NCBI GenBank assembly: GCA_964016885.1
Contig: CAXHJY010000202.1
Location: forward strand, 38,047 to 102,046
Reading direction: 5' to 3'
Origin: Eledone cirrhosa
Lineage: Eukaryota
DNA: 64,000 bases
The position numbers and the translations under genes were made by a program. How positions within the stretch are numbered: the first letter of the stretch is position 1; each line of letters starts with the position of its first letter. The notes under the pieces are model-generated. The model made no database searches. It was not told where the DNA came from and saw only the letters and a list, made by a program, of their open reading frames with translations. Shown here one piece after another: positions 1 to 64,000 of this stretch.

Positions 1-34
1 CTTAGAATGCTGGACTTCTATAGTTTACAACCCA

Positions 35-180
35 CCTCCCTCAGTCATCACATAGATGTGTGTGTATTAACCACCCCTTCCTTCCTCAGTCAACATAATC
101 ACCACTTCCACATTCCTCAGTCGATGTAATCACCACTTCCTTCCTCAGTCGACATAATCACACCTTCCTTCCTCAGTCAT
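35..180 (+). repeat. Short tandem repeat, ~27-bp unit (CACCACTTCCTTCCTCAGTCGACATAAT-like), about 5 degenerate copies
   Basis: CCTCAGTC recurs at ~39, 84, 114, 143 and 171. Confidence 0.7.
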
Positions 181-877
181 CTCTAGTGCATGACAGACAA
201 ATACACAAGGCTAATGTGTTAGTAGATATTTGCTAGTCAGAATACGACACTTTGCTAGAAGTTTTGATTGAATCATTTGAATACACCATCTTTTATATTA
301 CTGGTAATTAATGTAGCAACACAAGACAGATGAGATTAACATGTGAACCTGTATTATCTGTCACAATCAAGGGTAGGTAGTCTTTACAGCTAGTTTTAAA
401 TACATCATTAATAAACTGTTTTGTCTATGGAGAGTGTAATAAAGCATCAGTGATGTTAATACAAAGATGATTAGCATGCGATAGTTTGCAATTTATATAA
501 TAGTGGAAGGTTCATATAATTACAATTAAAGTAAATTACATGGATATCATTTATAATCTCTGCAGTTCAGAGATTACGGTTGGAAGAAAAAATACACTAT
601 TTTCTTAGGTTGGAATAAGAGCACACATTAGTAATTTAGGTGTATAGCTGGCTGAGTAACTCCATGTATCTGTCATATTTCTAAAGAAGTGGATGTCACA
701 ATTCATACATTGCCAAATAGATGTTTTAAAACATATTTATACGGATACACTAAAATGTATGATAAGAATTATCGACGCTTGCATATATATATATAATGTG
801 TTGATGGACCCAGCATATTTATCAATGCCAGGACCGGTTCTATCTCAGCGTACTCCATAGGCAATGTAAGATACATT

Positions 878-964
878 CCCAGAGTATACACATAGTTATT
901 CGCTTCAATACAACACACGTCAAACGGGTGCACTAATGATTATGCGGCTTCATCAGCGGGTATC
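878..964 (-). ncRNA. Degenerate type I hammerhead-like motif
   Basis: Minus strand reads GATACCCG-CTGATGA-long stem II region-GCGAA...CTC-TGGG. The stem I 5' strand GATACCCG is the same as in the 21958-22036 HHR. GAAA and stem III are decayed. Confidence 0.35.
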
Positions 965-1871
965 GCCTAATCAATAACCAATCGATCGACAGAATCCAAA
1001 CACCAGCCCATGCCGGTAATGACTGTTTGCGACAACCGACACGGTAAAGCGATTAGCCACTGGCACCCGATACGACTCAACCTCTCGACTAGCCACCGGT
1101 TTACAAATGTTACGTGGTGGCGGGAGACTAGAAAACCAATCTTTTCGTTCCCGTCAAAAGTCTCAGTCAACGTGTCTCACACACAAATTATTAAGAGGTG
1201 AAAAGATGGCTATTAGAAATAGCAGTCCACATCGATGTATAATAGAATTGTAACATTCGGCTCATGTCCCCAAGTCCCATGGCTAGAGGAAAGCGATGGT
1301 AACAATGGTAGTGCCAAGAACCTTTAACGGACTTTAAATGTGATTATCCATTATAGAGCAATATAGTAGCGAGCTGAAATGCGTCAGCCGCGTGCGTAGA
1401 GAACCAGTCTATTTCACAACTTAAAAGAGTGAGAGATAAAATTAATAGCAGGAAATAGAGCGTATATCAAAACAAAAACACAATAAAAAATGAAAAAATG
1501 TTTAACTTACTCTCAATAGTCCACTAGTTGGCAGATAATAATAATAAAGAGTTGACGGACCCAGCATATTTATCTATATATATAAAACAAAGAATGTCTG
1601 TGTATCTGTTTCCCTAAAACTCGAGAACTACCGAACCGTTTCTTTTTTCAAACTTTACACATGTAATACTTATGCTCCTATTGAGTGTTCTGAGCAAAGA
1701 AAAATTCTAAATTTCAATGCCCTAATTCTTTTCTTAAACATTAAACGATTTAGCGTTCTCTTGCTCTTTCTCTTAGTCTTTTTCATTTTAGATAGATACA
1801 TAGATTTGACGTCGCGCATTCATAATATCTGTCTGTATGCTGGCTGTCTGCATTATGACATTATGACGTGA

Positions 1872-2060
1872 ATTAGGGCGGTGAATTGGCAGTATCGGTA
1901 GAGGATTGGACGCCATGTTTTCTAGCATAGTTACGTCCATTTTCGGTCTGAGTTCAAATCCCGCCGAGGTTAACTTTGCCTTTCATCCTTAAGGGGTCGA
2001 TAAAATAAAGTACCAGTAATGTACTGGGTAATTGCTGGCCTTGTGCCTAAAGTAGAAACA
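1872..2060 (+). mobile_element. tRNA-derived SINE (MetaSINE-type central domain), short-tail form
   Basis: A-box TGGCAGTATCGG, B-box GAGTTCAAATCC, core GCCTTTCATCCTT..GGGGTCGATAAAATAAAGTACCAG. 20-bp TSD ATTATGACATTATGACGTGA at 1852-1871 and 2061-2080. Confidence 0.9.
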
Positions 2061-2129
2061 ATTATGACATTATGACGTGATCAGTGTGTCTGTGTATATA
2101 TGTATATATATAGTGTGTGTGTGTATATA

Positions 2130-2716
2130 TTCTTATGCCAGGAAACGTATTCACGAATCAAAGTATCGTCTTCCTGATTTCCTTCGGTTGCAACGTTTTT
2201 CGAAATATTTACATCTGCGTTCACAGATTGATTTTTTTAATTTCAGAAGATCGCGTTAAGGTTGAAAGCAGCGATTCTTTTCTTAAACATTAATATGTTA
2301 TTTTAATATAGATATTCGTGTACAGATATTTTTACATACACAAAAACAAAATATAAACAAACAAGGCCACCGATTACATCGTTAGTCTTAGTGTACTTCA
2401 TAGTGCTTTGTGTACTTCATACTGCTTAGTGTACTTCATACTGCTTTTAGCTAGAAGATCCCGTTAAGGGTGAAAGCAGCGATTCATGTTCTGCGTTCAC
2501 AGATTGATGTTTTTAGTTTCAGAAGATCCCGTTAAGTGTGAAAGCAGTGATTCTTTGCTTAAACTTTAATGTTATTTTAATATTTATATATATAATTATA
2601 TATTCGTGTACAGATATTTTTGCATACACAATAACAAAATATAAACAAACGTATTTATTTCACGAGGCTCGATAAGGATAAATATATATCAAATATATAA
2701 GAACCCTAGAGCAAAT
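2130..2716. mobile_element. Rearranged fragments of the Neptune-type PLE 3' repeat (same family as 6980-7248) with CAGAAGA-core HHR copies
   Basis: Matches 6985-7150 at 2135-2305 and 2450-2580 (HHR at 2515-2565). 2672-2716 is the reverse complement of 7157-7208. Confidence 0.75.
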
Positions 2717-2760
2717 CCCGAGTAACGCCGGGCCATTCTGCTAGTCATATATATAATATA

Positions 2761-2957
2761 TATGAAGGATTCAGGACTCCAATGGCTGAGCTTCTGCCGT
2801 TTCGACGGCTACATCCAAACTCAATCTAGCGCTTGAAACGGCAGGAGCTCAGCAGTCGGGGTCCTGAATCCTTCATATTACCCGCTCTAATATCCCAAGT
2901 ATTGAGCTTGCTATTGAGTAAATGTCTTAACTGGTTTTTACTGCATCTATTCTGATT

Positions 2958-2960
<3 letters not shown>
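2761..2960. mobile_element. Fold-back PLE-type terminal fragment (GAAACGGC..GAGCTC..GCCGTC family) in (TA)n
   Basis: Arms TATGAAGGATTCAGGAC...GTCCTGAATCCTTCATA (2761-2877) plus an unpaired 3' tail. Contains the 3' half of an HHR. Relatives at 8549, 13827, 42708 and 62874. Confidence 0.7.
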
Positions 2961-3039
<79 letters not shown>

Positions 3040-3307
3040 TATATACATATATATATATGTATGTGGGTGTGTTTTATGTTTGGTGCATGGCTGGTAGTTT
3101 GGAACCATGGAAACTTTTATAGCAGCCGGGTACCGTATCGGCTTACCAACACAAAGTCGTCTTCCTCACTGATTAATAGAAGTGTGCACTCTGGCCAGCT
3201 AGGTGGGTTCGGTCGGATTATAATAATTTGAACTTAGTTGTCCAGTGAGTGAGAGGACAAATGGCCAAAACTATGTCCATTCTATTCGACTTGGTTCGTC
3301 TCCTAAT

Positions 3308-3350
<43 letters not shown>

Positions 3351-3362
3351 ACATACACACAG

Positions 3363-3428
<66 letters not shown>

Positions 3429-4440
3429 TCATACATATATATATGTGTGTGTGTGTGTAAAAGTTAAACAGAAATAACCACACAATCGGTGATCTATACA
3501 GTAGGAATATATTAGTTTAAAGTTTGAACTAGCAGGAAGAAGGTCATACAGTTTTGGAGGCTAGTCCTTCATCAGAAATAAGAATGAGAAATTAGAAAGA
3601 TTGAAGAGACGGGCATGGCGGAATCAGAAAAAATGTTTTAGAATAAAATAACAGATCCATTCATGTTGCCATCTCTTGGAAAACTGTTAATGCTGGCGTT
3701 TTGTGTATGACACAAACACACACATACACTAACGCGCGCGCATGCACATATGTTTATATATGGAACAGATATCAGCCTAAATTTAATTTTTTTAAATGTC
3801 AAATCACGCCGCAAAATGGATCATAATATATAGATTATGTGATGTATTATTTATTTCCTTCTCGTTAGAACCTAAAATCCTGCCAGAACCGACGCTGCCT
3901 TTCGGACTTTAGAAATATCAATAAATCAAATATGCATTATACTGGCGTGTGGTGTGGGGACATTTCATTTGACAATCCCATTTTCAATTTTCATTGATTG
4001 GCCATGAGCCTAATTAAGACATAATTAATTTGCAAGTACTTAATTAATCTCGATTGCTTAAACCATTGTCACAATCTAAAACAAAATAATGCCAATGGTC
4101 GACAACAGACCTCTTAGAATAATGTTAATGCTAATGAATATTTAATGTTGATTTTGTTTAGATCAGTAAATGTTTAGAATTGTTTGTTTTTCTTCCATTG
4201 ATGTGTAAAACAGACTTATGTAAATTCTTTTTGGAAATAATTTAGATCTAGTGAGAACAATTTCACTTCATTGCCACACGTCTTATCTTGGGTCTCTATC
4301 TGTGTTCTGCATAGCTAAGCGATTACAAATAAATGTTGATGGATACTAAAATAAAACAATGGGTTTGACATTAATGTTTAAATACACACCCACAGACACA
4401 CACAGACACTCACACACGCAGACATTTATATATATATATA

Positions 4441-4522
4441 TATTAAAATAACAGATTAAAGTTTCAGCAAAGAATCGCTGCTTTCACCCTTAACGTCTTC
4501 AAATTTATTATTATTACTATTA

Positions 4523-4525
<3 letters not shown>
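4441..4525. mobile_element. Minimal inverted-arm + tail insertion of the Neptune-type PLE 3' repeat in (TA)n
   Basis: 4441-4494 is the reverse complement of 7100-7155, joined to the terminal GTCTTCAAATTTATTATTATTACT tail (7223-7246). Confidence 0.75.
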
Positions 4526-4600
<75 letters not shown>

Positions 4601-4849
4601 TTTACATATATATATATATACATATATATACATATACGTGTCGAAATATTCGATAAATATTCCGTTGCGGCCGACGCGAAGGGCTAGTTTCGGTTATTTG
4701 TTGAAGATTTCTTCATAGAAGCCTCATTCTTATAGCATAGTCTATTCGATTTTTATATAGTTAATTGTGCTAATTGGGAGAGGAAATGGTATATATTTTA
4801 TCTTGTCATTCTATAGACATGTTTTATGATATATATATATATATATATA

Positions 4850-5287
4850 AATGGAATAGAATGAAACGAAATTTCATTTCTCACTCTTAGTACGCCACTT
4901 ACATAAATGTAAGTATGTATGTATACGTACATACATATATGTATACAGAGGTACAGTAGCATGTATATATATACATACAGGCACATATATATATATGCAC
5001 GTATCAGTTCAACCATCTGGCAGAAAGGTATACGGTGCTGACGATAGCTAATAAGCTTGAAACTAGTACATCGTTCCTGTGTCAGTGTTGAACAAAAAGG
5101 TGACGTCGTTGCCTAAACACTGTACGGCGTAATTCAGGCTGTTTGTTTACAAACGAACAAACCGAGCATTATAATAAATGTTCGGTAAACTGATACGTGC
5201 ATATATATATGTGTGCCTGTATGTATATATATATACATGCTACTGTACGTCTGTATACATATATGTATGTACGTATACATACACACT

Positions 5288-5292
<5 letters not shown>
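4850..5292. mobile_element. Fold-back PLE-type element with a central HHR
   Basis: Inverted arms ~4905-5009 and 5188-5292 (...GCACGTATCAGTT / AACTGATACGTGC...), flanked by (TA)n. Confidence 0.7.
5032..5074 (+). ncRNA. Minimal type I hammerhead ribozyme, canonical core
   Basis: ACGGTG-CTGACGA-T[AGCT AATA AGCT]T-GAAA-CTAG-TA|CATCGT. 6-bp stem I, palindromic stem III loop, predicted GUA cut after 5068. Confidence 0.85.
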
Positions 5293-5341
<49 letters not shown>

Positions 5342-5547
5342 ATATATATATATTTATTTATATATAAAGAGAGAGTGAGGAAGATATATGGATGGATACA
5401 TATGTGTGTGTGGTGGTGTGTATATATGTATATATATATAATATATATATGTATGTGTATATATATACATATAAATATGTGTATATATATATGTATATAT
5501 ATGTATATATATATATATGTATATAAATATATATATATGTATATATA

Positions 5548-6058
5548 CATCACAGCTTCAAATTTAGCTAAACTACCTAACTGTAGGAACACGTGCAACC
5601 CTGTAGTTAGTACTAACTGTAATTGTAGGAATCGGGTTGATTGCCCCCTATCCGGGAAATGCCTCTCTAGTAACATGGTCTACAAAAGTAAGGTTGAAAC
5701 ACTCACGTTCCGTAGGGCCTACATAGGGTTAACCGCCAATTGATTCAAGCAGCGTCTTTACATGCATACCCATGATTTTCGTTACCCTCTAAGAAGGATT
5801 ATGACGTCACTTTCAGCTTATATCTGGAGTCTAAAAGACAAACACACCCGATATCAGTTACACTGGGAGATCCTAGCTAGGGATAGATCGTATAACGGAA
5901 ATAAAAGACCATGTGACTTCTGCGCCGCTGAGACCCTGGAGATACTCTACGCCAAAGACCACTTCTTAAACAAAAAATCTGAGGCAATTTCGGCTTGTAA
6001 ACATAAATTGTACAAAACTTTCCTGTATTACAGCCCCACATTATACCCTAACGGATAG
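5548..6058 (+). pseudogene. GIY-YIG endonuclease domain of PLE, interrupted by a stop at 5741-5743
   Basis: ORFs 5213..5743 (C-terminal part) and 5762..6058 are in the same frame, with Cys/His knuckle and VY..YIG motifs. Confidence 0.85.
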
Positions 6059-7084
6059 TACGAACTATGCGCGGATATTTACGTCTTGGTGTGGTAGCTA
6101 AGTATATGTTATGTTTATACCATTACTTATTTGTATAGGTAAGTATATATTACCTGTATATTTTATGAAGGTACGTATACTTCCCCGCACGTATATTTGA
6201 TTGTATGTGTTATGGAGTATATATTATATATTCTGGTACATGTGCTTTTGGTTATGGGTATACGTGAGTTTTGCGTCTGTCTGAGTATGCGGGTTCGTAC
6301 GTATGTAGGGTGTGTGTATATGTGTACTTCGTGTTTTGGTTGACGCTCGTCTCCAAACATATGTGTATTTACATGTAGGTATGTGTGTGCGCTTGTTATA
6401 TACGTATTTATTTATATACGTTTATTTAATTATATGTATACACGCACACACACACTCATATATATGTATTAATATATATATTTTTATGTGCGTTTCGTGT
6501 ATACATTCGTATGCGTGCGGGCACAGGCGTTGAGTGGGTTCTGTATGTGCTTGTGGTTTTTTTTTGGGGGGGAGGTACGTGCGTATATTTGTATACCTAT
6601 GGTGAGTGTGTTCGCGTATGCTTGTGTATGTACGTATATGGAAGCGTGTATGTATTTATTTCAATTACCTCTGTATTTTATTTACTGTATTCTTAACTCT
6701 GAAGCCGAGAATCATTCGGTATCCTAGTTAGTATTTTAGTCTACGACTTCAGTTATACCATTTACGTGGTTTTGGCTTTGCGTGCAATTGTTCTCCCCGC
6801 TCCACATATGACGTATTATCTTCAGTTTTTCCGTTCATTGCCTGAGAACGTCTCTATGAACCACCTAATAGATTATTTGTCTACGACTTCTTTTATACCA
6901 TAAAGGTGGTTCTGTCACTGCGTGTAATTGTTTTTCACCGCTCCAAATAATGACGTATTATATTCGTTTTTTCCCGTTCTTTGCCAGGGAACGTTTCCAC
7001 GAACCAAAGTATCGTCTTCCTGTCTTCCGCCGGTTGCAACGTTTTTTGAAATATTCACTTCGGCGTTCCCAGATTGACTTTGTT

Positions 7085-7135
7085 AGTTTCAGAAGATCCC
7101 GTTAAGGGTGAAAGCAGCGATTCTTTGCTTAAACT
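7085..7135 (+). ncRNA. Type I hammerhead variant with CAGAAGA (U4A) core
   Basis: AGTTT-CAGAAGA-T[CCC GTTAA GGG]T-GAAA-GCA[GCGATTCTT]TGC-TT|AAACT. The same core is in the copies at ~2244, 2520, 55275 and 62249-62299(-). Confidence 0.7.
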
Positions 7136-7293
7136 TTAATCTGTTATTTTAATAAATATTTGCTCTACGGTTCATATATATTTGATATATATTTATCCTT
7201 ATCGAGCCCTTTTGGGATTTTAGTCTTCAAATTTATTATTATTACTATTTATATATATATATGTATATAAATATATATATATATGTATATATG

Positions 7294-7432
<139 letters not shown>

Positions 7433-7440
7433 TTGTATAT

Positions 7441-8512
7441 ATTTACTCTTTTATTCTTTTACATGTTCCAGCCATCCGGCTGAGGCCATGCTGGAGCGCC
7501 GCCCCTGTTGCTACACATTTTATCTCCAGCCTGTATTGGTTGGCCACTTGTGTAATAGGGAGTTCGTTGCAGCTGCCCTTAGGTTTCCCTCGTGCCTTGC
7601 TGTGGGCTCATCCGGGATCCTGGATAGCAAGGCGTCGAGATGTTTCTTGAAGACATCCACATCCACACAATGCAGATCTCTCAGATCCCTCGGCAGCTTG
7701 TTGAAGAGTTGAGGGCCCTTGAACCCCAGGCTATTGCAATATCTGCTCCTTATTCTAGATGTGGAAGATGTGACTTTTGGCACCATACAGTGACGTCCTA
7801 TTCCACGGTTGGTCCAGCTGCCAATGCCAAAATTTGCTGCTAGTACCTCCAGGATTTTCCACATGTAGATCACTGCGTATCTCTCCCTTCTTCGTTCCAA
7901 GGAGTAGAGGTTCAGTTCGTTTAGCCTCTCCCAGTAGCTTATTTCTTTCATCGTCGCAATCCTCTTGGTGTAGCTTCGCGGGATTGCCTCAAGCTGCATG
8001 GTTGGTATGACACTATGGGGTGACCATAACTGGGAGCAATAGTCCAGGCGGCTTAGGACAAATGACCTCCATAGTGTCAACATGGTGTCTCGGTCTCTTG
8101 TCCGTAAAGTCCTCAAGATCAAGCCAGCGAGTCGTCTGCACATTGTCGCCACTTTCATGATGTGCGAGGAAAAAGATGCATCATCGCTCATGTCTATACC
8201 CAGGTCTCGTATCGATTTCAACACGGGGATATTTGTGCCCCCTGGTCCGGCGTAACTTTGTTGTGCTGTATTTGTGTTGCAGGTTTGTATTGTTGGGCTT
8301 GGAATTTGCCAGCATTAAACTGCATGTTGTTGTCTTCCGTCCATTTGTATATGGCATCCAGATCTTGTTGTAAAAGGGCAGCGTCAGCCGGGTTTTTTAT
8401 TACCTGTGCTACCTTAGTGTCATCAGCATAGCTAGAGAGGGATGTTGTTGTATGTACTACAGAGGGAATGTCTGAGAGAGCCACCGAAAACAGTAGTGGT
8501 CCCAAGACTGTG
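7441..8512 (-). mobile_element. 5'-truncated CR1-type LINE (RT C-terminal half plus 3' UTR), frameshifted
   Basis: GTVLGPLLF..SYADDTKV..LQQDLDAIYKW..NNMQFN then RDLGI..SRLDYCSQLWSPH..SYWERLNELNLYSLERRRERY. The 3' end is GCTCCAGCATGGCC..GTAAAAGAATAAAAGAG. Confidence 0.9.
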
Positions 8513-8513
8513 C

Positions 8514-8548
<35 letters not shown>

Positions 8549-8551
<3 letters not shown>

Positions 8552-8660
8552 AAAAAGTATGACCCCGACGGCAGAGGAGATCAAGCCGTTTTAACGGCTA
8601 TTTCTGGACTACAAAACGGCTTGAGCTCTGCCCTCGAGGTCATACCGTCGAGGTCATACC
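8549..8660. mobile_element. Decayed fold-back fragment of the GAAACGGC/GAGCTC HHR family
   Basis: GTATGACCCCGACGGCAGAG..CAAGCCGTTTT / AAAACGGCTTGAGCTCTGCCCTCGAGGTCATAC, next to (TA)n. Confidence 0.6.
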
Positions 8661-8739
8661 GAGGTCATTCCGTGGACAGGTTTAAACCTTAAAATCCAAA
8701 TATGTTTCGAATAATGAAAAAGTGTATATGTATATATAT

Positions 8740-8785
<46 letters not shown>

Positions 8786-9316
8786 GTATGTATATATATG
8801 TATTCATATATATATATAACATATGAACACTAAACTATTGTTGTAGTCTGGACGAAATATAAGCAGAGGAGCATAGCTATTAGAAATTATGCTGAGATGC
8901 AAAGTAGATTTTAATAAAATCAATTCTTCGTGCAGAATATATATTTCAATTCTGTTCATTGACAATAATTATCTTGTCATGTAAACATTTCTAAAATTTC
9001 AATAAAATCCTCCAGAGATGTTCTAATATATATAATTCAAATTATAACTAATTGTTCTTATTACAACCTATGTAGAAAAATATCATTACAGATGTCTGAG
9101 TCTCTAATACATAATACATTACATCACTAATGACGTAAATGGTAATATACAAGAAATGCCTAATTATGGTTTATTTAATTTAGATTTTAACGTTCTAATC
9201 ATTAAATATTATTTTCCAGCCTGTGTAACTATGAAGACATAAGTAATTATTGGCTCGCTTACTACAGCTGGATACCCTTCATAACACCAACCACATTTGC
9301 AGTGATTACTATATAT

Positions 9317-9444
<128 letters not shown>

Positions 9445-10434
9445 CAAGGTGATGTGTGGTTACTTAATATAGTGTATTTAGAAATAAAAGGAGAGCACAA
9501 ACAAGGGACAGGTCCCCTCTTCAGTTTTCTACTAGAAGTCTCGGATATTTCAACCCATATATATATATATATATTAAAACCAGTTACTACAACCCCGCCA
9601 ATGTACATACGTTTCCCTAGTCTAGCGGATCAACTTGTTGAATCTGTATCGATGAAAATGATCTGGAAAATGTTTACTCAAAAATTAAAAATTAAAAAAA
9701 AAAACAGGAGTGCCCTAAATCAAGGGCAGATAATCTGAGTGGTCTAGCAAAGACAATTTGACCGAAAACCCGCGAACAAACGATAAAATATATAATTATT
9801 ATGAGGGGGCTAGAAGAAATCGATAGATTAAGAAAGATGTAAATCAATATTATGGAAGCCAGTTATTTAAAAGTTACTTAGAAATGTGAGAACATTGCGA
9901 GAACTCTGTATGTGTCGTAAGTGGTTTCCTATTATGGTGAAGATCATTATACACCAGTTTTCGTCATAGAGAAATATTTCATTCGGAGATGGTCTGTCGC
10001 AACAATAACACCGATTTTGCGGGCCAACTCCGAATAAAATATTTTCTCTATTCTCTGTTTGGGTTTGCTATAATTACTTTTATTGATTAACTAATTATGT
10101 AACCCAAACATGATGATGTCGCCTGGTTCTTACGTAACCAAGTCATTGAAATATGTATTCATTGTTTTTTGCAACTATAAAACTTTAAAGGAAAACCACC
10201 AGTGCGGCCTCCTGTTGTTTTAATCAAATTAATATTTAACTCTGTTTTGCACTAGCCATAGGATTCTAACATCAACGATGGATGAGGTGCATAACGTAGA
10301 ATGCTTTATCTACTATTACATAATGGTTAACTAAACAGAATGACCAGTTCTGTCTATTGGTGAACCACAAACCATAAATGAATATACATATATAGATATA
10401 GATATACACATATGTATAAACGTATGTAGGTAGC

Positions 10435-10520
<86 letters not shown>

Positions 10521-11302
10521 TAAGTGTGCATGCATATTTATGCATGTATGTAAGGGTGAATCTGTGCATTTCTTTTATTCATAAGTGTACGTTTTTGATT
10601 TACTACATAGTTGAATACGTAAATTTTTCTAATGTATATCAATATTCCTATAAGTCAGTGCTTCAGGTATATTACATAGAATATTTTCGAAGCCCTTTTA
10701 TTTCTTTGTCGTTTGGAGATAACCAATGAAATTCAATAGGGAGAGATGCGATTTCTTCTTTTTTATTATTACAGTTATTTTGTGAATCAATAAAATACAC
10801 TAAAGTATTCAAGTGTTAAACTTATTGAAATACTTGTCATGAGGACAATATAGGCAATCTTTACAAATTGCTTTTGATTAATACTTTTTTCCTTTCTGTA
10901 TTTTGCTTGCTCTAATGGAAATATTTTTTCATTGGTTTAGTTTTTCATTACAGTTTCAATATTATGAGAAAGATTCAGGCGATATTTCAACTAGATATAT
11001 ATTTTTTTCCACTGGGGAAACTGTTTATATTTAAAATAATACTCCCAGTTAGTGAAGCTTTAAAAGATATAGGTGTGTCTCAGTGATATCTATTCTTTAA
11101 CTTTGATTACATTTAATGAAAATGTTCATCAGGACAATCATGGCGTCGAGTGTTTAGAGTATTGCCAATCGTTTATGATGAATATTAAAAATTTAAGTAA
11201 ATTTATCAGTTACCTAATGGGCATCGATTGCAATTCGGATCAGTTGGTTTCATGTGTTATATTTTCTATCTTCATACACAAACATACACGCACACACACA
11301 CT

Positions 11303-11361
<59 letters not shown>

Positions 11362-11629
11362 TTATGAATGTTGATAAAACACCAGTAAGGCGTTCAGATA
11401 TTTATTTAAACCTCGACAGTGATTCATTTTATATCCAGAATAACGAGAAATATTTCAGAGGAAAATCCAGTTGGTATACTTCTGTTCATAGATTTAAAAC
11501 CCAGAGCATATGTATATATATATATATATATATATGCTTCTGTGTGTGTATGTGTGTGTGAGGCCGTATGTGTGTGTGTGTCTGTATGTGTGTGTGTGTG
11601 TGCGTGTGCGTGTGCATGTGTGCGTGTGC

Positions 11630-11694
<65 letters not shown>

Positions 11695-11984
11695 AATACT
11701 ATTGTAAAAGAGTAAATGTAACCATTTAAAATAAAATATTCTAATAATCTTTGCAATAAATACCAGTCCAATATTTGTATTGAGTCCGTTATCTCTGCAT
11801 TTAATCTGACGTTCTCCAGTTTTGAAAATAGTATTCATTATTTCCGTGTGACTTCCCATCAGAGATATAAGGTATCAACAGACTTTGCTATATATTAATT
11901 GACCCATGACAATATAATGACAACAGTTTGTTGTATATTGCTGAATTTTTATATTTGAAGGTCTTGGGCAATATAATGTTTTCC

Positions 11985-12195
11985 TGATTTAGGCACAAGG
12001 CCAACAATTTGAAGGGGAGGGGAAAGTCGATTAAATCAAACCCAGTTCATTTATGGTTCTTTATTTTATCGACCCCATAAGTATGAAAGGCAAATCAAAC
12101 CTCGGTGGGATTTGTACTCAGAACGTAAAGGGTCGTAACTATGTGCCACAAAGCATCTTATCCGAGTTCTACCAATACTGCCAGTACACCATCCT
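11985..12195 (-). mobile_element. SINE copy, long-tail form, diverged
   Basis: GGCACAAGGCC..GGGGAAAGTCGATTAAATC..TTTTATCGACCCC..GAAAGGCAAA..CCTCGGTGGGATTTG. Confidence 0.8.
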
Positions 12196-13663
12196 CTTGG
12201 GCAATATATTATGATAAGATGGCAGTGACACTATCTGACCTTAACCCTTGGGGTTCTCAATTACCTGAACATTTATGTATTTCCAGCCCCAACCAGCCAG
12301 AGATTTTGTAAAGATTAATTGGTGACAGAATTGGTCGATTATTCGTCAGAATACTTTGCGATATTATCTTACTCTCTTTAGGTCAACTTTATTCTGTGTT
12401 CCGTTCGTATGATTTTTTTCAGGAAGCATCTCGCATATACAGACCCAATGCACCACATTGTTTCATTTTGCTACACAGTCTACATGCAAATACAATATAT
12501 TTTTCATCTATGTTGTTTCTGATATATCTTTTGATTGTCTACTCATGCTCTTTCCATTCATAATACTTGTCTCACTTCCTGGAATAAAGTGGTCGGATCA
12601 CAGAACCAGTTTAGATAATGCAAAACATCCCGTCTTAGTCTTTAGAATCCATATACCGGTACTTTATTTCTAGATCCCGAAAGACAGTAAAGCAAAGTCG
12701 AGATTTGAATACCGAGCGCAGAAGCCTGGAATCAATACTTGACGATGTTACAACTTTGCAAATTCGCTGCTTTGGAAAAGTGTAGAACTGGAATATTCTT
12801 CAGTTGTATCACTGGAACTACGGCTAAGATTATTTTCAGAGAAGTTAAAAAGTTTTAACGAATATTGAAACTAAATCAGATTATCAGCTATAAGAGAGGT
12901 TTACCCATACGCACTAACCAAATAAACTAAGTTTTGTTTCAACTGAGCATAGATGTCAGATTAACAGATACCCTAGAGGTTTACGTCTCGCTCTAACAAG
13001 CTAACCGAATTAATATATTTTCAACTGTACATAGATGCCAGGTTATCAGCTACACCAGAGATTTATTCCTCGCTCTAACACGCTAACCAAATTACAACTG
13101 AACGTAGATATTTCAGTTCCACTAATAACGCATCTGCACATGTCTCAAAGTACAGTATTAATGAATGCAACGTAATGAAAATCGATTATAATCGATACTG
13201 ACGTTAGATTGGGATATCAGATGTTATGATCTTACTACTTGATCTACACCACACACCGCTGGATAGAATAAATATTGATTCTCTGAGTCAAACTAATATT
13301 GAAAGTTGTTGTAAAAGGTCATAGTCTATTGGATTAACCTTACAATTATTAGAAAGAATCTTACACTTGCCACAATCTAGGGTGACCTCTACGAAGAATG
13401 TGTTCTTGGAATATAAAGCTTGATGATAAAATACTATGTGGAATATAATATCTAAGTTACATTTTTCTCCTTCCAACATTTTTGGAGTACGTTAATATTG
13501 ACTGACTTACAGTGACTAAAGGACCGGAAATGTGTTAGTGTGGACGATTAGTTGATTTGGCTTACTGTCAAACTATATGTGTTATTTATTCAAATGACCA
13601 TGGGGTGACATAGGGTGTCTTTATCAAAACACACACAGACACACACATATATACATACAGACA

Positions 13664-13751
<88 letters not shown>

Positions 13752-13826
13752 TCTGGATGCAGTTGAAATCTGTTTAGACCATTACTCACCAGATTATTTG
13801 ATATTTGGGGTAGTAGAGTATGGTAA

Positions 13827-13934
13827 TATGAAAGCATTGGGACCCCGGTGGCTGAGCTCGTACAGTTTCAATAGCTAGTTCCAGACTAGCTGTTAAAACG
13901 GCAAGAGCTCACCCATCAGGGCCAAAACTCTTTC

Positions 13935-13936
<2 letters not shown>
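13827..13936. mobile_element. Decayed fold-back fragment of the GAAACGGC/GAGCTC HHR family
   Basis: ATGAAAG..GGACCCCGGTGGCTGAGCTC / AAAACGGCAAGAGCTCACCCATCAGGG..CTTTCAT. Confidence 0.55.
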
Positions 13937-13991
<55 letters not shown>

Positions 13992-13997
<6 letters not shown>

Positions 13998-14165
13998 ATG
14001 TTGAAAAGGTAACACACCAGAGAGAGATATACAGTGCGTTATCAATAAAAGAGGGTGTGTTACCTTTTCAACATATTGTATTTTACAGAGGTCACGATTT
14101 CTTCTCCTTTGAGCGCATTATTTACAGGGAATAGCGAGGGCCTATGCCTCCGTTAATTTATCGTG

Positions 14166-14168
<3 letters not shown>
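13992..14168. mobile_element. Fold-back insert with 3' tail inside (TA)n
   Basis: 27-bp perfect arms TACAATATGTTGAAAAGGTAACACACC / GGTGTGTTACCTTTTCAACATATTGTA, then an ~85-bp tail. Confidence 0.65.
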
Positions 14169-14202
<34 letters not shown>

Positions 14203-14203
<1 letters not shown>

Positions 14204-14400
14204 TATAATATATGTCCTTTGAATCATATGATAAGATATATACTCAATTTCCTCTCGCAATTAGTATAATCAACCACACAAAAAAACAATTAAACCAGGC
14301 TATAAGATTAAAAGACACCTGTGAAGAAATAATAGATAAATAAACGATAGCCATCTATTCGCTATCAACAGCCATAGAATATTTACCCACCATTTCAATA
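14203..14400 (-). mobile_element. 3' terminal fragment of the PLE-type family also at 33765-34365, 34440-34895, 53041-53790 and 4640-4830
   Basis: Shared CTCAATTTCCTCTC.CAATTAG.ATAATCAACCACAC..GGCTATAAGATTAAAAG.CACCTGT, flanked by (TA)n. Confidence 0.75.
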
Positions 14401-14422
14401 TATATATATATATATATATTAA

Positions 14423-14462
<40 letters not shown>

Positions 14463-14611
14463 TTTTTTAAATATATGTTGGTTGTATACCAACACCCTAG
14501 TATGCAGATTGGAGCACTCGACGAAGTGCGCAGGTTGGTTTGGTTCCTCCGGAGTAATGTAAAATAAAGTAAAATAAAAAGTCAAATGTTTAAAATTTAG
14601 CTTTGTTTATT

Positions 14612-14666
14612 ACTGCTATATATATTTCGGTGACAGCCATCTTTGGCTGTGACCTCTTCAGGCAGT
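14612..14666 (-). ncRNA. Type I hammerhead ribozyme (mirror copy)
   Basis: Exact reverse complement of 14868-14922. Confidence 0.85.
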
Positions 14667-14867
14667 CCGAATTAGTGTGGTAGAGACGAGTACACATGTT
14701 GTTGAGGTGTATAACTTTGTCAATACTCTGATATGCCCAGTTCCTGGTTGGGTTGTTATTTCACTGAGGAACTGGAATAATATATGATTCCAGATCCTCA
14801 GTGAAATAAGTTGACAAAGTTATACACCTCAACAACATGTGTACTCGTCTCTACCACACTAATTCGG

Positions 14868-14922
14868 ACTGCCTGAAGAGGTCACAGCCAAAGATGGCTG
14901 TCACCGAAATATATATAGCAGT
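14868..14922 (+). ncRNA. Type I hammerhead ribozyme, canonical core
   Basis: ACTGC-CTGAAGA-[GGTCACAGCCA AAGA TGGCTGTCACC]-GAAA-TATATA-TA|GCAGT. Predicted AUA cut after 14917. Confidence 0.85.
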
Positions 14923-15633
14923 AATAAACGAAGCCAAATTTTAAACATTTGACTTATTTATTTTATTTTATTTTATTTTATATATATATATATAATTGCA
15001 TGTTATTACTGAGCAAGTCGGTCAGTTCGAAAAGATATATAACGCCATTATGAATTAGAGTCTAGAATCGATCCTTAAAATCATTATAAATATTTGACTC
15101 CCAATAAATTATTCAGGCTGAGTACGTAGTGATCAAGTAGAATAATTTTACATTATTATTTTTCCACCTTTTAACCCACCGACATTGATCATCCTATTAC
15201 TACATCAGTATAGCAATTGTCTTCTCCAAACACGCATGTAATCGCTACAAGTTAACAATATATTTACCTCCGAATAGTCATAGGACTTGTCCTTACTCCA
15301 TTTACTGACAAATACCCGCTGATGATATTCTGCCAGTCCTAAGTTGTATCATATTTAACTCTTAATATATGAATTTTTATTCACACACAATTAATAGACG
15401 TGGCAGAATTGAAATCACATGATACGAGTGAATAACAATTCTTTTAATGTTTCAATGTTTAATTTATTGAAACCCTTGTATATTTTATTTTGGTAATGTC
15501 GCTTCACGACTGTAACAAAATGTTTTACGACTCTTACTATTGAGCGGTGAACGACCTGTTTGAGAAGATTATAACGCTGTTATCCATTAGAGTTTTGTAT
15601 CGAGCAGTAAATGTATAATATATATATATATAT

Positions 15634-15729
15634 ATTAAAATAAGATATTAAAGTTTAAGCAAAGAATCACTGCTTTCACTCTTATCGAGCCCTCTTCGGA
15701 TTTTAGTCTTCTCATTTATTATTATTACT
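15634..15729. mobile_element. Inverted-arm + tail insertion of the Neptune-type PLE 3' repeat
   Basis: Reverse complement of ~7103-7152, joined at CTTA microhomology to the tail CTTATCGAGCCC..TTTATTATTATTACTA. Confidence 0.7.
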
Positions 15730-16549
15730 ATGTGTGTGTGTGTGTGTGTGTATGTGTGTGTGTGTGCGTGTGCGTGTGCGTGTGCGTGTGTGTGTGTGTG
15801 TGTCAGTGAGTGAGGGAGAGAAAGAGAGTGATTGTGTGTGTGTGTGTGTGTGTGTGAAACGTAAAAGGAAAAACACAACAGACGATGCTGTTCAATAAAG
15901 ATAAATATTAGAATAATAGTAGTAATATTATTAATAGAATCCAGGTTTGTGGTCAAGACGATGAGATTAAAGGAGGAAAACGCGTTGCTGAGTATCGTAC
16001 TGGTTTCTATCATTCACATAACTCGTGCATTAGCAAATAATAGGGTGTAATCAATTAAATCAATATAAGTTCATGACTGATACTCGAGGTTATATGGATC
16101 AATAAAGGAACCTCTATATGGTCGATAATCTGCTACGTATTCTGCCGTTTTTAAACAATAATACATTAGGAGAATGTGATCCAAGATTCAATAATCGTGA
16201 ACATTAGTCAGAATGGCTGTAGTTTGAATCCATTCCATCATAGAAATGTCAGTGGTTATATGTGGCGAAATAACTGTTTTGACTGAGACAGAAACCAACA
16301 ATGTTGGAAGAGGGGAAAGTCGATTAAGTCGAACCCCCGCAAAGATGAAAGGCAAAGCTAACATCGGGGGGGGGGGGGGATTTTAACCCCCACAAACCTT
16401 ATGCAGCAAAAGAAAATCTACAAAATCTGGGCAGGCATTGTATTGTACCCGCATCAACGTATTTCAATGACGAACCTAACAGAATTTGAACTTTAAATCT
16501 AAAACATCTGAGCTAAATATCATTCATCTTCAACACTGCTTTATAATGA

Positions 16550-16775
16550 TTACTAGTATAGGCACAAGGCCAGTAATTTGGGGGGAGGGGAAAGTTGATT
16601 AAATCGACCACAGTACGTTACTGGTGCTTTATTTTATCGACCCCGCAAGGATGAAAGGCAAAGTTAACCTCGGCGGGATTTGAACTCAGACCATAAAGGA
16701 GCGCAACTCTATGCTGCAAAGCATGGCGTCCGACTCTCTACCGATACTGCCAATCCACCGCCCTTTATAATAAAC
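16550..16775 (-). mobile_element. SINE copy, long-tail form
   Basis: Full consensus match. 16-bp TSD CACTGCTTTATAATGA at 16534-16549 and 16776-16791. Confidence 0.9.
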
Positions 16776-16829
16776 CACTGCTTTATAATGAAATTATTTA
16801 TTTGTCGCTTTGGAGCAAATGACAGATAG

Positions 16830-16975
16830 TAGCTGAAATGCTTTTACGGTCTTGTCCACATGGCGCAACCCCAACACTGCCGCACCCTACGCCTAGAGCC
16901 CATCGCCTTCCGTCTCTCCCTTCCCATTCTTCTCTGACCCCAGATCCCTTGCCCTTCCCTTCATTTTTCACTTTT
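16830..16975 (-). repeat. Unclassified dispersed repeat related to 37140-37285
   Basis: Reverse complement aligns loosely by eye: GAAGGGAAGGGCAAGGG..CAGAGAAGAA..GGGAGAGA..GGACAAGACCGTAAAAGCA. Confidence 0.45.
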
Positions 16976-17967
16976 AAATATCTGTAGTGTTGTTGTTATT
17001 TGAAATAATTTTGTTTACGATTGTTTTATATTTTCTTTTATAAAACATATTTAGCTGATAGATAAATATGGAGAGAAAATGTTTTCAAAATGCAGCCCAA
17101 TGTTATATATAGATGTTCTATAATAATATCGTATATGTTGTAAGTAGGTCACCTATTCCAAGTACCTGGCAAGAACATAGTTTATCTATTATAGGTGGTT
17201 GAATAGAAAGGTAATCGCAGGTAAAAATATGAACTCAGAATGTAAAGGATACAACTAAATACTGAACCAACGAAATATAGTCAAATATTTCACTTTGTCT
17301 GAGAATCAAAAGCTCTTGGACAACGCTAATATAGATGTGTATATTTTTCATAATTGAAATATTAATATATGCTGCACATTATGTTAGGTTTTCAGAAAAT
17401 TAACAATATTCAAATTTATACTTTTCTATGTAAAATTATTATAGAATATATCGATTTCCTTAACGTCTGCATGTTGAAGTCAAATTGTGCAGTTAATTCT
17501 ATTGATATAAGTTCTAATTAGATAATGCTGATTTCCGTTTCATATAAGATTCCTTTTGTGAGAATTCTCCACATTTTTATTGTTTTATTTTGCAACTTTA
17601 TTCTGAAATGAAGCTGCGAGCAATCTTGATGTCTAGTTTGCTAGAAAATTAATTTTCTTTTGAAATTGAATAAGTTATAAGTTATAAATTATATATTAAA
17701 TAAAAGAAACACGTTCGCAGTTATATTTCTTTAAGATTTATATGAAATCGTTATATTTGATGTGGCAATTTTTTTAAAGGCTTCAGCTGACACGGATACT
17801 TCCAGTTGATTTTAAATCGTGCAGAATATATATTTGTCTCTTGTTCCTTCTCTGTCTTTTGTATGACTCTAAACTGAGGTATTTCAAGTATCTATACAGT
17901 TTATACGTGATAATAATCACATAATGTATAAACATTGCAATGTTATGATTATTATATTTACTTCTTG

Positions 17968-18188
17968 AGGGTGGTACATTGGCAGTATCGATAGAGCGTC
18001 GGGCAACATACACTGCAGCATAGAGTTATGGCCCTTTACGTTCGGAGTTCAAATCCCGCCGAGGTTAGCTTTTCCTTTCATCCTTACTGGGGTCGATAAA
18101 ATAAAGTACCAGTAATGCACTGGGTGGCTTTAATCGACTTTCGCCTCCCCAAAAATGTTTGGCTTTGTGCCTAAATCAAAAGTCATTA
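17968..18188 (+). mobile_element. SINE copy, long-tail form; an older degenerate copy follows at ~18200-18400
   Basis: A-box, B-box and the GGGGTCGATAAAATAAAGTACCAG core. Confidence 0.85.
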
Positions 18189-18893
18189 TATTTACTTCTA
18201 AAGCGGTGAATTTGCAATATCGGGAGATTATCCGACGAAGAAGCCTTACAATATCTATGGTTAAACCTTTCTCCGTTAAATGCCAGTAGATTCAACTTTA
18301 GGTTTCATCCTTCCTGGGTCTATCAAAAAAGGGTAGCAGTTAAATAATGGGTCATATATAATCGACGTTTTCCTTGTCCCGAAGTGTTAGAAGGAATTAT
18401 GTTTACATGCTGTTGAAAGTAACAATTGCTGAGAGTAAAGAGTGAGATTGTGAATCATACTATATAATGGGGCGTACGTAAGAAGGACGAAATGTGGTAA
18501 AACCTACGGATTCTACACAGTCTCAATCTACTGGAAACCACTCAAATGGAATTGGTCAAGCTGTGACAAGAGTGGAAGCTATTTGTTGAAGGTAATGTGC
18601 ATTGCTATCAAACCTTGAGTTTATGTAAGTGTACGGGACATTTAACAGAGCTTCTTTTGGAGATATATCCACAATGAGCCAACTGGGTCGCGTTAGATTG
18701 AGAACAGATAGTAAATCGGTGTTTTTAACTTGCAGATAAAAGTAAAAAATTGAGTATAAATTATTCTCCTTATATTGCAGTAGGGATAGAACGTAAGAAC
18801 GTATAGATCTCTTATTATAGACATATATGCATCCTTACATACATGCATGCATTCATATATGCACACACATACACACTCATATCTCTCTCTCTC

Positions 18894-19315
<422 letters not shown>

Positions 19316-19392
19316 TGTGTGTTTCTTCCTCTTCTCTATCTATTTATTAATTCGTTTATTTCTCATTCTATCTTTTGATGAAAGACAAACCG

Positions 19393-19425
<33 letters not shown>

Positions 19426-21172
19426 ATATATATATATATAATCAATTTAAACGACCATGTAGAGCTAGTAAGCCACGACAGAATAGGGGAAGTATTGAGT
19501 ACTTCTTACAGTTGATAATCAAAAAGAGCTAGTGAGATAATTAATAAAATTAAAAAAGGATAAACAAGAAAAAATTAAATAAAAAAAATGAAAATGATTA
19601 AATGAAAATAAAAGTTGCAAATATTGAAGGCCAATGAGAGGCAGATTATGCATTAGAAAACGAAAATGATAAGGAAAATAGAAAATAGGGGATGCTGTAA
19701 AACAGCTAGAAGTTTCTGTTGTTGAATCTTTTCGTAGTTTCCATGTACTGAAAGTGTGTTGTTTATATTTGGTAGACCTTTAAACATATATTGAACTGCC
19801 AATATTTGTAGTTCTTTTAAATATTAGTTTCAACATATCTGTATGTGATATCTATTTAATTTTTTTTTACGTTTAAACGTGAAACTTATTTCCCTCTTGT
19901 ATCTGATACATGAAATTGAATTGATAACAAACCCGAAAAATATTCAATGTTGCATTCAGGATTCCTTTATATGTATCTAGTTGCATAATGTATTATCAAT
20001 ATATCACATTAACATGGCAGTTTTAGCATGATATACAAGATAACAAATAATAGATAATATATTAATACATACAGAAAACCAATTCAATACTTACATGCAA
20101 TTATACAAAGATTTCATAATATTCATATAGAGGTTTAGACAGATCTACAGTAAGACGGAAATCAACATCCATAATAGAGCTTTACGGACAAAGCTTGATC
20201 TATGGCTACTGAATTGATGCCAATAATGAACAACAGTTTCCTATTTAAACTGGCCAAGCAATTACAGCAATGAATGTGTTTAATATTATTGACAGAAATA
20301 TAAAGTCATTAGAAAATAGAATTAAATTAATCACAATAGGTTTCAATAATTGCATTTGTTATTATAAAGAAACATAACCAAAGAGTAGCTGAATATACTG
20401 CAGGCGAAATAGCATTAATACATTACTTATCGGTTTGACTTATCTGGTTTACACTCTCTGTCAATATATCTCGTCTCTTTGAAATTCGTAGCAGCGGAGT
20501 ATATTTCATGTTGGTTTAGTTTAAAATAGTGTCTAGATCTTCACTTGATAACAATATAATCATGAATTCATAAGATATCGGTATCTTAATGGCGTTTAAA
20601 ACTTTATTGCGGCTGTTAGTATCGCATCAAATAGGCTGGTTGATGATGACTCACACCGATGTTAGTACATATTTGATTTTCTTCTAATAATATATTGCGG
20701 AAAACATGGACGTAACGTAAGAGCTGCATTCTATTTGTTCTAGGTTTTCATACTACCATCACCAACTATAACAACAACCCCACAAACACACCCATTACCA
20801 TCATTAACATCAACCTCGTATTTTTCCGTCTTGAATAGGTTACAGGCGTCGGATCTAGTACAATATCTCTCTACTTCTATTTAAATGTCCCTGCACCTTT
20901 TCAGCCAACAGCTATTATAAACATTATAAAATAAAATAATTGTCAAGTTTCGATGTTGGGAAATAATTGAATGTATATTTCTCCTCACCTCGGGTGTAAT
21001 TGTTTGCTTTCGTACAATTTGCTCTTCGTGTAGAACGTGACCGTGAGTAGTTTTCCATAATCCTCCTTTTAATAATTCTTGTGTCACTAATTTGGAAATT
21101 ACAATTTTGCCACTGATCTCCCTTACGATTCGTTTATCATTCACTCAATAAAATAACACCCGTAATTACAAT

Positions 21173-21224
<52 letters not shown>

Positions 21225-21240
21225 GTGTGTGTGTGTGTGT

Positions 21241-21271
<31 letters not shown>

Positions 21272-21575
21272 GTGTTCTGTGTTTGTGTAAGTATGAAATT
21301 ATAGGTTATACTTTCTCTATTATATGGGTATTCCATCGTTTTTGTGAGGGAGCCAGGTCGAGGCACTAAATAACTCACACTACCGTATTAAAAGTAGATA
21401 CAATACGTGAAATAAAGGTGGGGGGGGGGGGCAGGAATAGAACACCTTTCATTATGGGACTGTCCGATTTTCTTATCAAAATGTGTACGAATACACACAC
21501 CTAATAGATGCAAACATACATACATACATACATACATGATGGCTGCCCCCCTCGTTATCGAGTATGGCCATTGCA

Positions 21576-21698
<123 letters not shown>

Positions 21699-21707
21699 AT
21701 ATCATAT

Positions 21708-22193
21708 ATTGATTTAGAAACTCAAAATGATCTTTTACAATTAAATAGCTCAAGGAAGGGAAATTTTCCGAGCCGTGTAATACAATTGAATATATGAGAG
21801 GAATGAACACAAATACAAGTATACATGTATTCGAATTGCAAATGACCAAGTTAGCTAGGTTGAAAAAATACTAATTTAAAACAATATGGTTTGCCTCTCT
21901 TGATTTAAAGTAATAAATCAATAAAAATAACAAACCTATATTGGGCAACCGCCGTTTGATACCCGGACAGATCTAAATCTGTTTCGCAACAATTATTAAG
22001 TGAAAGCCACCATTCCTGTGCTCTTCTGCGGGTATCCAGGAAATGTGTACCTTTCACTTCAAAAGAAGTAAGACTGAACTATGTGTCGAGACAGGCAAAC
22101 CATATTGTTTTAAATTAATATTTTTCAACCTAGCTAACTTGGTCATTTGCAAATCGAACACATGTATACTTGTATCGGTTTTCATCCCTCTCA

Positions 22194-22198
<5 letters not shown>
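21708..22198. mobile_element. Fold-back PLE-type element with an internal HHR
   Basis: Inverted arms ~21791-21899 and 22088-22198, tail 21708-21790, (TA)n flanks. Confidence 0.8.
21958..22036 (-). ncRNA. Type I hammerhead variant with CAGAAGA (U4A) core and full stems
   Basis: Minus strand: GATACCCG-CAGAAGA-[GCACA...TGTTGC]-GAAA-CAGAT[TTAG]ATCTG-TC|CGGGTATC. 8-bp stem I, GUC site, predicted cut between 21966 and 21965. Confidence 0.8.
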
Positions 22199-22246
<48 letters not shown>

Positions 22247-22352
22247 AAGGTTTAGCAAATAATGAAAAAGTTTCAAAATAAATTTTAAAAAATTGACTTT
22301 ACCTACTAGTTACCTTTACCGATCGGTTTCGAATCCCAAAAATAAACGGAGA

Positions 22353-22412
<60 letters not shown>

Positions 22413-22697
22413 TCATACACGGAACAAAAGCGTTTCTCAAGGATTTAAGGCTCAAATAGGACCATACTCCCAGAAAACAAACTCACTAACCAGGTTCAAT
22501 TACCCATATAATAGAGAAAGTAATTTAAAAGTTAAGATATGTTATATAATAACTCATAATTTCAGATTTAATGACAGGACATATACATGTTTGGTTTGGT
22601 TTGGTTTGGTTTGGTTTGGTTTGGTTTGGTGATATATTTGTTAAGCATTTGGAACCCTCTCTTAATAATTTGAAGAACTCAGCGTATGTGTGTCTAA

Positions 22698-23565
22698 CAG
22701 TGGATTGGCAGTATCGGTAGAGGGTCGGACGTCAAGCTTTGCAGCATAGAGTTACAGCCCTTTATGATCTGAGTTCAAATCCCGCCGAGGTTAACTTTGC
22801 CTTTCATCCTTACGGGGTCGATAAAATAAAGTACCAGTAATACACTGGGATAATTGCTGGCCTTGTGCCAAAAGTAGAAGCAATTATATGTTTGCTTATA
22901 TTTGGGATAGATTGGCAGTGTCGGCGGAGCGTCGGACAACATGCTTCGGAACATAGAGTTACGGTTCTTTACGTTCTGAGTTCAAATCCCACCGAGGGTA
23001 GCTTTGCCTTTCACCCTTACGGGGTCGATAAATAAAGCACCAGTAATACACTGGAGTTAATTTAATCGATTTTCCCTTCCCCCAAAATTGCTGCCTTGTG
23101 CCTAAAGTAAAAACAATTATATATTCGCTTCATCATTGTACAGGGTGGTCCGAAAGTCTCCTCACCCAAAAAGAAAATTATATTATTATTATTAGAAAAT
23201 GTTATTATTATTATATATTATAATTAATGTGTACAGACCACGATAGGACTTTATGAACGTTTGGATACTACTGTTGAATTGACTATCATCAATGTCCTGA
23301 TCTTTCATCAAAATAAAGTACCAGTAATGCACTGGGTAATTGCTGGCCTTGTGCCAAAAAGTAGAAACAATTATTTTCGTTGAATTGGCAGTATCGGTAG
23401 AGGGTCGGACGCCATGCTTTGACGCAGAGCTACGGCCCATGTCATTCTGAGTTCAAATCCCGCCGAGGTTAACTTTGCCTTTCATCCTTACGGGGTCGAT
23501 AAAATAAAGTACCAGTAATGTACTGGGTAATTGCTGGCCTTGTGCCAAAAAGTAGAAACAATTAT
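22698..23565 (+). mobile_element. Cluster of head-to-tail SINE copies (22698-22887, 22905-23120, 23307-23372 partial, 23381-23565)
   Basis: Repeated A-box/B-box/core/tail consensus. A solo Tc1/mariner-like end TA|CAGGGTGGTCCGAAAGTC lies at ~23139. Confidence 0.9.
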
Positions 23566-24521
23566 TTTCGTTATACGGCAATATATCTTCGAAAATAAAT
23601 CTATCTTTTCCTAATATAAGTATATAGCTATAAATATGTATGTTTATGTATTTCAAATATATTGATCTCTTCTAATATGCCTACATAAATTATGTATAGA
23701 AGGAAGTATGAGTAATATGGAAGGAAGATTTTTGAAGAGCGAGCTGGAATGAAACGTATTCCGATCATACATTTGACTCCAGCTACAATAATAATGTAAA
23801 TGAAAACTTTAGTAGATATTTTCTTATTTTATCCCAATAATATATTGATGATGCATTACCTCAGATAATATCACTGCCTTGTTCAGAAAGATTAAATACG
23901 TAAGTGTAGTCTCTGTCATTCCATTTCTTCTTCATCGAATATCTGACAAATTAAGAACATTATAGATATATATTTGATGTGATGGCTACTTTTTAACATT
24001 CCATGCAATTCCCAACTGTGAATGCGCTGAACACAAAATAATCACTCAATCAAAAAAGTATTAGAAGATCTATCAAAAAAAGGTTTTACAGTGTGATAGC
24101 ATCTGCTGTTGCTACAAGCGTCTTTGAATGTAAAACTATCGAGAGAAAATGAGTATAACATGCCTACCGGGTCATAATTACTATAATCAATCAATGCCGT
24201 TGATTTTTCTTCTTTATTTCATTACATTGAATATAAGGGATTTTAATTCTCTATGAAAGCTGACTTTCATATATTGGAAGGTGTTAGAGAATAAGAAGTT
24301 GTTACTATTTAGTCTCAAAGATAACACAATATATTATGAATAAGAATTAAAAAGAAATTCTATCAATACTTTCAATGGGATATTTCAAATTCTGTTTGAG
24401 AGAACATTGACACCGCGCGTCATTATCAATGTGACCGAATACATTATGGACAGAAACGAATGTCTATAAACAAATCATCGTCTATAAACAAATACGTACA
24501 CTCTACCACACGTATCTAATG

Positions 24522-24582
<61 letters not shown>

Positions 24583-24687
24583 CCGAAGAGATTGTTTTGG
24601 TAAAACAGGAGCAAGCGGGAGAAAGCTCTCAACATTCGTAGTTTGTAGTTTGTAGTTACGATGGAGATTCAGTATAAAAATAACATT

Positions 24688-25015
24688 AATAAAGATGGTG
24701 ATTGTTGCATAAATCGTTTGTTCATTATAATTATTTCAACGGTTCTCCCATGGAATTAAGATGTATGTCATGCATTTGTTGTTGTTATGAGAACGGTATC
24801 CTCAGATGAAAATCGATTTAGTGATACGTCTGGATGCACGAGCCGAAGGACGTGTGTATTTTTTTCCTACCGGCAGCATATCACTAAATCGAATTTCGTC
24901 TAAGGATACTGTTCTCATAAGAACAACGAATGCATGAATTACATCTTGATTGCATGGAAGAACCGATGAAATAATTATAATGAAAAAATGATTTATGTAA
25001 CATCAACATCTTTAT
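24688..25015. repeat. Older fold-back element between (TA)n tracts
   Basis: Diverged inverted arms ~24688-24827 and 24877-25015 (AAATCGATTTAGTGATA / TATCACTAAATCGAATTT). Confidence 0.7.
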
Positions 25016-25041
25016 AAATATTATATATATATATATATATA

Positions 25042-25080
<39 letters not shown>

Positions 25081-25119
25081 GTGCGTGTGTATGTGTGTAT
25101 GTGTGTATGTGTGTGTGTA

Positions 25120-25165
<46 letters not shown>

Positions 25166-25180
25166 CGTGTGCGCGCGCGC

Positions 25181-25219
<39 letters not shown>

Positions 25220-25819
25220 CGTGCGTGCGCGCGTGTGTGTGTGTGTGTGTGTGTGCGTGCGCGTGCGCGTGTGTGTGTGTAATAAAAGACCGATAGGTTT
25301 CAAAAGGCTGGTAAAATGCGGTAGAAATATATAAAACGCAATGGATGATAAATGAAACAAAATAAAATAATTTTTTGCCCAGTATATTGCAAATGTGAAA
25401 CAAAAACGAACGAACGATCGATGCATGTATACTTCCTTAACTGGCCTACGTGTCTAAAATACGCATGCGTGGGATCGTCATAGTGGCCAATCTGCTTTGT
25501 CCATTTTCAACCTATTATTTATGTGTTGTTTTTCTTATTGATTATAATGTCCTCTTTGATTCGTAAATTGCCCACTTTCCTTTCTTTCGCTTCTATTGTA
25601 TCTTCAATATCTTTGTCGCATCATATGTCAAGATGATTTTAGCAAAAGAAGCTCCCGCCCCCCGTGCGACCCTTGATTCGTATTTGCAGAATTCGGACAC
25701 ACATCCAATGTACGAGGATATGTGACTGTAGGTATTTTATCAGATATCTCATACTGTTTCATATTAACTATACTTATATATATATAAAGATTAAGAAGTA
25801 CCAATAATTGCAACAATGT

Positions 25820-25862
<43 letters not shown>

Positions 25863-26007
25863 TAAATCTACCAAAAGTTTACGGTAGTGTCCAATCCGTA
25901 TGAGTATGCATACCAACTCTAACACATATATATCCTAGAAACGATCGTAAAATAATTAATTTTTCTAATATAAGGAACTGTTTCTTTGTTTATTCATTAT
26001 TTTTTTA

Positions 26008-26118
<111 letters not shown>

Positions 26119-26142
26119 TCAGTGAGAGAGCGATATTAGGCG

Positions 26143-26177
<35 letters not shown>

Positions 26178-26230
26178 CACACACATACACACACACACGC
26201 ACACCCACCCACAGATACACGCACACACAC

Positions 26231-26299
<69 letters not shown>

Positions 26300-26327
26300 T
26301 GTGTGTGTGTGTGTGTGTGTGTATGTA

Positions 26328-26360
<33 letters not shown>

Positions 26361-26735
26361 GAATGTACATATATGTAGGTATATATATTATGCATTAACA
26401 GGCAGAGAAAGGGAGATAGAAAATGAACTATGTAGGCGGAAAGACAGAAAAAGTATCTGAAATAGAACATGGCAATCATTAGTATTTCTAAATAACTTAT
26501 TACTTTGTCCTAATACTTTCATTAGTTATGATAACACTGTAGCATTGTAAAATGTGTTTGAATCGTATAGAAATAAAATATATACATACGTTCAGACCAA
26601 TATATACACACACACGTATACACACCCCACATCCTCACACAATCGGCATACCGCCTATGGAAGCATCTTAGCTACCATCAGACACATTATATATTTATAT
26701 TTATACATATATAAATATATATGTGTGTGTGTGTG

Positions 26736-27211
<476 letters not shown>

Positions 27212-29811
27212 CGCTATTATCGTGACAAAATGGCTGCCTCTATAATGTCATCTATTTGCCACATTGTATACGAAGTAAGAAGAATTCTATAAACGAACTG
27301 CCAATCAAATACAGAGATTATTCTGTGATTCAGTAATTGTACTGTAAGGCTTTACATCTCTTGGGGTTAAAAGTCCATATATGAATGGCAGCGGTTTACC
27401 AATAAAGTCCTTTATGATCGAACAATAGGAAAGTTTCCATAGAATGACTGATATAATAAAGGAATCACGGAAACAATATTTATTTTATGAATCGTCAGTC
27501 TTTTGATATATTTCAAATTCCCTCTTTGAGTAAATATAACAAAAACGAAAAACGAAAAGCTAAAGTTTTGACAACGTATTTCGTATAAAGTAACCGTATA
27601 TTATAGTTTTCTATTACATTGTAAGAATAAAACATGAGATTTTACAAGGAGTCAAAATCAGATTTCGAAATTATATTGAAATATCTGGAAAGATCGTTCC
27701 TGTTATATTGATATAACTAAAACAAAAATGTGAAATATCAAGAGAATTTATGTAGTTACTATTACCCTATTTTCATAATAACCTATGCATTATTTATATT
27801 ATACATATTTAAACTAAACCCCGTGCGTGAACTCCACACGCAAGGAAAGGTCATTGATATTGTTACAGAAAACTATGAGTATATGTAACCAATTATATAC
27901 AACTGATTATTATCCATTGTTAAAGGAAATCAATGAAAATCACTGATTGGCAGACAAAACAGAGCACTAATCTATATGTATTGTGGTATTGAATTATGTA
28001 ATTTTATGTTGCTCCTCTAACTCCTTTCGTAACTGTTTCGAATCTCCCCTTATTCTGACAATATCGAAAGGTTATTGCTATTCTGAAAGATCTAGCACAA
28101 CAACGTCACTACATTTCCTCTATTATTCTCTATTACCTCCACAATCTACACCCCTCTGTCCTGCAATAATCACATGATCCACGCCTTTCTCCGAAATACT
28201 GAAATGCTACACTATGCGGCCTTGCAGATGATCAATGCAAATTGACAATGGAAAGGCGCTCCCGCTCCAGTTAGAAGAGAACTATTGACCGTCAGGAGAA
28301 GCAGTGACCCCTCATTGTATTTAACAACCGAAACAAATATGAAGTACACCAAATCCAATGCTCCTAGAGGCGGCCGTGCCTCTTCTTATTTGCGAGTGTA
28401 AACTCGAACAGATTAGATTAGATTTATACATCCTCACTGTTTAAGTTCCTGCAAACAACAAAGTTTGTCGGTTATTCAAATCATTGATTCTTTATCTAAC
28501 CTTAATGAGAAATCAGACCTTGATTTTACTGTTCTTGTACATAGTTTTGGTGTTCTATAAATCATATGTAGCAGAATACCTTAAATGTTATAATCACCGT
28601 CCTAAAACATTATAAAATGTAACATCTTCAAATATCTACAAAACAAGAATAAACACAGGTGGGCGAACTAAATTCATAAATTTGGTTTGTGGTTGGAATC
28701 ATATTACGTTTTCAGTAATAGTTTTGTTGGAAAAGCAAACATTATCCCATCATCTTACCAAGAAATGAATTCCGTATTCATATCTAGTAAATTATTGATA
28801 TTTAATAATATTACGTATGTGTTCAATTGTACCATATATTAGATATACACTCTTCACAATTGAAATTCTGGTCTATTTTCGAAAACGTATCACCAGTGGG
28901 AAATGTTATCAGGTTTATAATTAACTTTTGAGTTGAATTTGTCATTAAAAGCACGTCGCGTGAAGTCGATATATAGATCTAGATGGGGAATTAAGTGTTG
29001 TACCTATCGCAGTATCGTGATATTAGACAATTCATGTCGTATTTTGATGTGACACTAGAAATGTTGAAATATAGCACGCTGTGGATGACAGGGTATGGAT
29101 ATTTGAGATTCCAGCACCGTGTCTAGTTTACTATCAACCTTTGTATTCGAGATATTATAGTTTATAATGCTCTTGCTCTATATAAAGTGATATGGCTTCC
29201 AGAAAGAATTGAAATCGTACAGCGGCTGTATGTAAAATTGCTGGAGGAGTTTCAATTATTGTACGGTGCTTAAAGGACAAAATAGATTATTTTGTGCAAA
29301 GGTGTGTATGAAAGATTATACTCTATTACTTTCTGTTCCACGTTAACGAAATAAATGAAGCGAGATAAAATCAATCGGAATTCCACACCTTGCAGTGTTG
29401 TTCATTTAAACAAGAGCTTAAATCTTGTCCACTGAAAATAGAAGCAACAAACAAACCAAACATCAAATGTTTATTAATCTTAAATGAATATTGAAATATA
29501 TTTCATATGAGATATGTTTAGATTTCATTTCCTTCAACTTTCACTGATGCCAAAGTGATATAATCTTCCCATTTGTAAAATAGTCCATTGGAATCACAAA
29601 TATCAGAAACGTATTTGCGATGGCAATAGTCTAATTAAAATGGGAGATGTTATTTAAATCAATTCTAGCTAAATTTCACGGACAAAGGATTTTTGTAATA
29701 AGGAAAATTATAGGTAATCAGTTTGAATTATTGGTAATTAAGAATTTATTTTACCGATTACATTCGTCATCTCATGGAAAATGAGTATTTCTTAGTGACA
29801 GACAGGACAAA

Positions 29812-29995
29812 TAATTGTTTCTACTTTTGGCACAAGGCCAGCAATTATCCTGGAGCATCACTGGTATTTTATTTCATAGACTCCGTAAGGATGAAAGGCA
29901 AAGTTAATCTCGGCGGGATTTGAACTGAAAACGTAAATAGCCGTAACTCTATGCTGCAAAGCATGGCATCCGACCCTCTACCGATACTGCAACTC
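29812..29995 (-). mobile_element. SINE copy, short-tail form
   Basis: Consensus match. Confidence 0.85.
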
Positions 29996-31151
29996 CAATA
30001 CTCTGGACAGAAAGACAAATAATGGCGAATGAAATTATATACTTGTATTTCTTGGCTACAGGTAGGATCAACTATGGCGTATAAAAATGGTCATTTCCTC
30101 GCTCATGGCTACACTAACACTGTTGTGTAAAAATGTGTATTTATTGGTTATCAAAAAGATTAATGCTGCTGCTTTTTTTTGATAGGATACAGTTTTAATG
30201 TAAGTGCTGGGATCCAAATACATGACTGAAGTAGTGAGGCATGCAGGGTGGGAGCTTAGGTCTAGGGTCAATGCAATCTATATCGCATCTTCGATAAAGA
30301 AAGGAATTTCTAGATTAATAGGATTACTCGACCGGAAATTAAAATATTGCTTAGCAAAACCCCAAATTAAACATTGAATAAAAACAACTTATTTTTTAAA
30401 GTAATCATTGTTTCTATAATTAAGACGAAACTATAAAAATGACTAATAGTTCAGTTTGAATGGAATATTTAAAAGACTTCACATGACCAAACACTAGAAA
30501 AGGCCAATCAATAAATTTGAAATTCCATTTCCGCAATGAATGCAAAGGTTTCTTAAGGTAATATTAACGAGATTTTTAACTCTTAATAATATTGTGGTTT
30601 TACATGAACAGGACTGTAATTAATAACATAGTTGTATTACACAGAGACGATTGTAATTTATAATAATATTGACATGTTTCTAATGCACATGCAAATTAGC
30701 TATGGACGAATTGGAATTGAAATTCTTACTTAAAACATTCGATTATAGAAACCTAACATAGCTTGGAAATCAATCAATGGCTGGATACAAATGTGTATAA
30801 TTTATATTAGTAACCAGACATAAAGTTGGAGTATTCAAAGTAGCAATAGTTCATTGATTTTTACTTTCATTGATTTCTATCGATTTTGACCATTAGCAAA
30901 AGACCACACGTATATGTAGAAAAGGTATAGATGAAATAATATACATTCTATGGCATAGCATGGATGGCTGAACAGTTGATTTGACCTCTGAATTATTGGA
31001 ATTCATAGTGTATAGGGAGGAGAGTAAATATTATTAGGCCTCTACATGGATTCTGACTTACATTTATATATTTGGAAAGTAATAGTATAAATTACATTAT
31101 GTAATATTATTAAAGACGTTTGAGATATTTCTACTATTTTATATATATATA

Positions 31152-31505
31152 TCTTCTTCGTCTTCGCCCACTTCTTACTAAGAGCGTCGTGGAGGAAGAG
31201 TCGTCAAACACTCCTTTCACCAGGTACCGTGAGACGCAACTGACTCCAACAGATCCAGCTGGATCCCTAAGCGAAACCCGCCAAGTTTACCGGCTGGTTT
31301 TACTCGTACAATCTGTCCAGCGATTCTTTCCTGGGACATTGTAACTTCATACCCGTATTATCTAAGCTGTGATCTCTCAATTCGTAGAGGTAGCGTGTCT
31401 ACCTGGACTGACTCTGATCTCCGAGCTACGCAATCTATCAAGAAATGTTACACCAAGGACCCTTCAGATGAACCGCATTTCTGCCGCTTATATTCGCGCG
31501 ATCGT
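31152..31505 (-). mobile_element. RTE-type LINE 3' end, decayed
   Basis: Minus strand translates AAEMRFI*RVLGVTFLDRLRSSEIR and ends in GAAGA repeats next to (TA)n. Confidence 0.65.
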
Positions 31506-32635
31506 GTGTGTGTGTCTGAACCACTTCGTATATTAAGAGACATGGATGAATATTTTATCTAATGTGTGGTTCGCTTTTTTTCTGATATTAATGTGTATTT
31601 TGTGGAATATTTTGCTACTATCTCTGGCAGATTGTACATCTAGATTGTACATCTAGATGATAGGTCTATAGAATAGCTTGTACCCTATGTGCCCGGCTAC
31701 GCCGTCTTATATAGTTGACCATAGATATGGTCATGTCAGGTTTCGTGTGTAACCCCGTACAACCTACTACATGAATGGAGGGTTGATTCATTTATTTACT
31801 TCGATTCTCCCTCAGACAACCGCAGTGTCTGAACAATATACGGATGAGTTAACGGAAGGACTGTTTGATCTCATGACCCACTAGGGATAAAAAGGCGAAT
31901 CACTATCCACCACTCTCTTAAAGATGAATATCTTGATAATGTAGTTCTCAACTCCCTTCACATGAGTAAACTACGGGATAATCACAGGTGGAAGGCATTT
32001 GAACACAGGTTTGATCGATGGGGGATATGATTGAGATAAACAACAAAAACAATAACAACAAAACAGATATTGAAACTAGTGCGTGTGATTGATTTCATAG
32101 AAATAGAACATATTATGCCAGTGAACATCCAGATACAAAAAGAATGGGATGGTCATGCCTGGAAAACATTTAATCATAAGTCAAGTTTATCAGAACTGAC
32201 CTCTGTCGAAATCGAAACAACTAGAATACACTATATAGATACAGATTTGCTTTAGGAGCGTTGACGTCTTAATATCATATATAACAATCTCATCTCATTT
32301 GATTTGTCTCTTTCTCACTTCTATCATGCTTACAATGATATGATTTTCTTTGTGCTTGTAGACTTTCACATACAATCATAGATACATATAGTAATTGATG
32401 TATTGATATAGTCTATGAACACTTAAGAAAATATTTAAAGTTTACAAATATTGCAACAAATTCTATGATATAACAATTGTTTTTATTCCACCTTTCATGA
32501 AAATATTTTATCTGAAATACATTTCATCAAACATGTAATGTAATATTAAATGTAATATTGTATGCACACACATATATATATGTACGTATAAATATATATG
32601 TACGTATAAATATATATATATATATATATATATAC

Positions 32636-32684
<49 letters not shown>

Positions 32685-32694
32685 GATATATATG

Positions 32695-32736
<42 letters not shown>

Positions 32737-32776
32737 TATATGTATAAGTATATATATACATACATACATATGTATA

Positions 32777-32834
<58 letters not shown>

Positions 32835-32842
32835 TATATATA

Positions 32843-32924
<82 letters not shown>

Positions 32925-33619
32925 TGTAGCTAAGTGCTGCTTGAGTAATTAAATAGATTGTTTTCAAGAAGACATCTATAATAATAATAATAATCCATAT
33001 TCTTCCCACTTTCGCAATATAATGCTATAAATGTATGGTATCTCTTAGAAATGTTATGAAAGGGCTACGGAATTGTAAAAACAAACACCAAATAACAACA
33101 TTCATTTCATTTTATTATTCAGTACAGCAATTAATTAAACAAACATCTATTCTTCGGACTGTCACCGTGAAGATGGAAATGAAATTTAGCAGAGAATTTC
33201 TAGAAATGCAGTTAATCAAATCAATGGGATATTAATGAAATATTACAAAAAATATAGTTACATTTCTGCATTATAGAGATAAACAATATAGAGGAATATG
33301 AAAGCGAATTATTTAAGTAATACACAGTTATTTTCTTAATAATGATGGTCGAGAAACTTCTATGACAGCTCGACATATAACAATTGATAAGCTGTATTCT
33401 TATAAACAAAATTGACGTTGATAGCACTATTACTATCGCAAAAAATAACTAATATTGTGTGAAAAGGCAAAACTTTCATGAAGATATTTATTTACTCATC
33501 ACCAGACAATATATCAGCAGAAAATACAGACATAATAAAGAAAATAATTAACATTAATTTTCCATTACCTTATTTTTATTTGGAATTTATTAAGAGGTAT
33601 TGCAATGATTTCAAAATAG

Positions 33620-33703
<84 letters not shown>

Positions 33704-33721
33704 GCGCAGACACACATACAC

Positions 33722-33752
<31 letters not shown>

Positions 33753-33764
33753 ATATATATATAC

Positions 33765-34365
33765 TATAAATTATGTCCTTAGAATTATTTGACAAGATAT
33801 ATACTCAATTTCCTCTCCCAATTAGCATAATCAACCACACACAAAACCAATTCAACCAGGCTATAGAATTAAAAGGCACCTGTAAAGAAATAATAGATAA
33901 ATAAACGATAGCCATTTTTTCGCGATCAACAGCCATAGAATATTTACCCATCATTTCAATAGCACATGGAAATCGATTAAATATATCGTCAACCATACAC
34001 AATTAGGTATAAAATTAAAGTTAGAAGAAAAAATGCATATACACATACCGGGATTACGTTTCTACCCTTAGGGTTTCGTTCGCTTTCGGAAATATCCTAT
34101 CAAGGATAAATTCTCGAGCTTTGAACTCATCAGGAAACAAACTCACTCGGACAAAGATTTTTCTTAAATGATCCCCACCAGAAACGAATTCAAAATGGCC
34201 AAGAACTGTGACGTGGCAGTGGTCAAGTCAGAAAGAATGTGATTGGTGCCTTACGGCCAATAGGCTGGTTGCTAGAAAGCGCAGCCTAATATTGCCCAAA
34301 TTGCATCTCAACCTTATGGGAGATTATCAAATATAAAGATTTACATATACACAAACTAGATAAAG
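33765..34365 (-). mobile_element. PLE-type terminal repeat with an intact HHR; a second partial copy at 34440-34895 is interrupted by a SINE
   Basis: Reverse complement of 53245-53790, flanked by (TA)n. Confidence 0.8.
34058..34138 (-). ncRNA. Type I hammerhead ribozyme, canonical core, extended stem II
   Basis: Minus strand: GTTTC-CTGATGA-[GTTC...TATCCT TGAT AGGATA...GAAC]-GAAA-CCC[TAA]GGG-TA|GAAAC. Confidence 0.88.
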
Positions 34366-34566
34366 TTATAGATATGTTTTTGGCAACCATTCAAGATGTG
34401 GCTCAATGATGAATTAATAAATTATATAATCACAGCAATATACTATATGTCCTTAGAATCATTTGATAAGATATATACTCAATTTCCTCTCCAAATTAGC
34501 ATAATCAACCACACAAAAAAACAATTAAACCAGGCTATAAGATTAAAAGGCACCTGTAAAGAAATA

Positions 34567-34740
34567 ATTGTTTCTACATTTGGCACAAGGCCAGCAATTA
34601 CCCAGTACATGACTGGTACTTTATTTTATCGACCCCGTAAGGATGAAAGGCAAAGTTAACCTCGGTGGTGAACTCAGAATGGAAAGGGCCGTAACTCATT
34701 GCGTCAAAGCATGGCGTCCGACCCTCTACCGATACTGCCA
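34567..34740 (-). mobile_element. SINE copy nested in a PLE terminal repeat
   Basis: Consensus match. The host sequence GAAATAAT...ATAAATAAACGATAG resumes after it. Confidence 0.85.
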
Positions 34741-34900
34741 ATAATATATAAATAAACGATAGCCATTTATTCGCGATCAACAGCCATAGAATCTTTACCC
34801 ATCATTTCAATAGCACGTGGAAATCGATTAAATATATCGTCAACCATACACAATTAGGTATAAAATTAAAGTTAGAAGAAAAAAAATGCATATACATATA

Positions 34901-34984
<84 letters not shown>

Positions 34985-35208
34985 TTCAGAGAATACCAAT
35001 AGAAGTGTTACAAGAGCACCATTTTGCTTTGCTGGTTACAATCTAGCAATTGTGAGTCTGATGTAGATTTAAATCGAGGTTTCGCTTCACTTCACTTGAT
35101 TTCAATCCAGCTCACGTAACATTCGTGTCATTGACTGTTAAACACACACACGACGATTTAGCCACTACATGAATGTTGAATACGTTAGAAATAGCAGCTA
35201 ATTTTACA

Positions 35209-35388
35209 AGTTTCTACTTTAGGCTCAAGCCCAGCAATTATCCAGTGCATTACTGGTACTTTATTTTATCGACCCCGTAAGGATCAAAGGCAAAGTCAAC
35301 CTCGGCGGCATTTGAACTCAGATCGTAAAGGGACGTAACTATGTTGGAAAGCATGGCGTCCGACCCTCTACCGATACTGCCAATCCAC
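35209..35388 (-). mobile_element. SINE copy, short-tail form
   Basis: Consensus match. Confidence 0.85.
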
Positions 35389-36397
35389 ATTTAAAAAAAA
35401 ATAATGACACTTTATATATTGTAGTTCTAGCTTCACCATGTCTGAAAATATCCTCAGAATATCTCTGATCATATTTCTGCTTAATCATGATTCTACTGGG
35501 TCAAACTCAGAAACAATAATAACAAAAGCATCACAAATGAAACAACAGCAACACGAACAACACATAGGTACAATAGCATGACGAAATATATCTGTTCCAA
35601 TAAATACAGAATAATGTTAACTATGAATTGAAATGTTAACCTCTACGTTTAGTGCTATTGAAGGCTTTTCTGTCAATATTTAATCATATTTTGAGGAGAC
35701 TGTAAATCGATTTCTTTTCACTGAACCCAATAAAGAATCTAGGGGAAAATTCATAGTTGTTGGAATTAGGTTCAAATCCAAATCTATTGAATAAATATAA
35801 TATTGGCTATAGATCTACGTATGGGTATTGTCAATGTCGAGGAATGTTTTCATCGCTTCATTTGTATTTGGTATTGGTTTGTTGTGACACGATAGAAATA
35901 TGTGTATGGAAAGACAAACTATCGATTGATAATAAATCCAGCATACTATGCTGCGCTTCTGAGTATGTGTGTGTTTTTGTGTATGTGTGTGTATGGGTGT
36001 GCGTGTGTGTGTAGGTGTATGTGTGTGTAAATGTGTGTGTGGGTGTAAGTGCGTGTGTATGTGTGTGTTTGTGTGTGCGTGTATGTAAGTGTGTGTGTGT
36101 GTGTGTCCGTATATGTGTATGTGCGCTTTTGCGTGTTTGTGTGTGTGTGATGATAGCTAAACAAGCCAATGGACTAAGCAGTGTGTAATGATGACTAAAT
36201 CAATAAAATGCCTGACAAACATTCGACATCTCAGCTGATCCTCAACTCGCAATGAATCTGACATTGAATCGTAACCAAAACATCGACAAACAGCGTAGTC
36301 CATCTAGCTATATGTAATCACATTGGGTTGTATAGTTCAGTATTTCAAGTAATGTTTCCATAGTAGCCATGACACGTTGCCTGGTTTTATGGCTTAA

Positions 36398-36614
36398 CCC
36401 TTTAGCATTTAAACCAGCCGTATTCGGATAGAATTCTCTCACCTTTCTCTGTGCACACCGGCTGCAAATGGCCGCTCATGCTGATGTTAATGTATTGTTC
36501 TCAAAATAAATAATATCAAAATCTCGTAGATTCGATATTACGTGAAATAATTGTGTGAGGTAATGCCTTTACACACAAAAATATACTAGTATATATAATG
36601 TAAATCCTAAAGGG
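36398..36614. mobile_element. piggyBac-like MITE
   Basis: TTAA|CCCTTTAGCATTTA ... TAAATCCTAAAGGG|TTAA (13/14-bp terminal inverted repeat, TTAA TSD). Confidence 0.75.
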
Positions 36615-36820
36615 TTAATGTTATTTCCATGCTCTTGCCTGCCTTTAGATGACTATATTAAGTTATACACATTTGGGGAGATGTCCTATCAAAGAAAAGT
36701 CCTTGTTTTATGCCCCGAATTGAAAAGTGTGTTGCTCCTTCCTCACCAGCATAACATCTTGCAAAGTAGCATTAATGGTAGTTTTTATTGCAACGCTGCA
36801 TACCTTTTTATGTGTATAAT

Positions 36821-37006
36821 TGTTTCTACTTTTGTCACAGGGCCAACAAGTATCCCAGTGTATTACTGGTACTTTATTTTATCGACCCCGTAAGGATGAA
36901 AGGCAAAGTTAACCTCGGCGGGATTTGAACTCAGACCATATAGGGCCGTAACTCTTTGCTGCAAAGCATGGCGCCCGACCCTCTACAGATACTGCCAACC
37001 CACCGC
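36821..37006 (-). mobile_element. SINE copy, short-tail form
   Basis: 18-bp TSD CCTTTTTATGTGTATAAT at 36803-36820 and 37007-37024. Confidence 0.9.
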
Positions 37007-38208
37007 CCTTTTTATGTGTATAATAATGTATTAATACATTTAAGCTTTATTGACAATTGTATAAATAATATTACGAATGGTGAAGGAGTAAAGAAGGGCA
37101 GATCGGGCTGTGTAGGAAGTAGAGTTAAGGAATATAAAAGCCATAAATGGAGGGGAAAAGCAAGGACAATAGGGCCACAGAGAAAAGTAGGGGGAACGGG
37201 AGAGATTGACAGGCTAAATGCCCAGGACGCGACGGGGTTGTGGCTGTGCCCCACGGACAAAACTACAAAAGCACTTCCGCCGACAATGGCCAGCGACACC
37301 CGTTACAACAGCCACCCCACCTCTCGAGGCTCCTTCCTCAAACTATAATACATAACTCTATCTAGAAATAGAATTAGTAATTCTGTAAGCCCACAAAACC
37401 ATTTTTTTTTTATTCGGGAGCTATCAAGACAATAGATTCTGCTTTATTTATGGGTGGCTTCTGAAAAGAAAGCAGGATTTATTTTTCTATCTTGCCTTGA
37501 AATAAAGAATGTTTTCATACGAAAACAAAAGTAATCTGTAAAATAATTTCCTAAATGCCAATAATACTAACTGATTACGAGCAACCTTCCTTATTATAAA
37601 ACCCCGTGATCCGTGAAATTAAGCTAAAATTGACTTCAGCAATAGTTGGCATCTTAATTAGAATTGTGCCATAGCAAATCATTTCCTATATTAGTTTTTG
37701 GTCTCTAATGGGATCATTATGTCACTTTGGTATCACTGGTAAGTTGGAAATATCATATCTAACTATACCTGATATAAACTATATTTCAACATTCAATAAA
37801 AAAAAAACCGTAAAACTGTTAATATTTATTTGTTTATTTATATATTAGATGGATAAGAGTTTAAGTTCCTATCTTAGTGAATAAAACAACAGGATTTAGG
37901 ATCGTGATTGATTCTTTTTACACATTCTTTATTTTTGGTAATAATGGAGGAGAGAACAATATAGCATCATGTCATTTTCCTTATACACACACACATATAC
38001 GCACACCAACACACACACGTGTACGCACATAAACACACACACAAGAGCATATGCACATTTAAACAAAAGAATTCTTCAGTTTCTAGATAATACAAATTCT
38101 GCAAAAAAATTAGTGTAACCCCTTCCAGTTTTACCCACAATTGCGGCACGATTTCAATTCCTTTCGAGATCAATATGATGAATGACACTGAATTATATAT
38201 ATATATAA

Positions 38209-38331
<123 letters not shown>

Positions 38332-38499
38332 CTATAATCAAATTCACAGTGCAGATCGTTCAATGGAAGGACAAAGGTAAATCCTGTGGCGATGAAGTGA
38401 TGGAAATAAGGGGAGAGGTGAAGGAAGCCACTAGAAATATCTAACCTGAGCTTTGACCTAAGAATTAGATGGCCATTCTGTGAAACGTCCGTGAGCAAT

Positions 38500-39745
38500 T
38501 TTACAGTCTGTGTCCTATTTTTAACTACAAAGCAGTCCTATCTAGAATAGCACTGCTTTCCCGGAAATCGGAATCGGCTAGAAAAGATGACCTACATATT
38601 GTTTACGCAATCCTGTCACCAGTTCCACGAAAATGAAGCTAAAACCAGTAGTTAAACATAACGGGAAACAACTCCCAAATACATAGAATATCGCCAAGCT
38701 CAAAACTGATATGACAAGAAGCCTTTTGGTTAATATTGTAGACAATATTTGGTGAATACTGCAGGCAAAATTCAGCAGAACATAATTGTTTCTACTTTTG
38801 GCACAAGGCCAGCAATTATCCAGTGCATTACTGGTACTTTATTTTATCGACCCCGTAAGGATGAAAGGCAAAGTCAACCTCGGCGGGATTTGAACTCAGA
38901 TCGTAAAGGGACGTAACTATGCTGGAAAACATGGCGTCCGACCCTCTACCGATACTGCCAATCCACAGCAGAACATAATATTGAGGAATTATAGACCCAA
39001 TTGAGAGATAAAATATTTTAGTCTTCGAAGGAGGTTCTTGGCTTTTCTAAAAGGAAGAGCCAAGACTGATTTGAAGAAAATGATGGAATCATAAATAGGG
39101 AAGTTCAAGAAATGTACAGGCAACAGAAGAAATGAATACCGGACAAAAGTAATTCTCAACAGAAAGAAAAGAACATTACAAAGCGGCAAATAAAAAACAC
39201 AATTCAAGCAAAGCTACGCAAAATGGAGCAACAATGGTAGGATGAAAAAGCTAAAGCTCTTCAGGAATCATTTGATAGGCATGACATGAAGTCTTTTTAT
39301 CGAAATTTGAAGGAAGTGTTTCGACCAATCACATCCTGATAACGATCTCTTGAGAGATCGACAGGACATAATAAATCGTTGGGTGGAGCACTTTAACGAA
39401 ATACTCAACAGGGAATCAAATACCGATACAAATGTGATGGCAAACCTTCCTCAGAGACCAATTATGGATTCTCTTTTAAATAGGCCATCTACAGCAGAGG
39501 GGGAGGCAGCTATTAAACATCTGACAAATGGGAAAGCTCCTGGTTGGGATACAGAACGTCACTCAATTTCCTATGTAGATCTGGAACTCTGGATCCATCC
39601 CCCAACAATTTAAAGATTCCACAATTATTCATATGTACAAACACAAAGGCAATAAGTGAGAATGTGACAACCACCAAGGCATATTACTTTACATTGCAGG
39701 AAATATCCTTGGGCGAGTCATGCTGAATAGGCTCAATGAATAGTC
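38500..39745 (+). mobile_element. Decayed RTE-type LINE internal fragment, split by a SINE; left boundary approximate
   Basis: QD*FEEND, then RDRQDIINRWVEHFNEILNRES..LPQRP..AIKHLTNGKAPG, which is the EN-RT linker and start of RT. Confidence 0.75.
38787..38965 (-). mobile_element. SINE copy, short-tail form
   Basis: 14-bp TSD CAGCAGAACATAAT at 38773-38786 and 38966-38979. Confidence 0.9.
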
Positions 39746-40822
39746 TTAATGGCCAACCTTCTTAATATTGATCACGTCCCATTAATACTAGAAAGTAAAC
39801 AATCCTGAGAAGGTCCAGGAGGCGGTGGGGCTAAGGAGGTGTCGGGGTAGAGATGATATAATAGTATATTTAAAATCAAATGATACATACTACATATAAA
39901 TATAATAAAATAAAAAATATATAATATTTATTTATACATAGTATATATTATATTATTTATTACATAAAAATTAACGTTTTATTTATTATATATTATTTAC
40001 AACTTACGTGTAGGTAGATCTCTCTGGAAATAGGGTTGGGACGCTGAGGATATTACGTGACCATGAGGGGAGGCGGTGGCCTTAAAAGTTTGAGAACCTC
40101 TGCTCTAACATCTCAACAAATACGTCACTTTGGACGCCATTAGCAACTTAAAATATGTCTGATTAATCTTTCTTATGATTAGCTGAAAATCAGTTATGAG
40201 TGGGAACGTTAAAATATTCTGATGGGTTAGCGTAAAACATTAATAATTGGGAAACACTTAAATTTATACTTTATAAACCAGACAATACATAATTACAGAT
40301 TTTATTTTACTGGTAATGACGTCTCTTTTGTTTCCACCGTAACAAAAAGCGATATTTTTTGGCACTAAATTAGGAATTATCAAATATAAATTATTAAATA
40401 TAATACGTTAATGTATTTCGTAAAATAAAGTAGACGCAGTCTGGTAAATTTTCCTGGCAGTTAATTATGTTATTAGAATATGTATGCTACAGGTGAGATA
40501 ATTGCGAATCATTAATAACAGTATGGTATGATGATAAACAACGAAAATCATTAGTTTTCAAATATTTATTCGAACTTTAAAATATTTTTGTTTTTATGTC
40601 AGATGAGAGCAATGTTAAACAGCGTAATCCTGAGATACCTCTAGTTGAGTATGTGACTTTAGACGATAATGTATATGTAGGGCAACTTCTTTATAACTAC
40701 AACCGACTTAGATAAGTTGGGGCTAACTTAGCTGGATAAGGGGTAGATTCTACAGGAAACAGATCATCACAGCAAACTGAGTTCTTAAGGTGTTAGAATA
40801 AGTTTCAATATTTAGAATATAA

Positions 40823-41068
40823 GTAAAAAGGGCGGTGGATTGGCAGTGTCGGTATTTCGGTGGATTGGCAATATCGGTATGGCACCGGAAAACATGCTGA
40901 GTAGAATAGAGTTACGGCCCTATACATTATGAGTTCAAATCCCACCGAGGTTAGCTTTGTCTTTCATCCTTACAGAGTCGATAAAATAAAGCACCAGTAA
41001 TGCAGTAGGGTCGATTTAATCGACTTTCCTCTCCCCTAAAATTGTTGGCCTTGTGCCTAAATCAGAAA
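40823..41068 (+). mobile_element. SINE copy, long-tail form, with a duplicated A-box region
   Basis: 18-bp TSD TCAATATTTAGAATATAA at 40805-40822 and 41069-41086. CGGTGGATTGGCA..TCGGTAT occurs twice. Confidence 0.9.
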
Positions 41069-41314
41069 TCAATATTTAGAATATAAATCTTGTGATTGGT
41101 GTTGTAGTAAAATGATTGATTTCTATATAATAAAGCTATGGAACTCTTTAGTTAGCCAGTATGTATTTGACCCTATCGGTTCCAATCCTGCACCAAACAG
41201 TGTGAGCTCTTTTGGAAATGACACACAGTGGTATCGAACATGTACACTTCTGATTGCATCACGAATTACTTACCCACTCTGGCATCCATAATTCAAGAGC
41301 GATGATGATAATAA

Positions 41315-41500
41315 TTATTTTCACTTTAGGCACAATACCAACAATTTTGGGGAGAGGAAAGTAGAGTAAATCGGCCCCAGTGCGTACTAGGATGAAAGGC
41401 AAAGCTAACCTGCGTGAAAATTGACCTTAGAGCGTAAAGAAACGTAACTACATGCTGCAAAGCATATTGTCCGACGCTCTGCCGATACTGCCAATCCATC
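41315..41500 (-). mobile_element. Degenerate SINE copy with an internal deletion
   Basis: Tail, GGATGAAAGGCAAAG and CCGATACTGCCAATCCA are recognisable. Confidence 0.7.
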
Positions 41501-41638
41501 GTTGGTGATACTAATAAACAGTATCCTTCTATTCAATACTCTTTGCTACATCCAAGATATAATATTCATCTCAACTTTAAGAGGTATGAACAGACGGCCT
41601 TTGTTTTAAGATTCTGGGGATAGAGGGATATATATCTA

Positions 41639-41761
<123 letters not shown>

Positions 41762-42521
41762 TGTATGCTATTATTTTTCTTTCGAAAAGGTTTTATTTTC
41801 TATGTTTTGAATAATCACTTGAGTTGTGTAACATGCACACAATATTAAGCTACCAACGTTTAACACACTATTAGATATGCGACTCCATTACTATGTAAAA
41901 TATATAGATTTTCGAAATAATCAGACAGACGTTATAACGATAAGATTGGATTTAAAATACATCATGACATAATTTTATTTTAGTATTTTGCAGGTTTTTG
42001 TCCTAATACCTCTGAAAAATGACCAGTAATTTAAAAATATTCTTTGTAAATGTATCAATTTAGATTATGCTAATCCATTTATCTGATGTAATATCATTCA
42101 TGATTTGCATACAACATAGAAACGATAGAGGAATAATTTCAAACTATAAATATAATGTCAAAATACATAAATCATCTCTTTTTTCTTTATTTCCTCTTTC
42201 TACATTAAATTGAATATGTCTGTCTCTTACCCTGCTGCCATTGCAATACAATGAATAAAATTACAGCATTATTTGTTGTGCGTTACTTTCCCTTTGAATT
42301 AATAATCAATTGGCTAGTCACAGCTTGTCTCAGAGAGTTTTTGATAGTTTCGAATAGTTTCGAATTCGCTACAATTCAACAATTGCATGAATCGTAATAT
42401 GTCACGGCAAATCTCTAGATGTATTATTTCTGCGTATATTCCAATGTCACAGATAGAAGGTTAATGTATATTTGTTTGCACGAGCTACAGAAGTATATCC
42501 ATCAACCTCTCTCTGTCTCTC

Positions 42522-42570
<49 letters not shown>

Positions 42571-42589
42571 TTCTCTCTCTTTCTCTCTC

Positions 42590-42632
<43 letters not shown>

Positions 42633-42641
42633 TTCTCTCTC

Positions 42642-42705
<64 letters not shown>

Positions 42706-42706
<1 letters not shown>

Positions 42707-42915
42707 AGGAACAAGTAGGACCCCGACGGCTGAGCTCAAGCCGTTTCGACGGCTAATTTTGGACTACAATTAGCCGTCCAGAATTAGCCGTCGAAACGGC
42801 TTGAGCTCAGCCGTCGGGGTCCTACTTATTCCTATTACCCACTCTACTACCCTAAGTATTGAGTACTTTGGTGCGTTATGGTCCATCTGGTTCCTTACCA
42901 CATTTCCTTCGTTAT
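42706..42915. mobile_element. Young fold-back fragment of the GAAACGGC/GAGCTC HHR family
   Basis: Arms 42706-42768 and 42782-42835. Stem II, GAAA-CGGCT[TGAGCTC]AGCCG-TC|GGGG are present but CUGANGA is missing. The tail runs to ~42915. Confidence 0.8.
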
Positions 42916-43811
42916 ATATATAGACATGCATACATATATAAATATATTAGTTTATCGCCCACCCGTCATAGTAATGTTAAGTAAAGGCGTAGTAATGAAC
43001 GTAAAATATTGTTTCTACTTTTGGCACAAGGCCAGCAATTATCCCAGTTTATTACCGATATTTTATTTTATCGACCCCGTAAGTATGAAAGCCAAAGAAA
43101 CAGTGAAACAAGGCAGGTACATTACTCGTTGCTCCCCTCTTTTTCTCATTTAATAGCTATTATATTCTGACGAATTATGCCGTGAAGAATACTTGTAATA
43201 TAGTTGTGAATGATTTTATGTGACATTCAAATGTACTGAAATATTAAACTCCATTGATACGAAATGTATTACACAGCCTCCGCTTTACTTCTCAAATATC
43301 ATTGTTTTTCCCTAGCAAATAGACAATTCTATCTGTAATTTATGTTATATGGTTTGAGTATCATATAACACAACAGATCCGTAGTCAACAGAAAGGAAGA
43401 CATATATATACGATCCTTGCTAGGTTTTCTGTGTTCATGTTCAACAACCAATAATCAATCCTTTGCACTAGAATAAACCTTTCTTTCACAGTATGGTGTA
43501 GAAGCTGGGTAATAAATTTAATATCAGATGCTAGTATCTTTACAAGTGTTAGATCTCCAGTGCCAGAGTCTCAAAGGTAATTATTCAGTTTCAAATAATG
43601 CATTGTGATTTGGAAACACTTGTTCTCCTGTTTATAAAGCCAAAATGTCTTACTTCAGTAATTACATATAGAGGAAGCACCATGTTGTATTGCCAGGAGC
43701 CATTAGCTGCCTCCATTAGTATTCAAGTCTGTATCGTGTCTGATGTTCACGTCAGTACACAGGTGACACTCCAGAGTAACAAAAGCCATCTTTATGCCAT
43801 ACTGAAGACCA

Positions 43812-44267
43812 TTGGATTGGCAGTATCTGTAGAGGGTCGGACGGCATGCTTTCCAGCATAGTTACGCCCATTTACAGTCTGGGTTCAAATCCCGCCAAGG
43901 TTAACTTTACCTTTCATCCTTGCGAGGTCGATAAAATAAGGTACTAGTAATGTACTGAGATAATTGCTGGCCTTGTGCCAAAAATAGAAACAATTATTAA
44001 ACATTATTTCGTTATTAAAGGCGGTGAATTGGCAGTATCGATAGAGGGTTGGACGCCATGCTTTCTAGCATATTTACGTCCCTTTACGGTTTGAGTTCAA
44101 ATCCCGCCGAAGTTAACTTTGCCTTGCATCCTTACAGGGTCGATAAAATAAAGTACTAGTAATGCACTGGGTAATTGCTGGCTTTGTGGCTAAAGTAGAA
44201 ACAATTAGTTCGTTATTAAATACACTGGGTAATTGCTGGCCTTGTGCCTAACGTAGAAACAATTATT
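43812..44267 (+). mobile_element. Tandem SINE copies (43812-43996, 44020-44206, tail-only 44221-44267); a partial minus-strand copy is at 43007-43095
   Basis: Consensus matches separated by repeated TTCGTTATTAAA. Confidence 0.88.
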
Positions 44268-44434
44268 TCGTTATTAAATATTAATTTCTGCGTCAGATAC
44301 ATATAGTTACACGACAATTCAATGTATTGGTTGTACAGTTGATTGAATAATTGAATACTAATCGTTGAAACCAAGAGAGAATCTATCAGACTCCGCGTCA
44401 ACATGAAGATGATAAACGGCGAGTATTTATCGTA

Positions 44435-46149
<1,715 letters not shown>

Positions 46150-46154
<5 letters not shown>

Positions 46155-46328
46155 CGCAAGGCCAGCAATTACTCAGGGTATTACTGGTACTTTATTTTAT
46201 CGACCCTCGTAAGGATGAAAGGTAAAGTTAACCTCGGCGGGATTTGAACTCAGAATAGCAAGGGCCGTAACTCTATGCATCAAAGCATGGCGTCCGACTC
46301 ACTACCAATACTACCAATCCACCGCCCT
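46150..46328 (-). mobile_element. SINE copy, short-tail form
   Basis: Consensus match. Confidence 0.85.
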
Positions 46329-46479
46329 ATATAATCTATAATAATATACTCTGATCCGCGTGAGCATCGAGTGCTCAAACTGCATACCGCCTACGGACGC
46401 ATTTATTGCAACCTTACAACAACTATATATATATATATAAATGTGTAGTGTGTCTGTGTGTGTATATATTTATAAAGTT

Positions 46480-46775
46480 ATGTTGGTACCACAAAACATT
46501 TAACCCACACATGTAAAGTGACCATGTGGGTGACACGACAAAAGACACCCAGTCTACACTGTAAAGTGGTCATGTAGGAGACAAGGCAAAAAGCACCCAG
46601 CACACTGTAAATGTGGTTAGCGTTACGCAGGGCATCTAGCCGTAGAAAACCAGCCTGAAACAGTCCTATACGAGCGAGGCACAGTCTCCCGTCCAAACTT
46701 GCCTCAAATAAAATGGGATAAACCTGTCTAACCCATGCTAGCATAGAAGATATACGTTAAATTATGATAATGACC
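46480..46775 (+). mobile_element. 3' part of a second SINE/RTE-tailed retroposon with internal ~45-bp tandem units
   Basis: Three units AAAAGCACCCAG..CACTGTAAAGTGG, then GGGCATCTAGCCGTAGAAAACC...CCCATGCTAGCATAGAA..CGTTAAAT and (GAT)-like end. Confidence 0.6.
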
Positions 46776-46780
46776 CACCA

Positions 46781-46831
<51 letters not shown>

Positions 46832-46925
46832 GGCGTACGATAAGCAACGCCGTACGCTAAAACTATCCATAATAAGAAGTATTCACAACCTCTAATTGGA
46901 TTACCTATAACGATATGTTGTTATC

Positions 46926-46980
<55 letters not shown>

Positions 46981-47443
46981 TGGTACAAGTTCAATTACTA
47001 TGTTAAATATCTGAAATTTATTTCTAGTTCTATAAAACCTTTGACAATAAAATTTCATGCTAGTCGATTTCGGTGTTTATTTCCGAATCAGTTCCAATCG
47101 AGCAGACTTGTAGTTAAATTTATTTCAAGCGTGAAACTTCCCGTTTGACGAACATCTAAAACTATTAGATTCTATGACTCCTACCTGTTTAAGAGTGTAT
47201 ACCATGTAGACCGCCGCGGACTATTTGGATGTTAGGCTTTATCCTTTACTGGGTTTAATACCAGCCTCTGATCTGTCGATACCTTTATGTGAGAACACTG
47301 TTGGAAGCACTTGGACCAGGTCCCAAGATCCAAGATATTTCCCTTTGAGTCTGCCTCCTATCACTCCGAAGGGAGTTTATGAAAAAGGTTTGAATCAAAG
47401 CATCTCTCTCTCTCTCTCTCTCTCTCTCTAACTCTACCTCTCT

Positions 47444-47502
<59 letters not shown>

Positions 47503-47601
47503 ACTCTCTCTTTCTCTCTCTGTATCTTTATCTCTCTCTAACTCAAGAAATATATATATATATATTTCTTGAGTACGTTTATATAAATAAAATCAGTTTA
47601 G

Positions 47602-47733
47602 TGTTTCTGAGGAAGATGGCCGATTGAACAGCGTTTTCGAGACTAAAAATAGGTAGTAACTTAACCACTACCATTGCTAGTGGATACATCGATCTCCATA
47701 GATCAATCGACCTTCTAAAATGAACGTAAAACA
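47602..47733 (+). ncRNA. Degenerate type I hammerhead with ~100-nt stem II insertion
   Basis: TGTTT-CTGAGGA-[AGATGGCCGATTGA...TCAATCGACCTTCT]-AAAA-TGAACG-TA|AAACA. G12 is mutated. Confidence 0.5.
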
Positions 47734-47786
47734 ATGAACTAACTCTCTACCTACACCTGACTTGTGTTTCTATTGTTCCCACACAC

Positions 47787-47817
<31 letters not shown>

Positions 47818-48375
47818 TGCGTGTGTGTGTGTGAGTGTGTATAAGTGTGTGTTTGTATATGTGTGTGTGGGGTTTAGTGCTAGTAACGGGCTACATGACC
47901 CAATGATTCGAAAGACTAAAATGCGCCATAGTTTAACACCGTATTTTGACTTATAGGTTAGGTCCAATCAAAAAAAGATATATGTAAATGTAAATTCATA
48001 TAAATCTACATAGAGGTATAAAATGTTATGTTTCTCAAAGTAAATATTGTGCGCACAACATACAACACCTCTATTTATCACTCACCATTTCCATCTGACT
48101 CTCTCTCCCTTTCGCTTACATTCATTCTCCAATGCATCTATTTGAAAATGCAATAGATTTTACTTTATCTGACGTAGATGAACCAATAAATATATTATCG
48201 TTACCAAAGCACTAACAAGCAAAGCAAAATACAATAGACAATATAAACATAAAATAGACTATATATCATCTAATTTCAAGATTTTGATGATTTTTGTTGT
48301 TGATGGTTTTGCTACACATTCTATTATTTCACCACAAATCACCCATTTCCCATTTATATTCCCTCAGTGGCGCGC

Positions 48376-48412
<37 letters not shown>

Positions 48413-48416
<4 letters not shown>

Positions 48417-48477
48417 GTGTTCCAAAATAATGTATTGGAATGGTGTTGAAGTGTGGATACATTTTTGGGACACCCTG
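48413..48477. mobile_element. Tiny Tc1/mariner-like MITE
   Basis: TA|TAGGGTGTTCCAAAA ... TTTTGGGACACCCTG|TA. Confidence 0.65.
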
Positions 48478-48653
48478 TATATATATATTATAATTATATA
48501 TTATATATATATATACATATATTATTTATATATATATATATATTATATATATATTATATATATTTATATATTATATTATTTATATATATTTATATATTAT
48601 ATATATATTATATATATTTATATATTATATATATATATATATATTATATACGG

Positions 48654-48761
<108 letters not shown>

Positions 48762-49029
48762 AAACATTGTTATTTTTTACTGCTGCCCCTGGTAATACTT
48801 TGGGTTTTGTATGTCTATCACTTATATCATTGAACGTTTCTCGTTGAACCGTTTTATATATATATATAAATATATACAAATATATATACATATATACATA
48901 CATATATATACATACATACATATATATAGATATATATATGATATATACATACATATATATATATATATATAATATATACATACATATATATATACATACA
49001 TACATATATATAGATATATATATGATATA

Positions 49030-49063
<34 letters not shown>

Positions 49064-50022
49064 ATATATACATACATATATATATACATGATATATACAT
49101 ACATATATATATACATGATATATACATACATATATATATATATATACATACATACATATATATATATATATACATACATACATATATATACATGTACATA
49201 TATATACATATACATGTACATATATATACATATACATATATATACATATATATACATATACATATACATATATATATATATATATATATATTGTAACCAT
49301 TAATAAGAATTTGATTTCAAGCATAGATCTTTACGTTTGCCATTTATTATTTTTGTCATGCGTCCTGCCATTTTATTTCTTTTCCTTTACTTTTAAATTT
49401 CCATGAGTAGGAAATACTTCCAACTTAGATCATATATCGTTTTGTTCCATCAAATAAATTCTTATACACTGAAGAAAAATGTGTAAAATAATATGTATTA
49501 ATAGTAGGTATAAACATTCCAGACCATTGTGAAATACATTTTCATTCAGGTTGTCTATATTACATAAGTGTAGAAGATATATATTAATATAATGTTTGGT
49601 TTACATTTCAAGCAGCAAATTTACTTTTCAAGTAGAAACTGATATATTTTCGTGTTGAAGTACTCCATCAATTTCAGAGTAGAAGACCTTTACGCCATCG
49701 ATGTGTTCAGATGATTTGTATTGAAGCGCTTTACAGCAGATTGTAGTTCGAAAGATCATGGTTCTAAAATAACTATGGTACATTGGATGATGGATGTTGG
49801 GTATAGGATGGTGCAACAGATTGTCAGAATGGAAATTACAATATGGTAATAAAGAAGGGCAATCCAACAAACATACTGGCGTTCGAAAAGCAAATCAAAC
49901 CCCGTTAATGATAGGATATAATAGAATAGAATAGAATGAAACATATATATATATATACACAAATCGACGTACATATGTACTCATATATACATATACATTA
50001 ATATATATATATTATATATATA

Positions 50023-50120
<98 letters not shown>

Positions 50121-50154
50121 GTATATGTATATATGAGTACATATGTACGTTGAT

Positions 50155-50210
<56 letters not shown>

Positions 50211-50826
50211 CGGCGATGAATTACTTTTGCGAGCTTTTTGATATGAAATCATGTGTCGAAACAAATATTGTTATACTTGGGGAGGGTCATATTTGTGTAA
50301 TAATATTGCCAGAATTAATAACAGAACACACTCACTAATTGGTTTGTTTTCGCTTCTGTGTCTTTTACATCGGTTAATTTAATTTATTCGGTCCTCAATG
50401 TTACCATTGACTGACCAACGGTAAAAAATACAGATATAATATAGACACAAACACATATATATACATTTCCTATTAGTACAGTGGGTTTTCCTAAAAGGGT
50501 AAGTTTGGCTGATCAGGGATTTTATGGTGGTTCCTGGCTTTCTACCACCTTAATCTTTAAGTGTGTCTTTTTCAGGGCCTTTCTACACTGGTTAGCTAAT
50601 TTCTCTCCAGGGGTAGCGTCCACAAACATGACACTCTGGTATCTCTAGTTGTCGTACCATGAGGTGGCTTTCCCTATCTTATATCTAATCCATGGGTTTA
50701 GCGTAGTGCGAGTGGAGAATTTGGGCTCTCTCGTCTATAGCGTTAGTTCAGAGATCCGTGTCTTAGACACGGAACTCTGGACTAACACTATAGACTATAT
50801 ACGAGAGAGCCCAAATTCTCCCCTAA

Positions 50827-51702
50827 CACTACGCTAAACCCATGGCTTCCAAATACCTGATACTCAAAAACTCAGCAATGTCCAGTAGTGCTAAGTTTAA
50901 TATTCTGATCGCAGACTTGGTACGAGTGATGAAGAACGTATCCCGCATGTGCGACCCAACAGAAATGGAAAGACACATCCAACACTTCATCAACCGCATG
51001 CAGTTCTCTGGCTACAACCAAAGAGACAGAATCAGAGTATACGAAGGAGCCACGGAGAAGTATAAGACCCTCATAGAACTGGACATAAAAGGAATTTGCC
51101 CATTATACAGGAGCAAATCATGGAATAGCTTAGATAGGACTAGACATAAGATAGGGAAAGCCACTTCATGGTACGACAACCAGAGATACCAGAGTGTCAT
51201 GTTTGTGGACGCTGCCCCTGGAGGGAAATTAGCTAACCAGTGTAGAAATGCCCTGAGAAAGACCCACTTAAAGATTAAAGTGGTAGAAAAGCCTGGAACC
51301 ACCATAAAATCCCTGATCAGCAAAATCTACCCTTTTAAGAAAACCCACTGTACTAATAGGAAATGTATTATATGTAAAGTAAACCCCCGGATAAACTGTA
51401 AGACTAGAAACGTAGTTTATAGCATACGATGAGCAGAGGGTACTTGCAGAAACATGACAACAACATACATAGGCGAGACAGCTCGTAGGATAGGTGAAAG
51501 GATAGACAACACTGGGGGGAACTAAAATGACGAATAAATGGTTCAGTACTATACGAATATGCCAGACAACAACACGACGGTAACATAGACAACATAGAAA
51601 TTAAAATAATATCTAAATATAGAAATGACCCAGCAGATAGGCAAATCAGAGAGGCCAGCGAAATAGAACTTAGAAGGCCAAGGCTAAACAGAAAAAAATG
51701 AA
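50827..51702 (+). pseudogene. PLE ORF remnant (RT C-terminus plus GIY-YIG endonuclease) with stops and a frameshift
   Basis: ORF 50842..51432 plus in-frame YIGET after the TGA at 51430-51432. Confidence 0.85.
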
Positions 51703-51750
51703 TGGAATAACAACAACACCCAAACAAACAATACTGACCTAAGAGAAGTA

Positions 51751-51781
<31 letters not shown>

Positions 51782-51987
51782 ATACACAAGCACAATAACA
51801 ACAAACACACATAAACACACACTAGTAAACTAAGATAGAATACAATAACCAATACACAGTCACCCAAACACAATACACACACGCAAACACATGCGCAGAG
51901 AAGAAGCTAAAAATAAATAAATAAATAAATAAACAGACAAAATAAAGATGGCGTAGGCATACAATACGACAGGAGTAAACATAATAG

Positions 51988-52032
51988 CACCACTGACGAT
52001 GTTGCAGATGTGCAACGAAAGAACTTTGTTAG
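51988..52032 (+). ncRNA. Partly decayed minimal hammerhead in the PLE 3' repeat
   Basis: CACCA-CTGACGA-T[GTTGCA GATG TGCAAC]-GAAA-GAAC-TT|TGTT. Stems I and III are imperfect. Confidence 0.6.
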
Positions 52033-52223
52033 ACTATATATATATGTGTTTGTGTCTATATTATATCTGTATTTTTGACCGTTGGTCAGGCAACGGTAAC
52101 ATTGAGGACCGAATACATTAAATTAACCGATATAAAAGAGACAGAAGCGAAAACCAACCAAACAGTGAGTGTGTTCTGTTATTAATTCTGGCAATATTAT
52201 TACACAAATATGACCCTCCCCAA

Positions 52224-52274
<51 letters not shown>

Positions 52275-52276
<2 letters not shown>

Positions 52277-52648
52277 TTATATTCTACAGGACTAGAACTG
52301 TTTCATTCTTTAGAAATCATCAGGAATCTGGGTATCAAAAAAATAAGTATGGTATTTATAGCTCTCTTCAGGTGCTTGGAGAGGGTAGGGAGTGGGATGG
52401 GTGTAGGTCATTGGTTGATAGAAAAGGGAATTCATTAAAAGCTAATTCTTCAAAGCTATAGTTTATTTTTAGAGTAACAAAGGCAGAAAGAATTCTATAA
52501 ACAAGTTCGGGATGGGGTGCCACTCCTTATTTTTAAGTTTCCCTTAAGCTAACAATGCCTAGATATCAGGTATCTATAAGACTGACCGCCAATGATCTTA
52601 TAGACACCTGATATCTGGATTTGTCTTCAAATTTATTATTATTACTAT
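52275..52648 (-). mobile_element. PLE-type terminal fragment with HHR, internal hairpin and a tail from another family
   Basis: Hairpin 52560-52617 (AGATATCAGGT.TCTATAAGA / TCTTATAGA.ACCTGATATCT), then GTCTTCAAATTTATTATTATTACT. Confidence 0.6.
52281..52327 (-). ncRNA. Type I hammerhead ribozyme, canonical core
   Basis: Minus strand: ATTC-CTGATGA-T[TTC TAAA GAA]T-GAAA-CAG[TTCTAGTC]CTG-TA|GAAT. Confidence 0.75.
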
Positions 52649-52659
52649 ATATATATATA

Positions 52660-53035
52660 TTTAAAAGAATAGAGGTGTAACACACGAGTTGTGATATATT
52701 GGTAAAAAGAAAAGAAAATGCTAACAAATTGTTCCCAGTGAAACATAGTTTAGTTAGGAATAAGTAAAAATTAGTAATAATTATTGGTTAGTATTCAGTT
52801 TTAGTTTTATTTAGTTTTATTCAGTTTTAGTTTTAAGATTAGAGCAAACATCACGGGCACTCTATCTCCAAATTAATGTTGAAAAGCATTAGAAATACGC
52901 AACCGGTAAAAACTTAAAACTAAAACTGAATACTAACCAATACTTATTACTAATTTTTACTTATTCCTAATTAAACTATTTTTCACTGGGAACAATTTGT
53001 TACCATTTTCCTTTCCTTTTACCAATATATATATA
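52660..53035. mobile_element. Fold-back copy of the 44466-46114 family
   Basis: Arms ~52694-52806 and 52917-53030, with the same tail ATTTAAAAGAATAGAGGTGTAACACAC. Confidence 0.8.
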
Positions 53036-53040
53036 TATAT

Positions 53041-53168
53041 GCTAATTGGGAGAGGAAATGGTGTATATATATATTATCAAATGATTCTATGGACATACTT
53101 TATAGTATATTGCTCTGATTATTTAATTTATTAATTCATCATTGAGCAACATCGTGAATGGTTGCCAA

Positions 53169-53224
<56 letters not shown>

Positions 53225-53790
53225 CTGTGTGGTGGGGGGACGTTGTCTAGTTTGTGTATATGTAAATCTTTATATTTGATAATCTCCCTAAGGTTGAGAT
53301 GCAATTTGGGCAATATTGGGCTGTGCTTTCTAGCAACCAGCCTACTGGCCGTAGGCACCAATCACATTATTTCTGACTTGACCACTGCCACGTCACAGTT
53401 CTTAGCCATTTTGAATTTGTTTTTGGCGGGGATCATTTAGGAAAATTCTTTGTCCAAGTGAGTTTGTTTCCTGACGAGGATATTTGATAGGATATTTCCG
53501 AAAGCGACGAAACCCTAAGGGTAGAAACGTAATCCTGGTATGTGTATATGCATTTTTTCTGATAACTTTAATTTTATACCTAATTGTGTATGGTTGACGG
53601 TATCTTTAATCGATTTCCACGTGCTATTGACCGCGAATAGATGGCTGTCGTTTATTTATCCACTATTTCTTCATAGGTGCCTTTTAATCTTATAGCCTGG
53701 TTTAATTGATTATTTGTGTGGTTGATTATGCTAATTGGGAGAAGAAATAGTGTATATATATTATCAAATAATTCTCTGGACATACTTTAG
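53041..53790 (+). mobile_element. PLE-type terminal repeat (family of 33765-34365); its HHR at 53466-53528 has a stem II deletion
   Basis: GTTTC-CTGACGA-...-GAC-GAAA-CCCTAAGGG-TA|GAAAC. A short extra terminal copy lies at 53041-53110. Confidence 0.8.
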
Positions 53791-53791
53791 A

Positions 53792-53833
<42 letters not shown>

Positions 53834-55207
53834 TCTTCTTTTTATTCTTCTTTTTATTCTTCTTTTTATTTTTATTTTAAACATTCTTCATGAAAAATTA
53901 AACTACCCTAAAAGTTGATGCTCCAAATATATCGAATAAATGTTACACTAGATAAACTTCTATATTAAATATAAGAACATATGTAGACCAAATGGGTATC
54001 CTAAACTTTTGAAATGATTTCTGCTAGACGTGATTTGGTAAATAATTTTTAGTTTTATCTGTTTTCGACTCTGATGCTTATAATGAACTTGGCAATATAT
54101 TGTCAATTAATTTTGAAGGGTTGATCTTTGTGGTCGATTTGCGTGGCATACTATGTTTTTATTTTTATTATTTTAATATTTTTTAATATTTTTAATATTT
54201 TTATTTTTAATATGTAATATTTTTTAGTTTTCTGTTTTATTTATTTATTATTATTATTTTTTGTTTTTGTTTCTGATATTTTTATTAATATATTGAAATC
54301 TGTTCTCTATTTCTGCTTGATAGATAATCATGTAGAGTAAAGACAAGAATAGTATTGTTAAAATTAATATAGACTCTATATATATGTGTATATATACACA
54401 TATATGTATACTTAAATTTTTATAGCACAATGAGAATGTTCTCCGTGTGAAATAGGAGTTTGCAGAGTTGATCACGTAAATTCACATCGATGTTTGTAGT
54501 TATCATATAAACATATGAATTTTTAAAACTAGACATAAGATCATTACTTTTCACACATTATAGATACGTGTCTCATTCATGAATACTCATATTTACATTA
54601 TAGTGCCTGTTTTTTATACGAACTAATATTTCTACATTGAAACATAGGGTTTTTAAATTCTGCCTCGCCTATGTCTGGTTACTTTTCATTTTTTTCTCTA
54701 TATATAACGGCTGGTTTCTCTCCTAACCACATATATCTCCCTTACATTAATACTAGAGCTAAATAAATAAATAAATAAATGTATCATTGATACGTCATTC
54801 AACGGATGTTCAACTACCTACTTTTCTCTATATATATCTATCTCTATCTATTTCCTCTCTATATATATCTCTCTCTGTTTCTTTACATGAAGTTCTTCTC
54901 TTTATCTATCTTTCCATCTCTCTATTTAGTTGCATGCATTTCTTCTTTTTCTTCGTTTTCTTTCTTTCTATCCTTCTTTCTTTCTTTCTTTCTGTTTACA
55001 ATTTTTCACTGCCAAATCAACTTTTCAAATACAAGTCAATGTTGAACGGTATGTCAAATCTATTTATTTATAAAACTGTCTATATTGTATTTTGTCTGAA
55101 GAAGGCATAACATATTGTTAATATGATATCCCTGAAATATATATAATGAAATAGATATGGTTTTATAAATATAGTTTCCATTTATTTAATATCGTATATA
55201 TATATAT

Positions 55208-55432
55208 ATATTTATTAAAATAACAGATTAAAGTTTAAGCAAAGAATCGTTGCTTTCACTCTTAACGGGATCTTCAGAAGATCTCGTTAAGGGTGAAAGC
55301 AGCGATTCTTTGCTTAAACTTTAATCTGTTATTTTAATAAATATTTGTTCCAGGGTTCTTATATATTTGATATATATTTATCCTTATCGAGCCCACTTTG
55401 GATTTTAGTCTTCAAATTTATTATTATTACTA
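55208..55432. mobile_element. Fold-back copy of the Neptune-type PLE 3' repeat with the junction inside the HHR core
   Basis: ...AACGGGATCTTC|AGAAGATCTCGTT... Arms 55208-55275 and 55277-55344, tail to 55432. Confidence 0.85.
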
Positions 55433-55451
55433 TATATATATATATATATAT

Positions 55452-56140
55452 CAAAAATTAATTCAATTTAATTAAATTAAGGGAGTCATGTCTGAGACAT
55501 GCGCCATATCCACCGTAGAATAAGCTCAAAGATTCCAAGCATTTTATATCAACTAGAAATTTATTGACATATATATATTTAAAATAAACGCATGAAACAA
55601 TCACAGGGGATAATTTGTAAAGTGTGTAATCACACATAGATAGGTATGTAACTAATTAAAGTTTAACTACAGCTTCAAATATTACCTTTTAAAAAATGAT
55701 TAATCTTCCTCGTGTATATTTCATTAAAGAAATATATTTCACCATTAATCCGTAAAGTCACAGTAATCAAATCACAGGGGAAAAGATTTAACTATCGGTG
55801 TTTACACATCAAATACAAATCTGCGAGTGGGCTAACGCTAGTATGTTGTTAGTAGGTTTAGAATTGCAACACGTGCGATGGCTCACTCGCAGATTTGCAT
55901 TTGATGTGTATAAATACAGATAGTTAAATCTTCTCCCTTGCTGAAGAGACGGGATTTGACTACTGTGGCTTTACGGATTAATGGTGAAATATATTTCTTT
56001 AATGAAATATATACAAGGAAGATTAATCATGTTTTAAAAGGTTATATTTGAAGCTCTAGTTAAACTTTAATTAGTTACCTACCTAGCTATGAGTGATTAC
56101 ACACTTTACAAATTATCCCCTGTGATTGTTTCCTGTTTTT
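55452..56140. mobile_element. Fold-back PLE-type element with an HHR on the right arm
   Basis: Arms ~55595-55832 and 55880-56132, tail 55452-55590. The left arm lacks the CTGAAGA segment. Confidence 0.8.
55936..56018 (+). ncRNA. Type I hammerhead ribozyme, canonical core, long stem III
   Basis: CCTTG-CTGAAGA-[GAC...GGT, imperfect]-GAAA-TATATTTC[TTTAAT]GAAATATA-TA|CAAGG. Confidence 0.75.
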
Positions 56141-56177
56141 TTTTTATATATATATATGTCAATCAATTTCTAGTTGA

Positions 56178-56258
<81 letters not shown>

Positions 56259-56755
56259 GCATACATACATGCATGAAAAAACTACACTGTTCATCAGCTA
56301 GTTGTACTCAACAATCTCCCTACAACTCGTTGCCAGAGAGTATAGACTACTGCTGAGGCTTAACAAGGAGGTTCCTCTATAACTAGAGCAATCTCTCTCG
56401 TCCCACCATTTGAAAATTGGGATTGTCACCCCCAATTACCATTGCTTAGGTGCCAACCGAAACACACGAGTCAGCCAGAGATCACCTTCTCTAGTTAAGG
56501 ATTTTAACATGCCGGGTTGAATTTCATCCATCCCAGCACCCTTGCGACATTTGACATCCTTAATTGCTCCTGTGACCTCAACTACCGAGAGATTAGTTTT
56601 GCAGCGACACATGATTTAAAAACTGGCCAAAAAGTAGCATCACTTTTATATATTTACGTTTGATTCAAAATGTTTCTGTTATTTTCTATCGGGTTTAGGT
56701 GATCAGCAATGTAACAGTCACACCTTGCAAGGCTGCTCCTCTCTGAAGAGATAAT

Positions 56756-56846
56756 TGTTTCTACTTTTGGCACAAGGCCAGCAATTACCCAGTGCATTAC
56801 TGGTACTTTATTTTATCGACCCCGTAAGAATGAAAGGCAAAATTAA
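56756..56846 (-). mobile_element. 5'-truncated SINE copy
   Basis: 18-bp TSD CCTCTCTGAAGAGATAAT at 56738-56755 and 56847-56864. Confidence 0.85.
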
Positions 56847-57120
56847 CCTCTCTGAAGAGATAATGGAAGCTTCCAAGTATAGCACTTTCGAAATAGCGAG
56901 CAAAAACATTTTATGTTATCAATCTGTTATTTAGAACTCCTCAAACATTCAACTGTCTCCCTAAAGAATTCAGACATATAAAAGGGACCTCTATTGAGAA
57001 ACGGAAAAATCATTGGATGGACACCTGACCATAATCCCTGACCAGTCAACTATTCAGCTGCTGAAATATTCAGTTATACACCAACTTCCGACCATAAAAC
57101 AACAAATGAAAGGAAATAGA

Positions 57121-57175
57121 TTAAGGCGGTGTTCCAGCATGGCAGCAGTACATTGACTGATACCGTTAAGGGAAT
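57121..57175 (+). mobile_element. Very short 3' end of the CR1-type LINE or a SINE sharing its tail
   Basis: GGCGGTGTTCCAGCATGGC..CAG..CTGA resembles the LINE 3' UTR at 7460-7505(-). Confidence 0.5.
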
Positions 57176-57235
57176 ATATATATATGTGTGCGTGTGCGTG
57201 TGCATGTGTGTGTGTAGATGGACATATACACACAT

Positions 57236-57279
<44 letters not shown>

Positions 57280-57542
57280 GTGTGGGTCGTCTAGATGGAC
57301 ACAAACACACGAATATATATATATATATATATAAATATGACTTAATTACTTTATTTTATATATATATATATACATAATGTTAATAATAATAACAGTGTTG
57401 CTATTATATGAGTGTGCATCCAATGAATTCTCTCTTCAATCCCAAGATCAAAACTTGACATGAAACTCTATATATGTCTGTTTATATATATATGTGTGTG
57501 TGTCTGTTTTTCTACGTGCGTGTATCACCATGCGTGTGTGTG

Positions 57543-57633
<91 letters not shown>

Positions 57634-58254
57634 ACGTGTGCGTGTGCGTGTGTGTGTGTGTGTGTGCGTTCATGCACGTGAACGTTCAGTTATGCAGAGA
57701 CATGGAGTGAATGTTGATTACGTGGATGTATAATGTATGCTGAAACATGCTAAACGGTTCTATTACGCACGTTGCTGTATTAGGCAATGATGAAAGATAT
57801 TCATAAGATATCTTAGCTTCATATATTTTACTTGGATCTTTTCGTTTTTGAATGTCAGATTTCCAGCCATCACTATTAATGCGTGACTGAATTTAAATAT
57901 GTTAACTGAAAAGAATCTTCTCAACTAATATTTTTGTGCTTTTTCTTGTTAATCTTTCTTCTGTGTGTATCACCTTCTATCTTAGTTGGCAAATATATTT
58001 ATTTTAGTTTCTTTCGTTTTGTTTCTGTTTCAAACATCGCTATGATAGTAACACACGCTTAACATTCTTAATTCAGATTGCTTAATTCAGATTTTAGCCA
58101 TCATTTTTTAATGCTTCCAGTCGAAGATTAACAAAGGCTTTGATCTTACTTGTCAATATTCATTACTTCCTTTATGATTATGATTAGAGCTTCAGGTCGG
58201 TTTATTAAAACTTTTAAAAAATTGACAGATAGAGAAAAAGTGATATAAATATAT

Positions 58255-58360
<106 letters not shown>

Positions 58361-58995
58361 ATATTGTGAGAAGGTGAGATATAGTAAGAGAGAAAGAAGT
58401 AGTGTTAGAGATTAGGGTAGTGTGAAAGAGGAGAGGACAGAAGAGAATGAAAGAAAGATATCCAAAAAGCATAAAGTCATCCATGATTGGTTGATCGTTT
58501 TAATTTCCCGTAATTCTACTTTCACTTTCTTGAGAATGTGATAAACGATATTGATAATGACATTATAGCTGGAAAACTGTTATGCATGTTTTTTTATAGT
58601 TTTAATTGATGTTTTTTTAATTGTTTTCTTTGTGTTTGTTTCTAGGATGGATTGATGAAAACCTGAATATTTATTCTAAAAATGATATTATTTTAATTAG
58701 GTTCCAGAATAATATTGGAGTTAATTAAGCTTTTGAAGATATTTAAGATAATCCAGCCCCTTCCTCAAAAACGTTAATGTATTAGGCTTGGCTCCTTTCC
58801 TGTCTGAGTTCAAACGCGACAAGGGTTAATTTTACCAAAGGTCGTACGTAGTGGAAAGAAAAGCATCTATTTAAGGTTTGTGATGAAGTATATAGATCCA
58901 ACCTCTGTATGCTCTTTAATATGTTATCTCTTCTTTTCCTGATGATTAATCCATTAAATTCAATGTAACTTGATTTTAGGATTAAATATATAATG

Positions 58996-59210
58996 GTTTC
59001 TTATATAGGCACAAGGCCAGTAATTTTGGGGGAGGGGAGAGTCGATTAAATCGACCCCAGTACGTTACTGGTGCTTTTTTTATCGACCCCGTAAGGATGA
59101 AAGGCAAAGCTAACCTCGGCAGCATTTGAACTCAGATCATGAAGGGCCGTAACTCTATGCTGCAAAGCATGGCGTCCGACCCTCTACCGATACTGCAAAT
59201 CCCCCACCCC
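58996..59210 (-). mobile_element. SINE copy, long-tail form
   Basis: 19-bp TSD TAGGATTAAATATATAATG at 58977-58995 and 59211-59229. Confidence 0.9.
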
Positions 59211-59756
59211 TAGGATTAAATATATAATGATATATACAACATGCTTTCTGAAAACATCGTGTTCCAGTTCGAGGCTAGAAAACAATACGTATTTCAGGCG
59301 CTGAACGTTATCTCTTCTGTAAATTAATTCTGTCATAACATTGTGAATCTACCTCCTCTCGTCGTATTTGTATGTTCAATAATTGTTGTTTAGTAACTTT
59401 GAGAGAATTAATGTTATGTCGATAGTCCGAGAACCCGCAAAAACGAAATTGATAATTTAAATATTTACTCCGAAGGAAAGATATTCCCCCACAAATGTAT
59501 CTTTTAATGGAAAGAATATATCTAAATCTAAATGTGCACGGTATAGCAATAATAACACTTTGAATTTCGTAATAGATATCTAGATATCTAAAGTTGGAAG
59601 AGCGGTCAATCTGGTGAATTGCATATACAGTAATTTAAGCGTATGTTAGTTAAATAGTTTTCTATTGAGCTAAAAAGTTTGAATGTTGGAAAGAAATTGT
59701 TTAACCCTCATACATAAACATATAAGGGTGTGTATGTATGTGTTTGTGTGTGTGTA

Positions 59757-59936
59757 TTCTGGGTTCAATCGGGGGTAACAACAGTAAGTGAGGTACTCGT
59801 ATATACAATATTTAATATAGAACTGACTTCTACAGGACTAGAACTGTTTCATTCGAAGGAAAACACCAGGAAATCTTTCCTGGTGATTTCCTTCGAATGA
59901 AACAGTTCTAGTCCTGTAGAAGCCATTTCTATATTA
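59757..59936. mobile_element. Fold-back pair of mutated HHRs (family of 52281-52327) with tail
   Basis: Arms 59827-59873 and 59876-59922. Plus strand: TTTC-CTGGTGA-T[TTC CTTC GAA]T-GAAA-CAG[TTCTAGTC]CTG-TA|GAAG. Confidence 0.75.
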
Positions 59937-60006
59937 TATATATACATATATATATTGTGTGTGTGTGTGTGTGCGTGTGCGTGTGCGTGTGCGTGTACGT
60001 GTGTGT

Positions 60007-60074
<68 letters not shown>

Positions 60075-60790
60075 CGTACTAACATTAATATCTGGATATT
60101 GTATATTTCATTATTGAGAAAATGAAGATAGATTCCATCAAACAAAACCAATACCAATGATTGAATATTTTTTCACAGGTACCGGAGACTTGTGATACCG
60201 ACATTGGACAAACGATAAACTACGCAAATCTATTGGAAATAGGGATACAAAAGTAAATAATAATAAATTGAACAATTATTGCTTCCTCGTGTCTAGCTTA
60301 TGATACCCTCGGTTTTAAAGACTCAACGATACAAATTATCTTAACATAAGTGGTTTGACATATATTGCTACAAATGTTAGTGATATTATTAATATTGTTT
60401 CCATTTGAGTAAGGGTGGTGGATTGGTAGATTCGTTACAGCGTCGGAAGAAATATCGTATTAGTAGTAGTAGTAGTAGTTACTACTACTAGAAACGAGGA
60501 AGCAATATTATTTCAATTTATTATTATTTACTTTCATCTCCCTAGTGGTGGTGGCGGTGGTAAGAGTTCTTTTTTTTATCTTTCTTCCTAGACTATAAAA
60601 GGTGCCATTTTTAACCGACAACTAATTAATTTTTTGCCTGAGAAGTGGACTTTAGATTGAAGAGTGAACTGGGTCAGCTAGAAAACCTCGACATCTAAAA
60701 ACATGCATACTGAGTTTGTCCTACATAGACATAGTAAAATCACTTAACCTTTGACTCTACAAAACACTTCATCAATGCTCGTATAGTCAC

Positions 60791-60832
60791 TGGAGAGAAT
60801 GAGACAGACCCCCATCTGTCTCATTCTCTCCA
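60791..60832. repeat. Perfect 18-bp hairpin inside an old, split SINE copy (~60412-61015)
   Basis: TGGAGAGAATGAGACAGA-CCCCCA-TCTGTCTCATTCTCTCCA. Confidence 0.7.
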
Positions 60833-62190
60833 TCTCTCGCAGTATTTGTTCCGGCTTTTTTTTCATTCTGACTTGAAATTCTGCTGAGGTCAAATTTGAC
60901 TCTCATCTTTCTGGAGACGAGAAAATAAAATAGCAGTCAAGCACTTGGATCAATATAATCGTCTTTTCTTTTCCCTTCAAAATTGCTGGTCTTTTGCCTA
61001 AATTTGAAGCCATTATCTCCATCTATGTTATTACTATCCTTGTTATAGTTGATGTGTTAGTTATGTTGTAGGTAGTTGTTAGTAATGTTGTATTTCGTGA
61101 TTGTTGTGAAGAGAAACAGAATATGCATCAAATTTATTTTCAATATTTTACTCACATACGCTGCTTTTATATTTCAGAGCAACAGAAAAGTGAGAAGAGT
61201 TTATGAAGAGAATAGAAATGTAATGCACACAGAAATATATACAAACATAATGAAACATACATAAATACAGCTTTCATTATATATAAATATAAGAGAGTGG
61301 TGTTAACAGTATTATTGAAATGAATTAAATCAACTTACAATCACAGCATGGTTGCAGTGCCGACTGTGCAGGAATCTACTACTTTCCTCACGGCTATCGG
61401 CAGTCTTGGATTACGTATTGACTCATAGCCAGTGGTGAATAGCCAATATTTTACAATCTGTTAGTTTAGCTGCCAAAACTGGCATCATAACAATTCCCGG
61501 TAGGTTTCTATTCTGCCTGAAGCAAATCTTTAAATATGATCTTATTAACAAAAAATACATAGTTAAGAAACGGTATTTGTGAACCGGTGCAAGCCGGGTC
61601 TTGCTCACAGCAGTGAGTAAATTTCTCGAAATAAAATTTCGTATAGACCAGTATATATGAAATCAAAACAGTGATTTAGTAGTTCGTACCCAATCACCAT
61701 TTAATTTTAATCATATCTTAGGCACTACCTCGCAATTGTTGGGTAGTATAATTCACTGCATCTAAGAAAATGTGTCTTGTCAGCTGACCAGGCGACAATC
61801 TTGTATCTATGTTTGAGAGGATTATGAATAAAATATTATCGCAACAAAATCATTAAAATCACCACATGAGTCAACCTCTACATGTTTGTACAATTCCTTG
61901 GAGATAGCAGCCGATAATGTAGTATTAAATATATAGTGGCTGAATGTAATCTTTGTTGGTAGTGATCGGAACATCTCCGCATAGAGGTCGGATTATTTAG
62001 GACTGAGCAACAACAACAATAGCAGCACATAAAACGGTAGCTTGATCTGCTTGAAATACGAGCCACATATTACCAGCATCACATCTTGCTCTCAATTACA
62101 AATTATACGAGATTGTCAAATATAGAAAATCTATGATCAACGAAATTCCTATTTAGTGCTGTCACGTATCAAAGAACAACAACCAATTTA

Positions 62191-62224
<34 letters not shown>

Positions 62225-62232
<8 letters not shown>

Positions 62233-62865
62233 TAAAATAACAGATTAAAGTTTAAGCAAAGAATCGTTGCTTTCACCCTTAACGGGATCTTCTGAAACTA
62301 ACAAAGTCAATCTGTAAACGCAGAACTGGATATTTCAAAAAACGTTGCAACCGGAGGAAGACAGGAACACGATACTTTGGTTCGTAGAAACGTTCGCTGG
62401 CGAAGAACGGGAAATAATGAATAATACGTCATTAATAGGAGCGGTGAAAAACAATTACGCGCAAAGACAGAACCACGTGTATGGTATAAAAGAGGTCGTA
62501 GACTAATGTTCTCTTAGGTGGTGCATAGAGACGTTCTCTGGCAATGAACGAGAAAACGAAGATAATACGTCATATGTAGAGCGTGGAGAACAATAGCACG
62601 CAAAGACAAAACCATGTAAATGGTATAGCAGAAGTTGTAGACTAAAATTCTAACTAGGAGACCAAATGAATCTCCGCTACAGAGTTAAGAAGAAAGTAAA
62701 TAAATAAATACATACACGCAAACAAAAACGTACATACACAAGCATACGCAAAACCTAACCATAGGTATACAAAACCACGCACATATAAATGTGTGTGTGT
62801 GTGTATGCGGGTATACAAATAAATAAATAATTATATAAACGTATATAAATAAATAAATACGTATA
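62225..62865 (-). mobile_element. Second copy of the Neptune-type PLE 3' repeat, with a CAGAAGA-core HHR at 62249-62299
   Basis: Reverse complement of ~6400-7160, including both 140-bp units. Confidence 0.85.
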
Positions 62866-62871
62866 TATATA

Positions 62872-62940
62872 TAGGAAAAGAGTAAGGACCCCGACGGCTG
62901 AGTTCCGGCCGTTTCGATACCTAGATCCGATCTAGCTAGA
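62872..62940 (-). mobile_element. Single arm of the GAAACGGC/GAGCTC HHR family
   Basis: GGACCCCGACGGCTGAGTTCCGGCCGTTTCGA. Confidence 0.6.
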
Positions 62941-63433
62941 TATATATAAGGCAGTCATATGTATTTGTATGTTAGTATATGTGTGTGTATGCATCCATGT
63001 TACTATGTGTATATGTGTGTCCAGAGGTCTCTGCACTCATACATATTACCGTATAATATCATATATCTTCTACACATTATCAAAACCATCTTCTAAGAAT
63101 AGTAATTATGCCTACGGTACCGCTTATAAAAAGGTTTAACCAAACCTGATTTAATAAGTTCTTTATTGACGTTACTAATACTGAATGGCTAGAAATGAAA
63201 ATAAGAGATATACGGATATTACAAATCTAATTTAAAAATATCCTTTTGTATTGGAATATTTTAATGATAGTTTTATAAATGTCAACAGATCAATGTTATG
63301 GTGAAATATACAAGTTTCCAAAACAAACAATATCCTTGTACCGAATAAACCGCTCAAAATGTGTGTATATGTGTATACACATATACAAATGACTCTCCAC
63401 ATGTATGTATGAATATAGGCAGATATATGCTAA

Positions 63434-63511
<78 letters not shown>

Positions 63512-63602
63512 CTGTTTTGATACAGGGTTAAATTGTTTCTTGGTTTAGCCAATATCCGAGAGCTCCTATTTACTTTTCGCTGCTTGGTAGGATTTCAAAT
63601 CC

Positions 63603-63705
<103 letters not shown>

Positions 63706-64000
63706 TGTGTGTGTGTGTGTGTTTGTGTGTGTGTGTCTTTGTCCTGTGTGTATGTCTGTGTGTATGTCATGTGTGCTTGTTTCTATTGTGTGATCTATTC
63801 GTCTATTATTTAACTCTAATATATCTATTCTTATGTTGATTCCATTATTAGCTCAAATAATAATTTAATATATATTCCTCCGAGCAAACAATGGTTACGA
63901 TCGCAAATAACATTAAAAAGTTCGCCCTCGCGTGTTTGTTTATTTGCGTAGCGTACACTCCGTCTGCTAAACGTTATAGTTACTGAGAGTGACAATGATC

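What the first reader, a model, noticed from the sequence alone, without database searches (positions are those of the whole stretch)
7085..7135. U4A hammerhead variant fixed in a Neptune-type PLE family
Seen: CAGAAGA-T-CCC-GTTAA-GGG-T-GAAA-GCA..TGC-TT|AAACT. The CAGAAGA core is kept in the copies at ~2244, 2520, 7090, 55275 and 62288-62294(-), although these differ elsewhere. The predicted site is CUU, and a U.U pair closes stem II. The motif lies ~110 nt from the element's 3' end. Inference: the variant was present in the transposing master element, so it is either functional or a retained non-cleaving structure used in retrotransposition.
Basis: partly seen in the sequence, partly recalled or inferred. 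Interest (0 to 1): 0.75.

Follow-up and report, generated by a model that had tools for sequence, protein, structure and literature searches.

The report
Retrotransposon hammerhead with fixed U4A core
A jumping gene with over ten thousand copies in this animal genome ends in a hammerhead-shaped RNA motif that has an A where its relatives have a U, a second repeat family carries the same change, and the motif likely still cuts itself slowly (untested) while the element inserts from uncut RNA.

Summary
The motif is real: a type I hammerhead fold at 7070-7143 in the terminal repeat of a Penelope-like element. The element is of the Hydra clade, not Neptune. Of 10,289 exact genome matches with position 4 left free, 10,225 have A and 28 have U, so U4A was in the master. 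The U.U pair, NUU site and position near the 3' end are usual for published Hydra hammerheads; only A4 is new. A second family (window 22028, minus) with a different fold also carries A4. In a 1.06-Mb census these two were the only families fixed for a single core change. Subfamily variants avoid the stems and core (0 of 52 versus 10 of 91 sites; p 0.009-0.04), so the fold looks selected after U4A. Copy ends show no excess at the predicted cut, but neither does a canonical-core family. Best reading: a slowed, still selected ribozyme in an element that inserts from uncut RNA; cleavage is untested and no RNA run was listed. This scan noted the same family three times on other pieces of this genome. 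New variant of a known kind.

The parts
5549..6058 (+). 3' end of the element's ORF: CxCX5C linker (5618-5644), GIY-YIG endonuclease (MVY 5675, YIG 5720), CxxC (5912), N (LNK 5966), CxH (5996); 5'-truncated after (TA)n; one in-frame stop at 5741-5743
   Evidence: homologous longer ORF in L047
6059..7248 (+). 3' UTR / pseudo-LTR of a Hydra-clade Penelope-like element (family A), ending in (TA)n
7070..7143 (+). Type I hammerhead fold: distal stem I 7070-7077/7136-7143, bulge 7078-7084, proximal stem I 7085-7089/7131-7135
   Evidence: sequence; fold energies; pair counts
7090..7096 (+). Core C3-A9 with A at position 4 (7091) in place of U
7097..7109 (+). Stem II: U10.1.U11.1 mismatch, 3 C-G pairs, 5-nt loop
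   Evidence: same layout in 14 of 26 published Hydra rows
7110..7130 (+). G12-A15.1, stem III with 9-nt loop, and C16.2-U16.1-U17; predicted cut between 7130 and 7131 (untested)
   Evidence: numbering by established hammerhead convention
7144..7248 (+). Region after the ribozyme with two preferred 3' termini, 7159 and 7248 (89-nt tail), each joined to (TA)n; inferred reverse-transcription start sites
   Evidence: analogy to PMC11167929
2189..2308 (+). Family A copy (core at 2244), stems II and III damaged
2489..2582 (+). Family A copy (core at 2520); a partial copy lies at 2453-2485
4436..4495 (-). Partial family A copy without the first half of the core
15628..15687 (-). Partial family A copy joined to a forward piece of the tail
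55208..55445 (.). Fold-back pair of family A ends, centred on the core (55275)
62192..62785 (-). Family A pLTR copy with intact fold (core 62288-62294), ending at the 7159-equivalent terminus
21958..22036 (-). Second hammerhead family (B) with the same A4 core but a different fold: 8-bp stem I, G10.1-C11.1, long stem II, GUC site; no ORF linked

Best explanation
This is the terminal-repeat hammerhead motif of a young, very abundant Hydra-clade Penelope-like retrotransposon whose master carried A at core position 4, and it likely remains a slow, still-selected self-cleaving RNA while the element inserts from uncut transcripts. Shown: the clade, the fold, the fixation of A4, the two 3' ends downstream of the cut, and that inserted copies run through the cut site. 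Inferred: reverse transcription starts 29 or 118 nt past the cut on intact RNA; occasional cleavage, probably helped by the element's own protein, would free an RNA that begins 159 nt before the start codon of the next tandem copy; A4 removes one backbone contact and lowers the rate without abolishing it, which an element that needs uncut templates can afford.
For: Fixation: 10,225 of 10,289 matches have A, and U (28) is no commoner than sporadic G (18) or C (18) allowing for the A>T bias in these copies. Selection on the fold after A4: subfamily-level variants at 0 of 52 paired or core sites against 10 of 91 other sites (p 0.009; 0.044 with the tail added), while private changes are as frequent in both classes (2.05% and 2.49%); the two variants inside the motif are in the bulge. 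Position 4 is special: in 102 hits (1.06 Mb, one mismatch allowed at any of 12 core positions) 2 of 13 multi-copy clusters were fixed for a change, both U4A; a U4C set of 4 hits also exists. Family B keeps A4 while N7, loop II and one stem III pair change between subfamilies. Literature: U4C keeps enough activity in vivo for a viroid, and U10.1.U11.1 is the best-tolerated mispair (PMC3088659, section 8 and passages); no position-4 change among 44 single-base escape mutants of a phage-borne hammerhead (PMC4075628, part 1 of 2); a PLE hammerhead cleaves only with its protein and is not needed for insertion in vitro (PMC11167929, parts 1-2 of 4). Geometry: cut to ATG is 159 nt in L047.
Against: No cleavage data of any kind. 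All single mutants of the CUGA turn had low activity in a type III hammerhead (PMC9901934, passages). The hammerhead fold is not the predicted ground state: -10.6 against -13.4 kcal/mol alone, proximal stem I probability 0.07 or less, and near 0 with native flanks. No compensatory change of note within family A (2 of 1,560 cells). The same constraint test in family B is not significant (p 0.11-0.12), and A13G occurs in 16 of the first 100 listed family B matches. The family A test used a window and thresholds chosen after looking at the data. The position-4 argument rests on one independent family (about 1 in 12 by chance, my own rough figure). No excess of copy 5' ends at the cut (108 against 126 at a control site), though a canonical family shows none either (11 and 11).
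Confidence: 0.48

Rival explanations
1. U4A killed the ribozyme in one master; the element does not need it and the dead motif was copied along during a recent burst.
For: Young family (about 2-2.5% private divergence), so little time to decay. CUGA mutants have low activity. Ribozyme-dead RNA inserts normally in vitro. Naiad elements spread without canonical hammerheads according to PMC8557442. Poor predicted folding. A13G copies in family B.
Against: Subfamily variants avoid core and stems in family A. No family fixed for a change at any of the other 11 core positions among 13 clusters, while position 4 changed in two. Family B has accumulated many subfamily changes around an intact A4 core.
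Confidence: 0.25
2. The motif no longer cuts but its fold is kept as a handle for the element's protein or as a guide for where reverse transcription starts and stops.
For: Constraint on the fold does not tell catalysis from binding. Both 3' ends lie just downstream. 5' junctions cluster at the upstream edge of the core (8 of 49 starts at 7085-7094; 274 junctions at 7091 against 108 and 126 elsewhere).
Against: The same edge clustering is seen in canonical-core families, so it is not special to A4. In the anole element the minimal template lies downstream and the full pLTR is dispensable. All catalytic positions other than 4 are kept, which binding alone would not obviously require.
Confidence: 0.17
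3. A4 is fully tolerated here: tertiary contacts between the stem I bulge and loop II, or the protein, restore a normal rate, so the true natural consensus is CNGANGA.
For: Two families with different folds carry A4, one (B) with an otherwise textbook, stably predicted fold (-21.5 kcal/mol). An extended stem I with a 7-nt bulge is conserved.
Against: All 26 published Hydra rows and 70 of 88 census hits have C3-U4, so U is strongly preferred. Mutational data show a cost. No tertiary contact was tested.
Confidence: 0.1

Closest known systems
Hydra-clade Penelope-like elements and their hammerheads (Craig et al. 2021, PMC8557442; section 11, passages, supplement parts 2, 54, 55 and search hits seen)
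   Same: DKT, CxCX5C linker, CxxC and CxH around E and N, divergent RT4 motif, (TA)n targets, inverted 5'-truncated copies; sense type I hammerhead near the 3' end with U.U at the base of a short stem II (14 of 26 rows) and NUU site (10 of 26 rows).
   Different: A at position 4 (all 26 rows have U); 9-nt loop III, longer than in those rows; longer 3' region (about 1.2 kb); RWK reads RWC in L047.
Natural hammerhead core variants (Perreault et al. 2011, PMC3088659; section 8 and passages seen; figures not held)
   Same: U10.1.U11.1 and a position-4 change (U4C in a viroid) are known and active at reduced rate.
   Different: U4A does not occur in the main text (0 hits); Figure 5 and supplements were not seen. 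Here the change is fixed in more than 10,000 copies.
Hammerhead of the anole Poseidon element PAc (Frangieh et al. 2024, PMC11167929; parts 1-2 of 4 seen)
   Same: Two reverse-transcription start sites downstream of the cut giving a tail; AT-rich targets; uncut RNA as template.
   Different: Other clade; canonical core; tail here is 89 nt rather than 30-40; the cut lies 159 nt before the start codon rather than 26 nt after it.
Minimal PLE hammerheads (Cervera and De la Pena 2014, PMC4209133; parts 1-2 of 4 seen)
   Same: Type I motif in the pseudo-LTR, low intrinsic activity expected; a U3-A8 covariant family also exists in this genome.
   Different: This motif has a real, non-palindromic stem III and no G10.1-C11.1 pair, so the dimer model does not obviously apply.

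Membership tests
Hydra-clade PLE | Single ORF with RT and C-terminal GIY-YIG endonuclease | tested here: met
   L047 ORF (one frameshift) with RT motifs and MVY..YIG at the C-terminus; Pfam gave no hit, so this rests on motif comparison with the published alignments
Hydra-clade PLE | DKG modified to DKT | tested here: met
   HSDKTGNLY in L047
Hydra-clade PLE | CxCX5C linker; CxxC and CxH flanking E and N | tested here: met
   [20 protein letters not shown]
Hydra-clade PLE | N-terminal RWK motif | tested here: inconclusive
   RWC in the one copy read
Hydra-clade PLE | Insertion into (TA)n | tested here: met
Hydra-clade PLE | Placement in the Hydra clade on an RT tree with reference sequences | not tested
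   Only a tree of this genome's own fragments was built; references were compared by eye
Neptune-clade PLE | CX2-5CxxC linker, DKG motif, RT4 of the G-x-A-M-G type | tested here: not met
   Element has CxCX5C, DKT and FDVSMGASDSAEV, matching Hydra rows and not Neptune rows
Type I hammerhead ribozyme | Three-helix junction in type I order | tested here: met
   Stems I, II, III can form in 1,494 of 1,560 cells over 78 copies; not the predicted minimum-energy fold
Type I hammerhead ribozyme | Core CUGANGA | tested here: not met
   A at position 4 in 10,225 of 10,289; the other six positions fit
Type I hammerhead ribozyme | GAAA and NUH site | tested here: met
   7110-7113 and CUU 7128-7130
Type I hammerhead ribozyme | Match to an Rfam hammerhead model | tested here: not met
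   No hammerhead model up to E 10 for 7030-7180 or for family B
Type I hammerhead ribozyme | Site-specific self-cleavage | not testable with these tools
   No RNA holder listed; genomic junction test uninformative

The most novel reading that the evidence does not exclude
U4A is an active natural hammerhead core variant that arose twice independently in this genome's retroelements because position 4 is a tuning site: it slows self-cleavage so that more transcripts survive as insertion templates, and whole ribozyme families are invisible to searches that require CUGANGA.
Probability: 0.3. Interest if true: 0.65.

Novelty: new variant of a known kind. Interest (0 to 1): 0.42.

Why it matters
What hammerheads do for Penelope-like elements is an open question in the papers read (PMC8557442, PMC11167929). 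A family that reached tens of thousands of copies with a changed core letter gives a ready natural test: if it cleaves, the natural core consensus is wider than the descriptors in use and other families are being missed; if it does not, a large element spread without a working ribozyme yet appears to have kept the fold. Two families with different folds and canonical-core relatives in the same genome supply internal controls.

Tried and rejected
Rfam: whole-window scan listed only microsatellite-driven noise among the 150 of 281 rows shown; local scans gave no hammerhead. Pfam: no hit for the endonuclease pieces or P0001. Neptune label: rejected on motifs. Junction test for cleavage: 108 at the cut against 126 and 274 at control sites; the canonical-core control gave 11 and 11, and none of the canonical families in the sample showed a peak at the cut, so the test does not tell active from inactive. 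Expression: no RNA holder listed. Other public runs: contigs of runs X1, X5, X7, X8, X9, X10, X13 show no other letter at 7091, but most are at low depth and nearly identical to this genome's subfamilies, so I draw no conclusion on other species; X21 laid nothing. Two apparent U4 copies in the random sample are fold-back artefacts. An ORF for family B: neighbouring RT or endonuclease pieces in L059, L063, L074, L125, L128 belong to other insertions. Root of family B: U4 copies sit at tips under midpoint rooting; ancestry unresolved. The hammerhead of the closest-scoring family by tblastn (L085) was not found within 2.6 kb, and the endonuclease tree does not resolve the sister group. Literature for U4A: 'hammerhead ribozyme'+'U4A'+'catalytic core' gave 2 unrelated papers; whole-word 'hammerhead' with any of CAGANGA, CAGAUGA, CAGAAGA, U4A, CNGANGA gave 0. 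Not held: Lunse et al. 2017 (recalled), Nelson and Uhlenbeck 2008, Ambros and Flores 1998; Ruffner 1990 not sought. These, and unseen figures and supplements of PMC3088659 and PMC9901934, may list U4A or its rate. One search opened an unrelated paper.

Full report
Observation. The motif is at the stated place. By the usual hammerhead numbering C3 is 7090, position 4 is A at 7091, stem II is U-CCC-GUUAA-GGG-U (7097-7109), GAAA is 7110-7113, stem III is 7113-7116 with 7126-7129 around a 9-nt loop, and the predicted cut is CUU|AAACU at 7130|7131. Stem I is 7085-7089 with 7131-7135 and continues past a 7-nt bulge as 7070-7077 with 7136-7143. The 7-mer alone is weak evidence (10 matches, 4.76 expected), but the complete fold is not: my structure scan gave 88 hits in 100 evenly spaced 10-kb stretches of the genome and 1 in a shuffle. 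Rfam has no hammerhead match here.

The element. The window copy runs from about 5547 to 7248 between (TA)n tracts and begins in the last 170 codons of an ORF. A near-complete copy (L047) has the repeat with the hammerhead upstream, a start codon 159 nt after the predicted cut, and an ORF with one frameshift that carries reverse transcriptase and GIY-YIG motifs. Pfam does not recognise it. Against the text and alignments of Craig et al. 2021 (PMC8557442; section 11, passages, supplement parts 2, 54, 55 and hits) it has DKT, the CxCX5C linker, CxxC and CxH around E and N, and an RT4 region like Hydra-2_Amil; it does not have the Neptune linker or DKG. It is a Hydra-clade element by motif comparison; I built no tree with references. 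The host is a 3.0-Gb animal genome that no call named.

What is ordinary. The 26 Hydra rows of that paper's hammerhead table all have CUGA; 14 have U.U at the base of a short stem II, 10 have U at position 17, and most lie about 90-210 nt from the consensus end (my counts). U10.1.U11.1 is also a known tolerated mispair (PMC3088659, section 8), and canonical-core families of this genome share it. The two 3' termini, 7159 and 7248 (11 and 12 of 49 ends in the unbiased sample; 140 contig ends at 7159 in run X1), match the two-start tail described for the anole element (PMC11167929, parts 1-2).

What is new. With positions 4 and 7 free, a 34-nt pattern has 10,289 exact matches and 0 for its reversed control; 64 lack A at position 4 (28 U, 18 G, 18 C). 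All 78 copies that span the fold in my loci have A. Nineteen fragments covering the core in 1.0 Mb suggest roughly 57,000 (34,000-89,000) in the genome (my extrapolation). U4A was therefore in the master. I found no printed U4A in the searches; several key papers were not held.

A second family. At 22028 (minus) lies an unrelated type I fold with the same CAGAAGA core, an 8-bp stem I, G10.1-C11.1 and a GUC site. A 20-nt pattern has 272 matches; of the first 100 listed, 96 have A4, 3 U, 1 C, and position 7 varies (83 A, 11 U, 1 G, 1 C among the A4 rows). Its subfamilies differ in loop II, and a stem III pair changes on both sides in three loci (L138, L143, L183). A canonical-core family of similar layout exists (L190), which suggests, by resemblance only, a separate origin of A4. 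No ORF could be tied to family B. In a census allowing one mismatch at any of 12 core positions (102 hits in 1.06 Mb), 2 of 13 multi-copy clusters were fixed for a change, both U4A; singletons with U16.1C, G5U and U4C could not be judged there, and a U4C set of 4 hits appears over all loci. Since family A was the starting point, only family B is an independent draw (about 1 in 12).

Is the fold selected? Changes shared by many copies mark master lineages: among 84 fragments not chosen for their hammerhead, such changes fall at 0 of 52 paired or core sites and 10 of 91 others in 7007-7157 (p 0.009), or an estimated 12 of 180 with the tail (p 0.044). Window and thresholds were set after seeing the data. 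Family B gives the same direction without significance (p 0.11-0.12), and 16 of its first 100 listed matches have A13G, spread over subfamilies.

Does it cut? Unknown. No RNA holder was listed. Copies starting exactly at the cut are no commoner than at a control site (108 against 126), but the same holds for a canonical-core family (11 and 11); this shows only that inserted copies come from RNA that is continuous across the site, as reported in vitro for the anole element. Folding does not favour the active form (-10.6 against -13.4 kcal/mol; near-zero probability of proximal stem I with native flanks). Published mutational evidence is mixed: low activity for all CUGA single mutants in one type III ribozyme (PMC9901934, passages); U4C reduced in vitro yet sufficient in vivo (PMC3088659, passage); no position-4 change among 44 single-base escape mutants in a phage screen with a U4 hammerhead, where transversions were under-sampled (PMC4075628, part 1).

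Verdict. Most likely (0.48) a slowed but still selected ribozyme; rivals are a dead hitch-hiker (0.25), a non-cutting handle (0.17) and a fully active variant (0.10). It works like a PLE hammerhead and belongs to the Hydra clade; it fails the strict core test of the hammerhead class at one position and cleavage is untested. The scan's earlier notes e1-10304421, e1-10310971 and e1-10330111 describe the same family on other pieces of this genome and also name the Hydra clade; I had reached that reading before looking, and they are not independent support. The second A4 family, the census and the junction control are not in the short texts of those notes that I saw.

Noticed in passing
G000, family B matches; e.g. 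L059, L067, L081, L084, L144: A13 reads G in 16 of the first 100 listed matches while A14 changes in 1; the change is scattered over subfamilies. A mutation hotspot or A-to-I editing of the RNA template are possible; family A shows none (0 of 102) and there is no general A>G excess in B.
   Followed up: partly
L002:2927 (+): Hammerhead set with core CCGAAGA (U4C), 4 hits over all loci.
   Followed up: no
L093:3186 (+); L108:1158 (+): Hammerheads with the U3-A8 swap (5 hits in one cluster, 1 in another).
   Followed up: no
window 5038 (+), 14661 (-), 14873 (+), 52323 (-), 55096 (+), 55941 (+): Canonical-core type I hammerheads of other repeat families in the same window; the census lists 19 clusters.
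   Followed up: partly
window 55208-55445; L145, L146; families at L157, L183, L104: 5' junctions and fold-backs cluster at the upstream edge of the hammerhead core in several families, canonical or not. In family A the core sits in a TTC-N-GAA quasi-palindrome whose inversion swaps U4 and A4, a possible route to the variant (speculation).
   Followed up: partly
G000:C2:394302262-394302633; C1:338736671-338736871: Matches spaced 171 bp apart, a small tandem derivative of family A that begins inside the core.
   Followed up: no
window 6736-6863 and 6876-7006: An internal 140-bp duplication (80% identity) in the pLTR upstream of the hammerhead.
   Followed up: no
window 7560-8510 (-): By eye, a fragment of another reverse-transcriptase element next to the finding.
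   Followed up: no
window 1878-2066, 35210-35388, 38781-38969, 44021-44207: A dispersed 180-190 bp repeat, about 90% identical, SINE-like by eye.
   Followed up: no
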